The notes under the pieces are model-generated. The model saw only the letters and a list, made by a program, of their open reading frames with translations, ran no database searches and was not told the DNA's origin. Of a stretch of DNA of 28,919 nt, positions 1 through 28,919 are shown piece by piece. Every line of letters starts with the position of its first letter. Position 1 is the stretch's first letter. The position numbers were made by a program, and so were the translations under genes. The DNA is from a virus (taxonomy: Duplodnaviria > Caudoviricetes): positions 1-28,919 of the IMG/VR virus record IMGVR_UViG_3300006105_000085; one strand, given 5' to 3'.

Positions 1-120
1 ACCAGCTAGTACACCAGCTAGTACACCAGCTAGTACACCAGCTAGTACACCAGCTAGTACACCAGCTAGTACACCAGCTAGTACACCAGCTAGTACACCA
101 GCTAGTACACCAGCTAGTAC
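1..120 (+). repeat. 12-bp tandem repeat (ACCAGCTAGTAC)x10, coding (Pro-Ala-Ser-Thr)n; truncated by window start
   Basis: Ten exact copies; frame 2 reads CCA GCT AGT ACA with no stop and is in frame with ORF 146..829. Confidence 0.95.
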
Positions 121-829
121 TAGCACCGGCACATCGACAGGAACGGTGGCTGGTACAGCGGCAGGATTAACTGGATTAGGATTATTAGGAACAACACCAA
201 CATTAGGAGGCATCCCGTTGCCAACAGCTAAGACAATTAAGGGTACGCAGATCGCCTCACCGTTGGCGTCAAGGTATGATATACCGGTAGAAACGTATCA
301 ACAACCCACGTACAATCCACAGTCTTTAGCCGAAATTCAAAACGCTAAAGAGGGCGGACTAATGCACATGGCTGAGGGTGGCTTTCCTGCGGCTCAAGGC
401 TTAATGAAGGGCCAACACGTTGGACACTCTAACCTGTTTGGTCTGCACGGAGCACAGCTAGCCGTCGCACCACACTTAGCAACTGGTGGCGAAATGGCTT
501 TTGAAGACCGCACGCTACCAGAGGGGCACAACCCACAATTCTTTAGCGAGGGTGGATTGAACGCCATCCATCACCGCTACGTAACTGGTGACGGAGACGG
601 TACTAGCGACTCTATTCCAGCGATGCTAGCAAACGGTGAGTTTGTTATTCCCGCTGATGTGGTATCATCACTGGGTAACGGCAGCAACGATAGTGGCGCC
701 AAGGTACTAGACGAGTTTTTAAAGACTATCAGAGAGCACAAGCGTAAGGCAGACGCTAAACATCTACCACCCGACAGCAAGGGCGCGTTGGGTTATCTAT
801 TAGAAGCAAAAAGAAAAGCGAGAGCATAA
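2..829 (+). CDS. 5'-truncated virion-associated protein with (PAST)n linker, repeated xxxGG motifs and a GDGTSDSIPAMLANGEFV motif
   Basis: Frame open from nt 2 to stop at 829, so GTG 146 is probably not the true start. The GxGxGTSDSIPAxLxNGEFV motif is typical of phage tape-measure/internal virion proteins; TAATG overlap with next gene. Confidence 0.75.
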   Translation, partial: PASTPASTPASTPASTPASTPASTPASTPASTPASTPASTSTGTSTGTVAGTAAGLTGLGLLGTTPTLGGIPLPTAKTIKGTQIASPLASRYDIPVETYQQPTYNPQSLAEIQNAKEGGLMHMAEGGFPAAQGLMKGQHVGHSNLFGLHGAQLAVAPHLATGGEMAFEDRTLPEGHNPQFFSEGGLNAIHHRYVTGDGDGTSDSIPAMLANGEFVIPADVVSSLGNGSNDSGAKVLDEFLKTIREHKRKADAKHLPPDSKGALGYLLEAKRKARA

Positions 830-1875
830 TGGCAACAACTGGATCTTCTGGATTAAACAACGCACTACAAAGCACTGCGGTTACTCAGACCACACTGCCA
901 AGTTGGTACGACACAGCCCAACAAAATATTATTAACCAAGCTGGTACTGCGCAGCAAGCCGCACCACAGTTTCAGAACACTGCTGCTCAGGGCGCGGTTA
1001 ACACCCTGCAAGGTGCTGCTAATCCATTTACGCAGTCTCAGGGAACACTAAACACGATTGCTCAAGGAGCTGCTAATCCTTGGATTACTGACCCGACTAC
1101 TGGCGCCGTAACACCAAACACCAACACTGCCTTAGGTGGTTTGTTTTCTGCTCAGCAAAACCAACTAAACACCATGCTGCCCTCGCTTACCTCAGGCGCA
1201 GAAGGTGCAGCAATTGGCTCGGGTAACTTTGGTAGCCTACGTGGCCAAACAGCGGTTGACACCGCTAAGACACAAGCCCTCGCTAACTTACAAGCTCAAC
1301 AAATGCAGTCCGCGTTACAAAACCAGCAGACCGGTGTTTCTGCGGCCACTGGTTTGGGTAACGTGGGTGCACAGGGTATTACTTCTGGCCTAACCACCGG
1401 CGCGGCGCAGATGAACGCCCCGTTCCAAGGTGTAACTAATTACGCCAACTTAGTAAACTCAGTAAACGCACCAACTACTGCATCACAACAAACTCAAAAC
1501 TCTGCGCTGCAAGCTGCTACTCAGCTTGGCACTGCATTCAATGGTGGTTTATCTGCGTTAAACAATACTGCAGCCGGTAAGAGCCTTCTACAGTCTTTAG
1601 GTTTGGATAAGTTAGTAGCCGGTAGCGCAACAAGCGGAGCATTGCCAAGTGGTGTTCCAACTGGCGCCACTTTAGACCCTAACCAAAGTGGAAACTACAT
1701 CTATAATGGTCAAACATATAAACCGGACGGAACGTTAATTGACACTAGCGGTAGCGTGTCTTCCGGTGGGGCTAATGCTATAAACGCAACAATAGATCCA
1801 AATACAGGTAACGTTTCAACAGATTCAAACCAATCTGGATCTATTTATGACCCTAATGCTTACGGTGCAGGTTAA
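829..1875 (+). CDS. Putative DNA ejection/pilot (internal virion) protein, Q/T/A/G/N-rich
   Basis: 348-aa ORF, low charge, AQQ/GNFGS-type low-complexity segments typical of podovirus ejection proteins; lies in a cluster of large virion genes. Confidence 0.6.
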   Translation: MATTGSSGLNNALQSTAVTQTTLPSWYDTAQQNIINQAGTAQQAAPQFQNTAAQGAVNTLQGAANPFTQSQGTLNTIAQGAANPWITDPTTGAVTPNTNTALGGLFSAQQNQLNTMLPSLTSGAEGAAIGSGNFGSLRGQTAVDTAKTQALANLQAQQMQSALQNQQTGVSAATGLGNVGAQGITSGLTTGAAQMNAPFQGVTNYANLVNSVNAPTTASQQTQNSALQAATQLGTAFNGGLSALNNTAAGKSLLQSLGLDKLVAGSATSGALPSGVPTGATLDPNQSGNYIYNGQTYKPDGTLIDTSGSVSSGGANAINATIDPNTGNVSTDSNQSGSIYDPNAYGAG

Positions 1876-1887
1876 TAGGAATAAATT

Positions 1888-3792
1888 ATGCTAGAAGATA
1901 ATCAACCAGGATTAGATAGTTTAAGTGGTGGTACGGTTCAGGTAAAACCCACAACTGCACCGGGTATGCCAAGCGTTGCTGGTACTGTGCCACTTAGCCC
2001 GGCTCAAACTGCAGAGCTTGTAGCTAACATGCAAAAAATGATGGGTGAGCGTACTGGCTTTTTGCCAACGCTTATGGGCGGTTTTAAAGATGCGCTAGCT
2101 GTCGGCCAAGGCGCTGGTGCAACTGCTGAACGTGATCGTCAAAAGCTTTTAGAACAGCAACAATTGTTAGGTATGCAAAACACCATTGCAAGCTACAAAG
2201 CATCTGCAGAACAAAACGAAATATCTAAAAAGCGTTTTGAAAACTTAATGTCTGGCACTGGAACCATTCCGGGTGTTAAGGGAACCCCTTCACAACAATC
2301 TAGTATTTTAAATGATCCAGATGTTAAACTTCAGTTAGCTAATACACAAGATTGGGATTATACCACTAAAGAAGCAATTTTACGTGAAGCGGCTAAAACA
2401 CATTTTGGCTATTCTGCTAAATCACAATTTGATGCGCCAGCTAACAAACAAGAAGATACTTGGTTTGGTCCGCTTAACAAGACTTTACACATTTCTACTA
2501 ACGAAGCCAATGCGTACAAAGCTACTGGCGAACTACCTATCACCGTTAATGAAGCTGATCGTAAAGCTGCAAAAGCTTTATGGTCACAACAAAACGCTGC
2601 ACCAACTACTACCACTGCTGCTCCTACAATGCCGGGAACTGCAGTTAAAACTGCCACAGATCTTAACATACCTATTATTAGTGGTGATCGTGATATTGCC
2701 AAACAAACTGATTTAAAACAAGCAAGTTTGCAACCTGGCTACAAAGGACCACCTGTTGCAGCTCCAGGAACTAGTCAGCATGAGTTTGGTAATGCAATTG
2801 ATATTGAGCCTAAAGATTACGCAGCTGCAAGAGCCGCCGGGTTTATTCAACCATTCCCACAAAAAGATCCTAACCATTGGGAATTACCGGGAGCTAGAAC
2901 TAACGCACCAGCTGCAGTAGCTAAACCTACAGTAACCCCACCACAAACAACTATTCCAGGTCAACGTGCGGAATTACAGGCAACAACAGCTCCGGTTCGT
3001 CCTCAGTTCTCGGGCCCAGAAGAAGAGAAACAATGGGTTGCTAGAGAAAATGCAAGACAAATGGCAATTATTGATGCACTCAAAGCTGAAAAAACTCGTG
3101 GAGCTGAAAAAGCGGGTGATCGTCAGGCGGCCATGATTGATAACGCAGAAAAATCAAGACAAATGGAAGACGCAGCAGATGCTATTATTTCGATTGCTTC
3201 TAATCCTAAATACCAAAACATAACTGGTATTGCTAAACAAGGTATTATCAGTAGCTTTCCTTCTGCACTTGCTAACATACAACAATTTCGTGGTAAGAGT
3301 GAAAAGGATGCTGAAGAACAAGCAGCAAAATGGCTCTCTTCTGAAGAACAAAGTGTTCGTGATATTTTAGCAACACAGGCAGCTCAATTAGGTGTTGATT
3401 ACGCAGCGCAAATTTTCCACGGTGCTCGTATGGGTATTGGATTGGAAAACATGGCTATGCGTACCAAAGGTGTTGGTCCTGAGTATTTACCAGAAACCAA
3501 TATTATCAATGCTAAAGTTATTAAAGAAGGTGCTATATTTAATAGAGCCAAAAAACAACTTTGGGTTGATTGGAAAGCAACTCATGGTGGCGATAGCGCA
3601 AGCTACGCTGACTTTGAAAATGACCCAACATACAGAAAATTGGAAGACGATACCCGTGGTAAATTAGCTAAAATAGCTCCAACTATTTTCAAAGTAAACG
3701 ACGATACCAGAACAGATGGTAAAACCTTTAGTCATGTAACTACACCAGCAGCATCATCTAAATTTGACGAATTCCGTAAAAAGGGTCAGTAA
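1888..3792 (+). CDS. Putative internal virion protein with central Peptidase M15 (VanY/D,D-peptidase-like Zn) peptidoglycan hydrolase domain
   Basis: 634 aa; ISGDR...AAPGTSQHEFGNAIDI...DPNHWEL matches the M15 SxHxxGxAxD and (D/E)xxH Zn ligands, flanked by P/T/A linkers; RBS AGGA upstream. Confidence 0.75.
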   Translation: MLEDNQPGLDSLSGGTVQVKPTTAPGMPSVAGTVPLSPAQTAELVANMQKMMGERTGFLPTLMGGFKDALAVGQGAGATAERDRQKLLEQQQLLGMQNTIASYKASAEQNEISKKRFENLMSGTGTIPGVKGTPSQQSSILNDPDVKLQLANTQDWDYTTKEAILREAAKTHFGYSAKSQFDAPANKQEDTWFGPLNKTLHISTNEANAYKATGELPITVNEADRKAAKALWSQQNAAPTTTTAAPTMPGTAVKTATDLNIPIISGDRDIAKQTDLKQASLQPGYKGPPVAAPGTSQHEFGNAIDIEPKDYAAARAAGFIQPFPQKDPNHWELPGARTNAPAAVAKPTVTPPQTTIPGQRAELQATTAPVRPQFSGPEEEKQWVARENARQMAIIDALKAEKTRGAEKAGDRQAAMIDNAEKSRQMEDAADAIISIASNPKYQNITGIAKQGIISSFPSALANIQQFRGKSEKDAEEQAAKWLSSEEQSVRDILATQAAQLGVDYAAQIFHGARMGIGLENMAMRTKGVGPEYLPETNIINAKVIKEGAIFNRAKKQLWVDWKATHGGDSASYADFENDPTYRKLEDDTRGKLAKIAPTIFKVNDDTRTDGKTFSHVTTPAASSKFDEFRKKGQ

Positions 3793-6700
3793 TGGGCGAT
3801 ACGTTCGACTATAAAGCATCTCTAGAAAAATATGGCCCTGAAGAAACCGCAAAGTTTCTTGCAGAACAGCACGGTATTGATCGTGATGCTTACTTAAAAT
3901 CAAACCACACTGATGAGGATTTTATCAATGAGTTTGGTCCTAAAGTACTACCGGCGCCACAACAAACTCAAGAACAGCCGGTTGGTCGTTCTAGTGACGT
4001 TAGCCCAGTTGCTGGTGCTGCGGTTGGTGCTTTGGCTGGTATCCCAGTTGGCGGAACAATTGCTGGCAAATATACGCTGTTTGATACGGCTAAATCTTCT
4101 ATGCCGCTTATTAAAGCTTATTTGGAATCAAAAAAAGAAAAGTTTGCTGGCGCACCAAAACCATCTGTTGAGGTTATCAATCCAAGCACTGGTTCTGCGG
4201 TTAGTCAAGTTGACGAAGCTTTAACTAAAGGCTTGTCTAACGAAATATCACAACAAACTAGAACAGCACAACGTGCAGCCGCTGCAGAAGAAGCAGCAAA
4301 AGTTGCAAAAGGTGCTGGACTTAACCCGAGTAGACCATTAATAGATTTTGGTAATCCATATGCTACTAAAGCTGGCATTATTATTGAAGGGGATACCGCT
4401 AGAAAATTGGCTGAAGAGGGTGTGCTTAATCGCCCTCCTCCGCTAACCAAAGCACAAGAAGAAGCTAAGATTGTTGCAGAAGCCCAAGAACGTGCAAGAC
4501 AATACCTTGCATCTAAAGGTGTTGCTGAAACTGCTGAAGCAACTCCAGTGGCTAAATCGTTGCTCAATAAAACTGGTGATGTTGCTAAGTTCATTGGCTC
4601 CCCAACAGGTGTTGGTGGCAAAGTTTTAAATACTGTATTGCCGGTAGCTTCTTTGGGCGCGGCGGGTATGGACTTTGCTGATGCGTATAACCGCTGGCAG
4701 CATGGTGATAGATCTCGCGCTGTTATTAGTGCGCTAGGTGGTATTGGTTCTGCTATGACAGTTATTCCAACACCGCTTACTCGTGGTGTGGGCACAGCAT
4801 TGTCTTTAGGTGCTCCGGCTATTAACTATGCAATTGATAAGACTTATGGTCGTTCTGGTTACGCACAGGGTGGTGCTGTTGCTCCAGCTAACTATTTAGC
4901 CGAAGGAGAGCAACCAGAACCTACACTGGGTCAAGCAGCCACCAATATTTATCAAGGGCTTACAAACCCAAAACAGTTGGCCGCAACCGGAGAGGCTCTA
5001 GGAAGACTTAGACAATCCATTCCGGGTGTGGCTGAATCTGTAGTTCGTGGTGCTGTAGCAGCTGTTCCTGGAGTGTTTGGTGACATTGAAGAATTGGGTC
5101 GTACGGGTATTAACGCGTTTCAAACCAATTTGGGAAAATTAACTGGTACTAATCAGGGTATGGTTTCTCCTGAAGCAAAACTACCAACAACTCGTGATAT
5201 TTTAAATTACGTTCCTCGCATGACACCAACTCACGAAGGTGCACAAACGCTTGAAGATGTTGGTTCATTTATTGGTCCTGGAATAGGTGGGCTGGCTAAA
5301 GATACTGCTATGCTAACCAAAGGTTTGCCGGTTGGTTTGTCTATCCAAGATGTTAGCAAAGGTCGTGTATTTGCGCCTAAGAATGAATTGGGTGCGTATT
5401 CTGCTTTGGAAGAAGCTGCGCTTAACCTTAAGCAAAACAAAGGCACTGGCGATCAACTATACAACATGCTTGTCAAAGAGCCGGGTGTTAAGCAAGAAGA
5501 AATTCAGCACCGTGGTTTAGATGCACTGCTTAAAGGCAATACAGAGCCAGTGACCAAAGAAAGCATTTTGGCTCATCTACAAGAAAATCCCCCACACAAA
5601 ATTACCGAGACCAAATTAGGTGAAAACTATGCTGGTGAGCGTGAGCCAGACTACGATACTGCTATTGACAATTTTCATAATGATTGGCGTAATGCTGAAT
5701 TAGATGATGACGCTATGAATGCTGAATACAATTATCGTAGATACGATGATACGGATTGGCATGACCAGCGTAGACAAGAATATAAGGAAGAGCACGGATT
5801 AGATGATGAAGCTTTTGATGCAGATCCAGCTCACCAAGAAAACGTAAATGAAATTATTGCCCAAGATGCTCAAGCTAGCGCCGAGGATTATGGTCCTTAT
5901 GTAATCCGTCATCGTAACCATGATTATGAAATTCGCGGCAATAATTGGGGCGATATTGAATTGCATGGCCCAGAAGGACATATTGATAATTATCGTAATA
6001 TAGATGAGGCCAGACAAGCTGCAGCTTCACACGCTTTAGACCACGGTATCATTGAGCCAGAATATTATGATGAGGGCCCTGGTGCGTCTCAATATCATGG
6101 TTATGTGGGCTCAGGAAACGGTAACTATGAAGAGCAACTGTTCCATTATGAAAACCCGGGAACTCGTTATGATGCACCACACTTTCATGACGACAATCAA
6201 AATGAAAATCTGCTGATGCACATGCGTCGTCAAGATGCTGAGAACCCGTTGGGTCAAAAACTACTAAAGTTAGAAGAACAGCAATCTGACTGGCATCAAA
6301 AAGGTCGTGACAAAGGCTACCACAATCCAGCTATGGATCAAATGGTTCTTGATTTAAATGCTGAAAAAATAAGGGCATTGGAAGATGCTAAACCTTGGAC
6401 AGACCAAGGGAAAGATGCGCCACAGGAAATTCAAGACAGATTTACAGCTGCAGATGAAAAATTGCAAGTATTAAAACGAAAATTATCTAGTGTGGTTCCA
6501 GATGCCCCCTTCAAAAAGAACTGGAATGAGTTTTTAATGAAGAAAGCGTTGCATGATGCTGCTGTGGGTGGTTACGATAAGTTGGCTTGGACAACAGGAA
6601 AAACCCAAGCTCAACGTTATAACAAAATGTTAGCTGATAATGTTAGTGAAATCCACTATACAAAAACACCACAAGGTCATTATGTAATTGCATTCAAAAG

Positions 6701-7232
6701 ACCTGGTGAAACATCATTTACCCCGTACCAAAATTCAATTGGTGAAGATGCACTAAAAGACCATTTTGGTGAGCATATTGCTGATCAAATTAAAAATAAC
6801 ACTGGTGAAACAATACCATACTTAACCCACCATCCGGAAGGTACTGCGGCTCTTCGTGATATGGGAACTTCAGGGTATCATTTTAAAACTCCGGGAGAGA
6901 TGGAAACTTTTACGGGTTTTGGAAACTCTCCTGAAGAAGCTAAAGCAGATTTAATTAAAACCATTCCAAGACTAGCAGATAAACATATTATCAAAGGTGA
7001 AAATATGTCCTTTGGTTCTGGTAAAGGTATGCAGGGCTTTTATGACAAAATGCAAGCTGATTTCTTAAACAAGTTTGCTAAAAAACATGGTCAAAAAGTA
7101 CACCAAGATCAAGTGCTTGGTAATATGAATCCTGAGACTGTTAATGCGTTGACCATCACTCCTGAGATGCGAGCAGAACTCATGGAGCGTGGTTTCCCGA
7201 TGTACAAAAAAGGTGGTATTGTTAAAAAGTAA
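3792..7232 (+). CDS. Large multidomain (polyvalent-type) virion/ejection protein
   Basis: 1146-aa ORF; Gly/Ala-rich hydrophobic helices in the N-half, acidic D/E/H/Y segment, C-terminal QSDWHQxGR...VPDAPFK...GYD domain recalled from large phage virion proteins; ends MYKKGGIVKK. Confidence 0.65.
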   Translation: MGDTFDYKASLEKYGPEETAKFLAEQHGIDRDAYLKSNHTDEDFINEFGPKVLPAPQQTQEQPVGRSSDVSPVAGAAVGALAGIPVGGTIAGKYTLFDTAKSSMPLIKAYLESKKEKFAGAPKPSVEVINPSTGSAVSQVDEALTKGLSNEISQQTRTAQRAAAAEEAAKVAKGAGLNPSRPLIDFGNPYATKAGIIIEGDTARKLAEEGVLNRPPPLTKAQEEAKIVAEAQERARQYLASKGVAETAEATPVAKSLLNKTGDVAKFIGSPTGVGGKVLNTVLPVASLGAAGMDFADAYNRWQHGDRSRAVISALGGIGSAMTVIPTPLTRGVGTALSLGAPAINYAIDKTYGRSGYAQGGAVAPANYLAEGEQPEPTLGQAATNIYQGLTNPKQLAATGEALGRLRQSIPGVAESVVRGAVAAVPGVFGDIEELGRTGINAFQTNLGKLTGTNQGMVSPEAKLPTTRDILNYVPRMTPTHEGAQTLEDVGSFIGPGIGGLAKDTAMLTKGLPVGLSIQDVSKGRVFAPKNELGAYSALEEAALNLKQNKGTGDQLYNMLVKEPGVKQEEIQHRGLDALLKGNTEPVTKESILAHLQENPPHKITETKLGENYAGEREPDYDTAIDNFHNDWRNAELDDDAMNAEYNYRRYDDTDWHDQRRQEYKEEHGLDDEAFDADPAHQENVNEIIAQDAQASAEDYGPYVIRHRNHDYEIRGNNWGDIELHGPEGHIDNYRNIDEARQAAASHALDHGIIEPEYYDEGPGASQYHGYVGSGNGNYEEQLFHYENPGTRYDAPHFHDDNQNENLLMHMRRQDAENPLGQKLLKLEEQQSDWHQKGRDKGYHNPAMDQMVLDLNAEKIRALEDAKPWTDQGKDAPQEIQDRFTAADEKLQVLKRKLSSVVPDAPFKKNWNEFLMKKALHDAAVGGYDKLAWTTGKTQAQRYNKMLADNVSEIHYTKTPQGHYVIAFKRPGETSFTPYQNSIGEDALKDHFGEHIADQIKNNTGETIPYLTHHPEGTAALRDMGTSGYHFKTPGEMETFTGFGNSPEEAKADLIKTIPRLADKHIIKGENMSFGSGKGMQGFYDKMQADFLNKFAKKHGQKVHQDQVLGNMNPETVNALTITPEMRAELMERGFPMYKKGGIVKK

Positions 7233-9164
7233 TCACTTCTTATAACGCTTACTAACCCAGCCCTCTGCGGCTAGTGGAAAGTCAGGCGCCCATGATGGCG
7301 GTGTGGTCATAATGTACATGACATCATTCTCCAGCGCTTCTTCTGCTTTATCTTCATCAAATAGGAGCAACACCTCATCATGGATAGAATTGATTATCTC
7401 ATAGCCATTCTTTTCCAAATTGAGCATTGCATTAGCCAAGAAATCTCTCGCTGTACCCTGAACTGCAGATTGGAAGATACTACTACCAATCAAAGTATTT
7501 CTACTCCATTGACGAGTATAGGTGTTTTGGCTATGAACCGTGACACCCATCTTTTCACTACCCCATGGTGTGGTGAGCAACTCGAGCTGTGGCCTTTGCC
7601 AGCAGATCAAACGACCTGACGGTAGTTTCATCCATAGTACATTTTTCGCCATCTTCAACACCAATTTACTTCCCGCTTGAAACGGTATACCGGGATTCTG
7701 AATTGCGTCAGTCGCAGCAGCTTCGCATGCTGCCCAAAGCCATTTCACCTTTGAATATGAACTGCGGTAATTATTTACTGCGTTCATGGCTTCTCCCTCC
7801 GTCAGTTTGACCCCCATCCCCTCAGCATACTTAACAAGACCTTTAGCTCCTTGACCAAACATCGCACCGAGGACAGCTGATTTGCTGATCTGACGTTGAT
7901 CCTTCGTGACTTGATCATAGCCGATTCTATACAGGCTTTCTGCAGCAAAGACTTTATACTCATCTAATCCCTTTCTAAACAGTTCAACTTTATCTTTTTG
8001 CCCAGCCAAGTACACGCCAACTCGGTTTTCAATTGAGCTAAAATCCACGTCAACGAAGGTCTTGCCTTGTGGGGCCACGATCGCGGATCTGACGAGGCTT
8101 GATAATTCTTGCATCGTACCAACTCCTTCATTAAATACGCTTGGTATTGCAAGTTCAATTTCTTCATCCGAGATTGTGGGACGAGCAATATTTTGTAGAT
8201 TGAGCCCACCACGGCTCGCCCAGCGGCCAGTACTAGCGCCATGATATACCAGTGTATTCCTAATCCGTCCTTCACGTTGTATCTCCATCATCTTAGCGTA
8301 CTTAGCCACGCTAGTTTGGCTTCCTTCTTGGCGTAATTCTAACACACGACGCACAGTGCCCTTTATGTTAGTATCCACTAACTTAGCTGAAACGGTCTCG
8401 GCGGTCATATCGTCAATCAACAAACCCCTATCACGTACCCACTTAAGCAATTTAGCCCTCTCAGACGGCTTACAACCGGTCAAGGCGACGCATTCATTGT
8501 CGATGGCATCCTGTGCCCTTACCACAGCCAAGACAGCGTTATGGAGCTCCTGTGGATCGACTGGTACGCCTCTTAGGTTGATGCGCTGGGTGAGGTACCA
8601 GATCTCCTGTTCGGAGGCTGTAAGGGGCCTTAAAACGCTTCCTATAGCCATTTCTGTACGTACGTCTTGGGAGCAATAACGGAACAACTCTTCCATAAGC
8701 ATAGGATCGTTATTAAACTTTCCGTCTTTTTTGGGTTTACAAAGTTTTTGAATTAAAAATCTGCCACGGGGGTCTTTTTGGTGTTCTGCATCCATAAACA
8801 CGCCAGCATCATCCAATGATTGTGGTATGTTATTGGCCGCGGCAATAGCCATGGAGTCAATGCACTGCTCCAGCTTTAGTGGTGGCCAGCCGTACTTAGG
8901 CACACAGACGCAGTTCCAGATGGCGTACTCGAACATGGCGTTCCATGCTTGGATTTTGCCACCGCGTTTGACGTGCGCCAACAAAAACATTAGGTCTTCG
9001 TTTGAGGGGTCAACTCGGGGTTTTGTAACAATAACGGAATCGGTTGCAGGGTTACCGAACGCAATACACAACACTTCTGTTGTGTCGTCGTTGGCGTAGA
9101 TGTCTAGCCCTTGGTCGACTAGGTCGATGTGGCTGCGTGTTTCAAAATCAATGCTATAAATCAT
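7233..9164 (-). CDS. polA: Phage family A DNA polymerase with 3'-5' exonuclease domain
   Basis: ExoI IDFETRS; motif A VDFSSIENRV; motif B RQISKSAVLGAMFG; motif C IHDE; STGRWAS; RBS AAGGAG. Confidence 0.95.
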   Translation of the reverse strand: MIYSIDFETRSHIDLVDQGLDIYANDDTTEVLCIAFGNPATDSVIVTKPRVDPSNEDLMFLLAHVKRGGKIQAWNAMFEYAIWNCVCVPKYGWPPLKLEQCIDSMAIAAANNIPQSLDDAGVFMDAEHQKDPRGRFLIQKLCKPKKDGKFNNDPMLMEELFRYCSQDVRTEMAIGSVLRPLTASEQEIWYLTQRINLRGVPVDPQELHNAVLAVVRAQDAIDNECVALTGCKPSERAKLLKWVRDRGLLIDDMTAETVSAKLVDTNIKGTVRRVLELRQEGSQTSVAKYAKMMEIQREGRIRNTLVYHGASTGRWASRGGLNLQNIARPTISDEEIELAIPSVFNEGVGTMQELSSLVRSAIVAPQGKTFVDVDFSSIENRVGVYLAGQKDKVELFRKGLDEYKVFAAESLYRIGYDQVTKDQRQISKSAVLGAMFGQGAKGLVKYAEGMGVKLTEGEAMNAVNNYRSSYSKVKWLWAACEAAATDAIQNPGIPFQAGSKLVLKMAKNVLWMKLPSGRLICWQRPQLELLTTPWGSEKMGVTVHSQNTYTRQWSRNTLIGSSIFQSAVQGTARDFLANAMLNLEKNGYEIINSIHDEVLLLFDEDKAEEALENDVMYIMTTPPSWAPDFPLAAEGWVSKRYKK

Positions 9165-9197
9165 AAATGCTCCTTAGGCAAGCCAACGTATTGGCGG

Positions 9198-9340
9198 TTT
9201 TGTTGACAATAGTTTACAGTATAAACATATTTGTTGACATATGTCGAAGAAAATTAATTTTATCGACATGTTTGTTGACAAAATCTTACATCTTTACATT
9301 TTTTCCTACAAAACAGTACTTTAACATACTTTTTTATACA
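9198..9340. repeat. AT-rich intergenic array of (T)TGTTGACA / TNNACA-like boxes with an imperfect palindrome
   Basis: TTGACA at 9203, 9234 and 9275, plus about 8 degenerate boxes mostly 8-14 bp apart; inverted repeat ATGTCGA..TCGACAT at 9241-9269. Confidence 0.6.
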
Positions 9341-9341
9341 T

Positions 9342-9369
9342 AAAAAAGGGGAGCTATGCAAGCCTCCCC
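9342..9369 (-). terminator. Rho-independent terminator
   Basis: - strand GGGGAGGCTTGCATAGCTCCCC followed by TTTTTT, just after the DUF1289 gene stop. Confidence 0.8.
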
Positions 9370-9373
9370 AATA

Positions 9374-9526
9374 TCACCACCATGTGATTCTATCTATTAC
9401 CTGTTGCTTTTCGCTGTTTGATAGGCGTGTCCAAGCCGCAATTTCATCTCTTGTTCTCTTGCAACCTTTGCAAACGCTAGAGAAGTTGAGCTCGCATTTT
9501 CCCACGCAAGGACTTGCCACGTCCAT
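9374..9526 (-). CDS. DUF1289-family small Cys-rich (predicted Fe-S) protein
   Basis: SPCVGKC...VCKGCKRTRDEIAAW...EKQQV matches the SPCxxxC...CxGCxRTxxEIxxW signature; start at ATG 9526 preferred over GTG 9568. Confidence 0.8.
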   Translation of the reverse strand: MDVASPCVGKCELNFSSVCKGCKRTRDEIAAWTRLSNSEKQQVIDRITWW

Positions 9527-9571
9527 GCTAGGTTCCAATTGAGTAGATTGAGTGGAGGACATGCCCACGGA

Positions 9572-9898
9572 CTACTCCTTTCCATGTTCAATCCTGTGGC
9601 AATTAGCACACAGCAAAATACACTTATCCAGTTCCTGTTGTATACGTTTTTAACTATAGTGCATTAATGATCCGGGATCCGCTTTTTTACCCGCTGAATC
9701 TATATGATGAAAATCATAAATGCCCCGATGCTCAGAAACAATACCACAGTGTGCGCACTTACCCCCAAGATACTCAATTGCTTTAAGTTTGTTTTTAACT
9801 CTTCGCTCTTGAGTTTTCTTTTTGTCCTGCGCCGCCAATTTTTCTTTATTGACGGCGCGGTACTTACGCATGTACTCTTGTTTTTCCGGAGTTATCAT
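9572..9898 (-). pseudogene. HNH endonuclease interrupted by an in-frame TAA at 9650-9652
   Basis: N-part ...YLGGKCAHCG...YDFHHID...MHYS* continues in the same frame as KRIQQELDKCILLCANCHRIEHGKE*, completing the HNH/CxxC motif. Confidence 0.85.
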
Positions 9899-11772
9899 TA
9901 TATTTCGCAGTGGCCGGAACTACACGCAAGAGTTTGAGCACCTTCCACATTGTCTGTTTCTTCCTTAAAAATACTCCAGTCAAGTACAGGCATTTTAGCT
10001 TTAAGCTCTTCATACTCCTGTTCTGTACAGGTTGTATAAGGTGCTTGCTTATATGTACCATTATCCATTGGTAAAAAAGATACACCACTCATTTCATTAA
10101 AATGCTCCCAAACCCAAGCACCCACCGCAGGCCAATCATTTTCATTTACAGAAACTGTTACCGATGGTTTATGTTCACAAAAATGTCTTTGATATGTTAA
10201 CCACAACCCCAAATGATTAATTGAGCTTACTTCGTCTCTGGTGATTCCGTCTGGGGCTTTGATTGGGAAGCTAAACACAGTTGTCTGAGTTGGCTTGTAG
10301 ACACAGTCCTCCGCTGGAACTCCTTGACTAACCAAGAATTGGCTGAGAGGATCCTTTTTATCTCCGCGTACTCTGCGGATGTAGTATTTAGCGTGTCGTG
10401 GGTGGATTCCCGAAGCTGAGTCAACAAGCTGTGATACTGTGCCACTTGGTTTAACACATGTAATTGCAGCTGATTTAGGGATTCCAAGGATTGCAGCAAA
10501 CTGCTCATTTGCCTCTCTTGCTGCCAAGCGGAGCTCTGCGAGGAGTTCATTTAACTCTTCCCCTTCGGTGGTGAGCAAAGGGTTGTCGTAGATGCCTGTA
10601 AGGGAAACGCCAAGTAAGCGCTCCTCTTCAGTATTACGTTGCCACACTTTGCGCAGGTAGGGGAACTTTGTGAAGGTGGCTTGGATTGTACCAAGGATGG
10701 CGGCAAGCCGCACTTTTCGCAATAAGGTTTCTTTGTTGTCATCATGTCTCACTACACATTCAGATAAATTACAAAATTGGTATGGTCGCAGAATGATCTC
10801 TGAGCACGGATTACATCCGAACTCAAAACCACTATCTCTATTCCCGTATTTTTCAACAACCTTTTTAGCAGCCTCCCGATTAAATATGCCTCGTTCACCG
10901 GAATGGGAGTTGTAAAGTGACAACCACTCTTCCATGAATTTTCCGACAGTAGGTATTTCGTTATACACCGCACTATTGTTCGCAAGGGCACGATGCGGTG
11001 CTGTGTCCCACCAAGGTCCTGCTTTAGCATGGCGAATCCTTTCATCATCAAGATCAGACAACGAGATCATTGCAGAGCGACGTACGCCACCCACCACAAC
11101 CACCTCACCAATTTTACACATTAAGTCGTGGCACTCCAATGAATTTAAGCGACGGCCTTGTGCATGTTTAAAAGTATTAACAGTAAACTTAAATAAATCA
11201 ATCAGTGGTTCCGGCCCGGAAGCTCTTCCACCAAAAGTTTTGAGTCGTGCTCCGGCAGGTCTAACATTGCTGACGTCCCACTTTGGAATTTCTCCGGCCC
11301 AGAGGTGGGCAAGAAGTAAACGTAATGATTTTGCCCATCCTTCTTTGCTATCATGTACTGCAATGGTGTGGTCTGACTCAAATAGTTTTTCTGGCACCTC
11401 GGGCAATTGTGTAATGTATTTGGACTCGACTGAAAATCCAACTCCAGTTCCGCAGAGCAAAATAAACATAGCTTCGTCGAAGCTCTTGGGGTCATCCACT
11501 GGGAGATAGCTGCAGTTATAGACGCAAGTATTGTCACGATCGGCACTCTTTCCTGCAGTCATCATGGCTCGCATGGACGGCATAAGTTCTAGGTTATAAA
11601 TAGCACTACGTAATTCGGTTTTTAATTCTGTGTCTTCGCTAATCGCTGGTGTGCGACTAAAAATATAATTTACATAGCGGTCTACTGTTTCACCCCATGT
11701 TTCTCTACGGGCTTTTTCGTCTACGAAACGGGCATAGCGGCTGGCGGCAATGTATTCTTGATACTGATCCAT
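9898..11772 (-). CDS. nrdJ: Class II (adenosylcobalamin-dependent) ribonucleotide reductase, monomeric RTPR-like
   Basis: VYNCSY, GGVRRSAMISLSD, GCNPCSEI (radical Cys), CNLSE, TCVKPSGTVSQL, C-terminal CxxxxC redox pair; no beta-subunit gene nearby. Confidence 0.93.
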   Translation of the reverse strand: MDQYQEYIAASRYARFVDEKARRETWGETVDRYVNYIFSRTPAISEDTELKTELRSAIYNLELMPSMRAMMTAGKSADRDNTCVYNCSYLPVDDPKSFDEAMFILLCGTGVGFSVESKYITQLPEVPEKLFESDHTIAVHDSKEGWAKSLRLLLAHLWAGEIPKWDVSNVRPAGARLKTFGGRASGPEPLIDLFKFTVNTFKHAQGRRLNSLECHDLMCKIGEVVVVGGVRRSAMISLSDLDDERIRHAKAGPWWDTAPHRALANNSAVYNEIPTVGKFMEEWLSLYNSHSGERGIFNREAAKKVVEKYGNRDSGFEFGCNPCSEIILRPYQFCNLSECVVRHDDNKETLLRKVRLAAILGTIQATFTKFPYLRKVWQRNTEEERLLGVSLTGIYDNPLLTTEGEELNELLAELRLAAREANEQFAAILGIPKSAAITCVKPSGTVSQLVDSASGIHPRHAKYYIRRVRGDKKDPLSQFLVSQGVPAEDCVYKPTQTTVFSFPIKAPDGITRDEVSSINHLGLWLTYQRHFCEHKPSVTVSVNENDWPAVGAWVWEHFNEMSGVSFLPMDNGTYKQAPYTTCTEQEYEELKAKMPVLDWSIFKEETDNVEGAQTLACSSGHCEI

Positions 11773-11807
11773 TTATTTTCTCTATTGTTGTATGGTTGGT
11801 AAAGGGC

Positions 11808-11843
11808 AAAAAAGGGAGGCCGCAGTTTCTACGGACACTCCCT
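11808..11843 (-). terminator. Rho-independent terminator (possible attenuator) between ssb and nrdJ
   Basis: - strand AGGGAG-TGT-CCGTAG AAA CTGCGG-C-CTCCCT followed by a T run. Confidence 0.7.
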
Positions 11844-11861
11844 GCACTACGATAATGTGGG

Positions 11862-11928
11862 TGGGAAAGACAGTTTTTTTAGTCGTTCGTCTTCGAGTAC
11901 TTGAGCTGAATAGTGTCAGCCTTTCCCA
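11862..11928 (-). ncRNA. Candidate structured RNA element upstream of nrdJ
   Basis: 10-bp closing stem TGGGAAAGGC/GTCTTTCCCA enclosing hairpins GCTGA-CACTAT-TCAGC (partly overlapping the closing stem) and TCG-AAGA-CGA. Confidence 0.4.
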
Positions 11929-11935
11929 TAACTAC

Positions 11936-12454
11936 TTAGATTGCAAAATCTGCTGCAGCGGAAGTTGCTCCGCCTAACTTCTCTCCGTCCTCTAATTTTT
12001 GGACGTTATTCAAACCGCATGCAATACCTTTAGAACCAGCTGCATTGTATGGGTAGAATGTAATTGATGCACGGCCATAGCAACCGCTGTAGAACTCATT
12101 CATATCCATAATAGGATTGAGGTCTTGGTCTACAACACCAGGCTTTTGAGCTGAGTTTGCGTTAATAAAATAGCAACCTGCGTATGCTGGATCATCACGC
12201 TCTTCATCACCATCACGTAAACCACCTTTTAAACCTTTTGGAACAGAACCACCAAAGAAGCTGGCTGCAGCTGTCTTGGTATCTTCAAAAGCTTTTTGCA
12301 ACTTAGCAATAGTTTCTTTATCAGATTTAGGAATAATAAGAGAGATAGAATACTTTGGTTCGCCACCATTCATACCAGCTTTTGGTGAAAAAACGTTGGC
12401 ATAAGAAAAACGAACTTTGCCTGTTACTACTTTTACTTTGGTGCTTTGTACCAT
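11936..12454 (-). CDS. Single-stranded DNA-binding protein, DUF2815 family (T7 gp2.5-like fold)
   Basis: VRFSYANVF, PKYSISLIIPK, LRDGD, FYSGCYGRASI, GIACGLNNVQKLEDGEKLGG, C-terminal ADF. Confidence 0.9.
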   Translation of the reverse strand: MVQSTKVKVVTGKVRFSYANVFSPKAGMNGGEPKYSISLIIPKSDKETIAKLQKAFEDTKTAAASFFGGSVPKGLKGGLRDGDEERDDPAYAGCYFINANSAQKPGVVDQDLNPIMDMNEFYSGCYGRASITFYPYNAAGSKGIACGLNNVQKLEDGEKLGGATSAAADFAI

Positions 12455-12520
12455 GATTTGTTACCTTTTTTACGTTAGAACTGGTCTTCAATCGGGGCCA
12501 GTTCGTCTACCCGTACTGCA

Positions 12521-12529
12521 AGTATAACA
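12521..12529 (-). promoter_or_regulatory. Putative host sigma-70 extended -10 promoter for ssb
   Basis: - strand TGTTATACT (TGn-TATACT) about 65 nt upstream of ssb, followed by a leader hairpin GAACTGG..CCAGTTC. Confidence 0.5.
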
Positions 12530-12534
12530 TAACT

Positions 12535-12789
12535 TTATGCGTCGTACAGAATGCCATGTGTTTCTAAGGCTTGACGCATCGCCAGTGCTTTTACAAAATC
12601 GCTTAAATACTCTCGTTTATGCAAAATTTCTGGCTCTATTGCAACTGCTTCAATAATTTCATTGATAGCTTCTCGTAATTGTACCACAGCTTCGTGGTTA
12701 TTACCGGGCAATCCATCAAAGTCTTTAATGTATTTCTCAATCATTATATCAGGAATTTCAATTTCAGTTCCTAGACAAACTATTTGCAT
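12535..12789 (-). CDS. Hypothetical protein (84 aa)
   Basis: C-terminal part of track ORF 12535..13023; start MQIVCLG has an AGAAAGG RBS, and the longer extension overlaps two other genes. Confidence 0.7.
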   Translation of the reverse strand: MQIVCLGTEIEIPDIMIEKYIKDFDGLPGNNHEAVVQLREAINEIIEAVAIEPEILHKREYLSDFVKALAMRQALETHGILYDA

Positions 12790-12800
12790 GGGTACCTTTC

Positions 12801-12950
12801 TTATAATTGTAATGTTACCATGACTAAACCTACATTCCCTAGAGCGTACCCTAAGAATGAGATTCCCATGCCTACTTGGCCTTTCATAAAAAATTGTATT
12901 GCAACAATCGTATAAACGACACCAATAAATCCAATTAACCAAGAGTTCAT
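12801..12950 (-). CDS. Small two-TM membrane protein (49 aa; not in ORF track)
   Basis: MNSWLIGFIGVVYTIVAIQFFMKGQVGMGISFLGYALGNVGLVMVTLQL; ATGA overlap with upstream gene. Confidence 0.75.
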   Translation of the reverse strand: MNSWLIGFIGVVYTIVAIQFFMKGQVGMGISFLGYALGNVGLVMVTLQL

Positions 12951-14101
12951 TTAAAGTCATCCTCAGCGGTTTCTTTAACACGAACCAATTTTGGTTGTCC
13001 TTCTGGACGTAATACCAAATCACCTAACCAAGCGGTTACTTGTCCTTTTGGCCCTAGCTTTTCTAATGCTGCAATAGATTTAAGTTTGGGTTGTTCCCAA
13101 ATAACTTGGGCGTCCATACCTTTTTCTACAAGCACAGTAGCGGCTAAAGCATGGTCGCTAATTTTGCGATGTGTTACTGTGGTTGTTAGTTTAAATCCAG
13201 GTGGCACTGTGTTACATGTAACGGCTTTATCTAAAGCGTACTCTTCAATATCGTTTACCCAAGATTTTAAGTTTTGGGCTTTGATAAGGACTTCGGCAAC
13301 TTCTTCTTCGTTGAGGAGGGGCGCGGCTTTGAACTCGAGACGGGCGAGTTCTGTGTTGAAATCGCTGCGCGCTCTGCACGTCGCTTTAGCACGGCAGAAT
13401 TGGCACCATTCGCCTGGGAGGAATTCGCCTGAGCCGCTCCACGCTTTCTTGGCTTTTGGCTTGACGAAGTAATTGGCCCAGTCGACAAGTTTACTGATGC
13501 TGGTACCATCGGTACTGATACTGTCAAGTCGGGGCTGGTGGATCGTGTAACTGACTTCTTTGATCTCTGGCCATTCTTCTTTGAACTTGGCGTAGGCTCC
13601 GAGGGCATAGAGTCTAAGTTGCGGGTTATCTTGCGCATAGACCGGAACGCCTCTTCCGAACTTGAGGTCGATGACACGAATGGAGTGCTGAGAAAGTATA
13701 ACCACATCGGCTGTACCAAAGCCGTCAGGAACCCATTCAGAAAAGTCGACACGCTGTTCGAACAATGGCGTGTCAGCCTCACCAATTTGAGAACGAACGT
13801 ATAGTACATAATTATCAACGTTAGCTTCAAAATCTTCACGTTCGTCAAAAGTGTAGTCTTTGTAGATTGGGTGGGTCTTGATAATTTCGTATTCACGTTC
13901 ATATTCTTCGTGTCCAATTTGGTTAAAATGAAGGCGCAGGCGAATTTCACCCAAAGAATGGGCAAGTGTTCCCTCGGCAGAAAAATCAATGCCATTGGAA
14001 GAGCGCTTTTGTTCGGGAAGTGTTGCTTCTAAACGAGCTGAAGGGGTGCAAGAAAGCCACCGTTTAGAGCCAGAAGCAGATAAGAGGGCATGTGCAGTCA
14101 A
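12947..14101 (-). CDS. DUF2800-family Cas4-like PD-(D/E)XK exonuclease
   Basis: HALLSASGSKRWLSC, EGTLAH, EQRVDFS, GFGTADVV, IDLKFG, NPQLRLYALGA, WCQFCRAKATC (Fe-S Cys); canonical neighbour of DUF2815 and polA. Confidence 0.9.
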   Translation of the reverse strand: MTAHALLSASGSKRWLSCTPSARLEATLPEQKRSSNGIDFSAEGTLAHSLGEIRLRLHFNQIGHEEYEREYEIIKTHPIYKDYTFDEREDFEANVDNYVLYVRSQIGEADTPLFEQRVDFSEWVPDGFGTADVVILSQHSIRVIDLKFGRGVPVYAQDNPQLRLYALGAYAKFKEEWPEIKEVSYTIHQPRLDSISTDGTSISKLVDWANYFVKPKAKKAWSGSGEFLPGEWCQFCRAKATCRARSDFNTELARLEFKAAPLLNEEEVAEVLIKAQNLKSWVNDIEEYALDKAVTCNTVPPGFKLTTTVTHRKISDHALAATVLVEKGMDAQVIWEQPKLKSIAALEKLGPKGQVTAWLGDLVLRPEGQPKLVRVKETAEDDFK

Positions 14102-14142
14102 GTTATTCTTTCAATTCAAGTTATTGAGGTTTCCATTATACT

Positions 14143-14153
14143 TACTAATACGC
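14143..14153 (-). promoter_or_regulatory. Phage promoter-like motif GCGTATTAGTA (copy 1, upstream of DUF2800 nuclease)
   Basis: Exact 11-mer found four times on the - strand; this copy lies right after a terminator. Confidence 0.7.
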
Positions 14154-14181
14154 AAAAAAGCCACCTCTTGGGTGGCTTTTT
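14154..14181. terminator. Bidirectional rho-independent terminator
   Basis: AAAAAA-GCCACC-TCTTG-GGTGGC-TTTTT after the TerS-like gene. Confidence 0.85.
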
Positions 14182-14205
14182 AGTAAAAATTAAAAAAATA
14201 TATTT

Positions 14206-14598
14206 TTAGGCTTTTAGGGCGGCAATCAATTCTGCAATTTCTTTATTGAAATCCACCTTGGTTTCCACTTTAGCATCTAATTTCACATCGCGGGATTCTT
14301 TGTAGGTGTCTTGAAATTGACCACGAACTGCTACTTCTACCATACGGGTATTGAAGTTTTTATTTTCAGCATTAGCAAGCATTAGACGCTCCCAATGAGC
14401 TTGACTATGTACCAAAGCCATATCAAGAGCTTCAGCAAACTCTGGATGGTTCTTTTTCATTGTTTCGGCAGCTGCTTTGGTGATACCTAAATCAGACCAT
14501 ATCATCTTTTGAGATGCACCTTGCTTACCTAGCTCGATCATACGATCGCACATTTGGGGTTCAAATTTGTATTTTGTTTGGGGTTTTTTAGCTGCCAC
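14206..14598 (-). CDS. Terminase small subunit-like HTH protein
   Basis: KYK..MCDRMIELGKQGAS...LGI...HPEFAEAL is the N-terminal HTH pattern typical of TerS; helical C-terminus. Confidence 0.6.
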   Translation of the reverse strand: MAAKKPQTKYKFEPQMCDRMIELGKQGASQKMIWSDLGITKAAAETMKKNHPEFAEALDMALVHSQAHWERLMLANAENKNFNTRMVEVAVRGQFQDTYKESRDVKLDAKVETKVDFNKEIAELIAALKA

Positions 14599-14851
14599 AC
14601 TTCCACCTTTTTAGTGATGCTGCCTTGCGTGTTGGTTTGCCGTTCTCGTCCTTCATCGGGCCTTTTACGCCAGACATACGAGCACAAAATGAATCTTTAC
14701 GTGCACCGCCTTCAGGCTGTGGTGCTTTTAAATTGCTGCCAGTAGCTTTGTTATAAACAGCACGACCTTTGGCGGTAAGCCCAGCGCCCTTAGACGCAGG
14801 CAGCTTTTCACCGCGGCCAATTGCAAGCGATACATTTTTCTTAGTTGCCAT
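14588..14851 (-). CDS. Small basic phage protein, DUF6321-like
   Basis: GLTAKGRA..NLKAP..RKDSFCARM..SLKRWKC pattern. Confidence 0.7.
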   Translation of the reverse strand: MATKKNVSLAIGRGEKLPASKGAGLTAKGRAVYNKATGSNLKAPQPEGGARKDSFCARMSGVKGPMKDENGKPTRKAASLKRWKCGS

Positions 14852-15000
14852 TATTTTTTAGCGGTCTTTGCAGACTCTTTAAATTGTTTTGCTGTTGGAG
14901 CGCCTTTGGCGCCCGGTCTGCGCATTTTCTCGTTGGAGCCAGCTTTGATGCGCTCTTGTTTAGCGTGGATGTTTGCGTACAAACCGGGTTTAGTTGCCAT
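14851..15000 (-). CDS. Small basic protein (49 aa; not in ORF track)
   Basis: MATKPGLYANIHAKQERIKAGSNEKMRRPGAKGAPTAKQFKESAKTAKK; AAGGA RBS; TAATG overlap with next gene. Confidence 0.8.
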   Translation of the reverse strand: MATKPGLYANIHAKQERIKAGSNEKMRRPGAKGAPTAKQFKESAKTAKK

Positions 15001-15022
15001 ATATTCCTTAAAACAGTTTAGG

Positions 15023-15093
15023 GGTGACCAATGGGATTTGAACCCATTCTAAGACAGTCACAATGTCTGGTGCTACCATTACACTATGGCCAC
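15023..15093 (-). tRNA. tRNA-His(GUG), atypical (no encoded G-1, no encoded CCA)
   Basis: Acceptor GTGGCCA/TGGTCAC, D arm GTGT-AATGGTA-GCAC, anticodon arm AGACA-TTGTGAC-TGTCT, T arm ATGGG-TTCAAAT-CCCAT, discriminator C73. Confidence 0.9.
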
Positions 15094-15157
15094 GCCTAAG
15101 CTGTCTTGCTTAGCGTAGTTACGATGTCGAAAGGTAGTTTTTTGGTTCATTGTGAAG

Positions 15158-15418
15158 TTAAAATATTACTGAAACGCCAGCTAATTTCTTAGCCACGTTA
15201 GCCAGTTCTTTTGTTGTCTGACCGCTGATAAAGGTATTGATTTCAATAGCCTTATCAATGATCTCTTCAGTTGTTGGGAACTGAGGAGCCAATTCTGCAG
15301 CCTCTTTAGTTGTTTTGTTTAACACTTCCCACGCCGCCATGTTGGCTTCGTGCTGCTTGATCATCAAGTCTTTAGCTGTGTTAAAAATAGAAAAGCGTAA
15401 TTCAAATGGTGAAACCAT
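15158..15418 (-). CDS. Conserved phage hypothetical protein (86 aa)
   Basis: MVSPFELRFSIFNTAKDL...FPTTEEIIDKA..INTFIS; AGGAG RBS preceded by a CA-rich tract supports start at 15418. Confidence 0.8.
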   Translation of the reverse strand: MVSPFELRFSIFNTAKDLMIKQHEANMAAWEVLNKTTKEAAELAPQFPTTEEIIDKAIEINTFISGQTTKELANVAKKLAGVSVIF

Positions 15419-15442
15419 GGTAAATCTCCTGTGTGTTGTGGT

Positions 15443-15585
15443 GTGTGTAAATGCCCGCATTTTGGTACAAAATCCTCACTGTCTTGGGTGTTGTGAGAAT
15501 GCCAGTGTTCTATGAAGGCGCGCTGGCAGCCTTTGGCCTTCTTTACGGCCAGAGTGGGGTTAAGGAGCGTCTCACGACGTGTCCT
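15443..15585 (-). ncRNA. Candidate multi-hairpin RNA / structured 5' leader
   Basis: Consecutive hairpins AGGA..CGTC-GTGA-GACG..TCCT, TGGCC/GGCCA, TGCCAG/CTGGCA, TTCTCAC/GTGAGGA, TTTTG/CAAAA, starting 6 nt after promoter motif copy 2. Confidence 0.5.
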
Positions 15586-15590
15586 ATATT

Positions 15591-15601
15591 TACTAATACG
15601 C
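15591..15601 (-). promoter_or_regulatory. Phage promoter-like motif GCGTATTAGTA (copy 2)
   Basis: Exact 11-mer, intergenic, heading the leader-tRNA-TerS unit. Confidence 0.7.
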
Positions 15602-15620
15602 TTTTTTGAAGCCTTCCGCC

Positions 15621-15863
15621 CTAGTCCGGAATAATGATCTTGCGGACCGGCTTTTCCTTTTTCTTTTGCTCTTCTTCCATCATCTTTCTGAAGGTTGGCA
15701 TCATCTCATTGACAATCAGCTTGGTCATTGCCTCTGCCTTGAGCCGGTCTTCCATCTCTTTTTCTTCGCTGTTTCGCTTAGTTCTCTCATCCACCGCGTT
15801 TGCAATGTTGTTGCCAAACTTGCGGTGCTTTAAGAACTGGCGGATGAAATTTTCATCACTCAT
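15621..15863 (-). CDS. Hypothetical charged protein (80 aa)
   Basis: Track ORF trimmed to the MSDENF start, overlapping the upstream stop. Confidence 0.7.
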   Translation of the reverse strand: MSDENFIRQFLKHRKFGNNIANAVDERTKRNSEEKEMEDRLKAEAMTKLIVNEMMPTFRKMMEEEQKKKEKPVRKIIIPD

Positions 15864-16050
15864 CTTTTGTTTCCAGTAATGCCTTGAACTGGGGCTCACC
15901 TTGCTGCTGGATTAGCGCAATCAATCCGGCTGATGCAACGTATGGTGCCTGCCCAAGGATGTGCAGGATTGCATTGGTTTGTTTTACTGTGAATTTAAAT
16001 TCAAGGATCTCGTTTTCCAACGGGTCTGATTGTTGTACTTGTTCTGTCAT
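15856..16050 (-). CDS. Hypothetical protein
   Basis: 64-aa ORF, ATGA-coupled, AAAGG RBS. Confidence 0.7.
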   Translation of the reverse strand: MTEQVQQSDPLENEILEFKFTVKQTNAILHILGQAPYVASAGLIALIQQQGEPQFKALLETKDE

Positions 16051-16328
16051 TTTTTACCTTTCTTTTTAATTGGGAACATTGCCTCTCTTGCTGCTAACTT
16101 AACTGGGTCTGTGCAATATTGATCTAATTCCATTTTGCGGTAGTACGTATCCATTAGCTTTTCCATTCGCATGTCGTGAAGTGCCTTGATACCAAGTAGT
16201 GCTGTGGCCACTTCATCTTCTGTCATTGGTCTGGGCGCGTCACCATGGTGCTTGTACAGCAGATCAATGTCTTCGCTGGTTTGCCACGCCACCATGATGG
16301 CTGATTCTAAGTCTATTTGGTTATTCAT
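16047..16328 (-). CDS. Hypothetical protein
   Basis: 93-aa ORF, ATGA-coupled, GAGG RBS. Confidence 0.75.
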   Translation of the reverse strand: MNNQIDLESAIMVAWQTSEDIDLLYKHHGDAPRPMTEDEVATALLGIKALHDMRMEKLMDTYYRKMELDQYCTDPVKLAAREAMFPIKKKGKK

Positions 16329-16555
16329 TTCATCCTCTTCTTAGCTTTTTTAAGTTCTGTTGCAAAGTCTGCGCTAAACCATTTACCTACGATTTCAAGG
16401 GCCGGCATCATTTCTTGATACGCCGCCACATCATCTTCGTGATTGACGGCACCACTTTTTAGCATTTGCTTCATGCTAACATAAGAATCTGCCAGCACAT
16501 TTACCACAATCTGGTCCGCAAAATCATCATCAATTTCTACAATCATTTTCCACAC
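16325..16555 (-). CDS. Hypothetical protein
   Basis: 76-aa ORF in a tightly packed operon; true start may be ATG 16546. Confidence 0.7.
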   Translation of the reverse strand: MWKMIVEIDDDFADQIVVNVLADSYVSMKQMLKSGAVNHEDDVAAYQEMMPALEIVGKWFSADFATELKKAKKRMK

Positions 16556-16764
16556 TCCTCTATTTTTGTTCGTTTTGTAATTTCGCGGTCAATATACCAA
16601 CGCGCCTTGCGTAGGTCTTCAACTGCGTCTCGTTTTAAATCACAGCGCCAAATATATTTAAGCGCATTGCCAAGGTTAAATCCCATGTGCTCAGTGATTT
16701 GAATACATTCTATTCCGCTTGGATGCTCGGTGTAATGTTTAGGCTGGTTGACTGGATCGTGCAT
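16543..16764 (-). CDS. DUF3310-family protein (T7 gp1.7 nucleotide kinase/SaV-like)
   Basis: DPVNQPKHY..IECI..GFNLGNALKYIWR..EDLRKARWY signature. Confidence 0.88.
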   Translation of the reverse strand: MHDPVNQPKHYTEHPSGIECIQITEHMGFNLGNALKYIWRCDLKRDAVEDLRKARWYIDREITKRTKIEECGK

Positions 16765-16930
16765 GCTTTTTCCTTAATTCATTTTCAACAGCGGCAATCT
16801 CTTCAGGGCTGTCGCAAACCCACATAGTCAATATCTTATCAAACAAAGAGGTATCAATGTCTTCTACACCAGAGATGGTTTCAAATATCGGATAGCCTTT
16901 GTACTCATGCTCAACAATAAATGTGCTCAT
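16739..16930 (-). CDS. Hypothetical protein
   Basis: 63-aa ORF, ATGA-coupled. Confidence 0.65.
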   Translation of the reverse strand: MSTFIVEHEYKGYPIFETISGVEDIDTSLFDKILTMWVCDSPEEIAAVENELRKKHARSSQPA

Positions 16931-17232
16931 AAACCAAGTTCCTTTTTAATAAATTCAACACCTTTTTCAAAATGATACCGCCAATACTTTTCTGTTACTT
17001 TTAAATCTTTATATGTAAGCCCTTCTAAAAAACCATGAATAATTTCACGTTGTTTTTCGGGCATACGTTCATAAACCAAACGTCGTATATCTAAAATATC
17101 TTCAGGGCGCCATGGAAGAAATGGGTCAATTACATCCACGGGAATACCATCCATATCATCTTGCTCAATTGGATCTAACTCTTCATCGGATAAACGTGGG
17201 GTTGCAGCCTTGATTATACTTGTTTTTTTCAT
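16927..17232 (-). CDS. Stand-alone sigma-70 region 4-like protein with acidic N-terminus
   Basis: IRRLVYERMPEKQREIIHGFLEGLTYKDLKVTEKYWRYHFEKGVEFIKKEL resembles the sigma4 consensus LPExQRExIxL..EGLTYxEIA..; start ATG 17232 lies 6 nt after promoter motif copy 3. Confidence 0.55.
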   Translation of the reverse strand: MKKTSIIKAATPRLSDEELDPIEQDDMDGIPVDVIDPFLPWRPEDILDIRRLVYERMPEKQREIIHGFLEGLTYKDLKVTEKYWRYHFEKGVEFIKKELGL

Positions 17233-17234
17233 AG

Positions 17235-18587
17235 TCATACTAATACGCAATTTAGGTCATTTAAAAGTGCTTCTTGCAAATTTATTTTGCCTTCCAATAC
17301 TTTTATAACGCGCTCGTCAATACTGTCAGACACGGTCAGGTGATGAATGATAACCGGTTTTTCTTGCCCTTGGCGGTAGATCCGAGCATTCGCCTGGATG
17401 TAGTTCTCTGAGCTCCATGGTAGATCGAACCAGACCGTCTGTGCTGTGTCTCCAACGTTGCACTGTAGATTGAGCCCGATACCTCCGGATTGCGGGTGGG
17501 CAAGCAGCATACGAATCTTGCCACCACGCCACGCTTCAATGTTGTCATCGTCCAGCACCACCGCTTCTGGGAACTGAAGACGTATTCGCTGGAGCGAATG
17601 CTTGAAATGATAGAAGACAAGTGTGGGGCTGGAAGATTCTTCCATGATCGACTCAAGGTATTCCAGTTTAGCGCGGTGTACTTCTTGGACATCTCCTTCT
17701 TCAGTATAGACCGCTCCCGATGTAAATTGGAGCATCTTGTTCGCCAGTGCCGCTGCTGTTGGAGCTGTGATTTTTTCTTTCTTGATGTCAACGACCATGT
17801 CTTTTCTAAGTTCGTCATATTTACTCCTTACGTTTTTGTCTATCTGAATAGGGTGGTACAGCTTGGTGCACTCTGGTAATTGCAAATATTCTTCTGCCTT
17901 GAGTGAGAAGCAAATGTCCTCAATTTTGCCTTGGATCTGCTTATCGGCGCCCGGCTTTAGTTTCCAACTATACACGACGCGGGTGTGGCGGTTCATCTGA
18001 TCTGGCACCATGTACTTATCCCTAAACTTGGTAAGGCTAGTCTCTAAACGTTGCCCTAAGTCCAATATACCCACCTGGGACCAGAGATCAGACATGCCCT
18101 GAGGGGTAGGTGTGCCAGTGAGGATAACGCGGCGCTTAAAGCCCTTTAAATGCTTTTTGAGTGCCTTAAAACGCTTGGTGCTAGGATCCTTAAACCGGCT
18201 GCTCTCATCAATTACTAAGTTAGTGAACACTAACATATCTGCGGCGTCTGTAAGCCAAACTACGTTTTCAAGATTTATCAAATAAACATCGGCTTTGGTT
18301 TTCAGTGCGGCTTCTCGCTGGGCTGGTGTGCCCATGATTTTGACAACTTTTAACTGGCTCAAATGCTCCCACTTCTTGACTTCTGTATCCCAGACTGTCT
18401 CTGCTACTCGTTTGGGGGCTATGATCAATGTCTTGCCATCGAACTGTTCGGCTATGATTGTAAGTGTGGTTGTAGTCTTGCCAAGGCCTGGGGGTAGAAA
18501 GAGCCCAAGGTTTGGAATGGTCGTAGCTTTCTTGATTAGTTCTTTTTGATACGGGTGTAGCTGGTTTCTTTTGAGCATCTTTATCAT
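17235..18587 (-). CDS. SNF2-family (SF2) helicase/ATPase
   Basis: PPGLGKT (motif I), VIDESS (II), LTGTP (III), SGGIGLNLQ (V), QANARIYRQGQ (VI). Confidence 0.93.
   Translation of the reverse strand: MIKMLKRNQLHPYQKELIKKATTIPNLGLFLPPGLGKTTTTLTIIAEQFDGKTLIIAPKRVAETVWDTEVKKWEHLSQLKVVKIMGTPAQREAALKTKADVYLINLENVVWLTDAADMLVFTNLVIDESSRFKDPSTKRFKALKKHLKGFKRRVILTGTPTPQGMSDLWSQVGILDLGQRLETSLTKFRDKYMVPDQMNRHTRVVYSWKLKPGADKQIQGKIEDICFSLKAEEYLQLPECTKLYHPIQIDKNVRSKYDELRKDMVVDIKKEKITAPTAAALANKMLQFTSGAVYTEEGDVQEVHRAKLEYLESIMEESSSPTLVFYHFKHSLQRIRLQFPEAVVLDDDNIEAWRGGKIRMLLAHPQSGGIGLNLQCNVGDTAQTVWFDLPWSSENYIQANARIYRQGQEKPVIIHHLTVSDSIDERVIKVLEGKINLQEALLNDLNCVLV
17238..17248 (-). promoter_or_regulatory. Phage promoter-like motif GCGTATTAGTA (copy 3, in last codons of the helicase gene)
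   Basis: Exact 11-mer immediately upstream of the sigma4-like gene. Confidence 0.65.
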
Positions 18588-19033
18588 TCATGTTTGTTAC
18601 TCTTGTCACGGTTTTGTTTTTTGGTTAGGAGTTGTAAGTTCCAAGGCACATGCAAACCTGATACATTTTTACCATTAAGTGGAATGATGTGGTCAACTTC
18701 CCACAACTGTCCTGTAAATTGTTGCAAAATTTTTGCACGTTTGTACCATATTTTAATTTCCTCAACAAAAACATTTTTAATCCATTTGGGTTTTCTTTGA
18801 TTACGTTTGGCTCTTACCTTTGCTGCAATTGCGTTCATGTTACCACGATTATCAGCTTGCCAATTTCTGATACGCTGGTTTTCTTTTTCATATTTAAAAG
18901 GACAACGCCAAAATTCAACAAAGTATTTGTCTTTTTTGTTTTTAAGATTGCCGTAACCCCAAAACCGAAAACCGTCATCACGATAATCACCTTTTTTAAA
19001 AGGCTGTCCGGTGTCAGGATTTAAGCGCCGCAT
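18584..19033 (-). CDS. Freestanding HNH endonuclease
   Basis: WEVDHIIPLNGKNVSGLHVPWNLQLLTKKQNRDKSNK; start at MRRLNP (19033) preferred; AT-richer than flanking genes. Confidence 0.85.
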   Translation of the reverse strand: MRRLNPDTGQPFKKGDYRDDGFRFWGYGNLKNKKDKYFVEFWRCPFKYEKENQRIRNWQADNRGNMNAIAAKVRAKRNQRKPKWIKNVFVEEIKIWYKRAKILQQFTGQLWEVDHIIPLNGKNVSGLHVPWNLQLLTKKQNRDKSNKHE

Positions 19034-19295
19034 TAACAAATTCCTCAACGTCTTCTTTTGATCTAAGAACATGAACAGGAAACCCCTGCTCACCCAGCTC
19101 GTCGAACACGAGCACTTGTCTTGGACTTAGTACCCCCGTTGCTGTTTTTAGTTCTACGAGGTACACTTTTTGGTTCAGAAACACTATCCGGTCCGGCACT
19201 CCCGTTATTGAGCTCAGCCATTTGAAGGAGAGCCCCGAGGACTTTTTCACTAGTTTCGTTAGATGCTGTTCTATTGCGCTTTCTAGAATTTGCAC
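19014..19295 (-). CDS. VRR-NUC domain nuclease (putative Holliday junction resolvase)
   Basis: ESAIE..GVPDRIV..VELKT..G.LSPRQ..G..VHVLRS; GGAGG RBS supports GTG start at 19295. Confidence 0.88.
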   Translation of the reverse strand: MQILESAIEQHLTKLVKKSSGLSFKWLSSITGVPDRIVFLNQKVYLVELKTATGVLSPRQVLVFDELGEQGFPVHVLRSKEDVEEFVNAALKS

Positions 19296-19722
19296 GTTTT
19301 TCATCCTCCGTTGCATAAATTGAAAATACTTGTTTAAAAATGTGTTCGCCTAAGTAGGAGCGTGACTCATCACCAATTTTAGATTCATCTTCGCCAATGT
19401 ATTCAAAGACGTGAGTTGTTGTGTGGGATACCTCATGGTAGATAATACCCATGCGCTCTAACGCATCTAGTTTTGCCATGTCTTCGTAGTTAAACACGAT
19501 AGCCATCATGGCAAACTGTGTGCCTTCTTGTTGGATGTAATGCGACTCAGCTAACCCAAGATCCAAGGAGTTATGTTTGGCAGTGATCTTGGAGTCTTTC
19601 AATGCCTGCTGAAAAGCAGCATCAGAAAAGCACACCTTGATCGTAATACCAAAGTGTCCAGTATCCGCTACGTAGTAGGGCTTATCGGCCAAAAGGGATT
19701 GTTGCTCGGAGTTCTTCGTCAC
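19090..19722 (-). CDS. HExxH zinc-metalloprotease-like protein
   Basis: IIYHEVSH...DESRSYL (HExxH plus downstream E); C-terminal ~70 aa overlap the VRR-NUC gene. Confidence 0.6.
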   Translation of the reverse strand: MTKNSEQQSLLADKPYYVADTGHFGITIKVCFSDAAFQQALKDSKITAKHNSLDLGLAESHYIQQEGTQFAMMAIVFNYEDMAKLDALERMGIIYHEVSHTTTHVFEYIGEDESKIGDESRSYLGEHIFKQVFSIYATEDEKRANSRKRNRTASNETSEKVLGALLQMAELNNGSAGPDSVSEPKSVPRRTKNSNGGTKSKTSARVRRAG

Positions 19723-19849
19723 GTTGTTTTTCCAATTCTTCCAATGTTGGTACGCCGTTTTTAAAAATAGTATCCCAGTTTTTATTAAACTGCTCTAAAT
19801 TTTGTGGTGGGATTTGTTTGTCTCCCTTGCCGCCATCGTGTTTTGTCAT
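19682..19849 (-). CDS. Small hypothetical protein (55 aa; not in ORF track)
   Basis: MTKHDGGKGDKQIPPQNLEQFNKNWDTIFK...; the GGKG..NWDxIF pattern is common in small phage proteins; ATGA-coupled. Confidence 0.7.
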   Translation of the reverse strand: MTKHDGGKGDKQIPPQNLEQFNKNWDTIFKNGVPTLEELEKQRDEELRATIPFGR

Positions 19850-20124
19850 TTTGGTTCCTTTGCTTTCTTAAGGCCGAGGGCCTTGCGTAGTTCATGGCTG
19901 TGTAGCTTCTTGCCTGGATCCTTTACCTCACCGGTTTCTTTGGCTACCTTAGCGGCTTCTTTGCGGTCAGCAAACTTGCCGTTGGATAACAGGAAGCCAC
20001 GCTTGTCTTTCTTTACGCCAGCCTTTAGCTCGATCTCTTTGTGGGAGTATGCAGCAGTGTCCTTGATAATCTTGCCGCTCTTGGTCTTGATTGCTGGTTC
20101 AACTACTTTAATCTTTGTTGCCAT
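19846..20124 (-). CDS. Basic hypothetical protein
   Basis: 92-aa Lys-rich ORF with GFLLSNGKFADRKEA..LHSHEL; AAGGA RBS. Confidence 0.75.
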   Translation of the reverse strand: MATKIKVVEPAIKTKSGKIIKDTAAYSHKEIELKAGVKKDKRGFLLSNGKFADRKEAAKVAKETGEVKDPGKKLHSHELRKALGLKKAKEPK

Positions 20125-20302
20125 TTTGGTTCCTTTGTTCTACGTGCCATTTGCACAGTTGTTTGTAATAAGCAATATCAATCTCGTACTGAATAACCTT
20201 CTTGTCATAGATTGCTTTTTGCTCTTCTAGGTCTTTGTCTTTTGGTTTTATAAACAGGCCGGCCATGAAGCCTATTAACAGTGCTATTCCTATGTCAATC
20301 AT
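20108..20302 (-). CDS. Small protein with N-terminal TM helix
   Basis: MIDIGIALLIGFMAGLFIK... (64 aa). Confidence 0.65.
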   Translation of the reverse strand: MIDIGIALLIGFMAGLFIKPKDKDLEEQKAIYDKKVIQYEIDIAYYKQLCKWHVEQRNQNGNKD

Positions 20303-20414
20303 TTCGATGGTACCTGTCGTTAGGGTTGGCCAGCATGCTGGCAATAAGCTCGTCGGTGGTTGGGAACCACTGGATGACTTTGAGCCCGTCTGCTTGGTAG
20401 ATGGTGAAGCTCAT
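20295..20414 (-). CDS. Small hypothetical protein (39 aa; not in ORF track)
   Basis: MSFTIYQADGLKVIQWFPTTDELIASMLANPNDRYHRND; ATGA-coupled and fills the gap. Confidence 0.6.
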   Translation of the reverse strand: MSFTIYQADGLKVIQWFPTTDELIASMLANPNDRYHRND

Positions 20415-20635
20415 TCTTTTCTCAACATTTTTGCAATTTGGAAACAAAGTTCAATGTGCTCTGTTGGTGAATCAGATAGCTGTACTCTTAACAGTTTACC
20501 CTCTTTGTTTTTAAGTTGGCAAATTGCTATAGCAATAGCTTCGGCAGTTGCTGATGCGGTGTTCATTGCCATAAGTTCATCAATAGATTCTTGTGCTAGT
20601 TTAGTAATTCTTTCCATTGCTTCATTGTGTGTCAT
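20411..20635 (-). CDS. Hypothetical protein
   Basis: 74-aa ORF, AGGAG RBS. Confidence 0.7.
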   Translation of the reverse strand: MTHNEAMERITKLAQESIDELMAMNTASATAEAIAIAICQLKNKEGKLLRVQLSDSPTEHIELCFQIAKMLRKE

Positions 20636-20638
20636 AAC

Positions 20639-20827
20639 CTATTCTCCTATTCCGTGGGCGCGTTCGATGGCGCGGGCGAACTCAAGGTAATTAAACTGCT
20701 CAAACGGCTCTTCATTATCCAGCGTGTAATCTGTGAATGTGCACTGTTCCATAATTTCTCTAATTTGTTGATTAGTCAACGGGGTGCGTTGCGCATCTTG
20801 CCGGTCTTGTGTGGTGAAGGTGGTCAT
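20639..20827 (-). CDS. Hypothetical protein (PLTxxxI...FARAIE type)
   Basis: 62-aa ORF sharing LT..I/FARAI motifs with 21494..21994. Confidence 0.7.
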   Translation of the reverse strand: MTTFTTQDRQDAQRTPLTNQQIREIMEQCTFTDYTLDNEEPFEQFNYLEFARAIERAHGIGE

Positions 20828-21138
20828 TCATCGTCCCTCATTGGCCATTCTGTATACATCATCGGTGTCCCTACAATATGCTCTTTGCCTGTCACTGCGG
20901 CAATAAATTCATGCGGGCTGACTTTGTTGTAGCTTCCATTGATTGCTTTTTCATAGTCACCAAACTTATCCTCAAACTGGGCAATCATCATATCTGCTGC
21001 AGCGATAGAATTGTCCTGCGCTTTTACTTGCTTTTTCAACGCCTCTATTTCAGCTTGTTGCTGGCGTGTTGTGTTATTTAATTCAATAATTAACGCTGAG
21101 TTTTCTTTAAGCAAATCAGCTAGTTCATTTGCGTTCAT
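20824..21138 (-). CDS. Mini-array gene (MNANELA...RQQQAEIEALK)
   Basis: Start at the MNANELA module (21138). Confidence 0.75.
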   Translation of the reverse strand: MNANELADLLKENSALIIELNNTTRQQQAEIEALKKQVKAQDNSIAAADMMIAQFEDKFGDYEKAINGSYNKVSPHEFIAAVTGKEHIVGTPMMYTEWPMRDDE

Positions 21139-21154
21139 TTCTCTTGTGCCTTTC

Positions 21155-21250
21155 TTAGCAATGTTTACTTGCAATAATCATCATAAAAGATTGAAAAATT
21201 ACAATAATACTTAGAATTGTTATCGTTACTCTGCTCCAAAATGTAGTCAT
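21155..21250 (-). CDS. Mini-array gene, 31-aa TM peptide (not in ORF track)
   Basis: MTTFWSRVTITILSIIVIFQSFMMIIASKHC; stops inside module C read out of frame. Confidence 0.55.
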   Translation of the reverse strand: MTTFWSRVTITILSIIVIFQSFMMIIASKHC

Positions 21251-21354
21251 TTTTTTTGTGCCTTTATTAGTATTGCCATTGAATACAACAATCCAGCCAA
21301 AAATCCCGCCACAACAAAAAATGTAATATGCAATCCAATTAGTAGATATATCAT
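21247..21354 (-). CDS. Mini-array gene, 35-aa TM peptide (not in ORF track)
   Basis: MIYLLIGLHITFFVVAGFLAGLLYSMAILIKAQKK; ends in degenerate module C; ATGA overlaps. Confidence 0.6.
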   Translation of the reverse strand: MIYLLIGLHITFFVVAGFLAGLLYSMAILIKAQKK

Positions 21355-21497
21355 TTCTCTTGTGCCTTTCTTAGTAACTCTTCTAAAACATTTTCCAATT
21401 CTTCGCTTATGTAAGTCAAAAGTCTTTCATTGTCCAAATCATTGATGTTGTCGTATAAAAAAGTTGCTCTATCCCGAACTCTGTCGTATAAGTTCAT
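21351..21497 (-). CDS. Mini-array gene, 48 aa (not in ORF track)
   Basis: MNLYDRVRDRATFLYDN...EELLRKAQEK; ATGA overlaps at both ends. Confidence 0.7.
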   Translation of the reverse strand: MNLYDRVRDRATFLYDNINDLDNERLLTYISEELENVLEELLRKAQEK

Positions 21498-21994
21498 TTC
21501 TCTTGTGCCTTTCTTAGTATTGCTCTAGCAAAATCCACCATCTTTGAATCAAGACCAATCCAACTACCATTTGAATGTCTTACAAAGATTCCTTTATCTT
21601 CTGACCAATTAAATCCAGCTTCTTCTGCTGAACTAATTATTTCCTCATCTGTTAGTGTCTTTGCTGGATGGGTGTAGAGTGGAACATAACCTTCTTTTGG
21701 GTCTGGAATAATACCGCTTGCCGTTACCCAATAATCATGTTCTTCTAAATACTTTCCATACGCTACTGGTTCATTGCTAAAGACTTTTTCAAATTCAGGT
21801 ATTTCTTTAAACAATAACTCTATTTCAGCTCGCTGTTTTAAGATAACATCTAAATCAGCCAACCTAGCCAACTTCAACTCTTTCAATTCAGCTTGTTGCT
21901 GGCGTAGCAAGTCAGGTATTTCCCAAACAAGGCGGTCATACTCTTCACCTTTGAGGTAATGTTCCAACTCAACAGCTAGTTCATTTGCGTTCAT
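21494..21994 (-). CDS. Mini-array gene, 166-aa mosaic
   Basis: MNANELA..LRQQQAE..EPVAY..PLYTHPAKTLTDEEI..FARAILRKAQEK. Confidence 0.8.
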   Translation of the reverse strand: MNANELAVELEHYLKGEEYDRLVWEIPDLLRQQQAELKELKLARLADLDVILKQRAEIELLFKEIPEFEKVFSNEPVAYGKYLEEHDYWVTASGIIPDPKEGYVPLYTHPAKTLTDEEIISSAEEAGFNWSEDKGIFVRHSNGSWIGLDSKMVDFARAILRKAQEK

Positions 21995-22182
21995 TTTTCT
22001 ATCCCAAAGTGTTGTTTAAGAAACGGGCGCCATGTATCTTGCCAGTGTTTTAATGCTTCTATTTCAGCTTGTTGCTGGCGTAGCATTGCGGCGGCACTAC
22101 CTACAGGCGATGCTCGCCACTCTTCAATAGTGCAATCATAAGAAATGCTATCTAGTTCATCAGCTAATTCATTTGCGTTCAT
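21991..22182 (-). CDS. Mini-array gene, 63 aa
   Basis: MNANELAD..MLRQQQAEIEALK. Confidence 0.75.
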   Translation of the reverse strand: MNANELADELDSISYDCTIEEWRASPVGSAAAMLRQQQAEIEALKHWQDTWRPFLKQHFGIEK

Positions 22183-22415
22183 TTCTCTTGTGCCTTTCTT
22201 AAGTACTCGGCAAGTCTTTCACCATAAGTCAATGAATGTATATCCATTTTTAATGCTTCTATTTCAGCTTGTTGCTGGCGTAGCATGGTGGCGGCTTGGT
22301 CTAATTGGTCAGCAAGTCTGTCGTTAGCACCTTCTTGTACGCTCTTACGGCTTGTTGCTTGCCTACGAATTGACGCACGAATTTCCATTGCATCAGCTAG
22401 TTCATTTGCGTTCAT
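22179..22415 (-). CDS. Mini-array gene, 78 aa
   Basis: MNANELAD..MLRQQQAEIEALK..LRKAQEK. Confidence 0.8.
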   Translation of the reverse strand: MNANELADAMEIRASIRRQATSRKSVQEGANDRLADQLDQAATMLRQQQAEIEALKMDIHSLTYGERLAEYLRKAQEK

Positions 22416-22543
22416 TTTCTCACCTGTAAAAGTATTGGCCCAAGTCTATAGACATAGTATACATCGCCGCCATTAAAACGTACAGAGTTCCATTGTAATG
22501 GCTCTCCTTTAAACCATGGTGCCTTGTAAAAACGGATGTTCAT
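22412..22543 (-). CDS. Small hypothetical protein (43 aa; not in ORF track)
   Basis: MNIRFYKAPWFKGEPLQWNSVRFNGGDVYYVYRLGPILLQVRK; AGGAG RBS. Confidence 0.65.
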   Translation of the reverse strand: MNIRFYKAPWFKGEPLQWNSVRFNGGDVYYVYRLGPILLQVRK

Positions 22544-22544
22544 G

Positions 22545-22796
22545 CTATCTCCTAAATTGTGGTGTTGGTTTACGTCTGCCGAATGTTTTACGAACCTTTA
22601 ACGCCCATATACTACCATGCACCTTGTTACGCCAGCCTTGGTGCGCACGTCTAATCTTTTGCATCTTAAAGCGCGCTTTAATACGTTTTGGCTTATTATA
22701 GTAGTCTTGAACAAGGCGCCGCTTGCCAGCGTCACCGAAGATAACGCCAAACAAGCTGCGCTTGATGATGCGTGGAAAGTTAAAACGCTTCTTCAT
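22545..22796 (-). CDS. Very basic hypothetical protein
   Basis: 83-aa R/K-rich ORF within the operon. Confidence 0.6.
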   Translation of the reverse strand: MKKRFNFPRIIKRSLFGVIFGDAGKRRLVQDYYNKPKRIKARFKMQKIRRAHQGWRNKVHGSIWALKVRKTFGRRKPTPQFRR

Positions 22797-22929
22797 TCAG
22801 TTTGCCCAACATAGCAAACTCTGCATATGTCCACATCATGTCACGCACTTCTGCTGGGCTTGCACCACGGGCTACCAAACCCATGAGCGCAAACGCTGCA
22901 TACATTTCCTTTAGTTCTTGTTCAGTCAT
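22780..22929 (-). CDS. Small hypothetical protein (49 aa; not in ORF track)
   Basis: MTEQELKEMYAAFALMGLVARG...; TGATG overlap with the primase stop. Confidence 0.65.
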   Translation of the reverse strand: MTEQELKEMYAAFALMGLVARGASPAEVRDMMWTYAEFAMLGKLNEEAF

Positions 22930-25223
22930 CAAAATATCTCTCTTTCAAAGTTAGACACAGAATCAGCGTACTGCTGTGCTTTTGGTTTCAATTTTACACC
23001 ACGATACAAATACTGTACAGCTCCTTCACTACGCTTGCGATACGACTCCACATGATGTTCCTGTGTAGAGGCCGCAAACCTACGTTTGAAAGACATCTCT
23101 GTGCCAGGGTGTAAGTTTTTCTTAATCGCCCAGTGCTTATAACAAGCAAACAAATCGTCTTTATCAACCTCGCCTTCGGGTGTGAAATCCAGCGCTTCCT
23201 CAACAAACGACAGCAACGGGTTAGATAGCTCTGTCATCATTTCCAAAGAAGATTCACTAGATTTAGGTTGCACAAAACGTTCGCCTGATCTTGCTGTGCG
23301 CTTCTTATGTCCTTCAATCGCCCAGTTAAAAATACCAGCTAGCTCTTTAGACAAACGCTCTGCTAGGTTGTGATCTTCTTTACCCCAAAAGCTATTCTTC
23401 ATAATCAACACCAACATACGTCCAATCAATGCGTTAGAGTTCTCCGCCAGTTGTAGCATCTCGTTGGAATACACAATAATTCGTGTTGGTAAATACCCCG
23501 ACCATGCTTCCTTGTTCTTGCGGTTTACAGTCACAGTATCCGCACCAACAATACGTAACAACTGAGAGACAACGCCAGCTGAGCTTTTAGTTGTCACCCT
23601 CGCATCCGTAAAGGACGCAAGCTGTTTACCAAGCCATGGTTGTAGTCCAAAGGTATCGCACAACTCCTCCATCTGTGGACTTACCACATTATGTTGTCCA
23701 AGTAAGTCAGTCAGAACTCGGTTAATCGTGCCTTTACCACTACGGCGAGGCCCAATAACATTCAAAAACTTCTGTTGACGAGTGTCGCCTGACAGAATGT
23801 ATCCAAAATACTCTTGCAACAAGTTCTTTGATTCCTCATCGTCTTTCCACGCATCGTCCAAGAATTTCAACCAGTCCGGACAAGTTGCCTTCGGGTCATA
23901 CTCGAATGGTAGCGAGTTGTAAGTAAAGAATCCCAGTGAGTGCGGATACAACGTGCACGTATCCATATTGAACAGTCCATTTCGCATACTGATCAACTTT
24001 TCTGCTGGTGGGTGGTTTGCTTCAAACCCATCTAACCACACTGGTGGCTTGGCATTCGGATCATTAGCAAGGTGGACAATCGACTTAATTGCATCCAAGG
24101 CAGCATTGATGACCGCTGGGTTGGCTGTAAATGGTAGCAGATTTCCTTTCTTATCTTGCTTCTGACACTTGTCTAGCATCTTATAAAGTTGTGAACGGAT
24201 GGTCTGTTCCTCGATGCTGGTGTAGTGAGTCCCATTGTAAATAAAGAACTCTTGAGCATAGTGAACAAGACGAAATCCTCCCTCAACCTCGTATAACGAA
24301 GCTAAGAACTTACGGGCGTGGTCAAGTGGATTGGAGGCGTCTAACACGATCTCGCCCCGATCGAGTGCCTCCTTGAGCTTTTTTTGGTTCACCTTGAAGA
24401 TCAATGAGCGAAGTGTAGTCCCATGACCCCTAAACGTGTTCCACTTGTTGATGCACGAATTGATGCCAGTTGATGCGTATTTTAATGACTGTGCGCTCCA
24501 ACGATCCCACGCTTCCAGTGCTTCCACATCGCCTTGAAACTGGTGATGCAATGCCATACCAACAGCAGTCCAGTCCGCATAACCACAGTCCGCATCTAAA
24601 TGAGAAAGCAACTCATTCTCAACACGGTGAACGTCCCATCCGTCCACAGGGGGTGTGTAGTTCTCAAACGCATCACGGGTTCTTAGCGGGCGAACGGGCA
24701 TGATTCCTGATAAGTCCTGTGGGGTGTCAGGCAAGTCACCACCGAGTTTGTGTCCTGTCATGGTGAAGTATCTGCCGTTTGAGTATGCCTCAAAGCCAAT
24801 CTCGTGGTCAGCATGCGCGGCAAACTTCTCAGCACGGGTAAATATCTTTACACCAGTCCCAGAGGGGCTAACTTCACAATACCCCTGTGTGCTGTCCACG
24901 ATGTTCTGTGCGAAGTCTGTTAGGACTCCTGTATCAGGATTGCGACAATCATCAATATCAATCCCAACAAGGTCATCATCCCCAGTAAATACAAAACCAA
25001 TGCCATCAAAATCGCCATTTTCGTATGCTTTCTGTGCTGTCAAGAAGTCTACCCATGTCCCTGGGTTGGTCGAGCTACCCATACGACCATTGAGTTGCAT
25101 TGGGGTTTTAGCCCACTTCTGATTGTCAATCAGGGTATATTTCCATAAAAGAAACCGAGGAATCATCTTTAAGTCCATCGGTATCTCATCAAACTTTACT
25201 TCTAATGCTGATGGTTTAATCAT
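22929..25223 (-). CDS. Primase-polymerase/helicase (AEP prim-pol + PriCT-2 + D5_N + SF3 helicase), P4 alpha/NrS-1-like
   Basis: GIGFVF, LVGIDIDDC, EVSPSGTG; YADWTAVGMALH..WDRWS (PriCT-2); Walker A GPRRSGKGT; GGAG RBS favours ATG 25223 over 25235. Confidence 0.92.
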   Translation of the reverse strand: MIKPSALEVKFDEIPMDLKMIPRFLLWKYTLIDNQKWAKTPMQLNGRMGSSTNPGTWVDFLTAQKAYENGDFDGIGFVFTGDDDLVGIDIDDCRNPDTGVLTDFAQNIVDSTQGYCEVSPSGTGVKIFTRAEKFAAHADHEIGFEAYSNGRYFTMTGHKLGGDLPDTPQDLSGIMPVRPLRTRDAFENYTPPVDGWDVHRVENELLSHLDADCGYADWTAVGMALHHQFQGDVEALEAWDRWSAQSLKYASTGINSCINKWNTFRGHGTTLRSLIFKVNQKKLKEALDRGEIVLDASNPLDHARKFLASLYEVEGGFRLVHYAQEFFIYNGTHYTSIEEQTIRSQLYKMLDKCQKQDKKGNLLPFTANPAVINAALDAIKSIVHLANDPNAKPPVWLDGFEANHPPAEKLISMRNGLFNMDTCTLYPHSLGFFTYNSLPFEYDPKATCPDWLKFLDDAWKDDEESKNLLQEYFGYILSGDTRQQKFLNVIGPRRSGKGTINRVLTDLLGQHNVVSPQMEELCDTFGLQPWLGKQLASFTDARVTTKSSAGVVSQLLRIVGADTVTVNRKNKEAWSGYLPTRIIVYSNEMLQLAENSNALIGRMLVLIMKNSFWGKEDHNLAERLSKELAGIFNWAIEGHKKRTARSGERFVQPKSSESSLEMMTELSNPLLSFVEEALDFTPEGEVDKDDLFACYKHWAIKKNLHPGTEMSFKRRFAASTQEHHVESYRKRSEGAVQYLYRGVKLKPKAQQYADSVSNFEREIF

Positions 25224-25245
25224 ATTATTCTCCATTATCTGTTCC

Positions 25246-25256
25246 TACTAATACGC
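25246..25256 (-). promoter_or_regulatory. Phage promoter-like motif GCGTATTAGTA (copy 4, upstream of primase-helicase)
   Basis: Exact 11-mer, intergenic. Confidence 0.7.
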
Positions 25257-25283
25257 AAACTATGTTAGTGGTCACTAACCAAT

Positions 25284-25557
25284 GTCTGTCAAGTGTGTCA
25301 AAATTGCCAGTGAATTGACACACTTCTTTTACACACCCCCTATATAAATCAAGGACTTAGAGCCGATTGACACACTTGACACACTTCTTTTGTATTTTTT
25401 TAATTTTTTTAAAAAAAATAATAATAACATAGGAGAGGTAAATATAGCAAAAAAGTGTGTCAAGTGTGTCAATCCTTCGCAAGTCCTTGATTTCATTGAC
25501 TTTTTCGTGACACACTTTGATTTTGGAAGTGTGTCAATTTAGGAAGAAGTGTGTCAA
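25284..25557. repeat. Putative replication origin: TTGACACAC iterons around an AT-rich core with two IHF sites
   Basis: 8 exact and 3 variant 9-mers in both orientations; inverted arms 25346-25386 / 25453-25493; WATCAANNNNTTR matches at 25347-25359 and 25480-25492. Confidence 0.8.
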
Positions 25558-25737
25558 ATGGTATCCAAAATACAAAACTGTGGCTAAAAGTAGCCAGTTG
25601 CCAATTTTGTTCCACTTTTCTTCTTCCAAGTCACGCTGTAAGAAAGACTGGCGGTCATAAATGCCGTAGTCCCCTTCCAGTCCAGTGCAGTCACACACAT
25701 TTCTGCCCTGATTGTAGTTTCCGGTGCATTGTTTCAT
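25534..25737 (-). CDS. Small protein with Cys-rich N-terminus and C-terminal TM helix
   Basis: MKQCTGNYNQGRNVCDC...WLLLATVLYFGY; GAGG RBS. Confidence 0.65.
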   Translation of the reverse strand: MKQCTGNYNQGRNVCDCTGLEGDYGIYDRQSFLQRDLEEEKWNKIGNWLLLATVLYFGYHLTHFFLN

Positions 25738-25934
25738 ATGGCCACCTCGTAGCCCATCTGTTTGAGCATATGATAAGCCCACTTCCTAAAAGCCACCCTG
25801 TTTTCACTGTTTTGCTCGTCTCTTTCATCCCAAGCTGCCTCAATAATAAACTCCCCTGAAGGGCTATTAAATTCAATACCAATCATGTCTCCATCACTGT
25901 TGTATTGATCTACTGGTATTGCTTTGCCTTTCAT
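25734..25934 (-). CDS. Hypothetical protein
   Basis: MKGKAIPVDQY... 66 aa, ATGA-coupled. Confidence 0.7.
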   Translation of the reverse strand: MKGKAIPVDQYNSDGDMIGIEFNSPSGEFIIEAAWDERDEQNSENRVAFRKWAYHMLKQMGYEVAI

Positions 25935-26254
25935 GCTATTTCCTTTCGTGTTGATTTCTTTTCTTTCCAAGAGTCCTCAGTCCCATAGTCCCCTCGAATC
26001 ATGCTCATACGCTCGTCTTTACGGAATTCAGGCTCTATTGCCCACCATGCCTTTGATGCTTCAAGGTATTCTATCCACTCATCATTTTGTTCAAAAAACG
26101 GATGACTAAACCCAGCGATGTCCACTGTGCAAGTCACCTCGCTATGCGGGATTATGGGATGCAACCCACCCCGTCCATAAGTCCCCAGCCTTACTTTATT
26201 CCTAGCCCGTATAAAGCGGTCATAAGCTATTTGTTGCTCTTTAGTCAGCGTCAT
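25931..26254 (-). CDS. Hypothetical protein
   Basis: MTLTKEQQ... 107 aa, overlapping the sigma gene end. Confidence 0.7.
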   Translation of the reverse strand: MTLTKEQQIAYDRFIRARNKVRLGTYGRGGLHPIIPHSEVTCTVDIAGFSHPFFEQNDEWIEYLEASKAWWAIEPEFRKDERMSMIRGDYGTEDSWKEKKSTRKEIA

Positions 26255-26813
26255 TTTCTTCTTCCAGTTTGTCAAGATTTAAAGCGTCCAATGAGCTAGG
26301 CTCTTGGAGTAAGTAAAATTTTAATTGATTGATGCGCTTAACAGATTTGTTAAGGATAATTGATACCTCATGGACAGTTGGAGGTCGCCCCAAAGTCTGA
26401 GTCAATGCTCGCTCTGTGTAGGTCATCTTGCGTATCTCTTCCCTCACTTTGATGGGTATACGCACTAGGTTTTCGGTGTTGTCCAGTCCACGCTCTACAC
26501 CACGCATAATAAAGCGTTTAGCGTAGGTGGCAAACTTAGCCCCGTTGGTAGGCTTCCACTGCATAGCGGATTTTAATAAAGCCTCGTTGCCCAGTCCAAT
26601 TAAGTCCTCTTGTGGCACACGACTGTGATTCCATGCGGTCATCTTACGCACTGTATAAACCACGAATCTGAGATTATGCTTGACCAGTTGCTCTAAAGCA
26701 TAGTCATCCCCTTGTGCTATGCGCTCAGCCAGCTTGTATTCATCGGCAGAAGATAGCACGGGGATACCATACAGGGATTGTAAATAGTCCGTTAAAAAAT
26801 CATTTTTGCTCAA
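26241..26813 (-). CDS. Phage sigma-70-family factor, regions 1.2-2-3 only (no region 4)
   Basis: DYLQSL..PVLSSADEYKLA (1.2), LVKHNLRFVV (2.1), EDLIGLGNEAL (2.2), KFATYA (2.3), VRIPI, LGRPPTVHEV (3), SSLD then acidic tail and stop; colinear with RpoS/RpoD by eye. Confidence 0.88.
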   Translation of the reverse strand: MSKNDFLTDYLQSLYGIPVLSSADEYKLAERIAQGDDYALEQLVKHNLRFVVYTVRKMTAWNHSRVPQEDLIGLGNEALLKSAMQWKPTNGAKFATYAKRFIMRGVERGLDNTENLVRIPIKVREEIRKMTYTERALTQTLGRPPTVHEVSIILNKSVKRINQLKFYLLQEPSSLDALNLDKLEEENDAD

Positions 26814-26983
26814 AATAAGGCTTTCTCTAGGGTTATAGTAGCAAGCTCATATGCACTTGGTTGAGGTGGCAATCGCAAGAGCGTTGTCCCTTCGGTCAGG
26901 TAGGGTTGTGCTTCCAGTTTGTTAGCAAACTTTCGCACTGCCCCACCGAACTCGTCAATCAAGATGAATTTGTAGTTACTCAC
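26810..26983 (-). CDS. Small hypothetical protein (57 aa; not in ORF track)
   Basis: GTG-start MSNYKFILIDEFGGAVRKF...EKALF fills the gap and overlaps the sigma start. Confidence 0.6.
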   Translation of the reverse strand: MSNYKFILIDEFGGAVRKFANKLEAQPYLTEGTTLLRLPPQPSAYELATITLEKALF

Positions 26984-27236
26984 CTAGAGATTTTACCACA
27001 ACAGCATCAATCGGTTTGATTTCAGTTACCGATGGAATCAAGTCCGAGTCCAGCACCTCACGCACTAGGCGAGGGCTGATAGTGGCTCTGTCGTAATGCT
27101 GAACCTCAGCAAAGAATAGAGTGCCATCATACTTACCCACCCCACGCGCTATCAGCTCTGCTTTAATTCTCCGCGCATCGGCTTCTAACTGGGCGATGGT
27201 TTGATTGATAAGTCCAAGTTCGTCAATGATGTTCAT
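26976..27236 (-). CDS. Hypothetical protein
   Basis: 86-aa ORF, N-terminal coiled coil, AAGGA RBS. Confidence 0.75.
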   Translation of the reverse strand: MNIIDELGLINQTIAQLEADARRIKAELIARGVGKYDGTLFFAEVQHYDRATISPRLVREVLDSDLIPSVTEIKPIDAVVVKSLGE

Positions 27237-27469
27237 AGATTCAATTCCTTTACAGTTAAAAATTCTTTTACCATTTGTTTCGCTAATACAGTATAACGCT
27301 CAGCATACTTGTCAAACCTATCTTCAGTGAACTTCCAAGAGTCATCGCTGAACCGCTTTTGCTTGAGGTATTTTATACCATGTTCAACTCCAACTTCAAG
27401 AGGATCAGAGTATCTCATGGCATGGTTAGCCACAATCTTTACTTCGCTAAAAAAGAAATCGTTGTTCAT
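27233..27469 (-). CDS. Hypothetical early protein
   Basis: 78-aa ORF, AAGGAG RBS, ATGA overlap. Confidence 0.7.
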   Translation of the reverse strand: MNNDFFFSEVKIVANHAMRYSDPLEVGVEHGIKYLKQKRFSDDSWKFTEDRFDKYAERYTVLAKQMVKEFLTVKELNL

Positions 27470-27699
27470 AATGATAGCTCCTTCATAAATGTTTTAGTGT
27501 AAAAGATTTCAAAGCCCTTGCATTCTTCGGGGATCATCCAGCTATCATGGTGATTTACCGCCATGTAGTCCTCGATCTCTGATTCATCCACCCATACCTT
27601 CTCGTCAATTTTATGGATAAGCACACAGGGGTATTTGTCACCTGACTTGTCGAAGTCCCCGAACTCAAAACTACCAAACCATACTAACTTCGTTGTCAT
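27466..27699 (-). CDS. Hypothetical early protein
   Basis: 77-aa ORF, GGAG RBS, ATGA overlap. Confidence 0.7.
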   Translation of the reverse strand: MTTKLVWFGSFEFGDFDKSGDKYPCVLIHKIDEKVWVDESEIEDYMAVNHHDSWMIPEECKGFEIFYTKTFMKELSL

Positions 27700-27995
27700 A
27701 CACGCTCCCTTAATTCTTTGTTAATTTCCCTAATCAAACTTTTGTCATCAAACCACATGATACGAGCATAAGTCCTACGAGTTGGCTTGCGTGGAATCTC
27801 CCAGTTCACAGAGCCATTGTTTACATACAAAGCAAACGCATTACACGCTAACTTATTATGACCGCAGTTATCCGCATGGATGCATCCATCGCAAGGAGTT
27901 TGTTCATTGTTAATCTGCGAATAAAACTCCTTGCTGGACTGCTCCGTTAAGACATAGTGGTCAGCTTGTTTCTCAATACTTAATTGCTTGTTCAT
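27696..27995 (-). CDS. Cys-rich (CxxC-x3-C-x6-C) putative metal-binding protein
   Basis: PCDGCIHADNCGHNKLACNAF; AGGAG RBS. Confidence 0.7.
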   Translation of the reverse strand: MNKQLSIEKQADHYVLTEQSSKEFYSQINNEQTPCDGCIHADNCGHNKLACNAFALYVNNGSVNWEIPRKPTRRTYARIMWFDDKSLIREINKELRERV

Positions 27996-28198
27996 ACATT
28001 CTCCTGTATGGCCGTATCAGTCCGCACATCGTAGAGCTGGAATACATACGCATACTCATCGCTTGCTTCGTTGGCTTTCTTTTTACCCATGCTGATATCG
28101 TCAATGGTGGCTTGCAAAGCATCACCCAGTGAGTTGCCATCATCGGCAGTAATCACCAACACCAGTTTCATTCCGTTACCTTGTTCTAAGTCCATCAT
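27992..28198 (-). CDS. Hypothetical early protein
   Basis: 68-aa acidic ORF, GAGGAGG RBS. Confidence 0.7.
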   Translation of the reverse strand: MMDLEQGNGMKLVLVITADDGNSLGDALQATIDDISMGKKKANEASDEYAYVFQLYDVRTDTAIQENV

Positions 28199-28371
28199 AC
28201 TACCTCCTCATTCCAATCATTTAATGTTAACGCAACTTGTTGCACATCGCAATTAGGTTTGCGTTTCTTAATAATGGTAACAGCTTCTTTAGAACTGCCA
28301 GCCATCACATCCTCCCAATAATAATGGATTTCTCCTTGTGGGCAAATCTCTACAACATAATGGTTAGTCAT
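28195..28371 (-). CDS. Hypothetical early protein (58 aa; not in ORF track)
   Basis: MTNHYVVEICPQGEIHYYWEDV...NDWNEEVV; AAGGAGG RBS. Confidence 0.7.
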   Translation of the reverse strand: MTNHYVVEICPQGEIHYYWEDVMAGSSKEAVTIIKKRKPNCDVQQVALTLNDWNEEVV

Positions 28372-28380
28372 ACATCCTCC

Positions 28381-28596
28381 TTATGGTTGATCATCAATGG
28401 CATACCCAGCCATTTCATTTAAGTCCTCAGCAATCCAAGCCATTGCAGTGGCAAGATCATCGAGTTTCTCATCATACTGGCTACGATTAAACTCGTAGTC
28501 ATCGTTATTCTCTACCTCACTGCGGTAAAAGTCAATACATTCCCACAATAAATCAAACCAAGATTGTGGGTTGTTGCGTGTTATCTGAATGTTCAT
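28381..28596 (-). CDS. Acidic hypothetical early protein
   Basis: 71-aa ORF, GGAGG RBS. Confidence 0.75.
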   Translation of the reverse strand: MNIQITRNNPQSWFDLLWECIDFYRSEVENNDDYEFNRSQYDEKLDDLATAMAWIAEDLNEMAGYAIDDQP

Positions 28597-28739
28597 ACAT
28601 CCTCCGCTATTGTGTTGATAAACTCTTGCGCTATGGCAATCTTTTCTTTTACACCATAAAACTCTTCATATTCTTCATCGGGATATAGGTCATAGACCAG
28701 TCCCACCAGCATATCAATAACTCTAATTGCATCAGTCAT
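28593..28739 (-). CDS. Acidic hypothetical early protein (48 aa; not in ORF track)
   Basis: MTDAIRVIDMLVGLVYDLYPDEEYEEFYG...; AAGGAGG RBS. Confidence 0.7.
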   Translation of the reverse strand: MTDAIRVIDMLVGLVYDLYPDEEYEEFYGVKEKIAIAQEFINTIAEDV

Positions 28740-28819
28740 ACATCCTCCTTAGTTAAACAACAAACACAGTTTCTTAAATTAAAACACATTTTCATATTAG
28801 GATAAACCCTAACGTGGCT

Positions 28820-28919
28820 AGTCCAGTCACACCTACCCAGTCCAGTCACACCTACCCAGTCCAGTCACACCTACCCAGTCCAGTCACACCTACCCAGTCC
28901 AGTCACACCTACCCAGTCC
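28820..28919. repeat. 19-bp tandem repeat (AGTCCAGTCACACCTACCC), about 5.3 copies, truncated by window end
   Basis: Exact head-to-tail copies, no spacers, unit not a multiple of 3. Confidence 0.95.

Follow-up and report, generated by a model that had tools for sequence, protein, structure and literature searches.

Does a virus that encodes a sigma70-family factor ending before region 4, and a region-4-like protein on a separate gene, use the pair to switch host RNA polymerase in two steps? We asked this of a 28,919-nucleotide stretch of phage DNA (the window; Table 1). The two genes, placed about 9 kb apart in a preliminary description, are 9.0 kb apart in the window and 7.2-10.6 kb apart in 11 relatives. 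We consider it reasonably probable that the short sigma and the region-4-like protein form such a switch, on the grounds set out below.

Table 1. Positions of the two regulatory genes, the predicted phage promoters and their target genes in the window.
Feature	Position	Strand	Remarks
Sigma70-family factor, regions 1.2-2-3 and start of 3.2, no region 4	26241..26813	-	190 aa
Class I promoter motif at -16..-7, lacking GGGCG, in front of primase-helicase	25247..25256	-	predicted +1 at 25240
Primase-helicase, class I promoter target	22929..25235	-	Pfam PriCT_2, D5_N
SNF2 helicase, followed by sigma4-like gene	17235..18587	-	3' end holds promoter of sigma4-like gene
Class I promoter motif inside 3' end of SNF2 gene	17239..17248	-	predicted +1 is ATG 17232 of sigma4-like gene
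Sigma4-like protein	16927..17232	-	101 aa; invariant acidic N-terminal motif PRLSDE.D..E and three helices; likely leaderless start at 17232
Class II promoter	15592..15621	-	GGGCG 15617-15621 (-36..-32) and motif 15592-15601; predicted +1 at 15585
Terminase small subunit, late-type gene under class II promoter	14206..14598	-	phrog_309, E 3e-9
Class I promoter motif before DUF2800 gene	14144..14153	-	directly behind GC hairpin with T run
DUF2800 nuclease-like gene, class I promoter target	12947..14101	-	Pfam

The large gene, which starts with a TTG codon, belongs to the sigma70 family by both sequence and fold. Pfam Sigma70_r1_2, r2, and r3 each scored above their cut-offs in its ORF, whereas the same scan found no r4, and the AF2 model of the protein matches RpoS (E 5e-11, TM 0.73). 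The alignment to Staphylococcus aureus SigA covers SigA residues 96-265, and the window sigma ends right after EPSSLD, at the start of region 3.2. Pfam, the SigA alignment, and the AF2 model therefore agree with the earlier statement that the protein runs from region 1.2 to the beginning of region 3.2, and the family lacks the region 4 that canonical group 1/2 factors carry in the same polypeptide. This end point is fixed: all 140 distinct closed ORFs stop 71-73 residues past the R(I/L)P motif (a 3-residue window), so that the window sigma is not a one-off truncation. A simple truncation or frameshift of the gene is thereby ruled out, and no close homolog among these ORFs carries a fused region 4. 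The melting and recognition segment is altered, as had been proposed from inspection by eye. Relative to Escherichia coli RpoD (numbering offset +333), the Trp dyad and Q437 that mark canonical group 1 factors are replaced by R100 (W433), F101 (W434), and R104 (Q437), and further changes are K122 (H455), N90 (R423), and A92 (Y425); the equivalents of Y430, T429, R441, R451, and E458 are retained.

The open frame of the small gene spans 16927-17250 and contains the C-terminal peptide quoted in the preliminary description. The ATG at 17232 that was taken there as the start coincides exactly with the predicted +1 of a phage promoter, and a leaderless 101-aa protein is therefore the likely product. 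An AF2 model of 103 aa, begun at ATG 17238, places helices at 45-58, 61-71, and 83-101, and none of at least 4 residues at 72-82. Its best 24 VIA matches are all sigma chains (best Z 7.7, rmsd 2.0 over 57), and the alignments of its structure to SigR4 and SigE4 come out 4 residues shorter, in keeping with the short first helix of the helix-turn-helix (HTH) noted earlier. About 4 residues of the HTH and a proper scaffold helix are missing (the segment is not helical by DSSP in the AF2 model), while the recognition helix is present, with E83, K84, W86, R87, and H89 invariant in 90/90. Among 120 family members, 44 match Pfam Sigma70_r4_2 at E≤0.5 (best 5e-5). The window protein alone gave no Pfam or PHROG match at E≤0.1, its Foldseek matches were not significant (E≥0.6), a PDB sequence search returned no sigma chain at E≤10, and profile comparison of the family with E. 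coli RpoD returned no region-4 match. A fused form of the family was not found at E≤0.1 among 7999 candidate proteins of 194-2000 aa, which is weak evidence. Together with the sigma-chain matches, the model supports, with moderate confidence, a sigma region 4-like fold with a shortened HTH.

Both genes can be placed relative to a phage-specific extended -10 motif, which in the window has the form GCGTATTAGT and occurs at four sites compared to 0.39 expected. Among the genes in the run headed by the single class II promoter are tRNA-His and the terminase small subunit gene. The hairpin in front of the DUF2800 promoter, read by eye and not called by a terminator scan, is likely the terminator of this class II unit. 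The motif scan found no site at the SSB and polymerase genes of the window, and none upstream of the sigma gene on its strand; because of the latter, host promoters probably drive the early synthesis of the short sigma. A host sigma70 consensus scan of the window showed no enrichment (36 sites compared to 37.5 expected) and hence did not locate the early promoters.

We surveyed promoters in 12 genomes, with five Markov simulations per genome as background. The extended -10 motif has 109 exact sites, 4-14 in each genome compared to 0-2 in the simulations, and an ATG lies exactly at +1 in 28 of the 109. GGGC(G/A) occurs at exactly -36..-32 in 61/109 sites, all other offsets from -59 to -21 being free of it, and it is shared by up to 8 unrelated promoters in one genome; the sites with this box (class II) have T-1 in 93% and A+1 in 97% of cases. 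The layout is that of a cognate bipartite promoter with fixed spacing, its function being judged from sequence. The box precedes the pre-GroES gene (10/10), the TerS unit (9/9), the portal gene (8/8), the MDDFKK gene (8/8), the post-capsid gene (7/7), and an ejection-protein gene (5/5). By contrast, it is absent before DUF2800 (0/10), primase (0/9), the sigma4-like gene (0/5), and SSB (0/5). Thus, two promoter classes exist, and the -35-bearing class precedes virion, packaging, and terminase genes. The exceptions are 11 of 60 virion-arm sites without GGGC(G/A), 7 of which are the first virion-arm promoter, one of 80 primase promoters with it, and one class II site among the replication genes of a single genome (G011). 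The proposal that the sigma4 module is made from a -35-less phage promoter was likewise upheld, since the gene has its own such promoter in 5 of the 12 genomes, including the window. The description of the middle promoters as -10-only holds for those of the window and is too simple for its relatives, where a palindrome centred at -41/-42 is found in 52/80 primase promoters and in 11/48 class I sites. This palindrome, which suggests a further regulator, varies and is missing in many members, the window among them.

Sequence changes in the -10 element are matched by changes in the sigma. On a sigma tree of 107 rows (4 typed by hand), the promoter variant changes twice, and both changes accompany residues at known DNA-contact positions. 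The -16/-15/-13 variant tracks K122/R124 (H455 position, region 3.0; 2 of 9 diagnostic columns), and the -8 variant tracks residues 89, 90, 92, and 96 in region 2.3 (4 of 5 diagnostic columns), where T96 corresponds to RpoD T429, the fulcrum of the non-template strand (PMC4496690). The invariant G-14 of the motif pairs with the retained equivalents of E458 and R441, which read the -14 G:C pair (PMC4593229). This covariation comprises two evolutionary events and is limited to the -10 half, as the -35 box and the recognition helix show no variation in the sample; the invariant recognition helix of the small protein matches the invariant GGGCG.

The two genes are distributed together rather than independently. 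Both are present in 4/4 and 7/7 records that are at least 90% complete (10 distinct), and neither gene nor the bipartite promoter was found in 24 sister-group records. Thus, the sigma2 and sigma4 parts lie on separate, co-distributed genes. Co-occurrence inside the clade is not specific to this pair, because ORFs 25931-26275, 25734-25970, and 19090-19722 and DUF3310 are likewise present in 11/11 relatives. The sigma matched 211 viral and 458 metagenome stretches; among the 30 listed of 105 INPHARED records that it matched, identity was below 60% throughout, and the small gene had no match among the cultured phages of INPHARED. Caulobacter phage RW was rejected as a carrier: it has the capsid protein (66%) and the replication module in common and has neither gene. 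The sole member from a cellular collection (L204) is a contig that bears a class II promoter and was assigned to the MAG of an uncultured betaproteobacterium; as it probably represents phage DNA binned there, it does not assign a host. A search of main texts, mostly without subscription papers, found no literature on this clade or system.

For docking on RNA polymerase, reading of GGGCG by the small protein, and timing, we infer the following course. Bound to core, the short sigma would read the extended -10 element (G-14, A-12 T T A G T-7) via regions 2 and 3.0 alone and would transcribe the primase, DUF2800, SSB, DNA polymerase, and sigma4-like genes. The small protein would take the empty sigma4 position at the beta-flap, read GGGCG at -36..-32, and turn on or boost the terminase, portal, capsid-region, tail, and ejection-protein promoters. 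In this way, the small protein likely redirects the sigma from replication to virion genes. The more specific version, that one sigma of regions 1.2-3 serves the replication promoters alone, transcribes its missing region 4, and becomes a -35-reading late sigma in trans, seems to us slightly favored. The promoter layout predicts that both pieces would be needed at class II only, and whatever binds the -41 palindrome could serve as a second, interchangeable module upstream. The preliminary interpretation thus stands in its fixed region-4-less sigma, its sigma4-like small protein, and its two promoter classes, and gives way where it made the middle promoters simply -10-only. The other function it allowed, that the small protein blocks host sigma4 at the beta-flap, found no positive support, though it may be a side role.

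Rather than docking at the flap as a subunit, the small protein may read GGGCG as a DNA-bound late activator, RinA/ArpU-like and perhaps a dimer, that recruits the short-sigma holoenzyme. The gene order is consistent with this reading, which we judge unlikely: the small gene comes last in the replication module and the TerS unit begins with a class II promoter, an arrangement shared with RinA, and the gene after SNF2 in phage RW encodes a Trans_reg_C DNA-binding protein, implying that this slot holds regulators. Moreover, RinA's C-terminal half bears limited region-4 similarity, yet RinA is no sigma; however, it needs sequences more than 155 bp upstream (both points from PMC3152322), whereas GGGCG is a single non-palindromic box with one spacing, at the -35 position. 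Among the NCBIfam families listed for these 120 proteins, 25 in number, are several sigma models and no RinA/ArpU model.

It is similarly doubtful that another conserved ORF reads GGGCG and that the sigma4-like protein instead acts with no reading of sequence, by binding the flap as gp33 does, by blocking host sigma70 region 4, or by binding the -41 palindrome. Core status is shared by several unannotated ORFs, any of the four loci named above could be the reader, and the HTH of the small protein is shortened. Diverged copies of the small gene lie in the early region of three relatives (L006, L137, and L435), and the phage early region is the usual place of anti-host genes; a search with the L137 copy returned that copy alone. 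In addition, T4 gp33 binds the flap without reading DNA (PMC2988020). Against these points, the last helix of the small protein has invariant charged and aromatic residues, no other scanned window ORF gave an HTH family in Pfam, and the 114-aa ORF that follows the sigma gave no usable Atlas match. A further point against binding to the palindrome is that the helix is invariant, whereas that element varies and is absent from many members, including the window.

That the short sigma alone serves all sites, with GGGCG strengthening late promoters via a host factor or core contact and the small gene unrelated, is quite improbable. A GC-rich 5-mer at one base position, -36..-32, is the pattern of a sigma4-type reader, unlike AT-rich UP elements, and the fixed GC-rich GGGCG points to such a reader here. 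The small gene is also confined to the same clade and lies under the short sigma's promoter. These points outweigh the sharing of one extended -10 motif by all sites and the finding that E. coli sigma70 without region 4.2 still transcribes an extended -10 promoter (PMC2613000). Finally, a decayed truncation or dominant-negative, core-binding decoy, as loss of the Trp dyad and Q437 might suggest, can be dismissed as very improbable given the end fixed in 140/140 ORFs, the promoter variants that track DNA-contact residues, and the common lack of the W-dyad in alternative sigmas (PMC4593229).

If the two-step switch is true, the same -10 reader serves two temporal classes, set by the presence of a separately made region 4, and the middle-to-late transition consists of a domain added to the same sigma, not of a sigma replaced. 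This would be a new logic of phage timing and a natural two-input transcription gate in a widespread uncultured phage clade. Two small proteins and core RNA polymerase would suffice to test the system, given the exact promoters and start sites and the match between sigma substitutions and the three natural -10 variants, which also offer a natural code for extended -10 and -8 recognition. In known split sigmas, as far as the accessible parts of the cited literature describe them, either both halves are required together or the second half reads no DNA.

The T4 proteins gp55 and gp33 (with gp45) are likewise a phage split sigma for late genes, with a sigma2-site piece and a small beta-flap piece. 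In that system, the resemblance of gp55 is confined to domain 2, gp33 neither looks like a sigma in sequence nor reads DNA, and late promoters have no -35 and require the sliding clamp (PMC2988020). Here, by contrast, the large piece retains regions 1.2-3.2, its small counterpart is sigma4-like, and the late-type sites carry GGGCG as a fixed -35 box that the replication promoters do not have.

The gene pairs of Bacillus subtilis SigO-RsoA and Tn916 Sig7-Sig8 are presumably adjacent, whereas the genes here lie 7-11 kb apart, and we take RsoA to be the region-2 piece. That assignment is implied by the Tn916 preprint (bioRxiv 10.64898/2026.10.01.756105) and conflicts with a table in PMC10141391 that assigns sigma2+3 to SigO and sigma4 to RsoA and would thus place the cut where it lies here. 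In both pairs, two polypeptides between them contribute regions 2 and 4 and recognize a bipartite promoter (same preprint), as proposed here; both subunits are required together, whereas the large piece here seems to serve one promoter class alone.

RinA/ArpU resembles the small protein in size, phage origin, and a limited likeness to region 4, and it activates the terS promoter. It differs in binding far upstream; a phage sigma partner is not reported in the accessible part of the cited paper (PMC3152322). SPO1 gp28 followed by gp33/gp34 gives a comparable sigma cascade, in which transcription passes from host promoters to the middle and then the late promoters of the phage, and gp33/gp34 is cited as a two-subunit sigma (bioRxiv 10.64898/2026.10.01.756105). 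There, the late genes receive a second sigma in exchange, and gp33 is in addition an inhibitor of host sigmaA promoters (PMC13401047). In the phages described here, by contrast, one -10 element is common to middle and late promoters, and the added -35 box is all that distinguishes them.

Pfam placed regions 1.2, 2 and 3 in the 190-aa sigma ORF of the window and found no region 4, and its fold resembles RpoS/RpoD. Most homologues are 187-190 aa long (among 120 matches listed of 358), and the C-terminus lies 71-73 residues past R(I/L)P in 140/140 distinct closed ORFs of the loci examined. When the protein was mapped on E. coli RpoD, W433, W434 and Q437 were lost, and T429, Y430, R441, R451 and E458 were retained. 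The preliminary description, in which the sigma ends before region 4 and lacks the Trp dyad and the Q437 equivalent, is borne out on both points. The two unannotated ORFs 3' of the sigma gene are candidate sigma helpers or anti-host factors.

The window is a linear virus record with a completeness of about 45% and contains an early region, a minus-strand replication arm (primase-helicase, VRR-NUC, SNF2, DUF2800, SSB, class II RNR and DNA polymerase A) and the end of the plus-strand virion arm. Complete relatives are mostly 63-68 kb (80 kb in a single record), several with direct terminal repeats; by capsid, the closest cultured relatives are four phages at 66%, Caulobacter phage RW among them.

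A survey of upstream regions in the window and 11 relatives revealed a repeated 10-mer with 109 exact sites, or 4-14 per genome compared to 0-2 in Markov simulations. In 28 of these sites the ATG lies exactly seven bases past the last T of the motif, and because these leaderless starts, together with T-1/A+1, set the register, the element is G-14 and A-12 T T A G T-7. E458 and R441 of sigma70 read the G:C pair at -14 (PMC4593229; PMC2613000); the register therefore puts the invariant G of the motif at the position read by these two residues, both retained here. GGGC(G/A) occurs at -36..-32 in 61/109 sites (class II, the remainder being class I), and nowhere else between -59 and -21. The box is present at 49/60 virion-arm and 12/49 replication-arm sites (11 of the latter 12 head the terminase-small-subunit unit), a split for which a Fisher p-value overstates independence, since sites are orthologous between genomes. 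By the fairer count per gene group, the box is always present in six groups and never in five, including the polymerase group with only 2 sites; the first virion-arm promoter is mixed (2/9). Of the four sites in the window, three are class I and one is class II. There is strong genomic support that a functional sigma factor without region 4 and two promoter classes, as predicted from sequence, are real.

No motif site was found upstream of the sigma gene on the same strand in 11/12 genomes, some of them fragments with only 1-5 kb upstream; the site in the twelfth, a circularly permuted record, arises only by wrap-around. A leaderless class I site belonging to the small gene itself is present in 5/12 genomes; in the remaining seven there is no such site, and the gene comes after SNF2 or an inserted gene. 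The class II promoters opposing the sigma operon in two relatives could mediate late antisense shut-off of early genes. TATAAT stands in relative G071 at the position matching the host-like window SSB promoter, and the sigma that uses this promoter, host or phage, may therefore differ from one relative to another.

In 52/80 primase promoters, a palindrome, WTTCACA-N-TGTGAAW with at most 3 mismatches, has its centre at -41/-42; it also occurs between divergent arms. It is found at 11/48 class I and 0/61 class II sites, and is thus mutually exclusive with GGGCG. Many middle promoters are consequently not the purely -10-only ones that had been proposed; the window's class I sites lack the palindrome.

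We think it fairly probable that these elements form a whole cascade, in which host sigma would make the short sigma, the short sigma would drive the replication genes and the sigma4-like gene, and the sigma4-like protein would then fill the vacant flap position and license the GGGCG promoters.

The family of the small ORF numbers 448 proteins (120 listed) and has no match in any cultured phage (INPHARED). In the model of the protein, three confident helices follow an acidic N-terminus of low confidence, and the HTH is 4 residues short, in agreement with the shortened first helix noted earlier. The top 24 rows of a wide VIA structure search are sigma chains, part of which we take to be so from their names; one bears only the title 'RNA-guided transcription complex'. 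The best match is SigR region 4 (Z 7.7, rmsd 2.0 over 57), where Z under 8 may reflect a common arrangement. Sigma4 domains rank first in Foldseek, yet at E of at least 0.6; Pfam Sigma70_r4_2 matches 44/120 members at E<=0.5 (best 5e-5); and a Sigma70_r4 cluster scores 0.92 in Atlas, on a low number of shared features. Neither sequence nor profile searches matched the family to solved sigmas. The suggested sigma4 identity is therefore upheld by fold rank and Pfam but not by these last searches, and a sigma4 fold is probable, not certain. Support for its being the missing region 4 of the short sigma is moderate and indirect. LuxR-type proteins reached Z 4.4-5.2 in the same VIA search. We consider it unlikely that the protein is a DNA-bound activator rather than a sigma subunit. 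Diverged second copies retain the short HTH, and their last helix is similar; they precede the sigma gene by about 0.5-0.8 kb, a distance checked in L137 and L006, and L137 has a normal copy as well. They are possibly decoys or early regulators.

Coordinates of features in the window and in records of relatives (L and G handles)
Record	Position (strand)	Feature	Observation
Window	26241-26813 (-)	Short sigma gene	
Window	16927-17232 (-)	Small, sigma4-like gene	101-aa ORF
Window	25931-26275 (-); 25734-25970 (-)	Two unannotated ORFs	Immediately 3' of sigma gene; in 11/11 relatives
Window	~25263-25280 (-)	Primase promoter	Different inverted repeat, GTTAGTG-AC-CACTAAC, -39..-24 region, by eye
Window	~12490-12520 (-)	SSB gene promoter	No phage motif; host-like TGTTATACT in place
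Window	15021-15093 (-)	tRNA-His(GTG)	Within class II (late-type) unit
Window	1-170	Short tandem repeats, left end	PAST-coding 12-mers
Window	~28780-28919	Short tandem repeats, near right end	GTGACTGGACTGGGTAGGT units
L139	9919-9949 (-); 11500-11530 (-)	Class II promoters	Oppose sigma operon
L140	3388-3418 (-)	Class II promoter	Opposes sigma operon
G066	40910 (-)	Palindrome	At class I promoter
G014	36082 (-)	Palindrome	At class I promoter
L137	8885-9190	Diverged sigma4-like copy	Early region
L006	8982-9278	Diverged sigma4-like copy	Early region
L435	1313-1691	Diverged sigma4-like copy	Early region
L283 (Caulobacter phage RW)	28942-29328	gp060, Trans_reg_C winged-helix protein	After SNF2; annotated hypothetical

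Among 26 records selected for having the small gene (out of 80 loci), 14 also had sigma, including 4/4 at least 90% complete; 11 of the 12 misses have upstream DNA too short to contain it, and the twelfth has 10.4 kb, inside the 7.2-10.6 kb gene-distance range. Reciprocally, the small gene was present in 29/49 sigma-chosen records, including 7/7 near-complete ones; the 20 misses are fragmentary records, and one handle was left out of this search. Sigma, small gene and bipartite promoter were found in 0/24 RW-like sister records (two from GenBank and 22 picked by length from 80; 12 of the 24 reach at least 90% completeness); two positive controls of the promoter scan had 6 and 8 sites. The expected co-occurrence thus holds in near-complete records, but does not single out the pair, because several unannotated ORFs are likewise in 11/11 relatives. 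That another ORF reads GGGCG, with the small protein a flap blocker or palindrome binder, seems improbable to us.

Three -10 variants, GCGTATTAGT (25 sigmas), TTGCATTAGT (66) and TTGCATTA(T/A)T (16), need just two changes on the sigma tree (33/140 sigmas without a site omitted; four rows typed by hand). The upstream change has 9 diagnostic columns, to which the region 3.0 helix contributes K122, at the position of H455, and R124 (window numbering, the script's plus 1). For the -8 change there are only 5, of which four fall within residues 89-96 in region 2.3 and include the T429 equivalent (PMC4496690). Each change coincides with the sigma part expected to touch the changed base, in two events that carry no statistics. 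This covariation is the best evidence that the short sigma reads the motif, as its sequence suggests, and that the sigma is a decoy is barely credible. Neither the -35 box nor the recognition helix (E83 K84 W86 R87 H89, 90/90) varies, which is consistent with pairing and leaves no covariation to compare. We judge it very unlikely that sigma serves alone with a host contact.

The literature, supplements aside, yielded nothing on this phage clade. Phage RW gp060 is a possible late regulator in a slot matching that of the sigma4-like gene. Francisella MtvS1/2 is a further proposed case. The cut in SigO-RsoA is placed differently by different sources. One table puts it at the point matching the phage pair (PMC10141391), and the Tn916 preprint conflicts with it. 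A two-gene sigma with a separate region-4-like piece would be a new variation on the known split-sigma theme. To judge from partial accounts of those systems, the phage pair would work like T4 gp55/gp33, SPO1 gp33/gp34, SigO-RsoA and Tn916 Sig7-8, except that a promoter class here appears to need only one of the pieces, with the other apparently adding -35 reading at a later stage.
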